A DNA stretch of 64,000 bases from assembly GCA_965230295.1 (NCBI GenBank), contig OZ246001.1, positions 1,984,001 to 2,048,000 of the forward strand, in the 5' to 3' direction. Positions 1-64,000 of this stretch are shown here, in pieces. Numbering within the stretch: position 1 is the first letter of the stretch; every line of letters begins with the position of its first letter. A program made the position numbers and the translations under genes. This stretch comes from Marinicella sp. (GTDB lineage Bacteria; Pseudomonadota; Gammaproteobacteria; Xanthomonadales; Marinicellaceae). The notes below the pieces were generated by a model that made no database searches, had not been told where the DNA came from, and saw only the letters and a program-made list of their open reading frames with translations.

Positions 1-309
1 TTGATCCTACAGATAATTATGGAAGCTTCGCTTGTTTGCTGCGCAAACTGGATCCCCGGGTCAAGCCCGAGGATGACGGTAGTGAAAGTAGGTCATTCCG
101 ACCGAGTATAGCGAGTGGAGGAAAAAATAGCAGAATAGCTGTTTTTTCACGCGAAGCGACCCGTAGGGTGAACGGCAGGAGCCGTGAATTAATCTCATGA
201 ATCTGGAGAATAGTTATCAGATTGCCGCGTCGCTGCGCTCCTCGCAATGACTCAAGTTTCTGAGAATGTCTGGTCTTTAGGGGATTCCTCGGCTGCGCTC
301 GGGATGACA
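1..309. repeat. Cluster of REP-like palindromic units
   Basis: Short hairpin units: CTGGATCCCCGGGTCAAGCCCGAGGATGACG (48-78), GTCATTCCGACCGAG (from 92), AGATTGCCGCGTCGCTGCGCTCCTCGCAATGAC (219-251), GGGATTCCTCGGCTGCGCTCGGGATGACA (281-309). Bases 1-78 are repeated at 1934-2009. Confidence 0.85.
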
Positions 310-311
310 TG

Positions 312-365
312 TTAACGCTCCAGCCAAATCGAGCGCCATATGTTCAAAATATCAGCCACTGCAGC
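312..365 (-). pseudogene. Degenerate duplicate of the 3' end of the zinc metallopeptidase gene at 4002-4697
   Basis: 311-365 matches 4001-4055 at 45/55 nt by eye. It translates AAVADILNIWRSIWLER* versus AALADILNLWRWIRLVR* in the intact gene. Confidence 0.8.
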
Positions 366-435
366 GCCGAGCTTCTTGCAGATAAAGGGTATTTAAGCCA
401 TAAGTTATAATGATAAATTTACTGATGTCCTAATT

Positions 436-1395
436 ATGAATGCGACACAACATTTGACTTTGCGGCTACTCATTGTTCTGATGGTTTTGGTTCATCAACC
501 ATGCCGCGCTGAGAAACCAACAGCCCGCTGGGGGCATGTATTTATTTATGACCCGGCAAGAGATGAAATATTGATGTTTGGCGGAGCAAAAGGTCGCCAA
601 CAATATTTGAATGATACATGGATTTGGAGAGCTGGGAATTGGCAGCAGCAAATGACAGGTGGGCCAGGGGCGCGTGGCTTCAGTGCAGCAACCTATCATT
701 CGGGTCGTGAAACCATAGTCATTCATGGCGGGCGGGATAATGATAATAAAAGTCTTTCAGATACCTGGGAATGGAACGGTAAAAAGTGGAGTTTGTTGAG
801 TGCAAGCAGTGATTTTGTCGCTGACCATCATAAAATGACGTATTTGCCAAAAGAAGGAACCATACTTGCATTTGGCGGTTGGGATGGCCAGGGTGTGAAT
901 GGCCATACCTGGATATGGGATAATGAATGGCAGAAGATTCAGACTTTATCGCCACCAGCGCGTTCTGCATTTGGAATGACCTATGATCCAACCCGAGACG
1001 CTGTCATCGTTTATGGTGGGTTGTGGATTCAAGGCCAATATGCAGATGTATGGAAGTGGGAAAAAGGTCTGTGGCAAGCGTCGAGTGGGCCTTATGATAA
1101 TTCGTCTTTGGATCACCATGAGTTGGTGTTTGATCATAAAATCAATAAAATCATAGGTTTTGGGGGTAAGAATTACCGATACCAGGCCCAAACCAAAACT
1201 TGGCAAGTTAAAGGTGGAAAAGTCTCTGAGTTATCACGCACTGGCCCCAATGCGCGATACAGCATTGGGCTTACTTATCACACCAAACTTAACCGGGCGT
1301 ATTTATTTGGTGGTAAAAAACAAGAGCAGGGAAAAACACTTCCACTGGATGACTTTTGGTATTGGGATGGGGAAAGTTGGTATTTGATTGAATAA
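436..1395 (+). CDS. Secreted Kelch-repeat beta-propeller protein
   Basis: Signal peptide; six repeats with R..h..YD....hhhFGG...DTW.W pattern. Confidence 0.85.
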   Translation: MNATQHLTLRLLIVLMVLVHQPCRAEKPTARWGHVFIYDPARDEILMFGGAKGRQQYLNDTWIWRAGNWQQQMTGGPGARGFSAATYHSGRETIVIHGGRDNDNKSLSDTWEWNGKKWSLLSASSDFVADHHKMTYLPKEGTILAFGGWDGQGVNGHTWIWDNEWQKIQTLSPPARSAFGMTYDPTRDAVIVYGGLWIQGQYADVWKWEKGLWQASSGPYDNSSLDHHELVFDHKINKIIGFGGKNYRYQAQTKTWQVKGGKVSELSRTGPNARYSIGLTYHTKLNRAYLFGGKKQEQGKTLPLDDFWYWDGESWYLIE

Positions 1396-1493
1396 GCATA
1401 ATGTACTTCTCTTTTATTGGAAATCAATGGGGTAAAGGTGCTCGTTAGGGCAAGGCAGCACTGTAAGAGCCCTGAGCCATAACATCACTATTT

Positions 1494-2009
1494 CGTCTTG
1501 CCGGCGTAGGCCGGCATCCAGTGTCTTTCATATGGTATTCAATTATTGTTAATACTCAACTTAAGAGTTTTCTAAAAGACACTGGATCCCGGATCGCCAA
1601 AAGTAGGTCCATTAAGGAAGTCCGGGCAGGAATTGATCCAATCAATTCTCTGCATTCACCACGATGACGATAGGTGGCAAGATCAGTGGTAAATAAAGGG
1701 TCAGTATCCTTGAGCAGGATTTTTCTTAGTTCGTCATCCTGCGGCTTGACCGCAGGACCCAGGTGCGGGATGATAAAAACATTTGGATATTGTCCTAAAC
1801 TTAAAGGTCCACTTGCCTGGATTCTGTGGTCAAGCCACAGAATGACGGTAGAAGGAGCTTAACATTCCAACCTACGACTATTTCTGTTTCGAATTACCGG
1901 CGCAGGCCGGTATCTAGCGTCTTTTAACATTTTTTGATCCTACAGATAAATATGGAAGCTTCGCTTGTTTGCTGCGCAAACTGGATCCCGGATCGAGTCC
2001 GGGATGACG
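1494..2009. repeat. Three inverted REP doublets (REPIN-like) between convergent genes
   Basis: Inverted pairs 1494-1528/1575-1669, 1732-1763/1817-1848 and 1890-1924/1981-2009, of the CGTCAT-hairpin-ATCCAG type. Confidence 0.85.
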
Positions 2010-2024
2010 GTTTTTAAGAGATGT

Positions 2025-3884
2025 TCATTCAAATGAATCCCTGAAAATCAGATCATTTTCGGCCAGCACTTCGATAACAGCTGGTTGGGTGGTGACTTGG
2101 AGGAGCCAGTCGGTGGAGGCGATTTGACCATCTTGGTCGACATCCAGATACAGGGCGGTGATCAAGTCGTAAATACCGGGTGGGATACTGGGATCTATTT
2201 GGAAGGATCGTTGTAGTGTGTTATTACCTGATAGAGTGATGGAAAAAGACACATCATTACCAGGATCTGAATAGTAGTTGATGCCATCAAACAAACTGGC
2301 GCCCAATAAAACAGGTCCAAAAGGGTGGGTGGAATCACTGGCATTGAACACCTCAAAATCGATGGTGAATGTTTCATTCACTGTGATGACGGGCACGTCG
2401 GTGCTGATGGAATCCAGGCGGATGGGGGTGCTGGCGTATTGATTGCGTTGACCTGCAGGGTTGTTACTGGCGTTGTAGTAATGATCGACAATGTCTGCAA
2501 AACTTTCGCCAGCTTGTGCTCTGAACTGTGTACCCCATTGTGACATGCCCCGGCCATGACCAAAACACCCCAGGCCAGCAGCCAAAGGATCTGCCAAACA
2601 GGTCCAGCCTGTCGCCGGGGAACCGACCGAACCATCGCCACAAGACAAATCGGCATTGGAACAGTTCAAACCGTCATTGGGGTCATCCCAACTGTTGTTT
2701 TGGGCCGAATATTCGGAGCGGGCCAACGCGCCATTTTGGTCCAGCATGATGCCGTTGGTGGCAATACCGGCATTGATGGTACTGGTAAAACCGGTGAATT
2801 CAAAGGCCTGACAACAAGGCCCGGCACAAATGTCGTAGCCTGAATAAGGTTGGTTGATGACATGCCAGGCGCCGTAAGATCGAAATGGGATGGTGCCTGC
2901 TTTTAAACTGTCTGGGTCCCAAGAAGAGATCCACTCATTATCCAGGCCGCGTTGCACGTAGGTTTCTAACGAGTAGACTTGACTGGTGACGCAATTGGAG
3001 CCACAACAAGTCCCGCCAGAACCATTGAAACCAACCCGTATGCTGGACGGAGGTTCCAGGTAGACGGCACCGGTTGATCGTTCTCTGCTGCTGATAAAGT
3101 CATCATGAATGTTTTCATGGTTGAATTTAGCACTCAGCCAATCGTGATCAATGTCACCGCCAAGAAGTCCAGTGAGTGGGTGCAGCAGGCTCTTTTCTTG
3201 CAGCCCTTGGCCCGGTTTTAAATCCATGACCATATGGACCTGAGCCTGGGTGTCGATGTCAGTCCAGCGTTGTGCTTGATAGCCTGGATGTTCAACCATG
3301 AGCGTGATGTTTTTGGGCAAGATTTCTGTGAAAACAAAAGCGCCCTGATGATCGGTAAACATTTGGGCATAAAATTCTCCACTGGAGATGATCACGGCCA
3401 CTTCTGTTAAAGGTTTTGCGGTCGTCTGATCGTAGAGGAAACCACACAGTTGAGCCTGGTCACAGAAAGATTTTGATTCAGTTTCTTGAGTCTTATCAAG
3501 CATGATTTGGGTTATCGGTATGTGTGAGTTGGCTGCTAAGTAGGTGTGCAGTGGTTGATAACCATCGGCGGAAACGGTCAGTACTTGTAAGTGCTTATCA
3601 GGCAAGACCTGAAAAAAATGATCGGTGGCCAACAACTCTTGTTGTTTGAGTTTAAGCACCTCATCGGGTAATTTTTGCCCGAGTTTAATCTGGTGCCATT
3701 GGTCAGGAGTCAGCTGTTCCTGGTTAATGGAATGGAGGGTGATTTTGGCATCCAGCGGCGCACCAGTATGACTGTCTCGCACAGTGAACTGAAACGCACT
3801 GCCAATGGCTGATTGACACCACAACAGTATGATCATGTACTTGATCAAAAGAGCGGTTTTTTGACGTTTTGTGCTGGGTTTCAT
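2025..3884 (-). CDS. Secreted SpoIID/LytB-domain protein with carboxypeptidase-regulatory-like domains and C-terminal DLIFRDSFE tail
   Basis: SLETYV..GL.NEW..SW..DSLKAG motif and GHGRGMSQWG motif; N-terminal signal peptide. Start is uncertain (3884 or 3896). Confidence 0.8.
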   Translation of the reverse strand: MKPSTKRQKTALLIKYMIILLWCQSAIGSAFQFTVRDSHTGAPLDAKITLHSINQEQLTPDQWHQIKLGQKLPDEVLKLKQQELLATDHFFQVLPDKHLQVLTVSADGYQPLHTYLAANSHIPITQIMLDKTQETESKSFCDQAQLCGFLYDQTTAKPLTEVAVIISSGEFYAQMFTDHQGAFVFTEILPKNITLMVEHPGYQAQRWTDIDTQAQVHMVMDLKPGQGLQEKSLLHPLTGLLGGDIDHDWLSAKFNHENIHDDFISSRERSTGAVYLEPPSSIRVGFNGSGGTCCGSNCVTSQVYSLETYVQRGLDNEWISSWDPDSLKAGTIPFRSYGAWHVINQPYSGYDICAGPCCQAFEFTGFTSTINAGIATNGIMLDQNGALARSEYSAQNNSWDDPNDGLNCSNADLSCGDGSVGSPATGWTCLADPLAAGLGCFGHGRGMSQWGTQFRAQAGESFADIVDHYYNASNNPAGQRNQYASTPIRLDSISTDVPVITVNETFTIDFEVFNASDSTHPFGPVLLGASLFDGINYYSDPGNDVSFSITLSGNNTLQRSFQIDPSIPPGIYDLITALYLDVDQDGQIASTDWLLQVTTQPAVIEVLAENDLIFRDSFE

Positions 3885-4001
3885 GATTGCAGTCAATATA
3901 CCACAAATGGGATATTGTCATTGCTGGCGAAACGTGGAAATCTCCTATGGCCTATCCAGATTGACGAGATTGCCGCGGTCGTCCCTCATGACTGTAATTT
4001 G

Positions 4002-4697
4002 TTATCGAACCAGCCGAATCCAGCGCCACAGGTTCAAAATATCAGCCAAGGCGGCTGCAACGTAGGTCAACGCACAGGCTTTGAGGATTTGGTGGACTTT
4101 GGGCAATTGGTCTTCAGTGATGTAGCCTTCCGACAAAATCGGCATGGCTTTGTTAAAACTGGCATCGTATTCTTCAGGCAGCACAGCCACATGCATCAAC
4201 ACCGAAGCGATCATGGTGAGTACACCAATCAGGATGGTGATCAATGCCAGGTGGGGGATTCTGAACACCAGTCCAATGACCGGTGAGATCATCAAAAATG
4301 ACACACCGAATTGTTTGATCCGATGCGCATGGCTCAAGTACTTATCACGCAGGCGGCTGACCGGTTCTTGTTTACAAAACTGAATGGCATGGCCCACTTC
4401 ATGGGCTGCCACCGCAACGGCGGTCAATGATTGGCCTTCGTGGACTTCAGGACTCAATGAAACTACTTTATTTTGTGGATCGTAGTAGTCTTCATTGGGT
4501 CCTCCTTTGATGACTTTAACCCCTTCTAGCTTAAAGCGCTCGATCAAGTGTAAAGCCAGCTCGCTGCCGGTTCCGTCCAAATTATCCAGATGTGTTTGGT
4601 GCTTGCGCAGCACATACTTGACCCACAGTTGGGGGCCAAACACAACCAACAATAAAACTATGATGATGACTATAGGCATGGGTAATAAATTAAACAA
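4002..4697 (-). CDS. Membrane zinc metallopeptidase (YugP/Zn_peptidase_2-like)
   Basis: AVAAHEVGHAIQ (HExxH), LPEEYDAS and ALTYVAAA motifs. Confidence 0.88.
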   Translation of the reverse strand: MFNLLPMPIVIIIVLLLVVFGPQLWVKYVLRKHQTHLDNLDGTGSELALHLIERFKLEGVKVIKGGPNEDYYDPQNKVVSLSPEVHEGQSLTAVAVAAHEVGHAIQFCKQEPVSRLRDKYLSHAHRIKQFGVSFLMISPVIGLVFRIPHLALITILIGVLTMIASVLMHVAVLPEEYDASFNKAMPILSEGYITEDQLPKVHQILKACALTYVAAALADILNLWRWIRLVR

Positions 4698-4883
4698 TGA
4701 AGATGCCCATGGGTCAAGTCAATCCGTAGGCTGCTCTGAGATTAATGCGATGACAGAATTAACGACCTGCGCCGATTTCAGCTGGCCCGTACAAATGATC
4801 GACAGTGGTGTTTTTCAATATCTCGGTGTCATGTTCTGGCATCAAAATACGAAATAAGGAACATTGAACAAGAGGGTTGTACC

Positions 4884-6254
4884 ATGAATAGTCGAATGAT
4901 GTTTAGGTTGAAATTTTTACGCAAAGCTTTGTTGGTTGGTGCTTTGTTGATTCAGCAGATGGCCATTGCGCACAAGGGTTATGAAAAAGCGCCAAGAGCC
5001 GATGTGATTTTTCATAACGCGGTTATCCTGACAATGGAGATGCCCGATGCTGTAAAACAAGCAATCGCCATTAAAGGAAACAAAATTATAGCTGTGGATA
5101 CTGATTTGAAAGTATTGGAGTTGGCTGGCCCGGATACCAAGGTAGTTGATATGAAGGGATACACCATCATGCCAGGTTTGGTAGATGCACATTCTCATTG
5201 GTTCAATGATTTCTGGGAGGGCAATCCTGATATTGAGGACTCACAAGATTTGATGATTAAAAACGGGATTACCACTGTTGGCAACATGTATGCCACACCA
5301 GAAGTGATTGCATACATGCGTGATTACGAACCCAATTTAAAAGTTCGAACCAGCTTGTATATGACAAAAACAACCAATTGCGGGGATGTAGAAGATAATT
5401 GGTATTTAAATTATCCTCCAACCAGTGAGCCGGGTGAAATGCTCAGGATAGGCGGAATTAAAATATTCGCCGATGGTGGCAGTTGCGGAGCTCCAGCCGT
5501 ATCAGTAGAAAGGGTCCCGGGAGGTGGGTTGGGTAATTTGTTTCATACCCAAGGTTTACTGACTCAAATGGTTAAAAAAGCGCATGATGCGAACTATCAG
5601 GTTGCCATTCATGGCATAGGAGATCGTGGGATAGAACAAGCACTGAATGCCATTGAGTATGCCTTAGATGGCGAACCAAATCACTTAAGGCACCGAATTG
5701 AACACAGCGCCATCTTAACACCGGAATTGATTGACAGGTTTGGTGAACTGGATGTCATTGCCACCATTTTTGGTTATAAACGCACTTGCTGGTTACCTGA
5801 AGAGTTGCCTGAATTTTATCAGCAAGCAGAGAATGCTCACAGGTCATTGATTGATCAAAACCCAAATTTGTATGTGGCCTGGCATGGCGATGACCCTATT
5901 GTCGAACCTGCCAATCCATTCATTGACATGTTTAGCCTGGCTACTCGAATCGATGTGATATCAGAAGAACAACCTTGTTACCCTCCTGATTGGCTGGCAG
6001 ATGAAACCCTCAGTGTAAAACAAATACTGAAAATTATGACCTTGGGTTCAGCCTATGCATTGAATCGAGATGATGAGGTTGGTAGTTTACGTCCTGGAAA
6101 ATTCGCTGATTTGATCGCAATTTCAGCCAATCCGCTGAAAGTAGATTCCAAAAACCTTAAAGACATTTATGTTTGGTTAACCATGATCGATGGTGAAGTG
6201 CTTTATTATAAAAGCATGCCACGGAAGTTTGAAGATAAGGTGTTGCTTAACTGA
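4884..6254 (+). CDS. Secreted amidohydrolase (Amidohydro_3/YtcJ-like)
   Basis: PGLVDAHSH, KIFADG, IHGIGD, RIEH and GSLRPGKFADL motifs; signal peptide. Confidence 0.88.
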   Translation: MNSRMMFRLKFLRKALLVGALLIQQMAIAHKGYEKAPRADVIFHNAVILTMEMPDAVKQAIAIKGNKIIAVDTDLKVLELAGPDTKVVDMKGYTIMPGLVDAHSHWFNDFWEGNPDIEDSQDLMIKNGITTVGNMYATPEVIAYMRDYEPNLKVRTSLYMTKTTNCGDVEDNWYLNYPPTSEPGEMLRIGGIKIFADGGSCGAPAVSVERVPGGGLGNLFHTQGLLTQMVKKAHDANYQVAIHGIGDRGIEQALNAIEYALDGEPNHLRHRIEHSAILTPELIDRFGELDVIATIFGYKRTCWLPEELPEFYQQAENAHRSLIDQNPNLYVAWHGDDPIVEPANPFIDMFSLATRIDVISEEQPCYPPDWLADETLSVKQILKIMTLGSAYALNRDDEVGSLRPGKFADLIAISANPLKVDSKNLKDIYVWLTMIDGEVLYYKSMPRKFEDKVLLN

Positions 6255-6467
6255 CCGTGAAGTTAGACTGATCTCATGTTTTCCAGTGAAATATGTGGTC
6301 GCTGAGGTCATCGCTCCAACGAGTCAGGAGCGTCAACTTCAGTCGATGTTGTGTCAGGTATTGATAACGCTGGTGTCAGTATGTTCACCAGTGGTAAGCT
6401 TGTGATCAAGGACAAGCACAATGAATGGGTCGAAAATCATGACAACGCAATCCACAACAATCACTAA

Positions 6468-6701
6468 GGAATGTTCTTGGGGCTCCATTCTGGTTCATGG
6501 TCTGACAGGTCTTCATATTTGCTGCGCAAATAAACCGACCTTTACAGACTATTGTCTGAGCAGTTGCTTCGCACTGCATGTCTGTTCCAGACAAAAGTGA
6601 AAACGACCACATCGAACATGACTTGCTACCTCGCGCTCTTCGCCTCTGATTCGCATTGCTCACCAACCGGCTCGGCGGGTCAAGCTGCTCAGCAGCTTTC
6701 C
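6468..6701 (+). mobile_element. Modular MITE/ERIC-like element, copy A (234 bp)
   Basis: Ends GGAATGTTCTTGGGG ... CAAGCTGCTCAGCAGCTTTCC, flanked by CTAA/TTAG. Near-identical blocks at 14275, 29346, 33078 and 46057. Confidence 0.85.
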
Positions 6702-7592
6702 TTAGCCCAGATTACTTTGCTGATTTTGATCCAAGTATCAGCACTGGCTGAACCCTTGCCCATCGAATTTGAGACAGGCACAATCAGTACGTCTGCGATT
6801 GAATATGGCATCACTTTTGCGCCTGACGGCCAATCTATGTACTTTGTTAGAGACCATGGACAATGGGGAAAAAACAACGGTAAAAGCACGATTTATCATG
6901 CCAGGAAAATCAATGGTGAATGGTCAAATCCTGTTGTGGCCGGTTTTTCAGGGCAATACAACGATTCTGATCCGCACGTCAGTGCTGATGGGCAACATTT
7001 GTATTTTATTTCAGATCGCCCAGTATTGGGGGTCCCGATCTCGGCAGATATTTGGGTGATGAGCCAGGATGAACAGGGGTTATGGCATGACTTAAAACGT
7101 ATATCGGCACCCATCAATTCAGAACATGTCGAGTACAGCCCCAGCACCACTGCCAATGGTGATTTGTATTTCGCCTCCGACCGCAGTGGGGGAATGGGCC
7201 AAAGAGACCTGTACCGGGTAAGAAAAACCGATGGAGGATATGGCCCGGTAGAAAATTTAGGACAATCAATCAATTCAGCCACCGAAGAATGGAACCTGAC
7301 CATCAATGATGTGGGTGATATGTTAATTTTTGAAGCATCTGGCAGACCAGGCAACTTATCCGGTGCGGGTGACCTTTACATCAGCTTTCTGCAGGAAGGT
7401 ACTTGGTCAAAGCCACAGCATATGCGTGAATTGAACAGCACTGGCAGTGATCTATACCCTGAAATTTTAGGTGATGCCTTGTTCTATGCCAGCAACGGCC
7501 GATCAAGTTCGAGGTCTCCCAATATCTATCAAATCGATTTCAAAAACATGCGGGAGAAGTACAAAATGGAAGCGACGAAATCAGTCGAGTAA
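6618..7592 (+). CDS. TolB-like / PD40 beta-propeller protein whose 5' end overlaps element copy A
   Basis: FAPDGQSMYF, DPHVSADGQHLYFISDR and LYFASDR..GG.G..DLY repeats. The only in-frame ATG ahead of the hydrophobic signal segment lies inside the repeat. Confidence 0.78.
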   Translation: MTCYLALFASDSHCSPTGSAGQAAQQLSLAQITLLILIQVSALAEPLPIEFETGTISTSAIEYGITFAPDGQSMYFVRDHGQWGKNNGKSTIYHARKINGEWSNPVVAGFSGQYNDSDPHVSADGQHLYFISDRPVLGVPISADIWVMSQDEQGLWHDLKRISAPINSEHVEYSPSTTANGDLYFASDRSGGMGQRDLYRVRKTDGGYGPVENLGQSINSATEEWNLTINDVGDMLIFEASGRPGNLSGAGDLYISFLQEGTWSKPQHMRELNSTGSDLYPEILGDALFYASNGRSSSRSPNIYQIDFKNMREKYKMEATKSVE

Positions 7593-7662
7593 GGCGTTTT
7601 GATTTCAGCATTGCCGACCATTTTTGCTTATAATGATTGAATTGCAAAACCATTACTCAACC

Positions 7663-8607
7663 ATGTCTAAAAAACTGTACCCACTGATCGAACCCAACCA
7701 ATCATTCCATTTAGCCGTCAGTGATGTTCATGACATCTATGTGGAAACTTGTGGTAACCCCGATGGGGTACCCGTCGTGTTTGTGCATGGGGGGCCGGGT
7801 GCGGGATGCCAGTTGGATGACCGTTGCTTTTTTGATCCGGATAAATACCACGTCGTGTTGTTTGATCAGCGCGGTTGTGGACGTTCCAAGCCGTTGGGAG
7901 ACATCACGGATAACACCACCAGCCACTTGCTGGCAGACATCGAAACCATCCGCAAACACCTGGACATTGATCAATGGGTGGTGTTTGGTGGCTCCTGGGG
8001 TTCGACTTTGAGTTTGGTTTATGCCCAAACCCATCGTGACCGTGTTTTGGGTATGGTTGTTCGTGGGGTGTTTTTTGGCACCCCGGCAGAAAACCGATGG
8101 TTGTGGCAAGAAGGGTTGAGTCACTTCAATCCGGAAGCCTATGAGCGTTACCAAAACCTGGTGCCAGTCACCCAGCGGGATCAGATACTCAAGGCATATT
8201 ATGCAATGATGACTGGTGATGATGCTGAGGTACGCCAGCGAGCGGCTTATGAAATGATGCGCTGGGAAGAAGCGGGTTTTACCATGCAAGACAACCCGGT
8301 TCCCGAGATGACCGATGGTTTTCCTTGGCATCAAGGGTTATTAGAAGCCCATTATTGTGCACATGGTTGTTTCATTGAAGGCCGGCCCATCGCAGAAAAC
8401 TTGGCCGTGTTAAAAGGTATGCCAGTCTATATTGTCAATGGTCGATATGACATGTTGTGTCCACCCGCCAAGGCGTATCAGTTGCACAAGGCCTTGCCAG
8501 ATTCGCACCTTGCCGTGGTTGATCGAGCAGGGCATGCTTCGAAAGAACCTGCTATGGTCAATGCTTTGGTCGGCGCCACTGATGACATGTTACGAGCGTT
8601 GCGATGA
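7663..8607 (+). CDS. pip: Prolyl aminopeptidase (proline iminopeptidase)
   Basis: HGGPGAG, DQRGCGRS, GGSWGS nucleophile, GRYD and AGH motifs. Confidence 0.93.
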   Translation: MSKKLYPLIEPNQSFHLAVSDVHDIYVETCGNPDGVPVVFVHGGPGAGCQLDDRCFFDPDKYHVVLFDQRGCGRSKPLGDITDNTTSHLLADIETIRKHLDIDQWVVFGGSWGSTLSLVYAQTHRDRVLGMVVRGVFFGTPAENRWLWQEGLSHFNPEAYERYQNLVPVTQRDQILKAYYAMMTGDDAEVRQRAAYEMMRWEEAGFTMQDNPVPEMTDGFPWHQGLLEAHYCAHGCFIEGRPIAENLAVLKGMPVYIVNGRYDMLCPPAKAYQLHKALPDSHLAVVDRAGHASKEPAMVNALVGATDDMLRALR

Positions 8608-8631
8608 ACCCATCAATGTCATGATGTTTGT

Positions 8632-9042
8632 ATGCCAAGTTCTGTCCCCAACAATCAAATAGATTACAGTCGTTGCTTCAGAACAACTTGTTGCCTGCTG
8701 TTGATGCTGGTGGCAGGATGGGTACAGGCCCATGGTGGCATTTCTGCGCTGGATGGCTTATTGGAGGCCATGATCATCTTGGCTTTGCTGTTTGGCATGG
8801 TCCTGGTTTGGTTGATATTTGTGATTTATTTCATGATTGCTGACAACATCAAGCAAACAGCTTTCAAGCGCATCAGAATCATCCTGTATGTGATGGCATC
8901 TTTGGTGGTGGCCATGGTGCTTTGGCTGTTGTTTCAAGATGGCATGAACCGGGAAAGCATGCGGTTGTTGTACTTTTTTATTTTGACCACTGTGCTGATC
9001 ACTGAATTGACCGTTTGGTTGACAAAAAAATGGCGTCAATAA
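8632..9042 (+). CDS. Hypothetical membrane protein
   Basis: ORF with 3-4 hydrophobic segments; start uncertain. Confidence 0.55.
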   Translation: MPSSVPNNQIDYSRCFRTTCCLLLMLVAGWVQAHGGISALDGLLEAMIILALLFGMVLVWLIFVIYFMIADNIKQTAFKRIRIILYVMASLVVAMVLWLLFQDGMNRESMRLLYFFILTTVLITELTVWLTKKWRQ

Positions 9043-9383
9043 GAGCACCATTCGCTATTTTTTCCTGCACTCTAATGAGGCCTTTCGGCTTGTAAGCATT
9101 TAAAATGAAATAGATTTCATCTTATTAATTCGTAAGTTTTGCGAACCCATTCGGCGATAATCTTATTGTTCGATCCACTTAATCTGACTCCTTTTTTGTG
9201 TTATTCTCATGAACCCCTTTTTTGGGGTTTGGAGCAGTATGGGTCAAGGACCGAAGGGTTATATATGATTGGCTCACAAAAAGCAAAAAGTACCAGGCCT
9301 TCGATTTGAATCAAGCCATTGACTACAGATTCAAGGGTTCAAATTCAATTGTTAGCCAAAATTAACTCAGGAATAATGACAAA

Positions 9384-9962
9384 ATGAACGAGATTGAAGT
9401 CGAATGTAATTGTGGCAGCATTCAAGGGAGAACCATGCCCGTAGACGCTGATTCCGGTACGCGATTGATTTGCTGCTGTGATGATTGTCAAAGGTATGCA
9501 AACTATTTAAACCATGAAAATTCTGTACTGGATCAATACGGGGGTACGGAAGTGTTTCAAATGCCAGTTTCATTTTTACAAATCACCAAAGGCACTGAGA
9601 AAGTCGCATGTATCCGATTAAGTTCAAAAGGTTTGTATCGCTGGTATGCCAGTTGTTGCTGTACCCCGATAGGAAATACCATGGGCTCCAAAGTACCATT
9701 TATTGGCCTCTTTCTTAGCTTTGTAAAAAACGCAGAACTCAGTGACAGTATTCTGGGAAAGAGTAAAGGCTACATCCACACCAAGTATGCGTTACAAGAT
9801 GTACCCAATGACCTAAAAGGCAATACATTCAAGCTGATCATCAGGAGCCTGGCAAAAATTATGGCCTGGAAAGTCAAAGGCCTGAGTCGGCCATCTGCCT
9901 TTTTTAATGATCAAGGTAAACCGGTAGCAACACCGAAAATTCTTAATTCTAAATCGGATTGA
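9384..9962 (+). CDS. DUF6151 family (GFA-like Cys/Zn) protein
   Basis: CxCG...CxCxDCQ...RWYASCCxTPIGNT pattern. Confidence 0.8.
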   Translation: MNEIEVECNCGSIQGRTMPVDADSGTRLICCCDDCQRYANYLNHENSVLDQYGGTEVFQMPVSFLQITKGTEKVACIRLSSKGLYRWYASCCCTPIGNTMGSKVPFIGLFLSFVKNAELSDSILGKSKGYIHTKYALQDVPNDLKGNTFKLIIRSLAKIMAWKVKGLSRPSAFFNDQGKPVATPKILNSKSD

Positions 9963-9989
9963 ATGGTTTTTCAGAACATGTCAGTTGAC

Positions 9990-10610
9990 TCAATATTTCC
10001 TGAATTGCCCAACCAGAACACCTTGTATGGTCAGTTGTTCCGGGTGGTATTCCATGGGTTCCATTGCACTGTTTTCTGGAATCAGGCGGGTGGTCTGTTC
10101 ATCGATGTATTGGATGCGCTTGAGGGTGGTTTCCCAACCGTTGATCATGACTGCCACAATTTCATGGTTACGGGCCTGCTGAGTGGCTTTGATGACCACC
10201 CAGTCCTGATCCATGATGCCGACGTCTTGCATGGACTGGCCAGTGACTTTCAACACGAAATGATCATTACCGGATAACATGGCATTGATGTCTATGGTTT
10301 CATCATCAGTGACAGCTTCAATAGGCGAGCCTGCTGCGATGCACCCTAACACAGGCAAACCGACTGACTCTGGATGGATGGTCATACCCAAGCCCGATTG
10401 CTCACGGACTTGAACCAGTCTGATGCCTCGATTGGATCGATCACGCTGGATGTAGCCTTTTTCTTCCAGAGCTTTGAGTAAGCGGGAAATGTGCCCCATG
10501 GCTTTGATGTCCAACCCGGCGCCAATGTCGACCAATCTGGGTGGTTTTTGATGCTGTTCAATGTACGCAGCAATGAAATCGAGGGTGTCTTGTTCACGTG
10601 AAGTTAGCAT
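9990..10610 (-). CDS. lexA: SOS repressor LexA
   Basis: N-terminal winged HTH, Ala-Gly cleavage site (IAAGSPI), catalytic Ser (GQSM) and Lys (TLKR). Confidence 0.93.
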   Translation of the reverse strand: MLTSREQDTLDFIAAYIEQHQKPPRLVDIGAGLDIKAMGHISRLLKALEEKGYIQRDRSNRGIRLVQVREQSGLGMTIHPESVGLPVLGCIAAGSPIEAVTDDETIDINAMLSGNDHFVLKVTGQSMQDVGIMDQDWVVIKATQQARNHEIVAVMINGWETTLKRIQYIDEQTTRLIPENSAMEPMEYHPEQLTIQGVLVGQFRKY

Positions 10611-10624
10611 GCAATGATTATAGG

Positions 10625-10639
10625 GAACATATAGGGAAC
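10625..10639. promoter_or_regulatory. Putative LexA box, GAAC-N7-GAAC (GTTC-N7-GTTC on the lexA strand)
   Basis: TAGGGAACATA directly repeated with an 11-bp period, 15 bp upstream of the lexA ATG. Confidence 0.75.
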
Positions 10640-10703
10640 ATACAAGGGCTTTGTGTGCCCTTATCTAGATCGTCTATAATGAATTTTTTCAACGGGCATA
10701 CCC

Positions 10704-11042
10704 ATGAAAACACCCAGGGCCATAGCCATTGCTCAACTTGATGCTTACAACCGTTGTGATTTGGACGCCTTTTGTGCATTATTTGCAGAAGATGCCACTT
10801 TGCAAGATTTACCATCTGGCCAGCTGATTGCTGAGGGCATGGAAGAAATTCGTAACATGTACAAAAATCGCTTTGCCACACCAGGCTTGTCTTGTCGGGT
10901 GCATGCCACCAATGACATTGGAGACTTTGCCATCGACCGTGAAACAGTGTATGGCTTACCCAATGGTCAGGTTGATGTGGTGGCCATCTATGAAGTGAAA
11001 AACGAACTGATTCAACGCGTGTTTTTTATCCGTCAGGATTGA
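10704..11042 (+). CDS. SnoaL-like / NTF2-fold protein
   Basis: QLDAYN..DLDAF.A.FAED and IDRE.V motifs. Confidence 0.85.
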   Translation: MKTPRAIAIAQLDAYNRCDLDAFCALFAEDATLQDLPSGQLIAEGMEEIRNMYKNRFATPGLSCRVHATNDIGDFAIDRETVYGLPNGQVDVVAIYEVKNELIQRVFFIRQD

Positions 11043-11703
11043 CCCATTCACAGCTTGACTGATCAACAACAATGGGCTGCCCTTGCCACCATTTGTTTAA
11101 GCAGTTAAATAAAAATGATTGCAGCCGAGGTTGTGTTGACGGTTTTTCACAGGGCAGTAGAGGACAGGGGTCAAAGTGTTGATGCAGTTTTCTGATTGAT
11201 GAATTGGCCCATTCAGGGTGAAACTGAAAACCCAAAAGGTTCTTTTTCGCGGTAAACATCTGGTTTTGACAGACTTGTGATGTGGCCAGAACATCCATCA
11301 TTGAATTGGCCACTATTTCATCTTCATGCCATTGAGGTACCGAGAGTTCCTCAGAACCAAATGACACTGGATGCCAGCCTAACTCAGGTTTGATCATGGG
11401 TTTGACCTCACAGCCGAGGGCCACAGCCAGTAACTGTGCCCCCAAACAAATGCCCAGGATGGGTTTTTCTGCTGCCAGGAATTGTTTGATCAAAGCCAGT
11501 TCTGCAACCAGCCTAGGGTGATTGTTATTGGCTGACAGCGGGCCTCCCAAAAGCAGCAACGCAGCATAAGTTGAGGATGATTCTGGTAATGTGTCTGCAA
11601 AGCACCTGATGTCATATTTAAGTTTTGATTGCTGGGTCCAGTCCAGGATTCTACCTGGCCCTTCTGCTTGGTGATGTTGGATTATCAGCAGATCGACAGT
11701 CAT
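11026..11703 (-). CDS. Type 1 glutamine amidotransferase (GMP-synthase-like GATase)
   Basis: LGGP, GICLGAQ (catalytic Cys) and QFHPE (His-Glu). Confidence 0.9.
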   Translation of the reverse strand: MTVDLLIIQHHQAEGPGRILDWTQQSKLKYDIRCFADTLPESSSTYAALLLLGGPLSANNNHPRLVAELALIKQFLAAEKPILGICLGAQLLAVALGCEVKPMIKPELGWHPVSFGSEELSVPQWHEDEIVANSMMDVLATSQVCQNQMFTAKKNLLGFQFHPEWANSSIRKLHQHFDPCPLLPCEKPSTQPRLQSFLFNCLNKWWQGQPIVVDQSSCEWVNPDG

Positions 11704-11704
11704 T

Positions 11705-12382
11705 TTATTCCCTCAATTCATTGATTTCTAAATACAGCTCGTTGATGGCGGAATGAGGCAATTCCAGTTCATCAGCCAATTGAGTTCGTGCCACAAAAAC
11801 CTCACCTGAATGGATGGTAAGCAGTCGTGGTAATGGTTTTGTGCTGCTGACCGACAGGATGTGATCCGCCGCCGGTTTGCTGTCAATTAAACGAACATAA
11901 TAATGTGTTTTGTCATGTTTGTTGGAACTGATCAATTGATAGGACAGCTGGGATTTTGGTGACAAACCTTGCAACGACTGGTTGATGATTATGCTTTGAA
12001 CTTGCATGATTAACCCTTTGGCATGCAGGGTACCTCCTCGCTCAAAATGACCTCGGTAAAGGTTCACCTTGACCTTGAATCCTGGTTCAGTGATCTGGTT
12101 CAAATCAAATGGCTCTGGAACCAGGCTGATGAGATCAGTTGCATTCATCCATTGTTCAACGGCCTCTTCATCTGTACCGATGAATTTAACGGCAGCAATC
12201 ACTTGTTGGTCATGAGGGTTGTGGAACAACGGCAGGTGTGAAATATACAGTTGATTGGCACCTCCAAATAATAGCATGCCATGGGTACCGTGTTTGCTTT
12301 GATTTTCAGGATGCTCGGCCCAAGAGATTGAGGCCATAAACACCCACATGAAAAATATCATTTTGGATGAATTCAACATCAT
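11705..12382 (-). CDS. Secreted hypothetical protein with His-rich motifs
   Basis: Start overlaps the SMR stop (ATGA); signal peptide ending SISWA; HGTHGMLLFG, SHLPLFHNPHDQQ and GHFERGG motifs. Confidence 0.8.
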   Translation of the reverse strand: MMLNSSKMIFFMWVFMASISWAEHPENQSKHGTHGMLLFGGANQLYISHLPLFHNPHDQQVIAAVKFIGTDEEAVEQWMNATDLISLVPEPFDLNQITEPGFKVKVNLYRGHFERGGTLHAKGLIMQVQSIIINQSLQGLSPKSQLSYQLISSNKHDKTHYYVRLIDSKPAADHILSVSSTKPLPRLLTIHSGEVFVARTQLADELELPHSAINELYLEINELRE

Positions 12383-12696
12383 TGAACCTCCGTTTGATTG
12401 AATAAGAAAATACCCGCAACAATCAGCATAACAGCGAACCATGATTGAGTTGATAAATGATTCTGAAAATATGTATGCTGGATCAAGGCCGTACCCACCA
12501 GGCCAGAACTGGTCCATACCGCATAAGCAAATGTCAAAGGGACTGTTCTGATGGCAATGGCCAGGAAGTAAAAGCTGGCGATCATGGTCAATACAACCCA
12601 TGACAACAGCAACAATTTAGATGGGGCTTCGGCGTAAACTTTTAACAGATTAACCCAAATGATTTCAAACAGGGATGACAGGATCAGGAATTTCAT
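12379..12696 (-). CDS. gdx: SMR family exporter, Gdx/SugE-like
   Basis: 105 aa, four TM helices, membrane Glu in FEIIW, ASF and AYAVW motifs; GAGG RBS; upstream guanidine-II riboswitch. Confidence 0.8.
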   Translation of the reverse strand: MKFLILSSLFEIIWVNLLKVYAEAPSKLLLLSWVVLTMIASFYFLAIAIRTVPLTFAYAVWTSSGLVGTALIQHTYFQNHLSTQSWFAVMLIVAGIFLFNQTEVQ

Positions 12697-12720
12697 GGCT
12701 ACCTCGCAAAATATAAATAA

Positions 12721-12766
12721 TGCGGGGCCGTCCCCATTTGAATAAGAGCGGTCAGGTCGTCCTGAC
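12721..12766 (-). ncRNA. Guanidine-II (mini-ykkC) riboswitch
   Basis: Two hairpins with ACGR tetraloops, GUCAGG-ACGA-CCUGAC and UGGGG-ACGG-CCCCG, separated by a 14-nt linker, directly upstream of an SMR gene. Confidence 0.9.
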
Positions 12767-13035
12767 TTCTGTAGAGGCCGCCATTGTAATGGCAATCCAA
12801 ATCATTTTCAAGACTGGACCATTGTCCTGATTAATGAAAAGTTTAGATTGAATTAATGCATATATAACACAAATAAAATATACATATATGAAATAAAATA
12901 TTCACCCAAATAAAACAATAAATTAACTTGGCTTGACTATCATGGTACCCGTTCTGAGGACAAAACAAATAATCATTTCTTGGAACACACCCCCAACATT
13001 TGGTTGGGTTTTTTTAACTTATGAGAGAGTAAACC

Positions 13036-13494
13036 ATGAAAAATAAACTTAAAACCATCGCAGCCATTTCATCATTGTGTGTGGCCAGTGCATTCAGCCA
13101 AGCCATGGCCAAAGAACTGACAGAACAAGAAGATTTTGAGCTGGCATTGAAAGCATTGCCGGAAGTTGCTGATGATTTGGAAAATGGTCCGATGCAGAAA
13201 TCGACTGCGATCAAGATGAAGTGTTATGTTGATACCCCGGCCTATGACCTATATACCTACAACTACTGTGCCAGTGTCGGTGCTGCCCGTACCACCACAG
13301 CCGTGTTCAAGGTGGATAACGTGCCTGCGGGTTCCACCATCAATTGGACAAACAATAACTGCAGTTCTAATAACAGCCTTTGTTTTGTTCCTATCAGACA
13401 GTACCAAACCATCACGGTCAGTGCCACGGTGTTAAAGCCCAATGGGACATACTCCACTGTTTCAGCCACAGCTGAGTATGAAGGATTGTTTTGA
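13036..13494 (+). CDS. Secreted Cys-containing hypothetical protein
   Basis: Signal peptide, acidic pro-like segment, beta-rich domain with four Cys. Confidence 0.8.
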   Translation: MKNKLKTIAAISSLCVASAFSQAMAKELTEQEDFELALKALPEVADDLENGPMQKSTAIKMKCYVDTPAYDLYTYNYCASVGAARTTTAVFKVDNVPAGSTINWTNNNCSSNNSLCFVPIRQYQTITVSATVLKPNGTYSTVSATAEYEGLF

Positions 13495-13653
13495 TGGTAT
13501 TGTAAATACTGCGACCCAAAAAGACGTTGCCTGGTGCAGCGTCTTTAATTGCTTTATTGCAACTGATTTGTTGTTGGCCTATTTGCCAATGGCTTACAAA
13601 GGTGCTCTATCAGCGGGTGCTCAAAATCAGAACCACCCTTTGAGGCTGATAAA

Positions 13654-14166
13654 TCAGCGGCGTTTAAACACCAGTTTTTCTTCTTTTATGCTTTGGTCAT
13701 TCATGCGCATGGCCAAGTAGGCATGCATTTCTTCGTCACTGATTTTGTAAAAGCTCAAACCGGAAAAATGAATGGCGTTTTCGGTAATTGACACCAGTTT
13801 AAAGTTGATGTGTTCTTCTTTGGTTTCCCAACTGACAAAATCAGCTGAGAAGTGCTTGACCAGTAGAGACAAACTGTTTTCCTGTTCAACAATCAACATC
13901 AACTCGTAAAAACTCACGCCTTTTTCTTCATCGAACAATTTAAACATACCCACCATAGAACCTGCGCTGGCAGGATTCCAGACTTCTTCAAATTGCTGGC
14001 CAAAAGCTGTACCAACCCAGGAACCAGTCAGCCATTGAACTTGGTCTATGGTGGCAGCAGGTCTGTTTTCAGGGTCGTCTAAGTGAAAGGTGTGTTCGGT
14101 TTTCTGTTGCTGTCCATAAGTCAAAGCAGACCACGTTAACAACAATAAACAAGTAATGATTTTCAT
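13654..14166 (-). CDS. DUF6265-like secreted protein
   Basis: WLTGSW.G, EEVW....GSMVGMF, FYE and KHF motifs. Confidence 0.78.
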   Translation of the reverse strand: MKIITCLLLLTWSALTYGQQQKTEHTFHLDDPENRPAATIDQVQWLTGSWVGTAFGQQFEEVWNPASAGSMVGMFKLFDEEKGVSFYELMLIVEQENSLSLLVKHFSADFVSWETKEEHINFKLVSITENAIHFSGLSFYKISDEEMHAYLAMRMNDQSIKEEKLVFKRR

Positions 14167-14274
14167 GATGTATCTCCAATTTCAATACATTTTAAACGAA
14201 CAACAACCGTGGAATTCGACAGCTTGTTGATGGATTCAAGATAATTTGTTGTGATCAGGTGTAATAACAAAAAA

Positions 14275-14627
14275 GAATGTTCTTGGGGCTCCATTCTGGT
14301 TCATGGTCTGACAGGTCTTCATATTTGCTGCGCAAATAAACCGACCTTTACAGACTATTGTCTGAGCAGTTGCTTCGCACTGCATGTCTGTTCCAGACAA
14401 AAGTGAAAACGACCACGGCGAACATGACTTGCTACCTCGCGCTCTTCGCCTCTGATTGGCCTACATGGATGTAGGTCTGCCGCGATAGCTAGGAGCGATA
14501 GCGGCCGCAACATCAATAGCTCACGGCTAATCAATCATTACATCAAGGCTTATTGACTTCGTCAAACCGCCATGATTGCATGATTTGCCTAACCGGCACG
14601 GCGGGTCAAGCTGCTCAGCAGCTTTCC
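14275..14627 (+). mobile_element. Modular element, copy B (353 bp)
   Basis: Copy A scaffold plus inserted modules GGCCTACATGGATGTAGG... and GGCTAATCAATC...TTGACTTCGTCAA...GATTTGCC. Confidence 0.85.
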
Positions 14628-14699
14628 AAAGGTATCCAATGAAAGGTTGAAATTTTCAACACAATGCATTCTTTGAGTTCGCATTATCAAAGTGTCATT

Positions 14700-14719
14700 A
14701 AGGGGCTTAATGGCCCCTT
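14700..14719. terminator. Hairpin terminator downstream of the M12 peptidase gene
   Basis: AAGGGGC-TTAATG-GCCCCTT. Confidence 0.55.
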
Positions 14720-14741
14720 GAACTCACAAATAATTTCTTAT

Positions 14742-15944
14742 TTATTCAAACCCATCTTCGAAGATGGTGTCATTGGCCGGTGATCGGAAGGCTGCAATGA
14801 TAGGAGCAGTCAAATCCAAACTACGGGCATTGTCTCTTGAACCATCTATGCCCGAATCTAATCCATTGAATTGAACATCTGGATTTGAGAAATACTGTCT
14901 TCTCGTACATCCGCTTGCACATTGGGCCGAATAAGACATGACCGTTCGATATGACCCATTGTGGTAATGACCAAAAGACCATGGGTAGGAAGCAGATGCA
15001 GGTGTGCCGCCTACACTGGAATCCTCTGGATTGTGTTCTAAGCCCATGTTATGACCAAACTCATGAGCAAATGACAAGTTACCGACAGCGCAACTGCGCT
15101 TTGTAACCTGGAATGCCGAGCCAGAAAAACCGGGACCTGGACTCCTCATCACATATCCACGTCCACAACCACTCATAGAATTGACTAACAAAGAAACCAT
15201 ATCCGCACCGTAAGCTGTTCTTAAAGTTGCCACTGTACTGTCTGATCTAACCCAAGATAAATCAGCAGAAGAATCTCCGGTGTCATCATAGTCAATCAAA
15301 CCGGTATAAGTCATGGTACCTTCTGCATCTACGCCGCTGTTGGTAAAAGACAAATTCATTGCATCAACGGCAGCTTGAGCAGTGGCTTCAATGGCAGAAA
15401 CACCGCCAGCGGCGTCTCTGGCTTGAGGTGTATAAAGGACCATGACATCAAATTCAACGGTACCACCGAGCTGAACCGGTAAGTCTGAATCGGCATGCGT
15501 GCTGGTTGGTGCGGAATCATCACCTGCACAACCTGGAAATTCTTCCAAAGCCAATTCAGCTATGCGCATGGTGTTTCTGGCCGGTGATGTGAATTCAAAC
15601 ACGCCTGATTTGGTATATAAAGAACCTGCATAATAGCCATTCACAGAACTGATGATGAGTTGCTCTTGTGGCTGGCCTTTTAAGTGGCCTTGCCAGCTGA
15701 ATCGGTTTTTATTATGAAACTTCAGTTTCTCAAAAACCACCGAGGTGTTGATGCCATTGGGTAATTGGATATCAAATTGGCTGGTTTTGTTCAGTAGCAT
15801 TTCATGGTTCACCTTGACCAGCATGGCTGATCGCTCGGTCTGTTCAAGCTGTAAATGGTTGACCATGTCAATGGATCGAAATAAATTCTTTGCCGACACC
15901 CATTGTGTCGTGAATAGAATAACGGTCAGTGTTAAAAATTTCAT
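14742..15944 (-). CDS. Secreted reprolysin-like (M12) zinc metallopeptidase with C-terminal DTIFEDGFE tail
   Basis: HEFGHNMGLEH metzincin motif, TVMSY Met-turn, signal peptide and propeptide. Confidence 0.9.
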   Translation of the reverse strand: MKFLTLTVILFTTQWVSAKNLFRSIDMVNHLQLEQTERSAMLVKVNHEMLLNKTSQFDIQLPNGINTSVVFEKLKFHNKNRFSWQGHLKGQPQEQLIISSVNGYYAGSLYTKSGVFEFTSPARNTMRIAELALEEFPGCAGDDSAPTSTHADSDLPVQLGGTVEFDVMVLYTPQARDAAGGVSAIEATAQAAVDAMNLSFTNSGVDAEGTMTYTGLIDYDDTGDSSADLSWVRSDSTVATLRTAYGADMVSLLVNSMSGCGRGYVMRSPGPGFSGSAFQVTKRSCAVGNLSFAHEFGHNMGLEHNPEDSSVGGTPASASYPWSFGHYHNGSYRTVMSYSAQCASGCTRRQYFSNPDVQFNGLDSGIDGSRDNARSLDLTAPIIAAFRSPANDTIFEDGFE

Positions 15945-16237
15945 GTATTTTCCCCGTATAAATGCTGAATTGTCATACCAGCCATGTTGTTACTGTCATA
16001 TATATTAACTACTGGTAGGGCTTATGTCTTTTTTGAAGAGGAATATTTGCTGTCTTTCTGTTAGATTGTGAGGTATTTCTCAATTTCCAGCCCCATCCAG
16101 TTGATTATTGTAAATTGCTGTCATTAATTTCAAGTTTATACTTTTTCGATTAAATCGCAACACATACAGCACGCATGACTTGAAAAACGATTATTGATTG
16201 GTTACAGTGCATTTTAATAATCACAAGGATTTTTTTC

Positions 16238-17389
16238 ATGGAACAGAATCAGTTCAAAGTCATTTATACCGGTCAAGTAAAAGATGGGTTTGATGCAGCT
16301 GAAGTCAGTCAGGCTTTTGCCAAAAAATTCAAACTGCCACTGTCTAAGGCCACAAAAATCATCCAGGCGGGAAGGGAAGTGACCATCAAAGCCCGCGCAG
16401 AACATGTCAAAGCCTATCAATTAAAATCACTGCTTGAATCATTGGGAATGATCGTTCGCTTGGAACGTGCTCCGATTCAGGCACCCAAAGTAAAACCAGA
16501 ATCAACAGCGACTGATACCAAAGTAATGAACACCGAAACAGGGCAATCCGGTGCTTGGAGCCTTGAGCCCATGGAATCAGAAAAGGCTGAAGATGATGTC
16601 GAAACTGAAGAGGGCCAATTGAGCAAAAACCAAGCAGGACAAGAGCAGGTTGAAAAACCGGCTTTTACTGATTTAAGCAGACCAACTGTGGTGCTGGAAA
16701 AGCCAGCAGAAAATAAATCACCAGAGCCCAAGTTTACAAAAGACGATAAACCAGAATCTGTTCAACGAGACAACAGTACTTCCTTGATGTCTCTGCTCAG
16801 GGGTGCCGGTGCTTGGGTATTTGCCGGATTGGGTATTTTGATTATTTTAGTCAAGAAATTTGGTTTGTTTAAACTGCTGAAACTGGGTGGGTTAGCAACT
16901 GCTGCAGCCTTTGCGGGTTATCAACCGGATGAGATTTGTATGGGAAATGAGCGCTGTGAAGCCGCTGTTGAAGATCAAATCGATGACTGTTGGGAAAGGG
17001 CCGGTCTTGATGATTACGACATCGATGCCATGTCAGATGAAGACTATTTTGCTTTGAAACCAAAACTGGAAGAAGATTTTGTGGCTTGTTTTCGTTATGA
17101 AGACAATGATGAAAGGGTGTTCCTGTCGCCATTGGATCTGCGGCTTGATTTGATTGATAATTGTACATTTACTGAAAATGCACAATGTGAATCCCTGGCA
17201 GAGGGTCAGTTAAAAGCATGTTATGACCGACATCAAATTGGCTACCTGGTTTCCGCAAGTACCACCGATTTTTACCAGGAAGTTGCTGATCATGCTTCAG
17301 TATTTAAGTCATATTATGGCTGTTATAAAGATGAATCTGGCGAAGTATTGTTCAGTGATGTGTTGGCCGGCTGGGATGAACTGTATTGA
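16238..17389 (+). CDS. Hypothetical membrane-anchored protein
   Basis: Cytoplasmic N-domain, low-complexity linker, TM segment, Cys-paired acidic C-domain. Confidence 0.75.
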   Translation: MEQNQFKVIYTGQVKDGFDAAEVSQAFAKKFKLPLSKATKIIQAGREVTIKARAEHVKAYQLKSLLESLGMIVRLERAPIQAPKVKPESTATDTKVMNTETGQSGAWSLEPMESEKAEDDVETEEGQLSKNQAGQEQVEKPAFTDLSRPTVVLEKPAENKSPEPKFTKDDKPESVQRDNSTSLMSLLRGAGAWVFAGLGILIILVKKFGLFKLLKLGGLATAAAFAGYQPDEICMGNERCEAAVEDQIDDCWERAGLDDYDIDAMSDEDYFALKPKLEEDFVACFRYEDNDERVFLSPLDLRLDLIDNCTFTENAQCESLAEGQLKACYDRHQIGYLVSASTTDFYQEVADHASVFKSYYGCYKDESGEVLFSDVLAGWDELY

Positions 17390-17441
17390 ATAAGTCATGC
17401 GCATAGGCTAAATTGATTCAATTGAACCTTTAGTTTTAATC

Positions 17442-18269
17442 ATGACGGAATTAACCAATAAAACCATATTCATCACCGGCTCAAGCCGCGGGATCGGTCG
17501 TGAAATTGCCTTGTTGTGTGCCAAACAAGGTGCCAATGTGGTGATCGCGGCAAAATCATCAGAACCACACCCCAAATTACCAGGTACCATTCACACTGTA
17601 GCTGCTGAAGTGGAAGCGGCAGGAGGCCGTGCCTTGCCCATTCAATTGGATGTACGAGATGAGGCAGTGGTTAATCAAGCCATGCAACAGGCTGCAGATT
17701 ATTTTGGTGGTATAGATGTGTTGGTCAACAATGCCAGTGCCATTTCATTGACGTCATTACAGGATACCGATGTCAAACGATTTGATTTGATTCATGCGAT
17801 CAACACCCGTGGGACTTTGGTTTGCTCTAAAGCCGCCATTCCATTGCTCAAACGATCAGACAATCCGCACATCATCACCTTGTCGCCGCCACTGAACATG
17901 GCCAAGCACTGGCTGAAACCGTTCATTCCATACACCTTATCAAAATATGGCATGACCTTATTGACCTTGGGGCTGGCAGAAGAACTCAGGGATGATGGCA
18001 TATCTGCCAGCACCCTCTGGCCCCAAACAGCCATCGCCACAGCTGCTGTCCAATATGCTTTAGACCCAAAAATGATGAAACAATCACGCACACCACTGAT
18101 CATGGCCGAGGCGGCATTGGCGATTATACAGACTGACGATTTATCGTTTTCAGGTCAGACCTTGGTTGATGAAAGTCTGCTCAGGAGTCAAGGTGTGACT
18201 GATTTTGAAGTCTATAAAAATGACCCTGATACAGATAAGTTGATGCGAGACTTATACCTGGATGAATGA
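17442..18269 (+). CDS. Short-chain dehydrogenase/reductase (HSDL2-like)
   Basis: TGSSRGIG, HPKLPGTI, NNASAI and YTLSK motifs. Confidence 0.92.
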   Translation: MTELTNKTIFITGSSRGIGREIALLCAKQGANVVIAAKSSEPHPKLPGTIHTVAAEVEAAGGRALPIQLDVRDEAVVNQAMQQAADYFGGIDVLVNNASAISLTSLQDTDVKRFDLIHAINTRGTLVCSKAAIPLLKRSDNPHIITLSPPLNMAKHWLKPFIPYTLSKYGMTLLTLGLAEELRDDGISASTLWPQTAIATAAVQYALDPKMMKQSRTPLIMAEAALAIIQTDDLSFSGQTLVDESLLRSQGVTDFEVYKNDPDTDKLMRDLYLDE

Positions 18270-18581
18270 TGTTAAGTAATGGAATTATGATCGGTTTTGA
18301 ACAGATTATTAACACCATTGTCACCGGCATGTTCTATAATGTTTGAATTCAGGCGTTGTCACACCATACGTTGAATAAGTGAATCCAGGGCTTTATGCAC
18401 ATGTATTGAGCTCTGGTAATGAATGATCAAAATGCATACAGCTGCTGTTCTGAACCACTTTTTACTTCAATTTTATTTGTTGTATAAATTCCTGACAAAG
18501 TTAATGATTGCCTACATCGAAACGGTGAATTCGATGGCAGGAAAGATTTTATATTCACCAAATTTTTGAAGATTATTATTT

Positions 18582-18788
18582 ATGAGTAAAGGTACAGTAA
18601 AGTGGTTCAATGCGGACAAAGGATATGGGTTCATTACCCCGGAAGATGGTGGCAAAGATTTGTTTGTGCATCATTCTGAGATTCAAAGTGGTGGCGGATT
18701 TGCCACTTTAAATGATGGACAAGCTGTTGAGTTTGAAGTTGGTGAAGGCCAAAAAGGTCCTTGTGCCACGCAGGTGGTTCCACAATAA
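18582..18788 (+). CDS. Cold-shock protein (CspA family)
   Basis: GTVKWFN.DKGYGFI and DLFVHHS motifs. Confidence 0.95.
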
Positions 18789-18811
18789 AAAGGCACCTCA
18801 ATTAAATCCAG

Positions 18812-18838
18812 AAAGCCGACTTCAAGTCGGCTTTTTTT
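18812..18838 (+). terminator. Rho-independent terminator
   Basis: AAAGCCGACTT-C-AAGTCGGCTTTTTTT. Confidence 0.88.
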
Positions 18839-18875
18839 ATGCATTGGAATAATGTCAGTCCGGGGTTACAATTGA

Positions 18876-19397
18876 ATGATGCCAGAAACTGAACTCAGAT
18901 CAGCCACAGCTTCAGACTTTAATGACATCCTGGAATTGAATGCCGCAGAAGTGAAATGGACCAGTCCGTTAGAACGACGTCGTTTGGCACAACTACATGC
19001 TTGGTCAACCCACCATAAGTTGATTACAGTCGATGACCGGGTTGCTGCCTTTCTATTGGTGATGCCTGATAACACAAGCTATGACAGTCTCAATTACCTG
19101 TGGTTTAAGCAAAATTATGCAGGTTTTATGTATGTCGACCGCATCGTGGTGAATGCTGACTTTGCGGGTCAAAAATTGGGCAGTTTGCTTTATCAGGACT
19201 TGTTTTCAACAGCCAAAAATAAAGGCATCAAATTGATTACATGTGAATACAACCTTCAACCCATGAATAAGCCATCAGAATTATTTCACCAACGTTTTGG
19301 TTTTCAGCAAGTGGATACCCAGTGGTTGGAAAATAATGCCAAACAGGTCAGTTTACAAGTGGCGGATGTGGAAGCTTACATACAGAGGAAATCATGA
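18876..19397 (+). CDS. GNAT family acetyltransferase
   Basis: YDSLNYLWF, YVDRIVV....GQKLG and FH..FGF motifs. Confidence 0.85.
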   Translation: MMPETELRSATASDFNDILELNAAEVKWTSPLERRRLAQLHAWSTHHKLITVDDRVAAFLLVMPDNTSYDSLNYLWFKQNYAGFMYVDRIVVNADFAGQKLGSLLYQDLFSTAKNKGIKLITCEYNLQPMNKPSELFHQRFGFQQVDTQWLENNAKQVSLQVADVEAYIQRKS

Positions 19398-19798
19398 TAA
19401 ATAAACTGTTTGTGACCTTTTTATTTGTGGTTGGCGTGATCAATTTCTTACCGGTCATTGGTGTATTTTCAGCCAATCAATTGGCTGCTGCATATGGTGT
19501 TGATTTGAACAGTCATGAATTGATCATATTAATGCGTCACCGTGCTTTGTTATTTGGTTTATTGGGCGGGTTGGTCTTTTGGTCTTTGTTTAACAGGCCA
19601 TTGCGATTACCAGCCATGATTTTTTCAGGCATTTCTATGGTGGGATTTCTGGTTTTGGCCTGGCCCATGGCTGAGTTGAATGAACCAGTCTTTAGGGTGT
19701 TCTTGGTTGATGTGGTGGGGATCATCTGTTTGGCCATTGCCGTGCTATTAAAATGGCTGGCAAATAATGATACTGAACGGAGTTCGGGTGAACTTTGA
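19394..19798 (+). CDS. Four-TM membrane protein
   Basis: ILMRHRALLFG motif; overlaps both neighbours. Confidence 0.75.
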   Translation: MINKLFVTFLFVVGVINFLPVIGVFSANQLAAAYGVDLNSHELIILMRHRALLFGLLGGLVFWSLFNRPLRLPAMIFSGISMVGFLVLAWPMAELNEPVFRVFLVDVVGIICLAIAVLLKWLANNDTERSSGEL

Positions 19799-20336
19799 AG
19801 GTTTTGAAGTCTTAACCAACCGTTTACTGCTCAGGCCTGTTTGTGAGACTGATCTCGACGACTTGTATGGCATCTATACTGACATTGACGTCATGCAGTA
19901 TTGGAGTGAGCCACCTTTAAAAAGCTTGCAGCAAATGGCCGATAAAGTTAAAAAAGTTCAGGCCGCTCAATCCCAGGGTAGCGCATTGATGGTGGCTGTC
20001 GTTTTACTCAAAACCAAGCAAACCATAGGGCACATCAGTTTGTTCAACATCCATGAAGTTTCGGGCAGGGCAGAAGTGGGGTATCTGTTGCACAAAGACC
20101 ATTGGCAAAAAGGTTTCATGAGTGAAGCCTTAAAAAGCTTTATTGTGGTTTGTTTTAACTCTTTGGGATTGCGACGTCTGGAAGCGGATATTGACCCTGC
20201 AAACGCTGCATCAACTGCATTGATCCGCCGCATGGGGTTTGTTCAAGAAGGGTTGTTCAAATCAAGGTGGGTGGTGGCTGGCCAAATCACTGACAGTGCC
20301 ATGTATGGTTTACTTAAAGATGATTTTAAGCCCTGA
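19788..20336 (+). CDS. RimJ/RimL-type GNAT acetyltransferase
   Basis: TNRLLLRP, AEVGY.L....WQKG and DP.N.AS...RMGF..EG motifs; probable GTG start after GGAG. Confidence 0.88.
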   Translation: MNFEGFEVLTNRLLLRPVCETDLDDLYGIYTDIDVMQYWSEPPLKSLQQMADKVKKVQAAQSQGSALMVAVVLLKTKQTIGHISLFNIHEVSGRAEVGYLLHKDHWQKGFMSEALKSFIVVCFNSLGLRRLEADIDPANAASTALIRRMGFVQEGLFKSRWVVAGQITDSAMYGLLKDDFKP

Positions 20337-20342
20337 AACAAC

Positions 20343-21680
20343 ATGAAGGATTTAACCCAAGGGCCAATCCCCAAGCACATCATGGTGATGGCCATTCCGA
20401 TAGGCATCAGCATGTTGATCCAAACCCTTTACTATCTGGTGGATTTGTATTTTGTCGGTCAATTAGGCAAGGCATCTTTGGCGGGTGTCAGTGCAGCTGG
20501 CAATGTGTCATTTTTGATTTTGGCCCTGACCCAAATTTTGGGTGTGGGAACCCAAACGCTGATAGCACATGCGGTGGGTAGGAAAGACCAAGAAGATGCC
20601 AATTTGGTGTTCAACCAATCTTTGGCCTTGTCGGTTTTATTGGGGCTCATCACTTTGGCAGCTGGCTATGGCTTAAGCCACTGGTATCTTCATGTCATTT
20701 CTGAGGATTCACACACCATCAGTGAAGGCCTCACCTACTTGTATTGGTACATACCTGGCATGGCCGGCCAGTTTGCTTTGATTGCCATGGGATCAGCACT
20801 GCGGGGTACAGGTATCGTGATGCCAACCATGGTCATCCAATTCATCACCATTGTCTTGAACATGGTTCTTTCACCCATCTTAATTACCGGTTGGGCCACA
20901 GGTCAGCCCATGGGAGTGGCCGGTGCTGGTTTGGCTACGACCATTTCAGTGTGGGTGGCGGTGGTGATGTTGTGGTGGTATTTCGCCCGCATGGAAAAGT
21001 ATGTCAGTTATGCCGCTTCATTGGTGAAACCCAGATTGAGTACCTGGCAACGCATGTTGGGTATCGGGTTACCTGCTGGTGGTGAATTCATGTTGATGTT
21101 TATTTATATGGCTGTGATTTATTACGCCATCAGTGCTTTGGGTGCCTCTGCGCAAGCCGGCTTCGGTCTGGGGTCAAGAATCATGCAATCCATGTTCTTA
21201 CCGGCCATGGCGGTGGCTTTTGCGGCACCTGCAGTGGCCGGGCAAAACTTTGGAGCTCAATTATATGACCGGGTTAAGTCGACTTACCATTGGGCGGCAG
21301 GAATGAGCTTGGTCATCATGTTGGTGTTGACCTGGGTGGCTTTTTTCCATCCCATGGTTTTGGTGCGCAGCTTTTCTGAGGATGCTGAAACATTACAAGT
21401 GGCCAGCACCTTCCTGCATATGATTTGTTTTAACTTTGTGGCCTCCGGAATTATTTTTACCTGTTCAGGCATGTTTCAAGCTCTGGGGAAAACCTGGCCT
21501 GCTTTGTGGAGTACCGCTTCCAGATTGATCACCTTTGCCATTCCTGCCATTTGGTTATCACAACAAGCAGGTTTTCAGATTGAACAACTGTGGGTGGTTT
21601 CAGTCATCGCCGTTTTTATTCAGCTGTTCATCAGTTTGTGGTTGCTGAACAAGCAGTTTAAACACAGTTTTTCGGCTTAA
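20343..21680 (+). CDS. MATE family efflux transporter
   Basis: MKDLTQG N-terminus, 12 TM, GVAGAGLAT and GQNFGA motifs. Confidence 0.92.
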   Translation: MKDLTQGPIPKHIMVMAIPIGISMLIQTLYYLVDLYFVGQLGKASLAGVSAAGNVSFLILALTQILGVGTQTLIAHAVGRKDQEDANLVFNQSLALSVLLGLITLAAGYGLSHWYLHVISEDSHTISEGLTYLYWYIPGMAGQFALIAMGSALRGTGIVMPTMVIQFITIVLNMVLSPILITGWATGQPMGVAGAGLATTISVWVAVVMLWWYFARMEKYVSYAASLVKPRLSTWQRMLGIGLPAGGEFMLMFIYMAVIYYAISALGASAQAGFGLGSRIMQSMFLPAMAVAFAAPAVAGQNFGAQLYDRVKSTYHWAAGMSLVIMLVLTWVAFFHPMVLVRSFSEDAETLQVASTFLHMICFNFVASGIIFTCSGMFQALGKTWPALWSTASRLITFAIPAIWLSQQAGFQIEQLWVVSVIAVFIQLFISLWLLNKQFKHSFSA

Positions 21681-21716
21681 TACCAACATGTCAGAATAAT
21701 CAAAGGGGGAAATCAC

Positions 21717-22451
21717 ATGTCAATTGAGCCGAGCCATTCAGCATCAAGCAAAACCAACAAAGGCTTCTTTTACTGGGGCCTGATCATGTTGGTGGTGGCC
21801 CTGATTGGGTTTTGGCCCAGCTACTTCAGGCCATTATTCCAGCATACTTTCAACAGCCCGGTCAGCCTCACACATTGGCATGCCGCATTCACTTTTTTGT
21901 GGTTGCTGTTACTGGTGGTTCAACCTTTATTGGTGACCTTGCGGAAAATTAAGTGGCATCGAATGCTGGGTGGGTTGGGCCTGTTGACTGCCATTGGGGT
22001 GATTTATACCGGTTTTATGTTGCAGGTTCAGTTTATGCAACATTATTTCAATTTGCACGAATTGATTCATGCCGTCCAAGTGCCTTTTTTCAGGTTGATG
22101 ACACTGTTGGTTTTTACCGTCTGTATTGTTTTGGCCATGGCGATCAAAGACCGCAGCTGGCACAAAAGACTGTTGTTTTTGGGCACTTTTGCCATTTTAG
22201 AGGCGGCTTTTGCCCGGTTCTTTTTAAACTACTTTGGGATGCTTGAATTGTCTGGATTATTGGGCGCGGTTACCCACGTCGGTATCATGGTGTATTTTGT
22301 GATGTGGGATCGATTGCGTTTGGGGCGCTTTCATCCCGTCACCTTGTGGGGTGCGATTCTGATCACCCTGGTAACTTTTGGTACCGCACCGATTGCTGAC
22401 AGTGGCTGGTGGCTGGAGATAACACGAATCTTGGCAGATATGGCAAACTAA
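21717..22451 (+). CDS. Hypothetical seven-TM membrane protein
   Basis: H....W..L...Q..L......WHR.LG and WHKRL motifs. Confidence 0.75.
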   Translation: MSIEPSHSASSKTNKGFFYWGLIMLVVALIGFWPSYFRPLFQHTFNSPVSLTHWHAAFTFLWLLLLVVQPLLVTLRKIKWHRMLGGLGLLTAIGVIYTGFMLQVQFMQHYFNLHELIHAVQVPFFRLMTLLVFTVCIVLAMAIKDRSWHKRLLFLGTFAILEAAFARFFLNYFGMLELSGLLGAVTHVGIMVYFVMWDRLRLGRFHPVTLWGAILITLVTFGTAPIADSGWWLEITRILADMAN

Positions 22452-22551
22452 CTGATAACCCATTTTGGAAGGATTAAACCTAACTTTGTGCACATCAATT
22501 CGCATTCCATTTGCTTTATGATATTTATTCCTATTGCAGTAAACGCCTCAT

Positions 22552-23871
22552 ATGAATAAAAAATTAAACCGCAGAAAGTTCCTTGGTAAGTCTATTAAAG
22601 TGGGCGGAGCAGTGACGTTGTCTGCCACTTTGCTGCAATTGTCAGCCTGCTCTTCAGATGCCAAAGCGAGGCCATTACCTAATTTGGTTACTGACCTTCA
22701 AGGCATCTGTGATTTACCCAAAGGATTCACTTATCAAGTCATTTCTGCTTATGATGAAACCATGAGTGACGGTCATAAAGTCCCTGATTATCATGATGGC
22801 ATGGGTTGTTTTGCAGGACCCAAAGATGAAATCATTTTGGTCAGGAACCATGAAATCGCGGGGTATTTATTCAGAGATCCAGAATCACCAGAGCCAGATT
22901 TTGCCTATGACCCCAAAGCCTCTGGTGGTACTGTCACCATTCGGCTTGATCAGGACTTGAATGTGCTGGAACATTATTTAAGTCTGACTGGCACCATTGT
23001 TAACTGTTGTGGTGGTAAAACTCCATGGGGTACCTGGATCAGTTCTGAAGAAGCCAGCCCTACTACCTTCGGTGACACCTGGTTTATGGGTGAGCGTCAT
23101 GGCTATAATTTTGAAGTAGACCCACTTAAACCGTTACAAAAAGCCCAGCCATTGAAAGCCATGGGTCGATTTAAGCACGAAGCGGTGGCTTTTGATCCAG
23201 TCAGCGGTAAGGTCTATCAAACTGAAGATCAGATGAATGGTTGTTTTTATCAGTTCATACCCAAACACAAAACAGACATGTCACAAGGTGGTGTTTTACA
23301 AGCATTGAGATTTAAAGACAAAAACATCGTTCACAGCAGCCAAGATCAATTGGAGCTGAATAAAAAATACCCCTGTGAGTGGGTGACCATTGATGAACCT
23401 GATCCAGAAGAAGACACAGTCAGAAAGCAAGCCCAAGTCAAAGGTGCAGCGGTGTTTGTTCGTGGCGAAGGGGTGGTGGCTGATGCCGATGGCATCTATT
23501 TTGCTTGTACTTCAGGTGGTGCCGACGGGGTGGGACAAATTTTTAAGTACACACCCAATCCAGTCAACAATGAAGGTGTAATAGTATTGGTTTATGAGGC
23601 CAAAGAAGGTGGTTTGATTGAAAAGCCAGACAACATCACAGTCAATGCCTGGGGTGATTTAATCATCTGTGAAGACAACTCGCTGGATAAAAAATGCCTG
23701 CTTGGCCTGACGGCGACTGGACACATTTATCACATTGCGGCCAATAGCCAGGCAGAATGGGCTGGCGCTTGTTTTTCACCCGATGGCCAAACATTATTTG
23801 CCAACATCCACAAAGACCCAGGTATGACCATTGCCATTCGAGGCCCTTGGGAGACATTACGTCAAGTTTGA
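22552..23871 (+). CDS. phoX: PhoX-type alkaline phosphatase (DUF839), Tat lipoprotein
   Basis: RRKFL Tat motif, LSAC lipobox, RNHE, NC.GG.TPWGTW.S.EE, GRF.HEA, RGEG, PDN and CED motifs. Confidence 0.85.
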   Translation: MNKKLNRRKFLGKSIKVGGAVTLSATLLQLSACSSDAKARPLPNLVTDLQGICDLPKGFTYQVISAYDETMSDGHKVPDYHDGMGCFAGPKDEIILVRNHEIAGYLFRDPESPEPDFAYDPKASGGTVTIRLDQDLNVLEHYLSLTGTIVNCCGGKTPWGTWISSEEASPTTFGDTWFMGERHGYNFEVDPLKPLQKAQPLKAMGRFKHEAVAFDPVSGKVYQTEDQMNGCFYQFIPKHKTDMSQGGVLQALRFKDKNIVHSSQDQLELNKKYPCEWVTIDEPDPEEDTVRKQAQVKGAAVFVRGEGVVADADGIYFACTSGGADGVGQIFKYTPNPVNNEGVIVLVYEAKEGGLIEKPDNITVNAWGDLIICEDNSLDKKCLLGLTATGHIYHIAANSQAEWAGACFSPDGQTLFANIHKDPGMTIAIRGPWETLRQV

Positions 23872-23929
23872 TGTTTGACACACATGTATTCTTGCAGTTT
23901 AATAAATGGGTTAATAGTTGGAGATGGTT

Positions 23930-24292
23930 ATGACTGTGGCAGCCAATGTGGTGATCGGTTTGGTGGCATTTTTACATGTGTATTTCATGTTGCTTGAAAT
24001 GTTCTATTGGAACAAACCATTGGGGCTCAAAGCCTTTGGTTTGACCCAAGAGCAAGCGGATCAAAGCAAAACCCTGGCAGCCAATCAAGGCCTGTACAAT
24101 GGCTTTCTGGCCGCTGGCCTGATTTGGGGCTTAGCCTTGGGCGCCGCTGGTTTTCACATCAAAGCCTTTTTCTTGATCTGTGTGCTGATCGCTGGCCTGT
24201 TTGGTGCGGCCACTGCCAATAAAAAGATATTGTTTGTTCAGGCATTACCGGCTGCTGTGGGTTTGGCCTTGTTGTTTTTATCCATCAACTGA
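23930..24292 (+). CDS. DUF1304 membrane protein
   Basis: LH.YF..LEM and LAANQGLYNGFLAAG motifs. Confidence 0.88.
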   Translation: MTVAANVVIGLVAFLHVYFMLLEMFYWNKPLGLKAFGLTQEQADQSKTLAANQGLYNGFLAAGLIWGLALGAAGFHIKAFFLICVLIAGLFGAATANKKILFVQALPAAVGLALLFLSIN

Positions 24293-24301
24293 AATTGAAA
24301 T

Positions 24302-25618
24302 GTGAATAAAGTTGTTTTTTTCATCCTTTGGGTTGTTGGACTTGCTGCAACCATATTTGGAGTTGTCATACTGATCAACACAGCCACTTTTGATGAAGAT
24401 CTGGTTCCTGAAATAGTAACCATCAAAAACATTCAGGCCAAGCCCTTTTCTGATGAAGATGCATTGCCAGCTTTGTATGCCATTCATGGTTCTCTGGATC
24501 AAGACTTTCAAGCACTTACAGAAAAATTCAGGCATGCATTGAATCAAGAAATCAAGCAAACTGGTTTAGATTTTTTGTCATTTGATGTATTCGAAACTTT
24601 GGCAGAAATCGACCAATACTTACCATGGCCTGAGGGATATCCTGATTGCCGCATCAGAAATGACTCCCAATGCATGTCGAAATTGTTCAATGCATTGAAA
24701 CAAAAACCTTTGACGGATGCTACTTATCTGGCATTGTTGTCACGATACCAGGCACTTACCCAAAAGACAGTATTCAGTGACCAAACCCAGTTGAATTTTG
24801 ATTCGCCTTTTACTCCTTTTTCATTACCTATCAGACTGCAAAAACTTTATTTGGCAACTGAATACATTGAGCAAGATCCTGATTTATTTTTTATCACAGC
24901 ACTTAAAGATTTTAATTTTTGGCGTATGGTGTTGAAAGAAAGTCATTTATTGATTACCAAAATGGTTGCAGTGACTGCAATGCGTCATGACATTGCGATC
25001 ATATCTGAAGGGGTAAAGCAAGGTCGACTCAACGCAGCCCTTTTGCTGAAAGACAAACATCAAATGTTGCCTTTAAACCAAGATGAAATGAATATGGAAC
25101 GCACATTTGAGTATGAGTTTAAGTACTCAATGGATTTGGTGTATGCAATAGAAGATGAACCTGAATATGCAGTAGGGTTCTTTGATTTTTTTCAGCCGAA
25201 GGCCACATTAAATCTCAATTATGATGTGATGACACGTCCTGCCAAAAAGCTGGCCGCATTCGACTCTTTGGAATTATTTAATTACATCAAGCAGGCTAAG
25301 TCTGGAGTCGTGGATGATCAGTTGTCACTTTGGCAACCCAGAAACTGGTATAACTTTGTCGGTAAATCGTTGATCAAGGTCGCGGCTCCGAACTATTTTG
25401 ATTATTTTGGCCGTGTACATGATACCAATGGCATGATCCATTTGCTGAACTTACAAATGGAATTAGCAAAGCACCCGGAATTACCTGCTGAGCAGGTCAT
25501 TTTTCAATCCAAGTGGGTCAATCCATATACCATGAATCCGATGTCATATGATGCCTTGAAGCAGCGCATATATTTTGAATGCCTCGATGAGAGTTCAGTT
25601 TGTGAGTTGTATTTATAA
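24302..25618 (+). CDS. Hypothetical membrane-anchored protein
   Basis: 438-aa ORF with an N-terminal TM anchor. Confidence 0.75.
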   Translation: MNKVVFFILWVVGLAATIFGVVILINTATFDEDLVPEIVTIKNIQAKPFSDEDALPALYAIHGSLDQDFQALTEKFRHALNQEIKQTGLDFLSFDVFETLAEIDQYLPWPEGYPDCRIRNDSQCMSKLFNALKQKPLTDATYLALLSRYQALTQKTVFSDQTQLNFDSPFTPFSLPIRLQKLYLATEYIEQDPDLFFITALKDFNFWRMVLKESHLLITKMVAVTAMRHDIAIISEGVKQGRLNAALLLKDKHQMLPLNQDEMNMERTFEYEFKYSMDLVYAIEDEPEYAVGFFDFFQPKATLNLNYDVMTRPAKKLAAFDSLELFNYIKQAKSGVVDDQLSLWQPRNWYNFVGKSLIKVAAPNYFDYFGRVHDTNGMIHLLNLQMELAKHPELPAEQVIFQSKWVNPYTMNPMSYDALKQRIYFECLDESSVCELYL

Positions 25619-26749
25619 TCATTTACCCTTGCTTTTTTTACCATTGAGTAACCAGCCAATCGGTGACCACCTGACCAGACCGGCATAGCTGATCAAGCCA
25701 ATGCCAAAGGTGATCACGGTCGAAAGGAAAAATTCCAGCCACATCTTCCATTGTAGATCTAAAAACGCATACTGCACCACAAACAACACCGGGATGTGGG
25801 TGATGTAAATCCAATAGGATGAATCGGCGATGTAGCGGATGGTTTTGTTGTGCTGATTGAGCCAGCGGTGGCCGGCGATCAAGCATGCCAGGGTCATGTA
25901 CCAGGCAGTGATGCTTTCGGAAATGGCCATCAATAAGGTGCCTTCCATCGCTGGAACCCGGTACAGGAAATAACCGTAGCTGCCCATGCCGATCAACAAC
26001 AGCCAAGGTAAATAAGGGTATAGCTGTTTGATCAAGTTTTGGTGTTTGAATAACAAGGCGCCGATCACAAAGAACAGACCATACAAGCCAAAAGGCCACA
26101 ACAGCGGTTTCAAAGTTTCAGGAGCCGGGTGGGGCGCATTGATGCTGTAAAACACCGGAATCAATAACAAGGGCATCACAAAAACCATCACCCAAGGCCG
26201 CATCAGTTGTGCCAACCATTGACTTTGCATCACCCGCAATAAGCGCAGGCCGAGTAACACCAAGTAAAAGAAGCACAGGTAATACAAGAACCACAGGTGC
26301 GAGGTGTTGATTGGCATGTTGTCCGTCGCACCTGATTGGGCACTGTTGATCATGAAATACAAGGCTGGTGAAGGTTTTTCTACATGCACGGCAGCCCATT
26401 CAATGCCAGCCACAATGGCCCACAGCACCAAGGGTAGAAAGATGACAAAGGGCAGCAGCACTCGCAGACCGCGGTTATAGAGAAACCTCAGCAGACCGCG
26501 TTTTTCAATCAGGTAAGTGGCAAAGAATCCAGCGATCAAGAAAAACAGTGGCATCCGAAACAAATGACTGAACCAGGCAAACACGTCTATTGCAGGTGAT
26601 TGTTGGTCGGCCGTTGGCCAGAAAAAGTGCAGCATGGGACTGTAAGCCAAACTGGCATGGAACACCACACCGGTCAGCATCGCCAGAGCGCGCAAGTTGT
26701 CCATATAATGGTAACGAACACCTGGTTTTATGGTGGCTTCAGTATTCAT
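25619..26749 (-). CDS. Acyltransferase-3 family membrane protein (OpgC/MdoC-like)
   Basis: RYHYMDNLRA, FRMPLFF.IAGFF, HLWFLYYL and SYWIY.TH motifs. Confidence 0.88.
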   Translation of the reverse strand: MNTEATIKPGVRYHYMDNLRALAMLTGVVFHASLAYSPMLHFFWPTADQQSPAIDVFAWFSHLFRMPLFFLIAGFFATYLIEKRGLLRFLYNRGLRVLLPFVIFLPLVLWAIVAGIEWAAVHVEKPSPALYFMINSAQSGATDNMPINTSHLWFLYYLCFFYLVLLGLRLLRVMQSQWLAQLMRPWVMVFVMPLLLIPVFYSINAPHPAPETLKPLLWPFGLYGLFFVIGALLFKHQNLIKQLYPYLPWLLLIGMGSYGYFLYRVPAMEGTLLMAISESITAWYMTLACLIAGHRWLNQHNKTIRYIADSSYWIYITHIPVLFVVQYAFLDLQWKMWLEFFLSTVITFGIGLISYAGLVRWSPIGWLLNGKKSKGK

Positions 26750-27453
26750 AGGAAATCCTTTTTACGGCCCTGGATGTAATAGGTCAGCAACAAGACAACT
26801 GCGATGAATATGAATTCAGCCGCGATGATGGTCATGGCGGTACCATTCCACACGGCAGATGTACTGTCCATGTGGACTTTGATGTCATTGACACTGGAGA
26901 GCCAAAACATGAACAGCGAAAGTCCAATGTTGGTCAAGGCCATGATCACAATGGTCCAGGTTTGCGATTCACTGATCAAACCCACAGCCAACAACAGGAA
27001 GAACACACACAACATTTCTAACATCAGAATGGTGGCATACACTGCCAGTCCATCAGGGATCTGCGGTTGACTGTAGATCACCGCCAACAGGCCGCCCACC
27101 ATGATCAACCAAAAGATCATGAATGCGGTTACATTGGCACAAACCTTGGCGTGGGTGTATTGCAGAAAGGTGATGGGCAAGCTCATGACGAAGGCCAGGG
27201 TCTGATCATTGCGGTCGTTGATGACGGTGTTGAAAATCAATTGTGCCATGGCGACTATGATCATAGACAACAGAATCACAGAGCCGGCGTAAAAGGGGCC
27301 TTTGGCTTCGAAAGTCAATAACCACAGGCTGATCAAACCCATGACCAAATACAGCACCAATGGACCGATGTTCAATTGAATGTCCTTGACGATCAAAGCT
27401 TGAATGATGCCTGGTTTTTTTGTGAAAACTGGATTTTCATTGAAAGTGTTCAT
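26746..27453 (-). CDS. ABC-2 type transporter permease
   Basis: Six TM, SLPIT....AK motif; coupled to the ATPase gene. Confidence 0.82.
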   Translation of the reverse strand: MNTFNENPVFTKKPGIIQALIVKDIQLNIGPLVLYLVMGLISLWLLTFEAKGPFYAGSVILLSMIIVAMAQLIFNTVINDRNDQTLAFVMSLPITFLQYTHAKVCANVTAFMIFWLIMVGGLLAVIYSQPQIPDGLAVYATILMLEMLCVFFLLLAVGLISESQTWTIVIMALTNIGLSLFMFWLSSVNDIKVHMDSTSAVWNGTAMTIIAAEFIFIAVVLLLTYYIQGRKKDFL

Positions 27454-28367
27454 GCCGCGACTCCGGTTTTGATCTGGTTTCTTTTGGCTTCAACTTCAGC
27501 CACAAAAATTTCTTCCAGGCTCATGTAGTTCACTTGTTGAACGGTGGCACCTTGAGATTCAAGCTGGCCCAGAATCGATTCTTCAAAATCCTTGATGACC
27601 AGATTGGCCGTGTGGCCGCGCTGGATGATCTCCTTGATTTGGTCATTGACTTGGATACGGTGTGCATCATCTACCCGCAGCCGCACCCGGCGCCAATTTT
27701 CGATGTATGATTCTTTGTCATTGCTGCTGACCAATTGGCCGCGATCGATGAAGGTGATTTGGTCTGATAACTGTTCTACATCCTGGGTGTTGTGTGAAGA
27801 AAATAAGACGCTGCGATTTTCATCGTTCAACACCGCCATCATTTCATTCAGCACCTCTTTGCGTGCCACGGGATCCAATCCAGTGGTGGGTTCATCCAGG
27901 ATCAACAACCGTGGGTGCCTGGCCAGCATCAGCAACAAACTGGCTTTGACCCGTTGTCCATGAGACATGCCTTTGATTTTTTGGGCTGGAATTAAATCAA
28001 AATTTTGAATCAGCTTTTCGGCATATTGGTGATCCCATTGGTCAGGAAATATGTGTGCGATGAAATTCATGTGCCAATCCAGTGTGGCATTTTTATACAG
28101 TCGCATGTCTTCAGAAGCATAACCAATGAAGTTCTTTGCCAACACTTGTGCCTCAGGTATCCGGTGGCCAAACACCTCGACTTGCCCCTGATCTGCACCT
28201 ACCAAGCCCATCAGAATGCGTATGATGGTGGATTTACCGGCACCGTTTGGGCCAATCAAACCCATGATGCCACCCGTCGGCAGTTCAAGGCTTATGTCTT
28301 GCAGCTTGAAATGTTCATAACGGCGACTCACGCCTTGCATCCGGAATGCTGATTCACTCATGTTCAT
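27450..28367 (-). CDS. ABC transporter ATP-binding protein
   Basis: GPNGAGKS, MSHGQ, ILDEPTTGLD and SSH motifs. Confidence 0.93.
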   Translation of the reverse strand: MNMSESAFRMQGVSRRYEHFKLQDISLELPTGGIMGLIGPNGAGKSTIIRILMGLVGADQGQVEVFGHRIPEAQVLAKNFIGYASEDMRLYKNATLDWHMNFIAHIFPDQWDHQYAEKLIQNFDLIPAQKIKGMSHGQRVKASLLLMLARHPRLLILDEPTTGLDPVARKEVLNEMMAVLNDENRSVLFSSHNTQDVEQLSDQITFIDRGQLVSSNDKESYIENWRRVRLRVDDAHRIQVNDQIKEIIQRGHTANLVIKDFEESILGQLESQGATVQQVNYMSLEEIFVAEVEAKRNQIKTGVAA

Positions 28368-28743
28368 CTCCTGAGTCAGCCAGCTCTTTGAGTCTGGCCA
28401 TCAATTCTTCTGTGCTGATACCAAATGACTTGGCATGTTCTAAAGCACTGGTCAAGTGTTTATCTATTTCTGTTTGCATGATTTGATCTCCTAAATCATC
28501 GTTCTGTGCCACAAAAGACCCGACGCCCGCTTGGGTCATCAACACACCTTCATGTTCAAGTTCCTGATAAGCCCGTTTGACAGTGATGACGCTGACTTGG
28601 GTGGCTACGGCCAATTCACGGATGGACGGTACTTTGGCACCTGGGTGCCAATCACCAACAGCAATCAGTTGTTTGATTTGTTCCATGATTTGTAAATACA
28701 TGGGCCGGCCATCGGTTTGTGATAAGACTAAATATGGGTCCAT
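28354..28743 (-). CDS. GntR family regulator (YtrA subfamily)
   Basis: PMYLQI, PSIRELA and TVKRAY.ELE motifs; short C-domain; heads an ABC operon. Confidence 0.9.
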   Translation of the reverse strand: MDPYLVLSQTDGRPMYLQIMEQIKQLIAVGDWHPGAKVPSIRELAVATQVSVITVKRAYQELEHEGVLMTQAGVGSFVAQNDDLGDQIMQTEIDKHLTSALEHAKSFGISTEELMARLKELADSGDEHE

Positions 28744-28754
28744 TGTTCACTTTC

Positions 28755-28785
28755 TGTATATATTATATATGCACAGTATATACAC
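28755..28785. promoter_or_regulatory. Putative YtrA-type operator
   Basis: Imperfect palindromes TGTATATATTATATATGCA and GTATATAC immediately upstream of the gntR start. Confidence 0.6.
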
Positions 28786-28936
28786 GACATGCACGGAGTC
28801 AAGTTTTTTCGGACAATTGATTCGTAAATCTACTTATTTTTCAACTTTTAGATTAATTGCTCTAATGGGTTCAGCCAACATCGAAACTGAACTGTACAAG
28901 CTGTTTGTTAAGCATCAGGAAGCGAGGATTAAGAGT

Positions 28937-29221
28937 ATGCAAAAAGCGTTAACATTAATGATTATGGTGGTTTTAGGTGGTCAAATCAGGGCTCAAGACA
29001 TCACAGAAAGTGACTTGTTTGGCATGAACCAAACCCATCAATTTGAAACGATTGATCAAATGGCGGCCTATATCAAGGACCAAAAACCAACCACTTACCG
29101 ATATTATCTAAGACTGAATGCCCCAGCCAGAAAACGAGTTTGGCAACAACTCCAAGCCGACCAAAATTCAGACATCACCGAAATGGTTTTGGAAGAATAC
29201 CGGCACCGACCCAGGGGGTGA
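28937..29221 (+). CDS. Small secreted hypothetical protein
   Basis: ATG downstream of GAGG, signal-peptide-like N-terminus, 94 aa. Confidence 0.65.
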   Translation: MQKALTLMIMVVLGGQIRAQDITESDLFGMNQTHQFETIDQMAAYIKDQKPTTYRYYLRLNAPARKRVWQQLQADQNSDITEMVLEEYRHRPRG

Positions 29222-29345
29222 TAACGACAGGTCTCACTGAATCAAACGGAGAACTGTCGGACAGTTCGACCAGCGCAGGTAATGAAAGCATGATGGTTTA
29301 CCTGAAAGGTAATAAGCCTTGCTTGAATACCGTAGCGCGTGCACT

Positions 29346-29716
29346 CGGTTAGGCAGATCATGTAAGAATGGCGATTTGACAAAGTCAAGAAGCCTTGATG
29401 GAATGATCGATAAGCCGTGAAGCTAAAGCTAAGCTGGTCGCTTCCGCATCGATCCCCAGGACGGGGTGAATGCAGAGAATTGTTGGGAACAATTCCTGCC
29501 TGCTCTCGCGACAGACCTACATCCTTGTAGGCCAGTCAGAGAGTGTAAGCCCGAGGTACTATGCTATGGCCGCTGCGGCCGCTTTCACTTTTGTAGGAAC
29601 AGACATGCAGTGCGAAGCAACTGCTCAGACAATAGTCTGTAAAGGTCGGTTTATTTGCGCAGCAAATATGAAGACCTGTCAGACCATGAACCAGAATGAA
29701 GTCCCAAGGACATTCC
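29346..29716 (-). mobile_element. Modular element, copy C (diverged, reverse orientation)
   Basis: Reverse complement of the A/B core with nested modules; the end near 29346 is unclear. Confidence 0.82.
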
Positions 29717-29860
29717 TTAATTGATTTGGTCATTAATTTTGGCTTCAAGGCCAGATGAATTATAATGACTGCTTTGATTCAATGAGCCTATCAATTTGAA
29801 ACAACAAATAAGATCCAACACATTTGATCACAACGGCCACTGTTGTCAGTGGGGGCCAAA

Positions 29861-31210
29861 GTGAGTAAGCCACTACATGTGGTCATTTTGGCTGCTGGAG
29901 CCGGCACCCGCATGCATTCTAAAAAACTAAAAGTGTTGCATGAGGTGGCTGGCCAAGCAATGATTGATCATGTGGTCCAGCTGGCACAGGCCCTGGATCC
30001 AGCACAAATCACCATCGTTTTTGGTCATCATGCCAAGCAGTTGCTTAAGCATGGACATGATTTAAAAGTGAATTGGGCGGAACAAAAACAACAACTGGGA
30101 ACCGGGCATGCAGTGCAGCAAGCCACCGAATTTTTTCAAGACGATGAAGATGTGCTGGTGTTGTATGGAGATGCGCCCTTGGTACAAGCGGCTGATTTAT
30201 CGCCCTTAAAAGGTCAGCAATTTGTGCTGACCGCAGTGGTCGATGACCCAACTGGCTATGGACGCATCATCAGGTCAGGAGCAACCATAGATGCCATTGT
30301 TGAACAAAAAGATGCCTCAGAAGCAGAATTGTCGATTCAGGAAATTAATTCTGGCATCATCCAGGCTCCGGCTTTACAGCTGAAAGATTGGCTTGGCCAA
30401 TTGTCCAACGACAACCAACAACAAGAATACTACCTGACCGACGTGATTGGCCTGGCGGCTAAAGATGGCAAGCCTTTCAATGCTGCTGTGATGTCAGATG
30501 CCGATGCGGTCAAAGGTGCCAACGACATGCAACAACTGGCCGAATTGGAAGAATTGATGCAACAACGCATCCGCAAAAAATTGCTAACAAATGGGGTGCG
30601 CTTGATTCGCCCGGGATCAGTCGATGTGCGAGGCCAACTCGCTTGTGGTCAAGATGTGGTCATAGATAAAGGCGTGGTCATCGAAGGGAACTGCCAGTTG
30701 GGTGATGGTGTGCACATTGGAGCTTTCAGCGTCATTAAAAACAGTCAGTTGGCTGCAGGAACTGTGGTCGAACCGCACTCTATGCTGGATGGCGTGGTGA
30801 CTTCAGGGGCGTGTTCAATCGGCCCATTTGCCCGCCTCAGGCCGGGTACTGAATTGTCAGCCGGTTGTAAAGTGGGCAATTTTGTTGAAACCAAAAAGAC
30901 GCAAATGGGTCGAAACAGCAAGGCCAGTCATTTGACCTATCTGGGAGATGCTGTCATTGGACATGCCGTGAATATTGGTGCTGGCACCATCACCTGTAAT
31001 TACGACGGAGTGAACAAATTCACCACCACCATTATGGACGGTGCATTCATAGGTTCGGATACGCAGTTGGTGGCCCCGGTCACTGTAGGGGCTCATGCCA
31101 CCATTGGTGCCGGTTCAACCATCACCAAAGACGCCCCGGAAAATCATTTAACCTTATCCAGAAGCAGACAAAGAACTGTCGAGAATTGGCAGCAACCGAG
31201 AAAAAAATAA
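29861..31210 (+). CDS. glmU: Bifunctional UDP-GlcNAc pyrophosphorylase / glucosamine-1-P acetyltransferase
   Basis: LAAGAGTRM, QLGTGHA, EYYLTD, hexapeptide repeats and TCNYDG. Confidence 0.97.
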   Translation: MSKPLHVVILAAGAGTRMHSKKLKVLHEVAGQAMIDHVVQLAQALDPAQITIVFGHHAKQLLKHGHDLKVNWAEQKQQLGTGHAVQQATEFFQDDEDVLVLYGDAPLVQAADLSPLKGQQFVLTAVVDDPTGYGRIIRSGATIDAIVEQKDASEAELSIQEINSGIIQAPALQLKDWLGQLSNDNQQQEYYLTDVIGLAAKDGKPFNAAVMSDADAVKGANDMQQLAELEELMQQRIRKKLLTNGVRLIRPGSVDVRGQLACGQDVVIDKGVVIEGNCQLGDGVHIGAFSVIKNSQLAAGTVVEPHSMLDGVVTSGACSIGPFARLRPGTELSAGCKVGNFVETKKTQMGRNSKASHLTYLGDAVIGHAVNIGAGTITCNYDGVNKFTTTIMDGAFIGSDTQLVAPVTVGAHATIGAGSTITKDAPENHLTLSRSRQRTVENWQQPRKK

Positions 31211-31211
31211 C

Positions 31212-33044
31212 ATGTGTGGAATCGTCGCAGTCAGTGCCAACCGAAATGTGGTTGATGTCATCGTTCATGGTTTACAAACTTTGGAGTACCGGGGTTATGA
31301 CTCAGCCGGAATTGCCATCATCACCGGAGATCAAATTGCTATACGCAAACAAGCCGGTAAACTCAGTAACTTAAAGCAGGAACTCAAAGAACAGCCCGTA
31401 GCCGGGCATGTGGGAATTGGACACACCCGCTGGGCGACACATGGCGAACCCACTTCAGCCAATGCCCATCCACATGATTCCAACAATGCCATTGCGGTGG
31501 TGCACAATGGCATCATCGAAAACTACCGACCCTTGCGGGAAAAACTCCTCGATGCCGGTTATGAATTCAAGTCTGAGACAGACACCGAAACCCTGGTTCA
31601 TTTGATTCATTATTACCAGGCCCAAGGCATGAACTTTTCGGCCGCCAGTCACAAAGCCATTGGTCAACTGGAGGGGGCTTATGCGGTGGCCATCACATGC
31701 ATGTCAGACCCTGATCGCATCATTGCTGCCCGCAAAGGCAGTCCGTTGGTGGTGGGTTTAGGCGATGGTGAAAATTTTGTCGCATCTGATGTTCAAGCCT
31801 TGATCAATGAGACCAATCAATTTTATTACCTCGAAGAGGGTGATGTGGTGGAAATCACCCAAAGCAGTTGTCAAATTTTTGATGCCACTGATCAGTTGGT
31901 TGAACGCGAGTTAAAAACCGTTACCCTGTCATCTGATGCCCTGACCAAAGATGGTTATGCGCATTACATGTTGAAAGAAATTCATGAGCAGCCCACAGCT
32001 GTGGCCAACACCATTGCTGATCGCCTGTATAACGATCGCATATCAAAGTACTTTATTGACCAGGACACCGCTGCCATATTGGAACAAGTGGAAAACATCC
32101 ACATCATAGCTTGTGGTACTTCATACCATGCCGGCTTGGTGGCCAGGTATTGGTTGGAAGCGATCACCCAAATTCCAACCCAGGTAGAAATCGCCAGTGA
32201 ATACCGCTATCGCAAACCAGTGGTTCCTAAAAACACCTTGTTCTTAACCATTTCACAATCTGGAGAAACGGCCGACTCACTGGCAGCGCTGCGTTTTGCC
32301 AAGACTGCTGACTATCTGTCCACATTTGCAGTGTGTAATGTGGCCAACTCAAGCCTTGATCGAGAAACGGACGTGTGTTTTTTGACCCATGCAGGCCCTG
32401 AAATTGGGGTGGCATCAACCAAAGCGTTAACCACCCAATTAACAGTACTGGCTTTGTTGACATTGAAGTTGGCTGAGATTAAAAACGTTGATGAAGCCGT
32501 GCGTAAAAACCTGGCCAAACAACTGATGACTTTGCCAGGTATCATCAACCAATCTTTGCTTTTGAATGACCAAATCAAAGCCATTGCAGAACGCATTGTC
32601 AGGCGTGACAATGCCTTGTTTTTAGGTCGAGGCGTGCATTATCCGATTGCTTTGGAAGGGGCTTTGAAGTTGAAAGAAATTTCATACATCCATGCCGAAG
32701 GCTATCCAGCAGGTGAGCTCAAACATGGTCCTTTGGCATTGGTCGACGAAAAAATGCCCGTGATCGCGGTCTGTCCGAATGATGAGCTGTTGGAAAAACT
32801 GGAATCCAACATTGAGGAAGTGCGAGCCAGGGGGGGGGAATTGTATGCCTTTGTCGATCACAAAAGCCAACATGGCTTACATGACCGGGTCAACCATTTG
32901 ATTGAGATGGAAGCCAGTGGTACCTTCACTTCACCCATTGTATTCAATGTGCCGTTACAGTTGTTGTCATATCATGTGGCTGTGTTGCGCGGTACCGATG
33001 TGGACCAACCCAGAAACCTGGCTAAATCTGTAACTGTAGAGTGA
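31212..33044 (+). CDS. glmS: Glutamine--fructose-6-phosphate aminotransferase
   Basis: MCGIV, HTRWATHG, SQSGET and PRNLAKSVTVE motifs. Confidence 0.98.
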   Translation: MCGIVAVSANRNVVDVIVHGLQTLEYRGYDSAGIAIITGDQIAIRKQAGKLSNLKQELKEQPVAGHVGIGHTRWATHGEPTSANAHPHDSNNAIAVVHNGIIENYRPLREKLLDAGYEFKSETDTETLVHLIHYYQAQGMNFSAASHKAIGQLEGAYAVAITCMSDPDRIIAARKGSPLVVGLGDGENFVASDVQALINETNQFYYLEEGDVVEITQSSCQIFDATDQLVERELKTVTLSSDALTKDGYAHYMLKEIHEQPTAVANTIADRLYNDRISKYFIDQDTAAILEQVENIHIIACGTSYHAGLVARYWLEAITQIPTQVEIASEYRYRKPVVPKNTLFLTISQSGETADSLAALRFAKTADYLSTFAVCNVANSSLDRETDVCFLTHAGPEIGVASTKALTTQLTVLALLTLKLAEIKNVDEAVRKNLAKQLMTLPGIINQSLLLNDQIKAIAERIVRRDNALFLGRGVHYPIALEGALKLKEISYIHAEGYPAGELKHGPLALVDEKMPVIAVCPNDELLEKLESNIEEVRARGGELYAFVDHKSQHGLHDRVNHLIEMEASGTFTSPIVFNVPLQLLSYHVAVLRGTDVDQPRNLAKSVTVE

Positions 33045-33077
33045 TTCTGGTCTGGTTAATTCCAACAAAGTTTATTA

Positions 33078-33272
33078 GGAAAGCTGCTGAGCAGCTTGAC
33101 CCGCCGAGCCGGTTGGTGAGCTTTGCGAATCAGAGGCGAAGAGCGCGAGGTAGTATGTCATGTTCGCCTCGGCAGCTACCGCATCCTGCTATCGCTGCAT
33201 ACTTACATCCATGTAAGCAGTCGCTTTCACTTTTGTCTGGAACAAAAGAGAATGAAGCCCCAAGAACATACC
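33078..33272 (-). mobile_element. Modular element, copy D (195 bp, lacks the central core module)
   Basis: Both ends of the family present. The core of about 100 bp is absent, and a GCTTACATGGATGTAAG module is present. Confidence 0.85.
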
Positions 33273-33300
33273 TTTGTTCCTGATTGCAGTTTGAATCTAT

Positions 33301-34386
33301 TCAAGGTTGCAGGAGGTCATCAAAAGAAAGACTCCATTCTCGGCGTTTAGGGTAGGTTTTTCTGAGTCGATCAAAATAAATGCCAACTGGTATTTTCTGG
33401 TCAGTCAAAAGTTGTTTTAATCGACCATTGTCTTTTGATAGATCGTATGCTCCTAGAATGGAGCGACGGATATCAGCACCTTTGTTGATTACATTAACTG
33501 CATTTGGGTGGGTATTTTCGACAACACAAGCTTCAGACCACTGCGGTTGGGTGTTGAGGAATTGGCAACAGGCTTGATATATCATGTGAGTCCCTCTGAT
33601 TTTTCCATCATAAGAGTATCCCGCAACATGAGGTGTACCAATCAGAGTGTGAGCCAGTAATTCAAGGTTGATGTTCGGTTCATTTTGCCAAACGTCTAAT
33701 ACCAGGTCCAGGTCTTGCTGGTTTTTCTGTCTTGATAGCAAAGCCGCTTCATCAATCACTTCTCCTCGAGCACTGTTGATCAGTAATGTATCAGGCTTGA
33801 TTTGTTGGATCAAACGCTGGTTGATCAGATTCAGGGTGGCATGTTTTCCGGTGTGGGTCAATGGAACATGGAGGCTGATCACATCACAACCCAATGCAGC
33901 CTCTAAGCTTGCAAACCGATCGCTAGGATATTGTTGGGCCAGTGGTGGGTCGTTAACGACTGTTTTCATACCCATTTTTTGACACAGGCCTTCCACTTGA
34001 GTGCCAACCTGCCCACCACCAATGATGCCAATGGACAGCCCTTGAATGGCTTTATCTTTCAACAAAGACCAGTGAGCAACTGCTGACATGACGTATTCAG
34101 CCACAGATGTGGCATTGCTGCCTGGCGCATGGGCGAACCCAATGTCAAGTGCATTCAAATCATCCAGGTTGATGTGATTGATACCGCTGGTGGCCGATGC
34201 CACGAATTGCACCTTCGTTCCTGAAAGCAATGGTCGGTTGACTTTGGTCACTGAACGGACCAGTAACAGCTGACAGTCTATTAAATCGGTTTGTTGGATC
34301 AAACGACCAGGCAAGGTGACGACTTGGCCTATGGTGGAAAAAGCGGCTTGTACAAAGGGGATATTTTCGTCGGCAATTATTTTCAT
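33301..34386 (-). CDS. pdxB: 4-phosphoerythronate dehydrogenase
   Basis: MKIIADENIP, LLVRSVTKV, APGSNA.SVAEY and TPHVAGYS.DGK motifs. Confidence 0.95.
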   Translation of the reverse strand: MKIIADENIPFVQAAFSTIGQVVTLPGRLIQQTDLIDCQLLLVRSVTKVNRPLLSGTKVQFVASATSGINHINLDDLNALDIGFAHAPGSNATSVAEYVMSAVAHWSLLKDKAIQGLSIGIIGGGQVGTQVEGLCQKMGMKTVVNDPPLAQQYPSDRFASLEAALGCDVISLHVPLTHTGKHATLNLINQRLIQQIKPDTLLINSARGEVIDEAALLSRQKNQQDLDLVLDVWQNEPNINLELLAHTLIGTPHVAGYSYDGKIRGTHMIYQACCQFLNTQPQWSEACVVENTHPNAVNVINKGADIRRSILGAYDLSKDNGRLKQLLTDQKIPVGIYFDRLRKTYPKRREWSLSFDDLLQP

Positions 34387-34592
34387 CTGGTTGGAGATTT
34401 TACCGTTATTTATAGGTTGCAGTTCCTCATTTATTAAGGAATTGCCTTGATGTAACTTCCGTGCTGAGTTACATCACAATGATTGTCAAAGACCGTCAAT
34501 CGCATTCCACAATTGATCAACGGTCTTTGTCAACATTTAACGCCTCAACGCTGAGGACAGGAGTTGATCACAAAGACACCTATTGAATTGAT

Positions 34593-36197
34593 TCAGCTTG
34601 AATTGCTGTTGTTGGTAGACAACGCGTCTTCCCGATAGTGACAGCCGACACTGGTTTTGTTTGACCAGGCTGCTAAGGTAACTATGATGGCTGTTCGGAC
34701 GGAATTTCTTAACCCAATCAAGTCATCCGAAACCCGGTTGTTGCGGTAAAATTGTTCAATTTCAGTTTCCAGGTTTCTAAGCTCGCGCAGCGCTCGAATC
34801 AAGCGTTCTGGAGAACGACTCACACCCACATAATTCCACATGATTGATTGGATTCTTTGTACATCATGTTGAATCAATATTTCGTCAGCAAAGTTGTCGG
34901 TTTTGGCTTGCCAAGCGGGTATGCTTGATGCATTAAAAATTTCGATTTTTGGGGTTTCAGACTGGATCCGGTGAGCGGCCTCGGTACCGGCAACCAGGCC
35001 CTCAAGCAAAGAGGTGCTGGCCAATCGATTGGCACCATGTAAACCCGTACAGGCCACTTCACCAATGGCATACAATTGCTCAATGTCAGTGCCTCCGGTT
35101 TGATCGACCCAAATGCCGCCACAGGAATAATGGGCCGCTGGTGTGACCGGGATCAGTTGTTTGGTGATGTCTACATCATGTTGCAAACAAAAGTCATGAA
35201 TATTGGGGAAGCGTTCAATCATTTCCTCAGCACTCATGTGAGATTTCAGGTCAAGGTAGACACAAGGAGACTCGGTGATGGTCATTTCATTGAAGATGCT
35301 CCTGGACACCACATCCCTAGGTGCCAGATCTCCCCATTTGGGTGCATACTTTTCCATAAATGGCCGGCCTTTGGCATCCACCAATTTAGCCCCAGCGCCT
35401 CTAACGGCTTCCGATATCAGAAAATTGGGCGCGCCCTTTTTATAAAAGGTGGTGGGATGGAACTGGATGAATTCGGTGTTGATGATGCGCGCGCCAGCAC
35501 GATTGGCCATGGCAATGCCATCACCCCTTGAACCTTTGGGGTTGCTGGTGTGTTGGAATATTTGTCCAAGCCCACCACTGGCCAAGATCGTGAATTTTGC
35601 AATGAAACGATTGACTTGTTTGGCTTGGTTGTCAAACACATAAGCACCCACACAGCTTTTTTTCTTGTAAACCTGTAGTTTATCGGTGCTGTGGTGATCT
35701 GGGGTGATCAGATCAATGGCGGTGTGATCTGTTAACACCGTGATGTATGGGTTGTTATTGGCAGCCTCGTTCAAAGCGTCTTGGATGGCTTTACCGGTGG
35801 CGTCTTTGGCATGAATGATGCGTGCTGTTGAGTGCGCGGCTTCTTTGCAGGTGGCCAGTTGTTGACTGGAATCCAGGTCAAAAGGCACTTTGAGTTGATC
35901 AAGCAACAATGATTTCAGGATCTCAGGACCTTTGCTGGCCAACCTGTCAACCACTTCGGGTTGGCAGAATCCTGCACCTGCGGCCTTGATGTCTGCTGCC
36001 AACAGTTCAGCTGAGTCTTCTTCACCACGATAAATGATGCCACCCTGTGCCCAGCGGGTGTTGCAATCGCTGACATGGTGACTGCGGGTGATGACGGTTG
36101 ATGAAATCTGCTGGTTGGCCAATTCGATGGCAGCACACAAGCCAGCGATGCCACTGCCTATGATAAGAACTTCAGTTTGGTGCAAGTCCTTTGCCAT
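34593..36197 (-). CDS. nadB: L-aspartate oxidase
   Basis: GSGIAG, WAQGGI, QFHPT, LAPRD.VSR and HGANRLAS.SLLE motifs; adjacent to nadA. Confidence 0.95.
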   Translation of the reverse strand: MAKDLHQTEVLIIGSGIAGLCAAIELANQQISSTVITRSHHVSDCNTRWAQGGIIYRGEEDSAELLAADIKAAGAGFCQPEVVDRLASKGPEILKSLLLDQLKVPFDLDSSQQLATCKEAAHSTARIIHAKDATGKAIQDALNEAANNNPYITVLTDHTAIDLITPDHHSTDKLQVYKKKSCVGAYVFDNQAKQVNRFIAKFTILASGGLGQIFQHTSNPKGSRGDGIAMANRAGARIINTEFIQFHPTTFYKKGAPNFLISEAVRGAGAKLVDAKGRPFMEKYAPKWGDLAPRDVVSRSIFNEMTITESPCVYLDLKSHMSAEEMIERFPNIHDFCLQHDVDITKQLIPVTPAAHYSCGGIWVDQTGGTDIEQLYAIGEVACTGLHGANRLASTSLLEGLVAGTEAAHRIQSETPKIEIFNASSIPAWQAKTDNFADEILIQHDVQRIQSIMWNYVGVSRSPERLIRALRELRNLETEIEQFYRNNRVSDDLIGLRNSVRTAIIVTLAAWSNKTSVGCHYREDALSTNNSNSS

Positions 36198-36200
36198 CAA

Positions 36201-37235
36201 TCAACCAATTTTCAACATGCGATCAACAGAGTCAAATGCCCTTTGGCGAATGTCTTCAGGGATGGTGATTTCATACTGGTTAAACTGCAACGCATTGTAA
36301 GTGTCTTTCAGTTGGATTTGGTTCATATGGGGACATCGAACACTGCACATCCGCAGCATTTCACGGTTGGGGTTTTCAGCGTGGATGTTGTCTCCCATGG
36401 CACATTCAGTTAACAACAGGTATTTTTGTAAATGGTTGTTTTGGATGTATTTGATCATTTCGGTGGTGCTACCTGAATAGTCTGAAGCTTCAACCACTTC
36501 TGGCTTACATTCAGGGTGGGACAATACTTTGACATCCGGGTGCACAGACCTGACATTTTCGATGTCTTCAACTGTAAATTGGTCATGGACTTCACAACGC
36601 CCATTCCAGCCAATCATCTGCACATCAACATCATGGTCTGTGCTGTAGGTTTTGTTTTTGCTTGGCAATATGATGTGTTTGCCGGTTTCTCTGGCAATGT
36701 TGCCAGCCAAATATTCATCGGGCAGGAAAATCACGGTGTCAGAGTTTAATGATTCAACCACTTGTTTGGCATTTCCGGATGTACAACAGATGTCGGTTTC
36801 GGCTTTCACATCTGCATAAGTGTTGATGTAAGTGACCACCGGAACCCCGGGAAATTGCTGTTTGATGTTCCTGACATCTTCGGCTGTGATGGATGAAGCC
36901 AGTGAACAACCCGCTTGATCGGAAGGGACGAGAACAGTTTTTTCCGGATTGAGTATTTTGGCCGTTTCAGCCATGAACTCAACACCACAAAAGACGATGA
37001 TGTCTTTATCCGTTTGTGCGGCTTTGCGAGACAGTTCTAGAGAATCGCCAGTGAAATCAGGCACCGTATGGAACAAAGCAGGTTCCATGTAGTTATGTCC
37101 TAATATGACGGCATTTTTTTCAGTTTTTAACTGAATGATTTTTTCGGCCATTTCTGCCTTTAACAACAGCTCGGGTTCGGAATATTGGTCAGATAATTTA
37201 TGGTCTAACTTTTGAAACAGTTGATCTGCATTCAT
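36201..37235 (-). CDS. nadA: Quinolinate synthase
   Basis: GHNY, FCGV.FMAE, AGCSLA, CCTS, HPEC and CPHM motifs. Confidence 0.96.
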   Translation of the reverse strand: MNADQLFQKLDHKLSDQYSEPELLLKAEMAEKIIQLKTEKNAVILGHNYMEPALFHTVPDFTGDSLELSRKAAQTDKDIIVFCGVEFMAETAKILNPEKTVLVPSDQAGCSLASSITAEDVRNIKQQFPGVPVVTYINTYADVKAETDICCTSGNAKQVVESLNSDTVIFLPDEYLAGNIARETGKHIILPSKNKTYSTDHDVDVQMIGWNGRCEVHDQFTVEDIENVRSVHPDVKVLSHPECKPEVVEASDYSGSTTEMIKYIQNNHLQKYLLLTECAMGDNIHAENPNREMLRMCSVRCPHMNQIQLKDTYNALQFNQYEITIPEDIRQRAFDSVDRMLKIG

Positions 37236-37735
37236 GGGTCGATCTCATGCACAACACCCAAAGGTGCTGGTTTATAAATATCCTGGTCAGTGTGTGTTCA
37301 CACCTTTGGAATTCCAGGCTGCATATTCTACTGCAGCTCGATCAAAGATACAGCCAAATAAGTCCTGATATTGAGTTTAGTTCTTAGCTTCAATGTTACT
37401 CACCTTAAGATGAAAATTTCTATTTTGAAATTATGGATGCCATGAAAAACAACAGTCAAAATTACCTTTATTTTGTTGATTGTTTTCAACTTGTCACTGT
37501 TGTAACATTCCATTAACACGTCTGTGATATTAATCACTGATGTAGACCAATCCTGGAATCAGGCAAAACCAATCTCTCACTGAAGAATTTTTTTAGCTTT
37601 ATTATTCAATTTGTAAAGATCAATAATAATTGTGCTTAATTATTACTTAGGTAAATTTTTAGGGAATATTTAGCAAGGTTTTCTGGCATTTTACGAGTAG
37701 ACAAGTTAGATCATAGAATTAGGGAACATTTAATC

Positions 37736-40372
37736 ATGAGCAAGAATCAATTAAGTAAAGAAGAATGGGCGTTGATAAAAACTTGGTTCAATGAATTGAT
37801 CAATGAACCCAGTGAACAGTTGGAGACATTGATTTCTGTTAAAACAAGTGATCACAGGTTGCAACAGGCTTTGTCTGGTATGCTTCAGGTTCACCATTCG
37901 TCCAGTGATCAAACCATCACCCCGAAACAATCGCCAGCTGCTTCATTGATAAACCAATTCCAAATGAAGTCTGGGGACCACTTTGCCAAGTATCAAATCA
38001 TAAAGACATTGGGCTCTGGAGGGATGGGAGAAGTTTATTTAGCCGAGCGCAATGATCAAGTGACTCAAAAAGTGGCCTTAAAAATCTTGGCAAAAAACTG
38101 CTTCGATCAACAAACACAAGCGCGTTTTGACACTGAAAGGAGAATACTGGCCAGCTTAGAGCATCCGAACATTGCGCGATTGATTGATGCAGATACAGAA
38201 TCAGGTAGTCCATATTATGCCATGGAGTTTATCGATGGAGTAGAGGTAGATAAATACTGTCAAGCCAATCAATTAGATCTTTTTTCCAGATTGAATTTGT
38301 TTTTACAAATTTGTGATGCGGTCAGTCATGCACATAAAAATCTGATAGTTCACAGAGACCTCAAACCTTCAAACATATTAGTCAATGATGAAGGGGAAGT
38401 GAAGTTACTTGATTTTGGTATTGCCAAACCCTTAAAAATCTTGCCAGGTACCAATGAAGTGTACCAGACTGTTGTTGGATCGACTGCTTTAACACCACAA
38501 TATGCGGCTCCTGAACAGGTCAATGGTGAAGCGATCACTGTTTCCTGTGATATCTATGTTATGGGTTTGTTGTTGTACAAATTGGTCACTGATCAAGATG
38601 CCTTTGATCTGGCTGATAAAACCTGGGGCGAAATTGAAATGATCATCAATCAAGACTTGCCTACATTACCCAGTCGACAGATTAAAAACAATGAATTTAA
38701 TTTGGTTTCAACATGGCAGAAAAAAGTCAAAGGTGACGTGGATGCCATCATCAGTCATGCTTTAAAAAAACACCCCAGTGAACGCTACGAGACGGTCCGA
38801 CAATTTCGTGATGACATTGAACGTTTTATCAGACATGAACCGATAGAAATCAAAAGAAATCAGGGTTGGTATCGGTTCAAAAAACAATTACGGCAAAACT
38901 GGTTTCCAGTCAGTGCCTTCACCATACTGTTTATGGTTTTATTGGTGGCATCAATTTTAATTTGGCAACAATCTCAAGAGATTGCAACAGAGCGAGATGT
39001 GGCATTAACTGAAAAGCAAACCGCAGAAGAGGTGACTGAATTTTTAGTGGATACATTCAAATCGGCCGATCCAACCCAAACCAAAGGCAATGAATTGTCA
39101 GCAGGTGAAATCTTGGATCAAGCCGTGCTTGAGCTGAACAACCAGAGCCTCAGCCAAGAGATCAAAAATCGATTAAGGATCATCATCGCCGAAGTATATT
39201 TCAATTTAGGTAACTTGCAAGACGCACAACTTTTGTTGGATGAAGTAAAAAATTTGAGTAATCAACAATTGAGTAATAAATTGCTGTTTGTTCAATCAGA
39301 CATACTGTTGAATGAAAGGGGTGATGAAAATGCCTCAACAGTCAGTGAGATGATGCAATCTTTGATCGATCAAAAGATTGAAAATAACACAGATCAAATC
39401 AACGCTTATTATAGGCTGGCAAGGTCTTATAACGCTTTGGACAAGTTTCATGAGTCTAAGGATTTAATCAGCAAATTGATTTCAACTTCTGAAGAGGCTT
39501 TTGGAGCGAGTTCTCTGGAGCATTCAAAATGGTTGGCCAAAATTGCCAACTTAAACACATTTATTGAAGATGCTGATTCAGTAAAGGAGCTGTTACTACA
39601 AGCAGCAAACATTCAAGAGGAATTGTTAGGTTCTAATCACCTCATTTTGGGAGACACCAAAAAGAAAATTGCAGAGCTTTATGCTTTTACTATTTATGAT
39701 TCTGAGCAAGCGCTCAAGTATGGTCTTGAAGCCTATGAGATTTATTTGTCTGTTTATGGTGAGGCATTCCCACACAGGGTTTCATTGGAAAACACCATTG
39801 CCTCTGGATATGCAGGCATCAATGACTTTCAGAATGCAGCAAACCACTATGAAATTGGGATTGACATGGAAAAAAAACACTTCGGCAATAACCAAAAGAA
39901 GTTAGCCATACTGGGATATAACTTGGCAAATGTATACCTTTACAATCTGAAAGATCATAAGCGAGCCATTGAAAGGTATGAGGAAGTATTACCCATCATT
40001 GAGGAATCCCATGGCAGAGACAGTCAGCGTTTTAAATTCATGGGACTGAATTATGCCAGGGCTTTGACTATTGACAAACAGTTTGAATCAGCAAAAAAGA
40101 TATTAGATGAAACCCATGAGTTCTATACAGTAGAAAAGAAAAACAGTTATGGAGAAAAAGGGTACACTATAGGCAGAACCAAGTCATATATGGGATTTTG
40201 GCATATGCAACAAAATCAATGGTGTGAGTCAAAAAAATGGTTGACAGAATCATTGTTTCATCTTGAAGTGGCGGGATTAGAAAATGATCAATACAAAGAT
40301 GCCGTGGCTAATCTAAGTCATGTAGATGAAATGATTGGGTCTTCTGAATGCTCATCCAGTGATCAAAGTTAA
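37736..40372 (+). CDS. Membrane Ser/Thr protein kinase with extracytoplasmic TPRs
   Basis: GSGGMG, HRDLKPSN, DFG and YAAPE motifs, one TM, TPR-like C-terminus. Confidence 0.93.
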   Translation: MSKNQLSKEEWALIKTWFNELINEPSEQLETLISVKTSDHRLQQALSGMLQVHHSSSDQTITPKQSPAASLINQFQMKSGDHFAKYQIIKTLGSGGMGEVYLAERNDQVTQKVALKILAKNCFDQQTQARFDTERRILASLEHPNIARLIDADTESGSPYYAMEFIDGVEVDKYCQANQLDLFSRLNLFLQICDAVSHAHKNLIVHRDLKPSNILVNDEGEVKLLDFGIAKPLKILPGTNEVYQTVVGSTALTPQYAAPEQVNGEAITVSCDIYVMGLLLYKLVTDQDAFDLADKTWGEIEMIINQDLPTLPSRQIKNNEFNLVSTWQKKVKGDVDAIISHALKKHPSERYETVRQFRDDIERFIRHEPIEIKRNQGWYRFKKQLRQNWFPVSAFTILFMVLLVASILIWQQSQEIATERDVALTEKQTAEEVTEFLVDTFKSADPTQTKGNELSAGEILDQAVLELNNQSLSQEIKNRLRIIIAEVYFNLGNLQDAQLLLDEVKNLSNQQLSNKLLFVQSDILLNERGDENASTVSEMMQSLIDQKIENNTDQINAYYRLARSYNALDKFHESKDLISKLISTSEEAFGASSLEHSKWLAKIANLNTFIEDADSVKELLLQAANIQEELLGSNHLILGDTKKKIAELYAFTIYDSEQALKYGLEAYEIYLSVYGEAFPHRVSLENTIASGYAGINDFQNAANHYEIGIDMEKKHFGNNQKKLAILGYNLANVYLYNLKDHKRAIERYEEVLPIIEESHGRDSQRFKFMGLNYARALTIDKQFESAKKILDETHEFYTVEKKNSYGEKGYTIGRTKSYMGFWHMQQNQWCESKKWLTESLFHLEVAGLENDQYKDAVANLSHVDEMIGSSECSSSDQS

Positions 40373-40458
40373 CATCAGAATATATTGTTAAAGTACAGAT
40401 ATATATCCTGTCGTATAATAAGTGGTTGACTGTAGCCAAAATCATTCACGACAAAGCC

Positions 40459-40821
40459 ATGAAATTACAATCCCTGAAATTACAAATCAAGACACACTTG
40501 TATGAAAAGACGGTTCAATACTACCAACAGGTGCTGCAGGCTGAAATCACGGAAACGTGGCAGAATGAAAATGACCGTGGCACCATTTTGGGTTTTCAGA
40601 CCATGAACCAGCGGGTCTATTTAGAAATTTATGAATCCGGTAAAATTCATCATTACGATGCCATCAGTCTTCAGTTTCGTGTGCCTTCATTGGCCGACTA
40701 CATGTTGCAATTACCGGCCCAATATTTGACTGCCAGGCCGATTAAACGTGCTTGGGGATCCACCTATTTACATTTAACCGATCCCAACGGAGCCCGGGTA
40801 ACCATATACCAACAGGAATGA
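40459..40821 (+). CDS. VOC/glyoxalase family protein
   Basis: WG......DPNG motif. Confidence 0.78.
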   Translation: MKLQSLKLQIKTHLYEKTVQYYQQVLQAEITETWQNENDRGTILGFQTMNQRVYLEIYESGKIHHYDAISLQFRVPSLADYMLQLPAQYLTARPIKRAWGSTYLHLTDPNGARVTIYQQE

Positions 40822-41035
40822 CAGGGCCCTGATGAATTGTTGCTGGGTTCAGCAACTATGGAACCAACCACCAATTTTGCTGTGATGTACGAATTCAAAT
40901 CGGTAAACTAATGTACCTGTGAAGAAACAATCAATTGATGATGAAATGATGATAAATGGCCTTCCACTTCCCCAAACCTACATCCGTTATGTGCACCAAA
41001 AGCGACCGCCTTATGGTCAGTGAAACTCAGTATTG

Positions 41036-42901
41036 ATGAGTGGGCAACCCGTAAAATCCACCCCCTTCAACTGGCTTGCAGTGGCCAGTTTGTTGCTCAT
41101 CACCATCCTGTATGCGCTGTATTTTACCCAGTCTGTCATTATGGTAGATACCGCCAGAGATTTGTTCAAAGCCGGTGAAATCACCCAAGGGGGTCAATGG
41201 CCTATGTTGGGTCCTGACATCGGTGGTTTTTTTCACACCGGCCCATTGTGGTTTTACTTTTTGGCCATTCCGGCATTGTCTGGTTCTCTGGTGTTTGTGG
41301 CATTTTGGGTCGGCATTTTTGCTGGCTTGAAATTTGTTTTGGCCTATCAGCTTGGGTCTGCCCTCATCAGTAAAAACTTTGGACTGATGTGGGCCTTTAT
41401 GTTGTTGCTTCCCGGGTGGCATGTGATCAATCAACTGTCCATCAGTCACATCAATTTAGTTGAAACCCTGGCTTTATTTTTACTGTTGATGTTGTATCGT
41501 TTTTCCCGGACAGGTTTGTCTAAATATTGGATGTTGTCTGCATTGGCTATGGGCGTTGGTTTTCATGCTCACCCCAGTTTTTTGGTGTTGGCGGTGTTTT
41601 TCTTACCTGCAATGAAACAACAAAGAAAGCATTTGAGCCTGAAGTCATTGGTATTGGCTTCGGCTTTGTTTTTGTTGCCATTGTTGCCATTCATTATTGA
41701 CCAATTGATTCATGGGTTTCCTGATTATGATCGATGGGTGGCGCGGAATGAAGGCAGTGATCAGATTCGAGCAACAGGAAAAGCCGTATCGGATGTTTCA
41801 TGGTGGCAACACTACATCAAAAATCTGTTTGCCATTTTGGTTGAGGGCCCTGCGCGCATCTTGGAATTTGTTCATACACACGTTCCCAATCTTGGCCTAT
41901 ACATGAAATATTTTTATTTCACAGTGATGCTGACCATCGGCTTTGGCTGCTTGATGATGTTTAAGTCACCAAAGCTGCGAAAGTGGTTTTTAATGACATT
42001 TTTGGGTTTGATGTTGATCCTGTTGTTGGTCACATTGATGCGTTCATTCACCCCATTTTATATGCTGCTCACACTCACTCCGATTTTATCGGGTCTTTTT
42101 GCATTGGCTGCCTACGCATTGCTAAAGGATTTCACTGCGGGCAGATTGGCATGCATGTTTTTGTTGTTTTGTTTGGGCTTTATTCCGTACTTTGCTTTCC
42201 ACAAAGCCGCCAAACACCACCAAATCAATTTAGGCCCTGTGATGAACATCACCCAAGAACTGCCGGATAACTGGATGGACAGCCCGGAAACACTGGACGC
42301 CATGACTGTGCTAGAAAGCAAAAAGCTGTCAGCATTTTTTTGTGACAAGACCACGGTAGTCAACGGTCCTTTTATACCGGTGCTTGATTTTACCAGCGGT
42401 GCAACTTTACAGTTTTATTGTGCTGCTTCTCAGGTTCATTTGGGAGGCACCCATAACAACCCCGATCAAGTGTTGTTTCTGATGCATAAATCATTTTGGG
42501 ATGCGATAGATAGGCCTCCTGATCAGTGGCTTTCTCCTTCCTGGGGTTTGTCCCAATCCCACCAAAACCATGCGCCAGATATGAACTTCAGTTTACAGCC
42601 ATTTGATGATTATGTGCACCCACCCAGGTCAAACACCCAGTTGGGCCCAAAGCAAGAAAAAGAGGTGGTCATCAACACCCAAAATGCCCCCTATCTGATT
42701 GTCAGCAATACCCTGCCTGCCAACATGAGGTTTGCAGTTTCAAACATCACAGCCAATGGTCTGCCTGTAACGCTTGTGGTGGTTAATGCCGCCAATCGCA
42801 TGTATCATTGTCAGTCATGTAACCAACAAAAAGTCAGCTGGCAGTTTACCTTGACCGCCAATGACTTTTCAGCCATAGATATCAACACGTTGCCGCAATG
42901 A
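41036..42901 (+). CDS. GT-C fold membrane glycosyltransferase (ArnT/PMT-like)
   Basis: DTARD and P.LGP......GP...Y motifs in the first periplasmic loop; multi-TM. Confidence 0.72.
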   Translation: MSGQPVKSTPFNWLAVASLLLITILYALYFTQSVIMVDTARDLFKAGEITQGGQWPMLGPDIGGFFHTGPLWFYFLAIPALSGSLVFVAFWVGIFAGLKFVLAYQLGSALISKNFGLMWAFMLLLPGWHVINQLSISHINLVETLALFLLLMLYRFSRTGLSKYWMLSALAMGVGFHAHPSFLVLAVFFLPAMKQQRKHLSLKSLVLASALFLLPLLPFIIDQLIHGFPDYDRWVARNEGSDQIRATGKAVSDVSWWQHYIKNLFAILVEGPARILEFVHTHVPNLGLYMKYFYFTVMLTIGFGCLMMFKSPKLRKWFLMTFLGLMLILLLVTLMRSFTPFYMLLTLTPILSGLFALAAYALLKDFTAGRLACMFLLFCLGFIPYFAFHKAAKHHQINLGPVMNITQELPDNWMDSPETLDAMTVLESKKLSAFFCDKTTVVNGPFIPVLDFTSGATLQFYCAASQVHLGGTHNNPDQVLFLMHKSFWDAIDRPPDQWLSPSWGLSQSHQNHAPDMNFSLQPFDDYVHPPRSNTQLGPKQEKEVVINTQNAPYLIVSNTLPANMRFAVSNITANGLPVTLVVVNAANRMYHCQSCNQQKVSWQFTLTANDFSAIDINTLPQ

Positions 42902-45225
42902 AAAACCAAATAGTTATGAATCAATCAGAGACCAGAATGTATCTGTGGGCGGCCGGTTTTTATGCCTTGTTGGTGTTGGTTTTTTGTTTCCCTGTGTTGC
43001 AAGGTCAGATCATCACACAAACTGATTATTTGAACTTCATCAGTCCTTGGGATGCCGTTAAACCGGCTGCATTGTCGGATCCAAGCAATCCATTTTTGCA
43101 GGATCAAAGCCTTGAGTTTTTGCCGTTTTTCCTAGAAGCCAAAAGCCAGTTAACGGCAGGTATGTTTCCCCTTTGGAACCCCTATATTTTTGCCGGCAAC
43201 CCGCTGTGGGCCAACACCCAATCGGCGTTGTTGTTTCCATTGAACTTCTTTCACTACTTTTTGGACGCCCCCCTGGGGTTCACCATCAGCAGTTTATTCA
43301 AGTTGTTTTTTGGCTGTTTTTTGACCCATTTATTTGTCCGAAAGTTGAACATGGGTCATGGTCCTGCATTGTTGGCTGGTGTGGCGTTTGGATTTTGCTC
43401 CTTCACCGTGTTTTGGCTGAATCACCCACACACCAACGTCACACCAATGATTCCTTTGTGTTTCTATATGGTAGAAAGGCTGTTGGACAAAACAGACACA
43501 CGCAACATGATGTTGTATGCCTTGGTGGTGGCATTGAGTTTGATTGCAGGGCATGTTGAAATCGCCTTCTTGACGGCCGCTGCTTGTGGCATGTTTTACT
43601 TGTTGCGCCTGTGGCAGCTTAAAAGATTAAGCTGGGCACCCTTGTTTAAATTTTTCATGATTTATGTCTACGCTTTGTTGCTCAGTGCCATTTTGGTTAT
43701 TCCGTTTATTGAGTTTTTATTCAATACAGCGATCTGGTCTGAACGTGGTGATGCGGTCCTGAACAGCGTGCCAACAGCCGGACTGATCAGCCTGTTTATG
43801 AGTGATTTTTTCATCTTCGACGGTTGGGCTCCAAGAAACATTGGGTTTCATGCATTCAGTCCATACGTTGGACTGGTTACTTTACCGCTGGCCGTTTACG
43901 CTGTGTTTAAATCATTCAACAAATCATGGCCTTTGATGCTGGTGTGTTTGTTGTCAATAGCGGTGGCATTCACCGTTAACCCCTTTAATTGGCTGGTAAA
44001 GAATTTACCCTTGTTCAACCATTTGCCATTGTTTTATTTCAATGTTTTGGCGGCATTTTCCCTCAGTGTTTTGGCCGCCATTGGCTTGCAACAATGCCTC
44101 AAGCATGACAGGGATTCAAGTAGGTTGCTTGCCGTTTTGTTGGTTGTTTTGGTGTTTGTACTCACCATCAGGTTCTGGTGGAATCCGGGTGGCTTAACAC
44201 CTTATGTTTTGGATGCTGAATTGTTGCTCGAAACGGTTCGTCAAATGAGCCTGTGGGTTGCCATGACATGGTTGTTGGTGTGGTTGTTGATGTTCTTTGC
44301 CAAACAGATTCCTGCTTTTGTTTTGGTTGGGTTGTTGGTTGGTTTGGTTTATGCCGACTTGTGGCAAACAGGTCATGATTGGAATCCCGCCATTGAAGTT
44401 GAGTATGCGGTACCGAGAGACCAACCTGGAGCTCTTAAGTTTCTGGCCGACCAAACTGTTCCATTCAGAGCTGTGGGCCATGACAAAATCATGACGCCAA
44501 GTACCAACATGCTGGCTCGTGTGCATGATGTTCGAGGTTATGATGTGCCAGTGATTGACCGGTACCATCAATTTTTCAACCGGGCTTTAAAAGGCCAGGA
44601 TGCGTTCTGGTTTTATGATTTGCCCAAATATGACCCTTCCATATGGCCGTATCTTAATATTTTGAACACGCGTTTTGTGTTGACCAAAACCGTTTTGGAG
44701 GAGCCGCTGCCTGAGCACCTCAGAGTGGTTTATCAAGATGAAATTAACATCTATGAAAACGACCAAGCCATGGGTCTTGCTTTTATGCCAACAGGTGTTG
44801 AATATGTAGACAGTCCTGAAGCGGCTTTGGAACGGGTTTTGAGTTTGGAATCAAAGCTAAAAGATGTGGTGGTGATCGAACCTAAAGACTCGCGTTTTGA
44901 AAAAAACCAGTCCAGCGGTTTAACTGACAACCGGCATGAAATCACCTACCAAAACATTGCTGCAAACCAGATTGATTTACAAGTAACGAGCCAACAAGCA
45001 GCTTGGTTGGTGCTGTCACAAAGTTATTACCCTGGGTGGCATGCCTATATCGATGGTGAAGAAACTGATATATTTGCTGCCAATTTTGTCTTACAAGCCA
45101 TTAAAATACCGGCTGGGAGCCATCAAGTTGTATTTAAATACTGTCCACTCAGTTTTACTTTGGGGTGGCTGGTCAGTTTGTTCAGTTTTATTTTTGCACT
45201 ATGGAAAATCAGAAAGACAAAATAG
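42898..45225 (+). CDS. YfhO family GT-C membrane glycosyltransferase
   Basis: PLWNPY.FAG.P and LVLS..YYPGW.A.IDG motifs. Confidence 0.85.
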   Translation: MKNQIVMNQSETRMYLWAAGFYALLVLVFCFPVLQGQIITQTDYLNFISPWDAVKPAALSDPSNPFLQDQSLEFLPFFLEAKSQLTAGMFPLWNPYIFAGNPLWANTQSALLFPLNFFHYFLDAPLGFTISSLFKLFFGCFLTHLFVRKLNMGHGPALLAGVAFGFCSFTVFWLNHPHTNVTPMIPLCFYMVERLLDKTDTRNMMLYALVVALSLIAGHVEIAFLTAAACGMFYLLRLWQLKRLSWAPLFKFFMIYVYALLLSAILVIPFIEFLFNTAIWSERGDAVLNSVPTAGLISLFMSDFFIFDGWAPRNIGFHAFSPYVGLVTLPLAVYAVFKSFNKSWPLMLVCLLSIAVAFTVNPFNWLVKNLPLFNHLPLFYFNVLAAFSLSVLAAIGLQQCLKHDRDSSRLLAVLLVVLVFVLTIRFWWNPGGLTPYVLDAELLLETVRQMSLWVAMTWLLVWLLMFFAKQIPAFVLVGLLVGLVYADLWQTGHDWNPAIEVEYAVPRDQPGALKFLADQTVPFRAVGHDKIMTPSTNMLARVHDVRGYDVPVIDRYHQFFNRALKGQDAFWFYDLPKYDPSIWPYLNILNTRFVLTKTVLEEPLPEHLRVVYQDEINIYENDQAMGLAFMPTGVEYVDSPEAALERVLSLESKLKDVVVIEPKDSRFEKNQSSGLTDNRHEITYQNIAANQIDLQVTSQQAAWLVLSQSYYPGWHAYIDGEETDIFAANFVLQAIKIPAGSHQVVFKYCPLSFTLGWLVSLFSFIFALWKIRKTK

Positions 45226-45956
45226 TCATCATTATGCCGGCTTACAATGCCGAAAAAACCTTGAAGGATACTTTGGATGCGATTCCTGAAGGCTGTTTCG
45301 ATGAAGTTATTTTGGTCGATGATTGCTCCAAAGATGGTACCGTTGAGCTGGCCAAATCATTAGGCATCAGTGTCTTTGAACACGAAACCAATAAAGGTTA
45401 TGGCGGCAACCAGAAGCTTTGTTATCAAGAAGCTTTGAATGCAGGCGCTGACATCATCGTGATGTTACACCCGGATAATCAGTACGATGCCAGTTTGATC
45501 CCTTTTTTCACTGGTTTTATTGAACATGGGGTTTGTGACTTCATGTTGGGTGCTCGGATCAGAACCCGTAAAGAAGCTTTGCATGGGGGTATGCCATTTT
45601 ACAAATACTTCTCAAACCGCATGTTGACCTTGATGATGAATGTCATTTTAGGCCAAAATTTGGCAGAGGGGCATTCTGGGTTCAGGGTTTATCATCGCAA
45701 AGTTCTGGAAAAAATCCCCTATGAAAACAACTCTGATGATTTTTCATTTGATGCCGAACTGATCACTCAAGCCGTCTTTCACGGTTTTAAGCTGGGTGAT
45801 GCGCCGATGCCTGTCAGGTATTTCTCAGAAGCTTCAAGCATCAGTTTCAAAGACAGCAGTATCTATGGTTTGAAAATCATCAAAACCCTATTTAAATACA
45901 TGTTAACCAAGCTCAGAATCAAAAAGTCCAAATTGTTTGATGGTAAATCTGGCTGA
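45201..45956 (+). CDS. Family 2 glycosyltransferase (polyprenol-phosphate-sugar synthase-like)
   Basis: MPAYN, VDD.S.D, N.GYG.NQK, HPD.QY and SGFR motifs. Confidence 0.9.
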   Translation: MENQKDKIVIIMPAYNAEKTLKDTLDAIPEGCFDEVILVDDCSKDGTVELAKSLGISVFEHETNKGYGGNQKLCYQEALNAGADIIVMLHPDNQYDASLIPFFTGFIEHGVCDFMLGARIRTRKEALHGGMPFYKYFSNRMLTLMMNVILGQNLAEGHSGFRVYHRKVLEKIPYENNSDDFSFDAELITQAVFHGFKLGDAPMPVRYFSEASSISFKDSSIYGLKIIKTLFKYMLTKLRIKKSKLFDGKSG

Positions 45957-46056
45957 TTAAATCAGCACTGATTTAACCATTCCACAACACCTCACATTCA
46001 GAAACCGTCATTTCGCCACAGGTTAAGAAGTAGCGGATGAGTCCCAAGGACATTAA

Positions 46057-46688
46057 GGGATGTTCTTGGGGCTTCATTCTGGTTCATGGTCTGACAGGTC
46101 TTCATATTTGCTGCGCAAATAAACCGACCTTTATAGACTATTGTCTGAGCAGTTGCTTCGCACTGCATGTCTGTTCTAGACAAAAGTGAAAACGACTGCT
46201 TACATGGATGTAAGTATGCAGCGATAGCAGGCAGGAATTGTTCCCAACAATTCTCTGCATTCACCCCGTCCTGGGGATCGATGCGGTAGCTGCCGAGGCG
46301 AATATGACTTGCTACCTCGCACGCACTGCTGCATTCAAATCGGGCTTCTTTATCTTCGATAAAACCGCCCAACTTTCATTGCCTGTGCTATAACGCCATT
46401 CACATAAGGCTTCTTGACTTCGTCAAATCGCCATATGCTCATTGGCTATTCTCTTCGCCTCTGATTGGCTTACATGGAAGTAAGTCCTCTGAGGAGGCAG
46501 GATGCCGGTATCAGAGGTGACTGCACGGATGTAGGTCTGCCGCGATAGCCAGGAGCGATAGCGGCCGCTATAACAAAAGCTCACGGCTAATCAATCATTA
46601 CATCAAGGCTTCTTTGCTTTGCAAAATCGCCATGATTGCATGATTTGCCTAACCAGCTCGACGGGTCAAGCTGCTCAGCAGCTTGACC
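46057..46688 (+). mobile_element. Modular element, copy E (632 bp, most heavily nested)
   Basis: Copy A scaffold split by several inserted modules, some inside others. It is preceded by an inverted partial left end at 46036-46054. Confidence 0.85.
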
Positions 46689-46724
46689 TTGTATGACTTC
46701 TTGCACTGTTTTTTTTGTAAAAAG

Positions 46725-46753
46725 TGATACAAAATGATATCATAATGATATCA
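46725..46753. promoter_or_regulatory. Tandem TGATATCA operator repeats
   Basis: TGATACAA, TGATATCA (46735-46742) and TGATATCA (46746-46753) at 10-11 bp spacing upstream of the SPFH-RHH operon. Confidence 0.7.
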
Positions 46754-46766
46754 AAGGAGAAAAAAG

Positions 46767-47633
46767 ATGATTAGAGAAAAAAGTATCAAAGCCAAAAGTG
46801 GTATACCCATGCTGCTGTTATTTCTGGTGGTGCTGGTGTTGAATGTGGTGTTACTGATTTATGCCGGCAACAACAAAATTGTGCCATTATTGGTGTTGTG
46901 TATTGTCATGATCCCGGTGATCATCGTCATGCTGGTGGGTTTTTTCATGGTGAACCCGAATGAGTCAAAAGTATTGCAATTATTTGGTAAATATGTGGGT
47001 ACTGTGAGCGACCCTGGTTTGCGTTGGGCCAATCCATTTTATGGCAAAAAAGCGGTATCGCTCAGGGTAAGAAATTTTGAAAGCGGACAACTGAAGGTCA
47101 ATGACAGTGCCGGTAATCCCATCGAAATAGCCACCGTTGTTGTGTGGAAAGTGGTGGATACGGCTGAAGCCATCTTCGAAGTGGATGATTATGAATCTTT
47201 TGTGCACATTCAAACTGAAGCGGCCCTGCGTAATTTAGCCACGGCCCATCCTTATGAATCACACAATGATGAAAAAATCACCTTGCGATCTGACCCACAG
47301 GAAATTGCCAATTTACTGCAAAAAGAAGTGCAAGACCGTTTGGATAAAGCCGGCGTGAAAGTCATAGAAGCAAGAATATCTCATTTGGCTTATGCCCAGG
47401 AAATTGCTGCTTCCATGTTAAAAAGACAACAGGCCCAAGCGATTGTGGCGGCTCGAACCCAAATTGTTGAAGGGGCTGTTGGGATGGTGGAAATTGCTTT
47501 AGAGCAGCTCAGTGAAAAACAGATCATTGAATTAGATGATGAGCGCAAAGCAGCCATGGTCAGTAATTTGTTGGTGGTGTTGTGTGGTGAAGAAAACGCC
47601 CAACCGGTGGTGAATTCAGGCAGTTTATATTGA
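46767..47633 (+). CDS. SPFH/band 7 domain protein
   Basis: Two TM, FGKY.GT, KVND..GNPIEIA and LAYA.EIA..ML.RQQA motifs. Confidence 0.92.
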
Positions 47634-47636
47634 GCC

Positions 47637-47807
47637 ATGGCCAAAAAGAAGTCATTTCCATTAAGGGTTAATGAAGACATATTATCAGCAGTTCAGAAAT
47701 GGGCTGCTGATGATTTGCGCAGTGTCAATGCACAAATTGAGTTTGTACTCAGAGAAGCCATGCGTAAGGCAGGTCGTTTGAAAAAGGACCCAACCCAGAA
47801 AAGGTAA
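47637..47807 (+). CDS. Arc-like ribbon-helix-helix DNA-binding protein (56 aa, not in the ORF track)
   Basis: MAKKKSFPLRVNEDILSAVQKWAADDLRSVNAQIEFVLREA..., starting 3 bp after the SPFH stop. Confidence 0.85.
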   Translation: MAKKKSFPLRVNEDILSAVQKWAADDLRSVNAQIEFVLREAMRKAGRLKKDPTQKR

Positions 47808-47910
47808 ATGGAGCCATTCCATTCCTGGCCAATGTATCTCCCTTAATATTTTGTCAATGATCGTGATAGAATCATTACTACTGTAAAGAAAACAACACAT
47901 TTTGCAACTT

Positions 47911-48414
47911 ATGGATTCGAAGCTTGATCAATCGATTTACCGACAATTGAAAGTCATTGCCAATAAGTTGATGTCACAAGAAAGAAACAATCACACTTTA
48001 TCACCCACCGACTTGGTTCATGAAGCTTACATGAAAATTGATGGTTCAGGGAATCAAACCAATGATGACCAACATTATGTTTTTGTTTTGGCCAGGCAAA
48101 TGCGGCGCTTATTGGTTGATTACGGCAGACAAAAATCTGCATTAAAAAGGGGTGGTAATCAACAAAGGGTGTTGTATACCGATGCTTTGGGTATCAACAA
48201 CAACAGCATGACTGATTTTTCTGTGATCAGCGATGCCATTGAAGACCTGAACGCCATGGATGAACGGGCGGCGCAAGCCATCGATTTGTTCTATTTTACG
48301 AAAATTACCAAAGAAAAGACTGCCAGAATACTCAATGTTTCAGTCTCGACTTTAGAACGGGATTTGCGCTATGCCAAGGCCCACATCAGCCAGTACCTCA
48401 GTGAGCAAATGTAA
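47911..48414 (+). CDS. ECF sigma factor of the kinase-associated type (TIGR02999-like)
   Basis: HTLSPTDLVHEAY, MRRLLVDY.R...A.KRGG and region-4 HTH. Confidence 0.9.
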   Translation: MDSKLDQSIYRQLKVIANKLMSQERNNHTLSPTDLVHEAYMKIDGSGNQTNDDQHYVFVLARQMRRLLVDYGRQKSALKRGGNQQRVLYTDALGINNNSMTDFSVISDAIEDLNAMDERAAQAIDLFYFTKITKEKTARILNVSVSTLERDLRYAKAHISQYLSEQM

Positions 48415-48416
48415 CG

Positions 48417-51143
48417 GTGACCCATCACGAAGACAACAGGGCGCGTGGCAAAATCATCAAGCAATTGTTTGACAGTTGTGTCGAATTAGATCCTACAGAA
48501 CAAACCAACTACATTCAGCAGGCAGATGTCAGTGAGGACATCAAAATCCATGTTCTGAAATTATTACAGCATGCCACCAACGAAATTGATTTGACTCAGG
48601 CAGTGGTTGAATCTGTGCAAGTCAGTTTGGCCATCAAACCGGTGGCCGCAGGTATGAACATCGGTGCTTATGAACTGATTGAGCCACTGGGAATTGGCGG
48701 GCAAGGAGAAGTGTGGCTGGCCAGTCGTACAGATGGAGTCTTCGAGCATCATGTTGCAATCAAGTTCCTAAAGCCTTTACATAACCAAAGTGACATCAAC
48801 CGATTTCAGAGTGAAAGAGAATTGTTGGCCAGTTTAAAACACCCCAACATAGCACAATTATTAGATGGGGGCGCATTAAGAGACAACAGACCTTACATGG
48901 TGTTGGAGTTGGTAGAAGGGCTGCCATTGTTAGAATACTGTAAGCAGCAAAAATTCACACTGAAACAATACTTAACCTGTTTCTTACAGATATGCGATGC
49001 CATCAGTTATGCCCATTCACATTCGGTGATTCACCGTGACATCAAACCAACCAATATTTATGTAACCAATGATGGGACAGTTAAATTATTGGATTTTGGT
49101 ATTGCCAAATATGTTGATGTAGATGATGTAAAAACCATGACATTGCCGGTGATGACTTTGGCTTATTCCAGCCCTGAGCAAGTGACAGGCGCACCTGTAT
49201 CAACAGCCACTGACATCTACTCTTTGGGTTTGTTGCTGTATGAGATGCTTACTGGGCAGCGAGCACAAGCTGTTAATTCAGATGTGCCAGCAGAATTGAT
49301 ACATGAAATCACCGACCAATCCCCGGTATTACCCAGCCAGTTGGTGCAAAAACTTGAATTTAAACGCAGCTACAACAAGAAGCATTTACAAGGTGATTTG
49401 GATAATTTGATTTTGATGGCGGTTCGAAAAGAACCTGAACGTCGTTATGCCACGGTTTCAGGCATGGTCAAAGACATCAAAAATTACTTTGATGGTAAGC
49501 CATTGATGGCGGTTGGTGAGAGCCGGGTATATGTCATCAATAAATTTTTTAAAAGAAACCCTGTCGTGACTTATTTATCAGCGGCGGTATTGGCTTTTAT
49601 GGTGGCATTGCCATTGACCTTGCTCAGTAACCAACATCAACTGACCATTGAAAGAGATAAGGCCTTGCTGGCACAACAACAGGCAGAAGAACAGTCCATC
49701 ATCGCCAACAGAACCACGGACTTTTTGATCAATATTCTGGAGTCGGCATCACCATTGGCGAACCAGGGAGAAGCGATCAATTTAGATGATGTACTGATGG
49801 CTGCAGAACGGCAGTTATCTGTTGGCTTAGATGAGCAACCGCAAATCAAAGCCACTTTGTTGAGTAAGCTAGCTGGTATTCAACACCAACTGGGAAATAC
49901 AGCACAAGCGGTAACCCACTATAAAAAGGTACTGGAACTGTATGAAAGCGTCAACAATCAGGTTGGACAAGCTTTTGTGTTGGGTCAATTAGGCATCATG
50001 TCTCACTTCAACAGTGATCAGGAAGCCACCAAACGATACAAAGAACAGGCACTTGCGTTAACTGATGTGATTGATGTTCCTCTAGACCAGGCCTGGCATC
50101 AAGCGCGCATCGCCACCATTGATGGATTTTTAGGTAACAAGGTTGAAGCAGAACAGAGGCTGTTAAGTACTCTTGAAACATTGGGTAAGCAAGGGATTGA
50201 TGATGTGGAATTGATGGGCCGAATCTACAATGAACTGTCTTTGGTTACTGAAGATTTACAACAGAGCTTGGAATATATGAACATGGCGGTTGATTTTGCT
50301 GAACGTATGCATGGAAGGATGCATCCACTTTATCAAAGCAGAAAGCAAAATAAGGCATTGAAACTTAAGAGGTTGGAACGGTATCAGGAGGCAGAATCAC
50401 TGTTGTTAGAAGTTCGTGCAGACACCCGAAAGATTTTTTCCAAAGAACATCCGGTTTATTCAAGCGCAACCGCTGAATTGGGTGCCCTGTATCATGACAA
50501 AGGAAGGTTCGGTGAAGTAGAGGTCATTTATAAAGAAGCCATTGCCATCAGTCAAAGCACGTCAGGTATCAAGAGCCTGAATTATGTCCTGCAAATCAAT
50601 AATTTGGCATTCCTTTATGAAGATATGGGGCGATACAATGCTGCTGAGCCGTTGTATCGTGAGTCGGTGGCCTTGCGCCAACAATACCATTCGGCTTCAC
50701 CCATGCGGGTTGCCAGTAGTCAAGGAAACTTGGCCCGTTTGTTGGCAAAACTGGGTAAGCACCAAGAATCTCAAGCCATTTTGGATGAGATCAGTCCCAT
50801 ATATGAAAGCCACAACCGTTCCAATCAACAGAATGAAATCACAGCAATCGCCAACATGATGGGATTAAGCCCTGGGCGTTGTGATCAAGTGATCAAACAG
50901 ATTGAAGGCATCTTACCTGCTGTCAATAACCTTTCGGCATCCAGCTGGCGCCGCATGCAGGCAGAAATGTGGTTAGGTGAGATGGCAGCCAAATGTTTGC
51001 AGCATGAATTGGCCAGCCATTTGATCAATGCTGCCAAAGAAAAATCAAAAGTTATTTACAGCGATGGCTCTGATGGGCAATCCATCATCCAAAATAAGTC
51101 CAATCAATTGTTGGCTCAATTAGGGCCAGTTAACAAGCCTTAG
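48417..51143 (+). CDS. Membrane Ser/Thr protein kinase with TPRs, coupled to the ECF sigma
   Basis: GIGGQG, HRDIKPTN, DFG and YSSPE motifs, TM, TPR repeats. Confidence 0.93.
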   Translation: MTHHEDNRARGKIIKQLFDSCVELDPTEQTNYIQQADVSEDIKIHVLKLLQHATNEIDLTQAVVESVQVSLAIKPVAAGMNIGAYELIEPLGIGGQGEVWLASRTDGVFEHHVAIKFLKPLHNQSDINRFQSERELLASLKHPNIAQLLDGGALRDNRPYMVLELVEGLPLLEYCKQQKFTLKQYLTCFLQICDAISYAHSHSVIHRDIKPTNIYVTNDGTVKLLDFGIAKYVDVDDVKTMTLPVMTLAYSSPEQVTGAPVSTATDIYSLGLLLYEMLTGQRAQAVNSDVPAELIHEITDQSPVLPSQLVQKLEFKRSYNKKHLQGDLDNLILMAVRKEPERRYATVSGMVKDIKNYFDGKPLMAVGESRVYVINKFFKRNPVVTYLSAAVLAFMVALPLTLLSNQHQLTIERDKALLAQQQAEEQSIIANRTTDFLINILESASPLANQGEAINLDDVLMAAERQLSVGLDEQPQIKATLLSKLAGIQHQLGNTAQAVTHYKKVLELYESVNNQVGQAFVLGQLGIMSHFNSDQEATKRYKEQALALTDVIDVPLDQAWHQARIATIDGFLGNKVEAEQRLLSTLETLGKQGIDDVELMGRIYNELSLVTEDLQQSLEYMNMAVDFAERMHGRMHPLYQSRKQNKALKLKRLERYQEAESLLLEVRADTRKIFSKEHPVYSSATAELGALYHDKGRFGEVEVIYKEAIAISQSTSGIKSLNYVLQINNLAFLYEDMGRYNAAEPLYRESVALRQQYHSASPMRVASSQGNLARLLAKLGKHQESQAILDEISPIYESHNRSNQQNEITAIANMMGLSPGRCDQVIKQIEGILPAVNNLSASSWRRMQAEMWLGEMAAKCLQHELASHLINAAKEKSKVIYSDGSDGQSIIQNKSNQLLAQLGPVNKP

Positions 51144-51156
51144 AGTATATAAACAT

Positions 51157-51348
51157 TCATTGATCTTCAGCCACAACGTTGATCTCGGCCACCTCGGCAT
51201 CTACAGTGATCACATGAAAAATCAGTGGACGGCAACAAACATAACAATCTTCAACATATGCTTGTTCTGCCACTGAGCAATCAACCACAGTTTCGAATGA
51301 TTCCCAGCAACAAGGGCACTGAATTTTGGTGGTTTCTAATCCATTCAT
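51157..51348 (-). CDS. CPXCG-motif cysteine-rich protein
   Basis: CPCCW...YVEDC.VCCRP. Confidence 0.85.
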   Translation of the reverse strand: MNGLETTKIQCPCCWESFETVVDCSVAEQAYVEDCYVCCRPLIFHVITVDAEVAEINVVAEDQ

Positions 51349-51495
51349 ACTTGTATTGAACCAACAAAATGCGCATGGATAAAGCCCCGAGATAAAAAAA
51401 ATCAAAAAGATTGATGGTTTTTGGTGTCAATTACGCTTTATAGGTTAATGATGCAGACTGTCTTGTAATATCTCTTAATGCTTGGTCTGTTTTCA

Positions 51496-51617
51496 TTGGG
51501 CAGTTGAAAAGCTGCCAACCCTGTGAGTTCTGGCTAATTGGGAATTTAGCGCAGTTACCACAATTAAACGGCTCGTTGGCACTTGGGGGAAGGTGTTAAA
51601 ACGAGCCGTATTTTTTT
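51496..51617 (+). ncRNA. Candidate small RNA (three hairpins ending in an intrinsic terminator)
   Basis: Consecutive stems; the last is ACGGCTCGTT...AACGAGCCGT followed by a T run, on the strand opposite both flanking genes. Confidence 0.4.
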
Positions 51618-51676
51618 GTTTGATATGAAAGTTGTTTTGTTCATCTTATCAGTTTCATATCTGCCATTCGGTCACC

Positions 51677-52177
51677 CTAGGCGACCTTCGCCACCAAGGG
51701 TCTGAGTGTTTTGCCGGTTTCAACACATGCTTTTAATGAGGCCATGGTTTGTTCCAATGAGGACTTCAGTTTGCGGCGCATGATCAAACCATGTAATGCC
51801 TTACCCAAAAGCCCAAAACGGATGTCGTAGCCCAAAGTCACTGTTAATTCAGTGGTGTTTTGGTCTGTCGGTTTGAGCCACCAACTGCTCAAGCCATTGA
51901 TCAGTGGTCCCACAGGTGTGACATCATACACATACCCTTGGCCTTCATCCCATCGTGTGATGTATTCTTCTATTTGGCCAAAATCTGCGAGCTCACAATA
52001 TCGGCCGGCCCCCACTTGCTGTCTTTTTGTTCCCAATGCGTGGGAAGCTTTGACGCCCGGTGCCCAGGTATAAACGTTGTTAAAATCTGCAATCACTTGC
52101 CAAACTTCAGCTTGTTGTGCCTGGATGACAATGGAAGTTTGCTGTTGATGTGGTCGTTCTATCATTGGTGCAATCAT
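51677..52177 (-). CDS. SRPBCC (polyketide cyclase/dehydrase) family protein
   Basis: I.A....VW....DF....W.P and VGA.R.C motifs; AGGAG RBS. Confidence 0.85.
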   Translation of the reverse strand: MIAPMIERPHQQQTSIVIQAQQAEVWQVIADFNNVYTWAPGVKASHALGTKRQQVGAGRYCELADFGQIEEYITRWDEGQGYVYDVTPVGPLINGLSSWWLKPTDQNTTELTVTLGYDIRFGLLGKALHGLIMRRKLKSSLEQTMASLKACVETGKTLRPLVAKVA

Positions 52178-52330
52178 GTTAGATCTCCTAAATGGTTTGT
52201 GGATCAATCCATTATAGGTATCAAACCGGTGCCATATAATTGGTAAAAAATGCAAAGATTTGGTGCATTAATCATCCGTTATGATTATCTTTAGGATAAT
52301 TTATGCTTATTGTTTTTTATGATTAATGCC

Positions 52331-53227
52331 ATGAATTGGGATGACCTCAAGTTTTTTTTAGCGGTCAGTAGGCTGGGTTCTATCAGGTCTGCTGCGCAGC
52401 ATTTAGGGGTAAATCATGCGACTGTGTCAAGGCGCATCAATCAGTTTGAACAAGCCACAGGTCAGCGCTTGTTTGAAAGAACCCCTGGTGGATACATCAG
52501 AACATCTGTGGCTGATCAAATCTATGAGGAGGCCCATCATTTAGAAGAACGGCTGAACACTTTTTCCAGGCGCATCATGGGTGGCAATGATGATTTGTCT
52601 GGTGACATCAGGGTCACCTTGCCACAGTTGTTGGGTGAAGGGTTTTTGATGCCTTCATTTGCGGCTTTTTGTGAACGTTATCCTGCCGTTGAATTAGAAG
52701 TTCTGGCGGCAGCAGAACTGTTTAATTTGAGTCATCGGGAAGCTGATGTGGCTTTCAGAATCTGTCAACAGCCGCCAGACCATTTGATTGGTCGAAAATT
52801 GGTCAGTATGCATCGGGCCTGTTACATCAGTAAAAGCCACAGTGAGTCTATGAAAGACCCCAAGTGGTTGGTACAACAAAACTGGATAGGTTGGTCGGAT
52901 AAGATGCGTCGTCCCATTGGTCAGGTAGCTCGCACATATCCCAGGTTCAAATCCAGGCATAAGATCTTGGAAGGCAATTTACAGGCCAGTGCCTGTGAGC
53001 ATGGCATGGGTATAGCAGTATTGCCTTGTTTTTTGGGAGATCCAAACCCCAACCTGGTACGGATTCCTCCATATGTATCAGAAGCCAAATTTGATTTGTG
53101 GCTCCTGATTCATCCAGACCTGCGCAAGAATGCCAAAATTCAACAGTTTGTGAGGTTTATGGTTGATGCTGTGAAGTCATTGAAACCGTTGTTGATGGGT
53201 CAGTCATATCAAATACCTGAAGATTGA
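52331..53227 (+). CDS. LysR family transcriptional regulator
   Basis: MNWDDL..FLA..R.GS...AA..LG....TVSRRI; divergent from the SRPBCC gene. Confidence 0.93.
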   Translation: MNWDDLKFFLAVSRLGSIRSAAQHLGVNHATVSRRINQFEQATGQRLFERTPGGYIRTSVADQIYEEAHHLEERLNTFSRRIMGGNDDLSGDIRVTLPQLLGEGFLMPSFAAFCERYPAVELEVLAAAELFNLSHREADVAFRICQQPPDHLIGRKLVSMHRACYISKSHSESMKDPKWLVQQNWIGWSDKMRRPIGQVARTYPRFKSRHKILEGNLQASACEHGMGIAVLPCFLGDPNPNLVRIPPYVSEAKFDLWLLIHPDLRKNAKIQQFVRFMVDAVKSLKPLLMGQSYQIPED

Positions 53228-53309
53228 TTGTTTATATTGAGGTGTGGATCACGCCTTACAGGCCGCCAAACGGCTTATAATGGGCGGTTTATTCTATGGG
53301 GGCTTAGCC

Positions 53310-55493
53310 ATGAAAAAGATAATAATTACTGCCATGTTGATTGGCTTGGCAGGGGCGTCAATGGCAGGCACCGTGTCAGCCAATAACCCCGTTATGTTTG
53401 TCACCCAATTCCCAATAGCCAATGATTTTGCCACGATCGGTTCAACCTTTGCCAATCATTCAGATTCCATGCAAAGTGTCGGTAGAGGCGGTGACTTGTA
53501 TATCAGGTACCCCGATGGCAGTTTACGCAATTTAACCCGTGAAGCCGGTTATGGTGTCGTTGGATTCCAAAATGAACATGCCATTGCGGTGCGAGATCCA
53601 CATGTGCATTGGAGTGGTCAGAAAGCACTGTTCAGTATGGTTATTGGCGCACCTGAGCAGTTCGAATACAACGAATATTACTGGCAAATGTACGAAATCA
53701 CCGGGCTTGGGCAAGGTGAAACAGTGGTTATTTCAGCCATTGCTGGACAACCAACAGACTACAACAACATCACGCCCATTTATGGTTCTGATGATGCCGT
53801 TATTTTTACTTCAGACATGCCACGAAGTAAAAACAGGTTTAATTACCCACAATACGACGAATATGAATCAACACCCACCAACACGGGCTTATGGAAACTG
53901 ATGGATGGCCAGGTGAGTTTGTTACAGCATTCTCCTTCAGGCTCATTTTCTCCAATCATAGACAGTTTTGGGCGATTGGTTTTCACCCGATGGGATCATT
54001 TACAACGTGACCAACAAGCCTCCCCGGTCAACGTCAATGGTGCTTTTAATTATTCAAGTGAGCATGCCAGTGCCTCAATGATAGACACAGTTGACGAGGT
54101 TTTTCCTGAACCACGTCCAGCGGAAATTGATTTGTTGCAGGGTACGAATTTAGAAGGGCATCGTTTCAATCACTTTTTCCCTTGGCAGTTGAACCAGGAT
54201 GGCACTGAAGAAGAAACATTGAACCATGTGGGTCGACATGAATTGCACAGTTATTTCAACCGCAGTTTGAATGATGATCCTAATTTGTCTGAATTCATTG
54301 CTGGCGTCAGCAGCAGGCCCAATCAGAACAGCATCTTGAATGTCTTTCAAATCGACGAAGACCCCAATTCAGCCGGGCGTTATGTGGCCGTTGATGCACC
54401 TGAGTTTGCCACCCATGCGGCTGGTCAGCTCATTGCCTTTGATTTGCCGGTAGGTGCTGACCCTTCCTTGGTTACAGTCGATTACCTCAGTCATGAGAGC
54501 ACCCGGAATGTGGTTGCCGATGGGACTCCACCACCACCGGAACATGTGGGTTTTTTTCGTGAACCAGTGACCTTGGGTGATGGACAGTTATTGGCAGTAC
54601 ACACCTCAGAAACCCGCCAGGCCGGAAACGATGGTACCCGTGCAAACCCTCAACCCAGGTATGATTTCACCATCAAATCAGTGGTGCCCAATGGCAACAA
54701 TGATTGGGTGCCCAGTGATCGATTGACTACCCTGGGAAATGTGACCATTTCATATTATGATCCAGATGTGTTGGTCAGTTACACCGGCCCATTGTGGGAA
54801 CTGTCACCTGTTGAAGTGGTGGCCAGGTCTGTACCACCTATGACTCAGGAAACATTACTGGCCCCGGAAGCACAAATATTCGCAGAAGAGAACATCGATG
54901 TGAATGAGTTCAGGGACTTTCTGAAAAACTATGGACTGGCCGTGGTGGTGATGCGTGATGTGACCACCCGTGATGAATTGGATCTGCAACAGCCCTATAA
55001 CCTCAAAGTGGCTGGCAGTCCACACCAAACGATAGCCAATGCAGGATTGTTGTATGAAATGTCACACATGCAATTTGTTCAGGGTGATCAGATCAGGGGG
55101 TATGGTGGCATCAATGACCCGAACCCGGGTCAGCGAGTGATTGCGCAGTTCCAGCATGATCAAAACGCCGCCAACTACAATTTGCCAGTCACCGCTGCAC
55201 CTCCAGGCAGTGCAGACATCTATCCTGACGGATCGGTGGCGATGTTGGTACCAGCCAGGCGAGCCATGAGTTGGCAATCCATGGCACCCAATGGTGATCC
55301 TGTGGTCAGAGAACGGTATTGGATCACTTTCCAACCCGGGGAAATAAGGGCCTGTGGAGGTTGTCACGGCGTCAATCAAATAGACCAAGCAGGTCAGTTG
55401 CCTTCAACCATCAAGGCAGAAGCTTTTAGGCAGTTGTTACGTCACTGGGATACCACATTCACCGATCTGATCTTTGCTGATGATTTTGAATGA
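53310..55493 (+). CDS. Secreted beta-propeller / heme c protein related to the hydrazine synthase alpha middle domain, with C-terminal DLIFADDFE tail
   Basis: Signal peptide, VRDP.VHW.G.K.LFSM, DGS.A..VPA and W...QPGE.R.CGGCH (CxxCH) motifs. Confidence 0.75.
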   Translation: MKKIIITAMLIGLAGASMAGTVSANNPVMFVTQFPIANDFATIGSTFANHSDSMQSVGRGGDLYIRYPDGSLRNLTREAGYGVVGFQNEHAIAVRDPHVHWSGQKALFSMVIGAPEQFEYNEYYWQMYEITGLGQGETVVISAIAGQPTDYNNITPIYGSDDAVIFTSDMPRSKNRFNYPQYDEYESTPTNTGLWKLMDGQVSLLQHSPSGSFSPIIDSFGRLVFTRWDHLQRDQQASPVNVNGAFNYSSEHASASMIDTVDEVFPEPRPAEIDLLQGTNLEGHRFNHFFPWQLNQDGTEEETLNHVGRHELHSYFNRSLNDDPNLSEFIAGVSSRPNQNSILNVFQIDEDPNSAGRYVAVDAPEFATHAAGQLIAFDLPVGADPSLVTVDYLSHESTRNVVADGTPPPPEHVGFFREPVTLGDGQLLAVHTSETRQAGNDGTRANPQPRYDFTIKSVVPNGNNDWVPSDRLTTLGNVTISYYDPDVLVSYTGPLWELSPVEVVARSVPPMTQETLLAPEAQIFAEENIDVNEFRDFLKNYGLAVVVMRDVTTRDELDLQQPYNLKVAGSPHQTIANAGLLYEMSHMQFVQGDQIRGYGGINDPNPGQRVIAQFQHDQNAANYNLPVTAAPPGSADIYPDGSVAMLVPARRAMSWQSMAPNGDPVVRERYWITFQPGEIRACGGCHGVNQIDQAGQLPSTIKAEAFRQLLRHWDTTFTDLIFADDFE

Positions 55494-55655
55494 TTCAATG
55501 GTTATACAGTTGTCATATATAGCACTTAACATATGCCATTAGCAGCATTAAATAAGCTGTGTTAAAATCAATGAACTCAAGCTGAATGATGCCTGAAGTC
55601 TTGAAAGACGGGGATGGTTTGATTGGGTCAATAATAATTAATTTGGGAGAAGAAA

Positions 55656-56102
55656 ATGAAAATAGCAGCAGGTGTGATTTTAATCATTGCAGCCGTGTTT
55701 AATTTGTTTGCCGGATTGGCATATTTGGGTGGTGGCGCGGCCACTCAGGGTTTAAGTGGAGCCGTTGATTCTGCAGTGATGCAACAACAAATGACGGAAG
55801 CAGAAAAAGCCGAATTAGAGCGTGTTCAGGATGAAGTGGGTGGCAGTGCCATGGGCTTGATGGCTTTTGGTGTGTTCTTATTGGTCAGTGTCGGTATCTT
55901 AATTGCCGGCGCCGTATTTTTATTCACCAACAAAAAACCGCAATTTATCTTGATAGCAGGGGGTATGGCGATTGTCGCCGAAGTCATAGGGATATTGATC
56001 ACCACTTTTGGTATCACCAATTTGGTGGGAATAGTTGGTGGTGTGTTGGCCATCATTGCCGCCAAATCAATGGGTGGAGCTGAGGCAGCACCCGTAGAAT
56101 AA
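55656..56102 (+). CDS. Hypothetical membrane protein
   Basis: Four hydrophobic segments, good RBS, followed by a terminator. Confidence 0.8.
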   Translation: MKIAAGVILIIAAVFNLFAGLAYLGGGAATQGLSGAVDSAVMQQQMTEAEKAELERVQDEVGGSAMGLMAFGVFLLVSVGILIAGAVFLFTNKKPQFILIAGGMAIVAEVIGILITTFGITNLVGIVGGVLAIIAAKSMGGAEAAPVE

Positions 56103-56120
56103 TTTCTTTTATTTCAATTC

Positions 56121-56156
56121 ACAGAAGCAACCAGGCTGGTTGCTTCTGTTTTTTTT
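56121..56156 (+). terminator. Rho-independent terminator
   Basis: ACAGAAGCAACC-AGGCT-GGTTGCTTCTGT followed by a T run. Confidence 0.88.
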
Positions 56157-56167
56157 AGGTGTTTCAG

Positions 56168-56983
56168 ATGCGCTCACAAGTGATAAGAAAATTGATAGTG
56201 CAGGACTTGTTCTACGCCCTCAGGAGTGCCAGAGGCGTTTTGTTTCTGGTGTTTTTTTCAGTCTTTTGGTTGTGGGTGTTCTCCAAATTTGGTCAAGTTA
56301 ATACCCAGTGGTTGAGGAACCCGGAAGGTGCCATGGTGTTATCTTGGCTGTTTGATGCCAAAACCGCTCAAGCCCTGTTCGTTGATCGACACCCGGCTTT
56401 TTCACTGTTTTATTTGGTGGCGATCAACACAGCTCCTTTGTTTGTGCTGTTTGCTGCCAGTGACCAAACCGCCAATGACATTGGCAGTAAATACCTGCGC
56501 TTCTTGTTACCCCGCTGTCAGCGCAGTGAAATATATCTGGGTCGATTTTTTGGATGTGTGCTGTTGGTTTGGGCAGCTTATATTGTGGTCAGCCTGATTG
56601 CAGCACTGTGGGTGGTGATGTTCAACGATGCCAGTTTTGCGACCATCATCACTGAATGGTTGTGGGTGGTGGTTTCGTTGATGATTTATGTGTTGCCATT
56701 CATTGCTTTCATGTCATTGTGTTCGGCTTTGGTCGGCTCGGCTGGATTGTCAGCCTTGTTGGGTCTGGGATCTTATCTGATTGTGATCATCATGATCGGA
56801 ATCATGGGAATACGATGGGAAGGCATGGCAGATGCCATTGGCTGGATTTTACCTAACGCCATCAAACCATGGGTCCTGTTGATGGATTTTGGTGCATTGC
56901 TGAAAGCGGCTTTTGTCGGGGGCATATATGTACTGATTTACGGCTGGTTGGGTTGGCTGATGTTTGTCAGGAGGGACATCTGA
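56168..56983 (+). CDS. ABC-2 type transporter permease
   Basis: Six TM, LRFLL.R..RS.IYLGRF motif. Confidence 0.82.
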   Translation: MRSQVIRKLIVQDLFYALRSARGVLFLVFFSVFWLWVFSKFGQVNTQWLRNPEGAMVLSWLFDAKTAQALFVDRHPAFSLFYLVAINTAPLFVLFAASDQTANDIGSKYLRFLLPRCQRSEIYLGRFFGCVLLVWAAYIVVSLIAALWVVMFNDASFATIITEWLWVVVSLMIYVLPFIAFMSLCSALVGSAGLSALLGLGSYLIVIIMIGIMGIRWEGMADAIGWILPNAIKPWVLLMDFGALLKAAFVGGIYVLIYGWLGWLMFVRRDI

Positions 56984-57897
56984 TGAGTGCAATAACAGTC
57001 ACCAATTTATCTAAAAAATATGGCAGCCAGTTTGCTTTGAAAGATGTGTCACTTGAAATCAAATCCAACATCACCACAGGTTTAATTGGCCCCAATGGTG
57101 CGGGAAAAACCACTTTGATGTCATTGATTTGTGATTTCATTCACCCCACCACAGGCACCGTTGAAGTGTTGGGACACCCGGCCCGTTCAGTGGCCCTCAA
57201 GGGCCGCATCACCATTTTGCCGCAAGATGCTCGATTACTGAAATCCTTATCGATCAAGAAACAGTTGGCCATGTTGGCTGAATTGCAAGGCTTTGATGCC
57301 CAAGCTGCGCACCAAGAGTCTTTGCGGGTTTTGGACTTGGTGGGCCTTCGTGAGGCACAAAATAAATTGCCAGAGCATTTAAGTCACGGCATGTTGAAAC
57401 GCACAGCCATTGCCCAAGCTTTGATTGGCCAGCCAGAATTGATTCTGCTTGATGAACCCACAGCTGGCCTGGATCCAAGTACCACCGATTCAATCAAAGC
57501 CGTGATCAAGAACTTGCAGAATAAAGCCACCATCATCATCACTTCACATAATTTGTCGGTGATCGAAGAACTGTGTCAGGAAGTGGTGATTTTGCATCAA
57601 GGTCAATTGCACAAGCACCATGCTTTAGATCAAATTGTGGTGAAACGCGAGGCCCTGACGGTCAAAATGAAGGATCACCCGACCCAAGAACAAATCAATG
57701 AATTGCAGCAGGTCGATTGGGTTAATGAAATCAAGGTAGGTCAACCAGGCAGTTGTCTGATGGTGCTCTACTATGACTCCAATGCGGTAGAAGATGCAGA
57801 GGTCAATCTACTGATGCAGCTGAAGTCCATGAACATGACTTACCGCGAATTCACCAAAGGAGAGCGATTACAAGAATACATGAAAGACAATTTTTAG
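56983..57897 (+). CDS. ABC transporter ATP-binding protein
   Basis: GPNGAGKT, LSHGM and LLDEPTAGLD motifs; TGATG overlap with the permease. Confidence 0.92.
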   Translation: MSAITVTNLSKKYGSQFALKDVSLEIKSNITTGLIGPNGAGKTTLMSLICDFIHPTTGTVEVLGHPARSVALKGRITILPQDARLLKSLSIKKQLAMLAELQGFDAQAAHQESLRVLDLVGLREAQNKLPEHLSHGMLKRTAIAQALIGQPELILLDEPTAGLDPSTTDSIKAVIKNLQNKATIIITSHNLSVIEELCQEVVILHQGQLHKHHALDQIVVKREALTVKMKDHPTQEQINELQQVDWVNEIKVGQPGSCLMVLYYDSNAVEDAEVNLLMQLKSMNMTYREFTKGERLQEYMKDNF

Positions 57898-57970
57898 GTG
57901 ATGTCTTTGTAACTTTGCTTGATTAAAATCGTTTCCATGGGTGATGTTGATAAAACAAGAGGACAGTAAT

Positions 57971-58735
57971 ATGAAAAAAATAGTATGGGCCAGCGCCATT
58001 GGTTTGGTAGCACTTTCTGCTTGGGCAGGTGATGAGTTATCATTTGATCGTTCATTGAGCATGTCTACAGATCGATTGAGTGCTGTGGAATTTGATGTGG
58101 GAGCAGGATCACTGGAGATTGTAGGTACATCCGGAGATGAAATCAGGATCAATGCCACCATCGAATCGGATGACTACCGCAATCTGGACGACCTGATGGA
58201 AGATTTTGAAGATAAAATGCGCTTCGAAATTGACCGGGAAAGTGAGTACGCCATGGTGTATGCCAAGTCTAAAGAAAAAATGAATTGGGGTAGATCGAAA
58301 AACATTGCCATCCACTTAGAAGTTGAAATGCCTCGAGGCATGGATCTGGTGGTTGATGATGGTTCAGGCTCGATCACCATCGAGAACATTGATGGGTTGG
58401 TAACCATCGATGATGGTTCTGGATCCATGACGCTCAGATCGATAGGAAGTGATGTGCGAATAGATGATGGTTCTGGTTCAATCATGATTGCTGGCGTCAA
58501 TGGCGATTTAGACATCGATGATGGTTCAGGATCTGTTGAGTTGAAGGACATCAGTGGTTCTGTTGATATTGAAGACGGTTCAGGCGGGATTTTGGCCAAG
58601 GGTGTTGGTGGAAATTTTAGAGTCGATGATGGTTCAGGAGATGTGATCGTCAAAGGTCTGGATGGTCAGTTTAAACTGATTGATGATGGTTCGGGTTCGA
58701 TTCGGGTCAATGGAGAAAAGTGGGGTAAAAGATAG
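57971..58735 (+). CDS. DUF4097-like beta-strand repeat protein
   Basis: Signal peptide; DDGSG repeats at 19-aa period. Confidence 0.82.
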   Translation: MKKIVWASAIGLVALSAWAGDELSFDRSLSMSTDRLSAVEFDVGAGSLEIVGTSGDEIRINATIESDDYRNLDDLMEDFEDKMRFEIDRESEYAMVYAKSKEKMNWGRSKNIAIHLEVEMPRGMDLVVDDGSGSITIENIDGLVTIDDGSGSMTLRSIGSDVRIDDGSGSIMIAGVNGDLDIDDGSGSVELKDISGSVDIEDGSGGILAKGVGGNFRVDDGSGDVIVKGLDGQFKLIDDGSGSIRVNGEKWGKR

Positions 58736-58840
58736 CCCAACCTTGCCAGAACGACAAGTATAAAAGGCGTGCTCTGTTCACGCCTTTTTCTTTGGTGTAT
58801 CATAAACTTTTTTAATCACTATGAACAAAATATAGAGCAA

Positions 58841-59599
58841 ATGAAAAAAATCATATTAATGGCAATGATGACCTGCATCATCACTTCGGAACTGCAAGCA
58901 GAAAACATGACCTTTCATCGAAGTTTAAGCACTGAAGCACTCGATTTTACAGCAGTAGAAATCATTGCGGGTGCTGGTAACATGGTCGTAGAAGGCAGCG
59001 AATCACAACTCATTGAAATCGATGCGACAGTGGTGTCGAAAGACTATAAAAAGATGGCAAAGTTTGTTGAAGCGTTTGATGACCGGATGTTGTTTCATGT
59101 CAAACAAGTGAATGACAAAATTCAAATCATGGCCAAAGCCAAAAAATCCGCATTCAGCGCACCCAATATTCAAATTAATTTACAAATCAAGGTACCCAAA
59201 AATCTGAATTTATTCATTGATGATGGTTCAGGATCGACAGAGGTAACTGGTCTAACAGGTGCTTTGCATGTTGATGACGAATCAGGACCCATAGCCATTC
59301 GTCAAATCCAAAATAAGGTGACTGTTGAAGATGGTTCCGGGTCATTGTTTCTTGAATCAGTGGTTGGTGATGTTGAAATTAAAGACAAAGCGGGTGCCGT
59401 TGAATTAAGAAGGATTCAAGGTGATGTCATGATTGAAGATGGCTCAGGGAATATTGTTGTTGTCAATATGATTGGCAAGTTAAGCATTGATGACGGTGCG
59501 GGTAATGTGGCCGTAAAAGGGCTTAAAGGTAAATTTAAGTTGATAGATGATGGTGCAGGTACTGTCGTGGTTAATGGACAAACCTGGGCATTAGAATAA
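58841..59599 (+). CDS. DUF4097-like beta-strand repeat protein (tandem paralog)
   Basis: Same architecture with (D/E)DG(S/A)G repeats. Confidence 0.82.
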   Translation: MKKIILMAMMTCIITSELQAENMTFHRSLSTEALDFTAVEIIAGAGNMVVEGSESQLIEIDATVVSKDYKKMAKFVEAFDDRMLFHVKQVNDKIQIMAKAKKSAFSAPNIQINLQIKVPKNLNLFIDDGSGSTEVTGLTGALHVDDESGPIAIRQIQNKVTVEDGSGSLFLESVVGDVEIKDKAGAVELRRIQGDVMIEDGSGNIVVVNMIGKLSIDDGAGNVAVKGLKGKFKLIDDGAGTVVVNGQTWALE

Positions 59600-59625
59600 C
59601 AGACATGTTTTATAGGTGGCCCTTC

Positions 59626-59970
59626 TCAGCGAACTTCTATGTGTCTGATTAAGCCATCATCAACCACCAGCATTTCAGTGCCGGTAAGTACGGTATGAGA
59701 ACCTTGGTGATCGGTGAGGTGGCAAGTGAACGTCACTTCGACAATGTGAGTGGAGTTGGCCTTGATGTCATCGATTTGCCACTGTAAAACACTGTATTGA
59801 GCGAAGAAATTTTTCATCATTGCCATGATGTCATCGACACCAAAATACATTCCGGTGTTGATAGAACTGTAAGTGGCTTTCGGATGTATCATTGATTTGA
59901 TGGCTGTCAGGTCTCCTTGATTTGATAATTCGAAGTACTTTTTGCTGGTATTGATGGCGTTGTGGCTCAT
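59626..59970 (-). CDS. SnoaL-like / NTF2-fold protein
   Basis: YF...N.GD........A.Y and G.I..IEV pattern. Confidence 0.75.
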   Translation of the reverse strand: MSHNAINTSKKYFELSNQGDLTAIKSMIHPKATYSSINTGMYFGVDDIMAMMKNFFAQYSVLQWQIDDIKANSTHIVEVTFTCHLTDHQGSHTVLTGTEMLVVDDGLIRHIEVR

Positions 59971-60037
59971 GGGTCTATTTTGGCACAAAAAAAACCCATT
60001 CTATCAATGGGCTTTGAAAATATGATTGGATGCAGTT

Positions 60038-61300
60038 TTAACCAAAAATGGCCTTCAATACAAAGAAGAATATAATCGATAAACTGGCGCCTGCCGGAAT
60101 GGTAATGACCCAAGATGCAAAAATATTGCGCACCACTTTCAAATCGATTGCGGTGATTCCTCGTGCCATACCTACACCCAATACGGCACCAACCAATGTT
60201 TGGGTGGTGGAAATAGGCATGCCGGTTCCTGACGCCACCACAATGGTGGTAGAAGCCGCCAACTCGGCAGCGAATCCTCTAGAGGGGGTTAAGTGAGTGA
60301 TTTTTTGTCCCACCGTTCTGATCACTCGCACACCATAGGTGGCCAAACCGATCACAATACCAATACCACCCAATAACAGGATCCAGGTTTGGACTCCTGA
60401 TTTGGCAGCAACGATGCCGGTCTGGGCTGTAGAAACAATCGCAGCAACTGGGCCCACTGCATTGGCAACGTCGTTAGAACCATGTGCGAATGCCAGACCC
60501 GAAGCAGTGATCACCATCAAGACAGCAAACACTTTTTCTACGGTGTAAAAATGAAAATCTTTTTCTTTCTTTTTATCAACTTTGATTTTAGATACAAAGT
60601 AAGCACCAATCATGGCCACAATCACACCAGACAAAGCTGCATAAGAATAGGCTTGAGGGTCAGACAGCTCCAGGCCCACATGTTTCAATCCTTTTTTGAT
60701 GGTGACCAAAGTCAATACGAAGGCCGTAATGAACATGTAAAATGGCACATAACGTTTCGCTTTCTCTAGAGGATTCTTTTGTTTCAGGATCAAGTGATGA
60801 ACAGTTTGGAAGATCAAAAAGGCCAAAAATCCGGCTATCACAGGTGTGATGATCCAACTCATTACGATGTCGCCCACTTTGCCCCATTTGATGGCTTCTG
60901 TGCCTATACCAACGGCAGCAAAACCGACCACGGCACCAACAATAGAGTGGGTGGTTGATACCGGCCATCCTTTGCGGGAAGCCAACAACAACCAACAGCC
61001 TGCGGCCAATAACGAAGCCAACATCCCATACACCAATAAATCAGGGCTACCAACAATTGAGCTGGAGTCAATGATGCCTTTGCGGATGGTTGAAGTTACT
61101 GCTCCACCGGCCAAAACAGCCCCAGCAAATTCAAAGATGGCTGCAATAATGATGGCTTGTTTGATGGTGATGGCTTTGGAGCCGACCGAAGTTGCCATGG
61201 CATTGGCCACGTCATTGGCGCCAATACCCCAAGCCATGAAACCACCAAAGATGGCAGCCAAAGCGACATAGGTTAAACCGTATGTTAATTCAAATTCCAT
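60038..61300 (-). CDS. pitA: Inorganic phosphate transporter (PiT family)
   Basis: GANDVAN, PVSTTH, HGSNDVAN and PISTT motifs. Confidence 0.93.
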   Translation of the reverse strand: MEFELTYGLTYVALAAIFGGFMAWGIGANDVANAMATSVGSKAITIKQAIIIAAIFEFAGAVLAGGAVTSTIRKGIIDSSSIVGSPDLLVYGMLASLLAAGCWLLLASRKGWPVSTTHSIVGAVVGFAAVGIGTEAIKWGKVGDIVMSWIITPVIAGFLAFLIFQTVHHLILKQKNPLEKAKRYVPFYMFITAFVLTLVTIKKGLKHVGLELSDPQAYSYAALSGVIVAMIGAYFVSKIKVDKKKEKDFHFYTVEKVFAVLMVITASGLAFAHGSNDVANAVGPVAAIVSTAQTGIVAAKSGVQTWILLLGGIGIVIGLATYGVRVIRTVGQKITHLTPSRGFAAELAASTTIVVASGTGMPISTTQTLVGAVLGVGMARGITAIDLKVVRNIFASWVITIPAGASLSIIFFFVLKAIFG

Positions 61301-61311
61301 GATACTCCCCT

Positions 61312-61986
61312 TTATTTAGCCAATAACAATTCTAAGCGACGACCGATGCGTTCTGCCTGGTCAGCCACGTCACCGACCATATCAATCAGCTTGTATAAAA
61401 ACATCACCTCTACAGGAGGTAAATCGTTTTCCATGCCATATACTTTGCCTTGAATGTCCGATTGCATGTTGTCGGTATCGGTTTCGATTTTGTCCAGTTT
61501 AGCAATCAGTTTTTCGACCACTTTAACTTCGGCACCACGAAATCCGGTTTCATACAATTCATCCAGCTCATTAACACTTTGCTTGGCTTTTTTAGCGGCA
61601 TCAACACAGCGATCAACAAAAGTGATGAAATCTTCATAGAGGGCAGCGGGTACTTGCAAACGACGGAGTCGAATCATTCCGGCAACTTGTTTACTGATGT
61701 TGGCCACTTTATCCTGAACCAAAACCAGTTCTAACAAATCTTGTCTGGGAACAGGCATGAATAGGCTTTTCGGTAAATTGGAACGTATGTCATTTTTCAA
61801 GTCATCGGCTTCATTTTCGAGTTGTCTGACTTGTTCAGTGATTTCATCCACTTTAACCCAATCATTCAAATTGGCTGCTTTGAAAATTTCAGGCAACAAA
61901 GCCGCAGCATCATACGCTTTCTTGATGTGTGCTTGTAGGGGCTCAACAGGTGACCTGCCCAGCATGTCGGTGATAAAACTTCCCAT
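61312..61986 (-). CDS. DUF47 / TIGR00153-like phosphate transport regulator
   Basis: E.EAD..K..IR..LP..LF.PV.R motif; co-operonic with pit. Confidence 0.9.
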   Translation of the reverse strand: MGSFITDMLGRSPVEPLQAHIKKAYDAAALLPEIFKAANLNDWVKVDEITEQVRQLENEADDLKNDIRSNLPKSLFMPVPRQDLLELVLVQDKVANISKQVAGMIRLRRLQVPAALYEDFITFVDRCVDAAKKAKQSVNELDELYETGFRGAEVKVVEKLIAKLDKIETDTDNMQSDIQGKVYGMENDLPPVEVMFLYKLIDMVGDVADQAERIGRRLELLLAK

Positions 61987-62057
61987 GATTCTTCCGCTAT
62001 TTTAATGGCCACCATTATACCCACCCTAACTGTGGTTGCTAAGTAAAAAACACGCGA

Positions 62058-62086
62058 CTGTCATCAAAACTTCACACAAATGACAT
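62058..62086 (+). promoter_or_regulatory. Putative Pho box (three 11-bp units)
   Basis: CTGTCAT-CAAA / ACTTCAC-ACAA / ATGACAT-AAAT upstream of the olsF-like gene. Confidence 0.6.
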
Positions 62087-62135
62087 AAATCAGAAAGTTC
62101 TGGTTTATATGATGAGCTTTTACCTCCGGATTCTG

Positions 62136-63857
62136 ATGATTGATCTGCAACAAAGCCTCAAAACACACTACCCTCAATTGGCCCCTAAAGTGATGAAATT
62201 CGAAAAAGTGTTCAAGTTGTTGGATAAACTTTTACACACCGAAGAAATCAACGCTTTTATCCAAAGTAATCAACATTTAACCCGATTCGCTTTTCTGGAT
62301 GCGATTCTTAAAGAATTTGATTTTGGATATAAAGTTTCGAATAAAAATTTGATCAAAATTCCTGCCCAGGGAAAAGTGGTGATTGTGGCCAATCACCCCA
62401 TTGGGTCTTTGGATGGTCTGGCTTTGATGCGCATGATTTATGACATCAGACCAGATGTGAAAATTGTTGCCACACCGTTGTTATCTAGCATAGAACCCAT
62501 TAAAGATTTGTTTTTACCCATTGATAACATCAGCCAAAAAGTGCAACACAAGCAAAACATCAAGAACATCAATCAGGCACTGGAACAGGAACAAGCAGTG
62601 ATTATTTTTCCGGCTGGTGAAGTTTCTCGCATCACCCCCAAAGGGGTCAAAGATGGTCAATGGAAATCGGGTTTTGTTAAGCTGGCAAATAACAACATGG
62701 CACCCATCTTACCGGTGTATGTGGACTCCAGAAATTCAGCGCTGTTTTATGCCGCCTCCATGTTTTATAAACCATTGAGTACATTGCTGTTGATCAATGA
62801 GATGTATAAACAAAAGAGCAACACCATTGAGTTCATCATTGGCGATCCCGTTGAGCCAAACAACTGGCAATCACTGGGTCTTAAACCCAAGCAATTGGCA
62901 AAAAAATTCAGGAAACATTTATTTGGCTTACCCAAACGGAAAAGCCAATTCAGTACCACACCCACCATCGCCCATCCGATCAAAACCAGGCGCTTATTGA
63001 ATGAAATCAAAGCCCTGAACCCCATAGGCGAAACCAAAGATGGTATGCGCATCTTCTTAATGGATTATCAGTCAGATTCTTTGTTGATGCAGGAGATTGG
63101 GCGGTTGCGGGAATTGTCATTCAGGATGGTTAAAGAAGGCACGGGTCAACGACGCGATCTCGATGCTTATGATGTTTATTACCGGCATTTGTTGTTGTGG
63201 AATGACAAAGAAATGGAATTGGTGGGTGCCTATAGATTGGGCTTTTGTGGTGACATCATCAAAGAACAAGGCACATCAGGAATCTATAGCTCAACTTTAT
63301 ACCAATTTGATGATTCGATCATCGGCAAAGCCGATCAATGTTTGGAATTGGGCCGCAGTTTTGTGCAGCCTAAATATTGGGGGCTGAGGGGGTTGGAATA
63401 TCTATGGTATGGTATTGGCGCGGTACTTAACGAACACCCAAGAATCAAATATTTGTTTGGTGCGGTTTCAATTCCTGGTAACTATCCTGACGAGGTTTTA
63501 CAGAAATTGACTTGTCACTATTCCCAGTTCTATCCCAAACCAGATTCAGCACCTGATGCACAGGCTTATCATCCATTTGTGTCAGCGAACTCCGCTTCTT
63601 CCTTGGCATTGAAACCTGCCACGAAATTACTGATGAAAGATTTGAAAGAAGCGGGTGTTAAATTACCGGTGTTGTTTAAACAATACACCGATTTGTGTGA
63701 ACCCGGTGGTGTTGGGTTCATTAATTTTGCAGTAGACCCTGATTTCAGTGGGTGTGTGGATGGGTTAATTTGGTTGGAACTGGAGCAGATGAAAGCCAGC
63801 AAGCGTGCAAAATACATTGGGCATCATACAGCACCAATCATGGATCAATCGGCTTGA
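62136..63857 (+). CDS. olsF: Bifunctional acyltransferase (PlsC-type O-acyl + GNAT N-acyl), OlsF-like ornithine lipid synthase
   Basis: NHPIGSLDG and FPAGEVS, then EIGRLRE..FR...EG and ELGRSFV motifs; start uncertain (62109-62136). Confidence 0.8.
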   Translation: MIDLQQSLKTHYPQLAPKVMKFEKVFKLLDKLLHTEEINAFIQSNQHLTRFAFLDAILKEFDFGYKVSNKNLIKIPAQGKVVIVANHPIGSLDGLALMRMIYDIRPDVKIVATPLLSSIEPIKDLFLPIDNISQKVQHKQNIKNINQALEQEQAVIIFPAGEVSRITPKGVKDGQWKSGFVKLANNNMAPILPVYVDSRNSALFYAASMFYKPLSTLLLINEMYKQKSNTIEFIIGDPVEPNNWQSLGLKPKQLAKKFRKHLFGLPKRKSQFSTTPTIAHPIKTRRLLNEIKALNPIGETKDGMRIFLMDYQSDSLLMQEIGRLRELSFRMVKEGTGQRRDLDAYDVYYRHLLLWNDKEMELVGAYRLGFCGDIIKEQGTSGIYSSTLYQFDDSIIGKADQCLELGRSFVQPKYWGLRGLEYLWYGIGAVLNEHPRIKYLFGAVSIPGNYPDEVLQKLTCHYSQFYPKPDSAPDAQAYHPFVSANSASSLALKPATKLLMKDLKEAGVKLPVLFKQYTDLCEPGGVGFINFAVDPDFSGCVDGLIWLELEQMKASKRAKYIGHHTAPIMDQSA

Positions 63858-63875
63858 TGTTGTTCATGGTTGTGT

Positions 63876-63998
63876 TTAAATTCTGTCTCCACAAAAAAAG
63901 TCGACTTCAATGTCTTGTTTTTGCAGCGCTTTGGCCATGACTCGGGCACGGGTGATGTGGCCATTTCCAGTCGCTTGCACCCCGTATAGGATTTTCAA
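63876..63998 (-). pseudogene. Truncated N-terminus of an MJ1255/VC2487-like glycosyltransferase
   Basis: LKILYGVQATGNGHITRARVMAKALQKQDIEVDFFCGDRI*. It stops after 40 residues and runs into the 3' end of olsF. Confidence 0.7.
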
Positions 63999-64000
63999 GA

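Follow-up and report, generated by a model that had tools for sequence, protein, structure and literature searches.

The smallest mobile DNAs with a defined target are among the least understood in bacteria, and several described systems bear on the element reported here. The small dispersed repeats of cyanobacteria, attributed to Elhai et al., are said to be tiny gene-less repeats nested in other repeats, with mobility read from filled and empty sites; no enzyme is known to us for these repeats. Insertion sequences that target REPs were reportedly described by Tobes and Pareja in 2006, and elements of the IS200/IS605 type carry irregular hairpins near their ends, as the element treated below likewise consists of irregular hairpins. 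The REPs and REPINs that go with RAYTs are portrayed, in the excerpts of PMC3116915 and PMC3733652 that concern them, as non-coding, intergenic, many-copy hairpin sequences of tens of nucleotides that leave no target duplication, all of which holds for our element. The CGTC-tagged REP super-family is delimited in the relevant portion of PMC3733652 by a CGTC tag, a stem of 8-9 bp beginning with AT, a loop of 4-5 nt and a CCA tail, and the authors of that paper state that REPs of this type have no apparent dedicated transposase.

We analysed a window, by which we mean the whole stretch of 64,000 nucleotides at genome positions 1984001-2048000 of a Marinicella sp. whose genome is a single contig of 4.008 Mb with a GC content of 44%. 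The original prediction, made from this stretch alone, placed a hairpin mini-element in three different hosts, and a search for its core, GCAGGAATTGWT-N3-5-AWCAATTCTCTGCATTCACC, did return three matches at the expected places, 1626-1660 (+), 29465-29499 (-) and 46231-46265 (+), with no match in any of 100 shuffles. Two of the copies are full forms of 49 nt with two hairpins, one at 29451-29499 on the minus strand inside a C-type module (71.5 bits) and the other at 46231-46279 on the plus strand inside an E-type module (recognised by its fold and by the covariance model); the third, at 1626-1662 (+), is a 3'-truncated form of 37 nt, comprising hairpin 1 and ATTCACCAC, ending in ...CACCAC and matching model positions 1-38 (E 7e-10). 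Taken together with the evidence that follows, the three are probably copies of a REP-like mini insertion element that is non-autonomous, measures some 50 nt, holds no gene and lodges in GGA-type sites of other hairpins.

Folded as single-stranded DNA, the 49-nt unit (copy at 46231-46279) is predicted to form both hairpins at -13.6 kcal/mol (z -5.3; none of 200 shuffles folds as well), hairpin 1 being a 12-bp stem with one bulged T and hairpin 2 a 4-bp stem. The 37-nt copy has the same 12-bp hairpin 1 with one bulged T, is without hairpin 2, and folds at -9.5 kcal/mol (z -5.5); its stem also shows the anticipated compensatory change, GAATTGAT/ATCAATTC versus GAATTGTT/AACAATTC. It is a 3'-truncated member of another sub-lineage, resembling copies in the genomes G006 and G022, and not a fresh copy of either full form.

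The host of this truncated copy (1585-1669, listed on the plus strand) is a CGTC-tagged REP that lies on the reverse strand (GGAT-CCCGGA-loop-TCCGG / GATGACG); the element interrupts it between 1625 and 1663. Copies of the REP head number 16, one of them an empty twin at genome 723058, whose loop contains the same unusual 23-nt insert as the filled REP and whose sequence runs …GTCCGG / GATGACG. A further empty REP of the same family lies at 1981-2009 (+; …GTCCGG / GATGACGG, from reading the sequence). On the reverse strand the host REPs follow the plan CGTC-ATCCCGGA-loop-TCCGGGAT-CCA, with an 8-bp stem from AT, a 4-5 nt loop and a CCA tail, and they number 19 perfect copies in the genome under a strict pattern and about 100 under a loose one; the REPs at 1585-1669 and 1981-2009 fit the features of the CGTC-tagged super-family as set out in the part of PMC3733652 that defines it. 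The 23-nt insert itself, CCAAAAGTAGGTCC(A/C)TTAAGGAA, found in the loops of two CGTC-type REPs (window 1597-1619, and the 723058 region, L030), is a second small lodger. The surrounding window segment 1-2020 comprises some 2 kb without a long gene match and is dense in REP-like repeats with numerous short matches in this genome and its relatives.

The two full copies sit in modules of a different make. The C-type host (29434-29533, -) consists of the hairpin CCTACAAGGATGTAGG followed by a stem GTCGC/GCGAC whose loop, AGCAG / GATGCGG, holds the element, and the E-type host (46197-46296, +, element included) of the hairpin CTTACATGGATGTAAG followed by a stem GCAGC/GCTGC with the loop AGCAG / GATGCGG. 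The junction in the REP reads CGG^GATGACG and that of copies C and E reads CAG^GATGCGG, so that the predicted split of G^GATG, with a boundary ambiguous by one G, is found in the flanks of all three. As had also been claimed, the elements of C and E are identical over 49/49 positions in hosts that have diverged: in an alignment, roughly one in four of the 33 host bases on the element's left differ by our own count, and the same alignment shows the two host stems to differ by compensatory changes. Gene conversion could account for the identity of the two elements. An E-type module without an element, copy D (33175-33195, -; junction between 33186 and 33185), aligns to copy E with one clean gap of 49 nt, and the empty sites proposed here and in the REP at 1981-2009 are both confirmed, the REP at genome 723058 being the better twin for the filled REP.

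Both modules belong to a modular, mosaic intergenic repeat of roughly 630 bp, present in the window at 46040-46700 (copy E), at about 29200-29800 (-) and at about 33000-33300 (-), and represented in the genome by dozens of full and partial copies assembled from optional modules; the E-type module with its element forms an optional insert of about 100 nt that is absent from many copies. The head of the repeat (…ATGTTCTTGGGGCTT) is conserved, AAGCTGCT-CA-GCAGCTT forms its terminal stem-loop, and three copies (genome 2200199, 2949592 and 249253) carry an optional 65-nt unit at CACGG^CGAAC. By eye, the E-type module shows the order of the element's parts read backwards, namely a ACATGGATGT hairpin, a short AT-rich linker and a hairpin closed by GCAGC/GCTGC with a GGA loop; as a family member in opposite orientation it finds no support in the model, which gives it just 6.6 bits (E 3.5), and we note no more than a resemblance.

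Across the genome, filled and empty modules stand at 17 versus 1 for the E-type and 4 versus 5 for the C-type, while all 12 D-type modules with GCAG / GATGC are empty, and the whole REP cluster around the copy at genome 2954558 has an empty tandem duplicate 200 bp upstream (L027). Precise filled and empty pairs are thus available in four host types, the E-type and C-type modules and the 3' and 5' sides of REPs. No target base is duplicated, and loss of an element would therefore restore the site. A rival notion is that the long form is ancestral, the element being an optional stem-loop of structured repeats and the "empty" sites deletions of it. The 17 to 1 ratio of the E-type modules agrees with this notion, as does the predicted fold, in which the unit nests as an extra helix inside the host stem; against it, one and the same unit of 37-50 nt occurs in unrelated hosts (the 5' and 3' sides of REPs, two types of module, hairpin loops in other genera), 12 D-type and 5 C-type modules are empty, and deletions would not repeatedly excise exactly this unit. 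We regard ancestral stem-loops as very improbable.

A covariance model built from eight copies, applied with a cut-off of E <= 4.5e-5, finds 32 copies of the mini-element in the genome. Seventeen lie in E-type modules of the mosaic repeat (one such module being empty), four in C-type modules (three with identical flanks and one of another subtype; five empty), three in REPs (two of them 3', at 1985626 and 2954558, and one 5', at 1934590), five immediately after the conserved head with which the mosaic repeat begins and three in head-to-tail tandem arrangements (2313065/2313116, 3283245). Hence 21 of the 32 copies are passengers in two amplified modules of the mosaic repeat, and there are at least ten further contexts. 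The tandems, with units 0-5 nt apart, occupy 2313065-2313162 (-) and 3283245-3283330 (-) in this genome and recur in other genera (L140, L153, L167); they could be junction-like products of the moving mechanism. When each half of the element was searched alone in the genome, no copy with cargo between the halves was found.

On the preferred reading, that of an insertion element, most copies in this genome would stem from amplification of host modules with the element inside, and the remaining contexts from separate insertions, fewer in number. That the element is small and inserts is upheld, and with it this part of the original prediction; that it is "recently active", as was also proposed, cannot be shown, because 21 of the 32 copies were carried along by host modules that became amplified and no filled and empty pair was obtained at the level of strains. 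Among sequencing runs, one, possibly that of the source, covers a share of 0.93 of the stretch and three metagenomes cover shares of at most 0.07; in contigs assembled from the runs the filled form is seen in one contig of 329 nt, the other pieces derive from repeats, and no skip of the element is seen. The nearest genomes show 70-76% identity in the flanking gene, and their intergenic region does not align. It is from paralogues only that we infer movement.

Comparison of copies beyond this genome lends the family a definite architecture. Hairpin 1 is laid out as GC(A/C)G, a stem of 6-8 bp of free sequence, the loop segment G(T/C)-TCC-N(N)-(A/G)C, the return stem, one or two bulged bases and C(T/G)GC, so that it is closed by GCNG/CNGC, has a conserved bulge of 1-2 nt and a loop beginning with TCC; behind it come a linker, ATT(C/T)(A/C)CC, then ACA-TCC-N-TGTGG and finally GTC, hairpin 2 being the sequence-conserved CCACA-TCCN-TGTGG. 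Over 104 distinct rows, 93.0% of the 1580 cells are standard pairs, as compared with 75.8% in shuffles and at most 49.7% with slid partners, and the cells changed on both sides number 286 versus 78 in shuffles (none of 500 shuffles reaches 286), in an alignment that was fitted to the model's hairpin 1 and to that extent favours the hairpin 1 helix. Hairpin 2, which stands outside the model, has 96.9% pairing with three pairs changed on both sides. Mismatches of the G·T kind in the stems number 33, against 24 of the A·C kind, a difference too slight to tell which strand folds. The mini-element has no match in Rfam 15, either in the window at the gathering score or in seven loci at E values up to 1; the same window contains a Guanidine-II riboswitch (mini-ykkC) at 12724-12768 (-), with 44.3 bits against a gathering score of 32.

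The distribution of this architecture is wide. The exact variant is all but confined to this genome: with up to two mismatches it occurs here 24 times, once in the genome G015 and in none of 39 other relatives. The covariance model detects the architecture at 1 to 6 copies per genome in 16 of the 23 further genomes of the genus, in none of 20 genomes from the four other genera of the family, and in 5 of 150 genomes from an even sample of the class. With one genome per species, the conserved tail GCATTYMCCACNTCCNTGTGG is found in at least 119 stretches where about 17 are expected by chance on our own estimate, and the model, which was built solely from the genus of the window, yields 111 matches in 100 loci, nearly all of full length. 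Among the matches listed, 80 loci come from Halomonas, Pseudomonas and related genera, Methylobacter, Methylovulum, Methyloglobulus, Kangiella, Shewanella, Sedimenticola, Marinicella, Lysobacterales and other Gammaproteobacteria. A Pseudomonas copy had no match among plasmids, phages and E. coli genomes, a search of limited sensitivity with a query of 51 nt. In the literature we found no description of such an element, and its 14-nt core was not found in papers.

In some of these relatives the family seems to lodge in other hairpins or in itself. In the sister species G015 (L002:1380-1560), one mosaic repeat holds two diverged copies: the first interrupts the loop of CCTACATGG^ATGTAGG, and the second sits inside the loop of a module that adjoins an empty module of the same kind. 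In Methylobacter and relatives (L125:1307-1403, L139:5240-5336, L137:4181-4276), an additional unit of some 47 nt interrupts the loop of hairpin 1; by eye this unit looks like another member of the family, nested within it.

Much the same kind of target recurs over all these genera. Within the genus the sites read cactg^gat on the 5' side of REPs, ccgag^gacgac and ccgg^gatgacg on their 3' side, agcag^ga(t/c)gcgg in module loops, and catg^gatg or catgg^atg in the loop of CCTACATGGATGTAGG-type hairpins; empty host hairpins occur in other genera as well, for example CTGCATGGATGCAGG in L122. The survey of 83 distinct flank pairs from all genera gives G as the preceding base in 73, and A in 60 and G in 20 as the following base, with GGA across the junction in 49 of the 83 (35 as GG^A and 14 as G^GA) and no GGA in 34. 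A host stem of at least 5 bp surrounds the site in 18 of 83 cases, as against 3.8% with re-paired flanks. The orientation of the element with respect to G^GA is fixed, and no target is duplicated beyond the one ambiguous G. The base of the hairpin 2 loop was compared with the base 5' of GGA, a single position, and is complementary in 17 of 47 cases versus 14.8 expected, so that no guide-like pairing shows at this one position. The survey of flanks had been set beforehand as a test of the prediction, under which random flanks, or travel with one and the same flanking sequence, would have told against it: the flanks are non-random, which leaves the reading unrefuted, and the 83 distinct flank pairs across genomes, with at least ten contexts in this genome, contradict travel with the same flanks. 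A separate small element in unrelated hosts, with a fixed G^GA, one orientation and no target duplication, is thus borne out.

The same survey bears on whether any enzyme need be invoked. Template switching or gene conversion between hairpin repeats, with the shared words G ... GATG as microhomology, would spread the element enzyme-free, and within this genome donor and recipient sites do agree in having GATG(C/A) to their right and G to their left, the majority of copies are carried by their host module, and hairpin repeats are known stalling sites. Microhomology events give variable ends, however, and here the same end points are kept in 83 flank contexts from many genera; moreover, the microhomology on the left is a single base, and copies from other genera have ATG, ACA or AGA to their right instead of GATG. 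Spread of this sort appears to us quite improbable.

If an insertion element is at hand, it would enter in one orientation between G and (G)A, usually a GGA exposed in the loop or at the foot of a small hairpin repeat, and it would land in REPs of the CGTC type, in those modules of the mosaic repeat that have a GGA loop and in other members of its own family, such nesting of elements building up mosaic repeats. An enzyme acting in trans would be needed because the element encodes nothing, and it would recognise folded single strands, as do the Y1 HUH transposases of IS200/IS605 and the RAYTs. The analogy draws on the hairpins with a conserved bulge, the strand-specific insertion, the fixed target of 2-3 bases and the lack of duplication; that the element works like a substrate of HUH Y1 single-strand transposition is, within the insertion-element reading, a tentative proposition of low confidence. 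The searches for a mover do not help it. The genome has one Y1 match, a RAYT gene of 187 aa at 1669261-1669824 (L001:1300-1863), which is flanked by inverted copies of a different REP (GGAGCG-TCGAC-TTCA-GTCGA…; about 18 copies under a loose pattern), and the gene with its flanking REPs may be read as a typical REP-RAYT layout. At 30 Y1 loci of the genus (92 kb in all, filters off), no element was found within about 1.5 kb (best E 0.68). Over the genus, ten genomes have both the element and a Y1 match, six the element alone, five Y1 alone and two neither, so that the two are unrelated; two of the six element-bearing genomes without a Y1 match are 99% complete. The attribution to HUH/Y1 transposition made at the outset is accordingly not sustained, the sole Y1 gene being a RAYT with a different REP and none of the 30 Y1 loci lying near the element, nor does this genome or any of these loci offer the Y1/RAYT gene flanked by the element's hairpin that was to be looked for.

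Other candidates fared no better. TnpB, an IS110 transposase and a reverse transcriptase gave no match in the genome in searches whose controls were positive, and the lack of a reverse transcriptase match argues against an RNA route; an IS91-type Y2 protein likewise gave no match in the genome, a weak negative in that the search was also without a match in any control genome. Among the matches listed, the 80 loci of other genera show no recurrent protein family beside the element, the largest cluster comprising 7 loci, and the gene that separates two copies in L145 resembles, to judge by its sequence, a housekeeping flavoprotein oxidoreductase.

Orientation with respect to replication and genes is of limited help in telling which strand is at work, and whether as DNA or as RNA. 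The leading-strand sequence carries the top strand of the element in 23 of the 32 copies by our own tally (GC skew minimum at 1.70 Mb, maximum at 3.84 Mb), a weak bias among copies that are mostly non-independent. With crude gene calls from long ORFs, the element lies between convergent genes 26 times versus 8 times between divergent ones, a REP-like excess, and beside co-directional neighbours 18 copies are in the top sense versus 16 in the bottom sense.

This last result matters for the view that the copies are primarily a functional RNA module and not a parasite, their reverse-strand GGA hairpins binding CsrA/RsmA in transcripts, with copies kept and perhaps spread on that account, a view compatible with mobility. 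The SELEX consensus of CsrA is RUACARGGAUGU, in which ACA and GGA do not vary and GGA occupies a hairpin loop, according to the portion of PMC7652899 that reports it, and the reverse complement of hairpin 2, CCACA-N-GGAUGUGG (ACA-N-GGAUGU), fits the consensus given there, as a match of sequence only. The loop of hairpin 1 on the reverse strand is NGGA(A/G)C, the insertion target is itself a GGA hairpin resembling a candidate CsrA site, and a single csrA gene is present in the genome. Conservation of hairpin 2 across orders extends beyond its pairing to its sequence, which suggests a conserved binding partner, and no copy was found on plasmids or phages with the 51-nt Pseudomonas query, sensitivity being limited. 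Yet the 18 versus 16 copies (crude long ORFs) amount to no strand bias towards neighbouring genes, the GGA hairpins of the host modules are on the strand opposite to the element, no Csr or Rsm family of Rfam matches, ACANGGATGT is just about threefold enriched in the genome (100 versus about 32 expected), and clean insertion into unrelated hosts is left unexplained. We found no paper that joins CsrA, REP and GGA. A functional module of this kind is in our judgement unlikely, and template switching, ancestral stem-loops and a purely functional RNA module are each weaker explanations than a mini insertion element.

A bolder combination of the two ideas is that of a self-targeting hairpin parasite of GGA loops, dispensing with a transposase of its own and moved by a conserved host activity on folded single strands, which would create, split and shuffle candidate CsrA-binding hairpins across Gammaproteobacteria and build mosaic, sponge-like repeats such as the family of about 630 bp. 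The shuffling would follow from the target and the reverse strand of the element both equalling a high-affinity CsrA site; the proposal strikes us as rather improbable. The family also raises a testable link to CsrA-binding hairpins.

The relevance of the mini insertion element, as we prefer to read it, is threefold. It offers an exceptionally clean handle, having a fixed covarying architecture, a target of 2-3 bases in hairpin loops, and sites both with and without the element in a single genome. The family also occurs in cultivated Pseudomonas, Halomonas, Shewanella and Methylobacter, in which genetics could be used to seek the mover, and the nesting accounts for the assembly of the mosaic intergenic repeats of this genome.

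Set against the known systems, the element shares with REPs and REPINs the character of a short, multicopy, intergenic hairpin repeat (32 copies; fold z -5.3 and -5.5) and the excess between convergent genes (26 convergent versus 8 divergent), but it consists of two unlike hairpins and not of one palindrome, occurs as single units or head-to-tail tandems (2313065/2313116, 3283245, L140, L153, L167) instead of inverted doublets, and inserts into REPs rather than being one. It also lacks the unpaired tag GTAG/CGTC attributed to REPs in the part of PMC3733652 that describes it, starting with GCAG, GCCG or ACAG, which are paired, and ending in GTC; and whereas a RAYT is flanked by its own REP, the element stands beside no RAYT in this genome or at the 30 Y1 loci of the genus. 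With IS200/IS605 and their miniature derivatives (PATEs) it has in common strand-specific insertion at a short fixed sequence and no duplication; it differs in measuring about 50 nt in all, in having conserved flanks on both sides (G before, A or GA after) and in that no TnpA or TnpB with the element's ends was found in this genome or genus. As every enzyme-dependent comparison came out negative, we file the element neither under REPIN/RAYT nor under IS200/IS605. A classical MITE has terminal inverted repeats and a target site duplication, and the element, with the ends GCAG... and ...GTC, has neither. From the cyanobacterial small dispersed repeats it departs in phylum, sequence, size and architecture, and by its GGA-type target and covarying two-hairpin structure. 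The mosaics around CGTC-type REPs (Neisseria dRS3/NIME), so far as the relevant part of PMC3733652 presents them, resemble ours in being interleaved and in using REPs as landing sites, with the difference that the lodger here is a gene-less element of 50 nt and not an IS or prophage; the mini-element is also like CGTC-type REPs, as described in PMC3733652, in being without an apparent dedicated transposase. Very small gene-less repeats nested in other repeats, such as REPs, the cyanobacterial small dispersed repeats and the mosaic arrays around CGTC REPs, are of a kind already known; what is new is that, with no associated transposase found, a conserved two-hairpin family with a GGA-type target is spread over many gammaproteobacterial genera.

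Follow-up and report, generated by a model that had tools for sequence, protein, structure and literature searches.

Introduction

It was through guanidine riboswitches that the importance of free guanidine for bacteria became clear. In the established model of the guanidine-II class, two guanidinium ions bring the loops of two hairpins into a kissing contact, which frees the SD sequence. The sugE/gdx units of Proteobacteria carry such a pair of hairpins with ACGR loops just before an SMR gene, with the SD sequence close after the second hairpin (P2). According to the part of a 2025 review consulted here (PMC12186494), operons for guanidine carboxylase, carboxyguanidine deiminase and allophanate hydrolase lie under guanidine-I and guanidine-II switches, GdmH is a Ni-dependent guanidine hydrolase with accessory proteins, and the sources and fates of free guanidine are only partly known. 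The 64,000-nucleotide stretch of Marinicella sp. DNA analysed here (the window) contains a unit that begins like the sugE/gdx units and runs on into two further genes, which encode an exported protein of an unnamed family (MID) and a stand-alone class-I glutamine amidotransferase-like protein (GAT).

Architecture of the riboswitch-headed operon

An earlier note on this DNA had described a guanidine-II riboswitch heading an operon of an SMR gene, a gene for a His-rich secreted protein and a glutamine amidotransferase gene. All of these elements are present on the minus strand at the coordinates that it gave, and the region is organised as follows.

12783-12811, minus strand: candidate promoter-like site, TTGAAA-17 nt-TACAAT, 10 of 12 consensus matches
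12724-12768, minus strand: guanidine-II (mini-ykkC) riboswitch aptamer, Rfam RF01068
12751-12766, minus strand: P1 hairpin, GUCAGG-ACGA-CCUGAC, loop ACGA
12724-12735, minus strand: P2 hairpin, GGGG-ACGG-CCCC, loop ACGG
12696-12723, minus strand: expression platform, with the SD GAGG at 12702-12705 and the AUG at 12694-12696
12379-12696, minus strand: SMR transporter, Gdx-like, 105 aa, Pfam PF00893 (63.4 bits)
11705-12382, minus strand: MID, 225 aa, exported, unnamed family, with a predicted signal peptide
11026-11703, minus strand: GAT, stand-alone class-I glutamine amidotransferase-like, 225 aa, PF00117
10704-11042, plus strand: SnoaL-like gene, convergent with GAT and overlapping its 3' end by 17 nt

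The Infernal search with the Rfam mini-ykkC model, which the earlier note had proposed as a check, bears out the riboswitch: RF01068 scores 44.3 bits against a gathering score of 32 (E 1.5e-5), and the alignment is full length, covering all 48 model positions (1-48). This is the sole match above any gathering score in the 64-kb window and the single guanidine-II copy that Rfam finds in the whole 4,008,074-base genome, where no guanidine-I riboswitch was found. P1 and P2 are separated by a linker of 15 nt. The GGACGRCC sequence, which comprises the loop and its closing pairs, is invariant in all 20 aligned homologous leaders, and three P1 pairs have changed on both sides among these leaders, giving a covariation score that none of 500 shuffles reaches.

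The end of P2 lies 27 nt from the AUG of the SMR gene, and GAGG is placed 5 nt upstream of this AUG. GCGAGG is complementary at 5 of 6 positions to CCCCGC, which consists of the 3' strand of P2 and two further bases, and the SD of the window leader would be masked through this strand. An analogous pairing between the P2 3' strand and the SD is seen in the minimum-free-energy folds of Shewanella leaders. The minimum-free-energy fold of the window leader itself contains a helix of 12774-12784 with the SD/AUG region that encloses the aptamer; it is not relied on here because the promoter-like site would start the transcript inside the 5' arm of this helix. This site, from which transcription would begin a few bases before P1, is only a candidate, as the region has five promoter-like sites against 5.9 expected from shuffles.

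The three genes are as tightly packed as the earlier note had read them. The start codon of MID and the stop codon of the SMR gene share an ATGA, and the ATG of GAT sits 1 nt past the MID stop codon. MID and GAT have SD-like sequences of their own, GGAGG and GAGGGA, respectively, so that in this operon they may not depend on guanidine. Because the genes overlap, we infer that guanidine would control cistrons 2 and 3 via the translational switch of the first cistron.

The SMR gene is the only one in its genome (a single PF00893 match). Its membrane Glu11 lies in the motif FEIIW and aligns with the Glu of FEVVW in the 6WK5 chain. The best solved relatives of the protein are 6WK5 and its entries, which we take to be Gdx-Clo, with an E value of 2.3e-10 against 3.9e-8 for EmrE. 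The protein stays under every NCBIfam cut-off, with 46.4 against 126 for SugE and a slightly higher score, 47.4, for EbrB. Export of guanidinium by this SMR would follow from the family resemblance. In a genome of the same genus (G408), a switch (43 bits) and an SMR gene (67% identity) occupy the syntenic SnoaL/LexA site, at which neither MID nor GAT is found, and searches of 12 genomes of the genus and 8 of the order did not find MID.

Recurrence of the switch with MID and GAT

The gene-neighbourhood analysis suggested in the earlier note places both partner families repeatedly under guanidine-II riboswitches in other genomes. In a protein-first sample of the 80 best genome loci encoding MID relatives, twin ACGR hairpins are found within 700 nt upstream of the MID homologue at 19 loci. 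Elsewhere, a scan of both strands over 1,303,792 bases finds only 4 such pairs, so that the hairpins upstream of MID are not due to chance; the enrichment is about hundredfold (19 observed, roughly 0.2 expected). The 19 loci belong to Kangiella, Marinicella W31, three Pseudoalteromonas, a Cellvibrionaceae MAG and 13 Shewanella, and five of them reach the Rfam gathering score. At the other 61 loci, our own RNA model returns nothing at E <= 1 except for one weak antisense match inside a known aptamer. No other class of guanidine riboswitch reaches its gathering score at the 69 MID loci L002-L070 scanned with Rfam; loci L071-L081 were scanned with our own RNA model only.

GAT lies directly 3' of MID at 19 of the 80 loci, 16 of which have the switch, and MID occurs without GAT at the remaining 61. 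The junctions between the MID stop and the GAT start are mostly 4-nt or 1-nt overlaps. In the window and at three other loci (L003, L005 and L011), an SMR gene separates MID from the switch, and the switch heads MID alone in Kangiella and the Cellvibrionaceae MAG. An 88-aa open reading frame between the switch and MID at locus L047 was considered as a further SMR and rejected, as it gives no alignment and belongs to no Pfam family. A different context is found at 16 of the 80 loci, where MID belongs to LysR/NADPH oxidoreductase (ADH_N_2/ADH_zinc_N) operons. Three of these operons run on into GAT, one via a cupin gene, and they account for all three GAT-bearing loci without a switch. Among 54 actinobacteria-like MID loci from metagenomes, GAT is adjacent in one and an SMR in none, and no riboswitch is found at the 40 of these loci that were scanned with Rfam (L129-L142 being left out). 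All MIDs linked to a switch or to GAT cluster together in the tree (support 88/85), and the MID identity between switch-linked subclades is about 30-40%. The switch-linked loci are kin: the Shewanella loci (13 to 24) make up one lineage, giving about five lineages with probably one or two origins.

In the opposite direction, starting from the RNA, we surveyed 148 Shewanella genomes with our own model, which was trained on MID-linked examples and therefore ranks matches with a bias towards them. The survey gives 44 matches in 38 genomes. The best 30 of the 44 loci comprise 24 of the order switch-MID-GAT, five with the switch before a canonical gdx gene and one in which the switch is followed by a small ORF, GAT and a PACE transporter gene. 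The 24 switch-MID-GAT loci have no SMR gene at all, and the switch is placed directly on the SD of MID itself. The MID-linked Shewanella switches have a distinct long-linker architecture with a covarying hairpin in the linker; those linked to gdx have short linkers. In S. intestini, switch-gdx and switch-MID-GAT exist as separate units. Whole-genome searches of five genomes give the MID locus as the top or sole guanidine-II match in four. These results show that the Rfam threshold misses a whole guanidine-II subclass with a structured linker, and censuses of the guanidine regulon therefore undercount.

The exported protein MID

The signal peptide and the clustered His motifs of the middle protein, which had been noticed earlier, are both evident. 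The predicted signal peptide of MID comprises residues 1-22 (12317-12382), with the hydrophobic start MMLNSSKMIFFMWVFMASISWA followed by EH, and the His-containing motifs are HGTHGM, SHLPLFHNPHD and RGHFERGG. Residues H34, M36, H49, H57, H112, E114, D173 and Y217 are invariant in the family. The window MID has no family match in Pfam or NCBIfam, none of 24 family members has a Pfam match better than E 0.012, and a protein-atlas search returns only unnamed clusters with best scores of 0.88 and below. RefSeq annotates the family as 'hypothetical protein'; the names 'DUF2987 domain-containing' and 'acetoacetate decarboxylase' carried by two homologues are not reproduced by the Pfam scan. The family comprises 1937 representative clusters in several phyla, mostly without any switch.

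Nearly all Gram-negative MIDs have an N-terminal signal peptide. His-rich stretches follow this peptide, and the signal is Tat-like at two loci. A profile search finds two natural fusions, one of EamA (DMT) with MID and one of MID with a cupredoxin; a separate search for longer MID homologues returned no fused forms. MID is probably a periplasmic metalloprotein, because H34, H49, H57, H112, E114 and D173 are invariant and because of the His-rich stretches, the Tat-like signals and the cupredoxin fusion. The invariant residues are identical in clades without a riboswitch, in LysR/oxidoreductase operons. As they are kept under LysR control, a guanidine-specific chemistry stays unsupported. The chemistry of the family is probably general, being tied to guanidine only by regulation and only in one gammaproteobacterial subfamily.

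The amidotransferase-like protein GAT

GAT matches PF00117 with 67.9 bits against a cut-off of 22.8. The Cys-His-Glu triad is intact, as the earlier note had read it: Cys86 lies in ICLGAQ, and His162 and Glu164 lie in QFHPEW. The triad is invariant in alignments of 21 and of 69 subfamily members. GAT has no signal peptide and, in Pfam, no fused synthase domain, and its sole conserved neighbour, MID, carries a signal peptide. Because MID is predicted to be exported and GAT to be cytoplasmic, a joint reaction or complex of the two is very improbable. The predicted complex of GAT with mature MID scores 0.00, which gives no verdict and is counted neither way. Carriers of the GAT subfamily are rare, with only two among 400 sampled genomes of the class, the second of which (L144) is cut by a contig end. 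GAT-like proteins of 36-39% identity are also present in Pseudomonas species.

A model of the operon and alternative explanations

On the evidence above, the operon is probably a genuine guanidine-responsive one in which MID and GAT belong to the guanidine regulon instead of being passengers. When guanidine is scarce, the ribosome-binding site ahead of the SMR gene would be masked, probably by the 3' strand of P2. Upon binding of two guanidinium ions, the ACGA and ACGG loops of the window RNA would kiss, fixing P2 and freeing the SD. The SMR would then be translated, and ribosomes would reach MID via the ATGA overlap and GAT across the 1-nt gap. An SMR dimer would move guanidinium out to the periplasm, as its family resemblance suggests. 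MID would be exported and cleaved after Ala22, its invariant His, Glu and Asp residues would hold a divalent metal, and in the periplasm the protein would act on the exported guanidinium or on a small guanidino compound, most likely by hydrolysis and otherwise by transformation or capture. The metal, the substrate and the reaction of MID make up the weakest step, and this specific periplasmic metalloenzyme chemistry is a tentative and rather doubtful proposal. GAT would remain in the cytoplasm and cleave a C-N bond with its Cys86-His162-Glu164 triad, the substrate being glutamine or else an amide or amidine derived from guanidine.

The earlier note had gone further and proposed a new route for handling guanidine or a guanidino compound. 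The recurrent linkage of both families to the switch speaks for that proposal. However, an exported MID and a cytoplasmic GAT would hardly act as one complex, the MID invariants are the same in clades without a riboswitch, and none of the 40 scanned actinobacteria-like loci has one. In its fullest form, this idea would make MID the first of a new enzyme family, exported and dependent on a metal, that breaks down or converts guanidinium or small guanidino compounds at the periplasmic face of a Gdx, DMT or PACE exporter, with the co-transcribed GATase-like Cys hydrolase GAT as the cytoplasmic half, and we regard this third bacterial guanidine route as unlikely. If it exists, it would stand besides the carboxylase pathway and the Ni-guanidinase and would be marked by the long-linker guanidine-II architecture.

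MID with GAT may instead be a general detoxification or redox-metal module of envelope and cytoplasm, whose substrate is not guanidine and which acquired the guanidine switch in marine Gammaproteobacteria either because guanidine accompanies the real stress or for co-expression with an exporter. The identity of the MID invariants inside and outside the switch-linked clade, the 16 LysR/oxidoreductase-MID operons of which three reach GAT, the single cupredoxin fusion, the Tat-like signals at two loci and the spread of 1937 clusters over several phyla, most of them switchless, all fit such a module. However, the switch has been kept directly on the ribosome-binding site of MID despite the low MID identity between subclades, four of the five whole genomes have their top or sole guanidine-II match at the MID locus, and GAT is also found behind a switch without MID, so that we consider a general module somewhat improbable, if a serious possibility. 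A further explanation retains the regulation and changes the ligand: the MID-GAT switch, above all its long-linker form, would sense a substituted guanidine such as methylguanidine, aminoguanidine or agmatine, which the two proteins handle. The part of PMC5486947 consulted here describes a side opening of the guanidine-II pocket and crystal structures with these three compounds, and cites affinities for methylguanidine and aminoguanidine within fourfold of that for guanidine. The covarying linker hairpin of MID-linked Shewanella switches, set against the short linkers of gdx switches in the same genus, also agrees with a different ligand. Against it, the pocket-forming GGACGRCC is the same in every aligned leader, and the switch in the window is short, canonical and orthologous to the SMR-only switch of the congener; sensing of a substituted guanidine is thus distinctly unlikely.

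Stand-alone class-I GATase subunits normally pair with a partner, and the short overlaps of MID with GAT at most loci follow a pattern common for complex subunits, both of which would suit MID as the synthase partner of GAT in a glutamine-dependent amidotransferase like HisH-HisF or PabA-PabB. However, the signal peptide is present on nearly all Gram-negative MIDs and missing from GAT, MID does without GAT at 61 of the 80 loci and GAT also occurs without MID, which makes such a partnership very improbable. Finally, MID-GAT could have landed by accident behind a pre-existing switch-SMR unit with no functional tie to guanidine, a history to which the switch-SMR unit at the same site in G408 and the absence of MID from the searched genomes of the genus and the order would correspond. 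It can hardly account for 24 Shewanella genomes with switch-MID-GAT and no SMR, for the switch on MID alone in Kangiella and the Cellvibrionaceae MAG, or for the excess of twin hairpins upstream of MID, and we give it very little credence.

A guanidine regulon that includes MID and GAT, the reading favoured here, means that the riboswitch acts as a natural label, which gives a physiological signal to two proteins without a function. The first stands for an unnamed family, about 1,900 clusters in size, whose fold has been seen in one other case only, and the second for a rare stand-alone amidotransferase subfamily. The urease alpha domain is found in none of five switch-MID genomes by Pfam query, and CT_C_D is found in three of the five, but in proteins of about 240 aa that are matched in the E. 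coli control as well, with no long carboxylase. These two Pfam queries therefore detect no known guanidine-degrading route in switch-MID genomes (n = 5). Because the carriers have neither a urease alpha domain nor a long carboxylase by these queries, the MID-GAT cassette may be their only guanidine response besides export.

Comparison with known systems

The only solved structure resembling MID is 6EBN, the C-terminal appendage domain of Psilocybe cubensis PcncAAAD. The AlphaFold2 model of MID (pLDDT 91.1) matches it with a VIA-align Z of 16.3 over 205 residues at an rmsd of 8.8, the next chain reaching Z 4.7, and with a Foldseek E value of 9e-7; the MID profile of 93 sequences finds residues 716-857 of 6EBN among PDB sequences at E 4.6e-5 (hmmsearch). 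The fungal domain is described in the consulted part of PMC13062060 as a double beta-barrel with a cation site, at which Ca/Na is held by Glu824, Asp825 and the backbone of Met930. Unlike MID, it is non-catalytic and fused to a PLP decarboxylase. The aligned stretch keeps the bacterial motifs only in part: HTFLLHG takes the place of HGMLLFG, and conservation is lost at RGHFERGG. In the HMM alignment, the acidic Ca/Na site B (Glu824 and Asp825, between the barrels) maps to a loop that varies within the bacterial profile, and it is not found in MID, whose invariant His, Glu and Asp are located away from it.

The nearest solved chains to GAT are the uncharacterised stand-alone GATases 9XFS, 3M3P, 3L7N and 1O1Y. 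Stand-alone GuaA-like GATases of this kind (9XFS, 3M3P, 3L7N, 1O1Y/TM1158; PRK07053, PRK06490) share with GAT a length of about 210-250 aa, the N-terminal QHHxAEGxG motif and the Cys-His-Glu triad. Unlike them, GAT does not reach the NCBIfam equivalog cut-offs (109.8 against 250) and is linked to guanidine-II switches. PuuD and other peptidase C26 gamma-glutamyl hydrolases share the fold and the nucleophile elbow (PF07722, residues 62-106 of GAT). However, the match is confined to the elbow region, the NCBIfam PuuD score is 17.5 against 266, and the operon has no gamma-glutamyl ligase gene.

In line with the earlier note, neither partner family is known to have been assigned to guanidine: no literature linking MID or GAT to it was found, the consulted part of PMC12186494 included, though Table S4 of PMC7736828, on genes associated with the guanidine riboswitch classes, may already contain counts for PF00117. 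The window operon is like the guanidine catabolic operons covered in that part of PMC12186494 in that putative enzymes lie under a guanidine riboswitch. However, MID and GAT have no homology to the carboxylase route or to GdmH, and MID differs from both in its fold and in being exported. The closest likeness is to the sugE/gdx units, whose classical two-part form is also present in G408 and in S. intestini. The window operon differs from these units by adding two cistrons after the SMR gene, and in Shewanella the switch controls both of these cistrons without any SMR.

Operon layout and its riboswitch

The genes of a Gdx-like SMR exporter, of a 225-aa protein of an unnamed family (MID) and of a class-I glutamine amidotransferase-like protein (GAT) follow a guanidine-II riboswitch.

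Features of the operon and of neighbouring genes with no relation to it (9384-10610 and 13036-15944)
12811-12783, minus: promoter-like candidate TTGAAA-17-TACAAT (such sites are not enriched in this region over shuffles)
12724-12768, minus: guanidine-II riboswitch, Rfam RF01068, 44.3 bits (gathering score 32, E 1.5e-5)
12751-12766, minus: P1 hairpin, ACGA loop
12724-12735, minus: P2 hairpin, ACGG loop, 15 nt from P1
5 nt before the AUG at 12696, minus: Shine-Dalgarno (SD) sequence GAGG of the leader
12379-12696, minus: SMR, 105-aa ORF
11705-12382, minus: MID, 225-aa ORF, start ATG sharing ATGA with the SMR stop
11026-11703, minus: GAT, 225-aa ORF, ATG 1 nt past the MID stop
9384-9962: neighbour, DUF6151 protein
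9990-10610, minus: neighbour, LexA
13036-13494: neighbour, secreted 152-aa protein without family
13654-14166, minus: neighbour, DUF6265 protein
14742-15944, minus: neighbour, secreted reprolysin-like M12 metallopeptidase

RF01068 is the sole above-threshold Rfam family match in the 64-kb window and occurs as a single copy in the 4.0-Mb genome, in which no guanidine-I element was found. Because the 3' end of GAT overlaps a convergent SnoaL-like gene, the operon is taken to end there. SD-like sequences of their own precede both MID and GAT. As laid out, the switch would gate SMR, and control of MID and GAT would rest on the gene overlaps. The earlier note had described twin ACGA/ACGG hairpins before a Gdx-like SMR, the ATGA overlap, the 1-nt MID–GAT gap and an intact Cys-His-Glu triad, and had proposed a search with the Rfam mini-ykkC model. 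That search gives the full RF01068 match above the gathering score, SMR matches PF00893 (63.4 bits), both junctions lie as described, and Cys86, His162 and Glu164 of GAT are invariant in 69 subfamily sequences.

The closest solved relative of SMR is the chain of 6WK5, 6WK8 and 6WK9 (E 2.3e-10), which we take to be Gdx-Clo entries, before EmrE (3.9e-8); Glu11 and the AYAVWT motif of SMR align with that chain. SMR scores far under all NCBIfam equivalog cut-offs (SugE, 46.4 versus 126) and is therefore named Gdx-like and divergent. There is no second SMR gene in the genome. GAT matches PF00117 (67.9 bits), and the solved chains nearest to it are the uncharacterised stand-alone GATases 9XFS, 3M3P, 3L7N and 1O1Y. 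Its subfamily is rare: of 400 genomes sampled from the class, 2 carry it (E <= 1e-25). Pseudomonas species often have GAT relatives with 36-39% identity (P0126, P0133, P0142 and others); no Pseudomonas MID occurs among the best 80 MID loci.

Association of the switch with MID and GAT

Relatives of MID were found at 330 genome loci, and the survey counts cover the best 80 of them. Twin ACGR-loop hairpins (stems of 4 bp or more, spacing 16-90 nt) precede MID on the same strand, at most 700 nt upstream, in 19 of these 80 loci, and four such pairs occur elsewhere in the 1,303,792 bases scanned. The 19 loci belong to Kangiella, Marinicella W31, three Pseudoalteromonas, one Cellvibrionaceae MAG and 13 Shewanella. 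Five of them reach the RF01068 gathering score; no other riboswitch class does so in an Rfam search of 69 MID loci. GAT lies directly 3' of MID in 19 of the 80 loci, 16 of which carry the switch, and the two genes overlap by 4 or 1 nt in most loci. An SMR gene lies between switch and MID in the window, L003, L005 and L011 only. The gene-neighbourhood analysis proposed in the earlier note places a switch upstream of MID in these 19 loci, with the link confined to one gammaproteobacterial subfamily. Because the switch-linked lineages are kin, the about five independent lineages probably reflect one or two origins.

An RNA model trained on 20 MID-linked leaders recovers three independent instances (L145, L149 and L084) and gives no match at E <= 1 in the remaining 61 MID loci except a weak antisense match within L017's own aptamer. 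In a whole-genome RF01068 search, the MID locus is the best or sole match in four of five genomes.

Several loci depart from the common layout. About 275 nt separate switch and MID in Pseudoalteromonas sp. H105 (L047:3693-3959), where the gap holds just one 88-aa ORF without SMR similarity or Pfam family, which may be the remnant of a lost SMR gene. LysR and PACE/BTP transporter genes lie directly upstream of switch-MID-GAT in Shewanella sp. 10N.286.54.B9 (L009:2363-3774). Possible decay of the cassette is seen on a Pseudoalteromonas sp. HL-AS1 replicon (L146:3998-4669), where the annotation splits MID into two 'hypothetical proteins' next to a LysR gene, and in S. phaeophyticola (L018:4744-5281), where GAT is matched as two pieces.

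Long-linker switches

The linker between P1 and P2 is about 30-55 nt long in 14 of the 19 hairpin-bearing loci (L006, L009, L012-L014, L017, L018, L020, L025, L029, L036, L037, L045 and L056, at about 3740-3980 in each). The long-linker MID-GAT switches of Shewanella and the Cellvibrionaceae MAG have a total length of 64-98 nt. Because the three that were scored with Rfam reach 28.2, 21.2 and 19.4 bits, all under the gathering score, this subclass is missed by standard annotation. GGACGRCC is invariant in the long-linker leaders, P1 covaries, and the linker itself folds into a hairpin in which each of the four predicted pairs shows compensatory changes. Minimum-free-energy folds of Shewanella leaders predict base pairing between the SD of MID itself and the 3' strand of P2.

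An RNA-first survey with the model trained on the 20 leaders gave 44 matches at E <= 0.001 in 38 of 148 Shewanella-genus genomes, and the best 30 matches were classified. The ranking favours MID-linked switches because the model was trained on MID-linked leaders; 24 of these 30 switches precede MID-GAT, all with long linkers (L154-L177), and about half of the 24 are from species already among the best 80 MID loci. Five others are short switches ahead of canonical gdx, and one short switch (L179:207-1554, minus strand) is followed by a 62-aa ORF, a 216-aa GAT homologue and a 154-aa PACE/BTP transporter of the 'chlorhexidine efflux' family, with overlapping junctions and without MID. No paper linking PACE transporters with guanidine riboswitches was found in full-text searches.

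Modularity and phylogeny

The switch also accompanies SMR without the cassette. At the syntenic SnoaL/LexA site, the same-genus genome G408 carries a guanidine-II switch scoring 43 bits together with an SMR at 67% identity (L149:1064-1444), and neither MID nor GAT lies there. G408 can serve as a natural comparator strain for the cassette. MID was not found in the 12 same-genus and eight same-order genomes searched. S. intestini has two switches, one ahead of MID-GAT and the other (L084:140-1546, minus strand; 31.6 bits with Rfam, 29.1 with our model) ahead of a canonical gdx (108 aa) and a SIMPL/DUF541 protein. In a MID tree of 66 rows, every switch- or GAT-linked MID falls in one 22-row group (support 88/85) with well supported subclades.

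The MID family

MID and all 24 relatives queried match no Pfam or NCBIfam model, and RefSeq annotates MID as a 'hypothetical protein'. A word-indexed search found 93 relatives. When 1.84 billion representatives were searched with a profile, 1937 clusters matched at E <= 0.001 (721 at E <= 1e-30), almost all of them single-domain proteins of 210-290 aa. Residues H34, G35, M36, F39, S48, H49, P51, H54, P56, H57, Q60, P89, H112, F113, E114, G117, P170, D173 and Y217 are invariant or nearly so family-wide. At the N-terminus, almost every Gram-negative MID has a signal peptide, in many cases with a His-rich stretch (e.g. AQHHHH) behind it. Actinobacterial MIDs have no signal, yet a His-rich start. 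In two Pseudoduganella MIDs (L038 and L065), the N-terminus MTTLINRRAFLAAAGLTLAG resembles a twin-arginine (Tat) signal, the others being Sec-type; such a signal would fit export of a folded protein with its cofactor already loaded.

The AlphaFold2 model of MID (93-row alignment; pLDDT 91.1, pTM 0.83) is mainly beta. Among solved structures, the one relative of MID is the appendage domain at the C-terminus of PcncAAAD, a decarboxylase from Psilocybe (6EBN; VIA-align Z 16.3, rmsd 8.8 across 205 residues, runner-up chain Z 4.7; Foldseek E 9e-7; profile hmmsearch E 4.6e-5). According to the available sections of PMC13062060, this domain is a non-catalytic double beta-barrel and carries an acidic site for cations. 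That site differs in position from the His motifs of bacterial MIDs. Two rare natural fusions occur: EamA (DMT transporter)-MID, with EamA N-terminal, on two contigs, and MID-cupredoxin, a cluster of three with the motif HCDIHPFM in the C-terminal cupredoxin domain. The two fusion proteins are P0346 (525 aa) and P0322 (356 aa). MID is best read as an exported metalloprotein, probably an enzyme; a catalytic role is argued because many polar residues are invariant.

A role in the guanidine response

In the class model, as set out in the available parts of PMC12186494 and PMC5486947, two guanidinium ions bring about a P1–P2 loop-loop contact that opens the ribosome-binding site. SMR would then export guanidinium, and coupled translation would yield MID, bound for the periplasm, and GAT, which stays in the cytoplasm, so that the two are predicted to act in different compartments. 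At a putative metal site, MID might act on the exported cation, or on a small guanidino compound, by hydrolysis, another transformation or capture, and GAT might break a C-N bond in the cytoplasm. A periplasmic partner role of MID is supported by an exporter theme, namely SMR adjacency, the EamA fusion and the PACE genes that adjoin or follow the cassette in L009 and L179. In five switch-MID genomes, a Pfam query found no urease alpha domain, and the CT_C_D matches are ~240-aa proteins, not long carboxylases. We consider it somewhat probable that MID and GAT truly belong to the guanidine response, and a metalloenzyme acting on guanidine is an unlikely mechanism.

The module may instead serve detoxification or redox-metal functions in general and simply have co-opted the switch, which we regard as somewhat unlikely. 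Taken as a whole, the finding is a strong comparative-genomics lead. Outside the switch-linked subfamily, MID is found with different partners. In 16 of the best 80 loci, a divergent LysR gene accompanies an NADPH oxidoreductase (ADH_N_2/ADH_zinc_N) gene directly upstream of MID (L004, L008, L016, L026, L044, L049, L050, L052, L067, L070, L071, L074, L077, L079, L080 and L081), in Oxalobacteraceae, Xanthomonadales-like genomes and a gammaproteobacterial MAG. All three switch-less GAT-bearing loci (L004, L008 and L052) are of this type, and in L008 a cupin gene separates MID from GAT. DUF3597 is upstream of MID in 13 of the 80. Among actinobacteria-like metagenome loci, none of the 40 scanned has any Rfam match, and GAT adjoins MID in one of 54 and SMR in none of 54. 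The invariant residues are the same in the switch-linked clade and other MIDs, D93 and F67 excepted. The biochemical activity of MID is probably the same everywhere, guanidine being indicated by regulation alone.

Comparison with known guanidine systems

Full-text literature searches yielded nothing relevant tying guanidine riboswitches to amidotransferases (GATases), to Shewanella or to AceI/chlorhexidine; supplementary tables in this field may list PF00117 among the domains associated with the switches. In the available parts of a 2025 review (PMC12186494), of a review on orphan riboswitches and of the guanidine-IV paper, no MID- or GAT-type genes are named. Both the riboswitch and the SMR of the window belong to known kinds and are unremarkable within them. 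The novelty lies in the MID-GAT gene pair controlled by guanidine-II, in the MID family, which has no name and whose fold is known from one earlier case, and in the long-linker switch architecture tied to this cassette.
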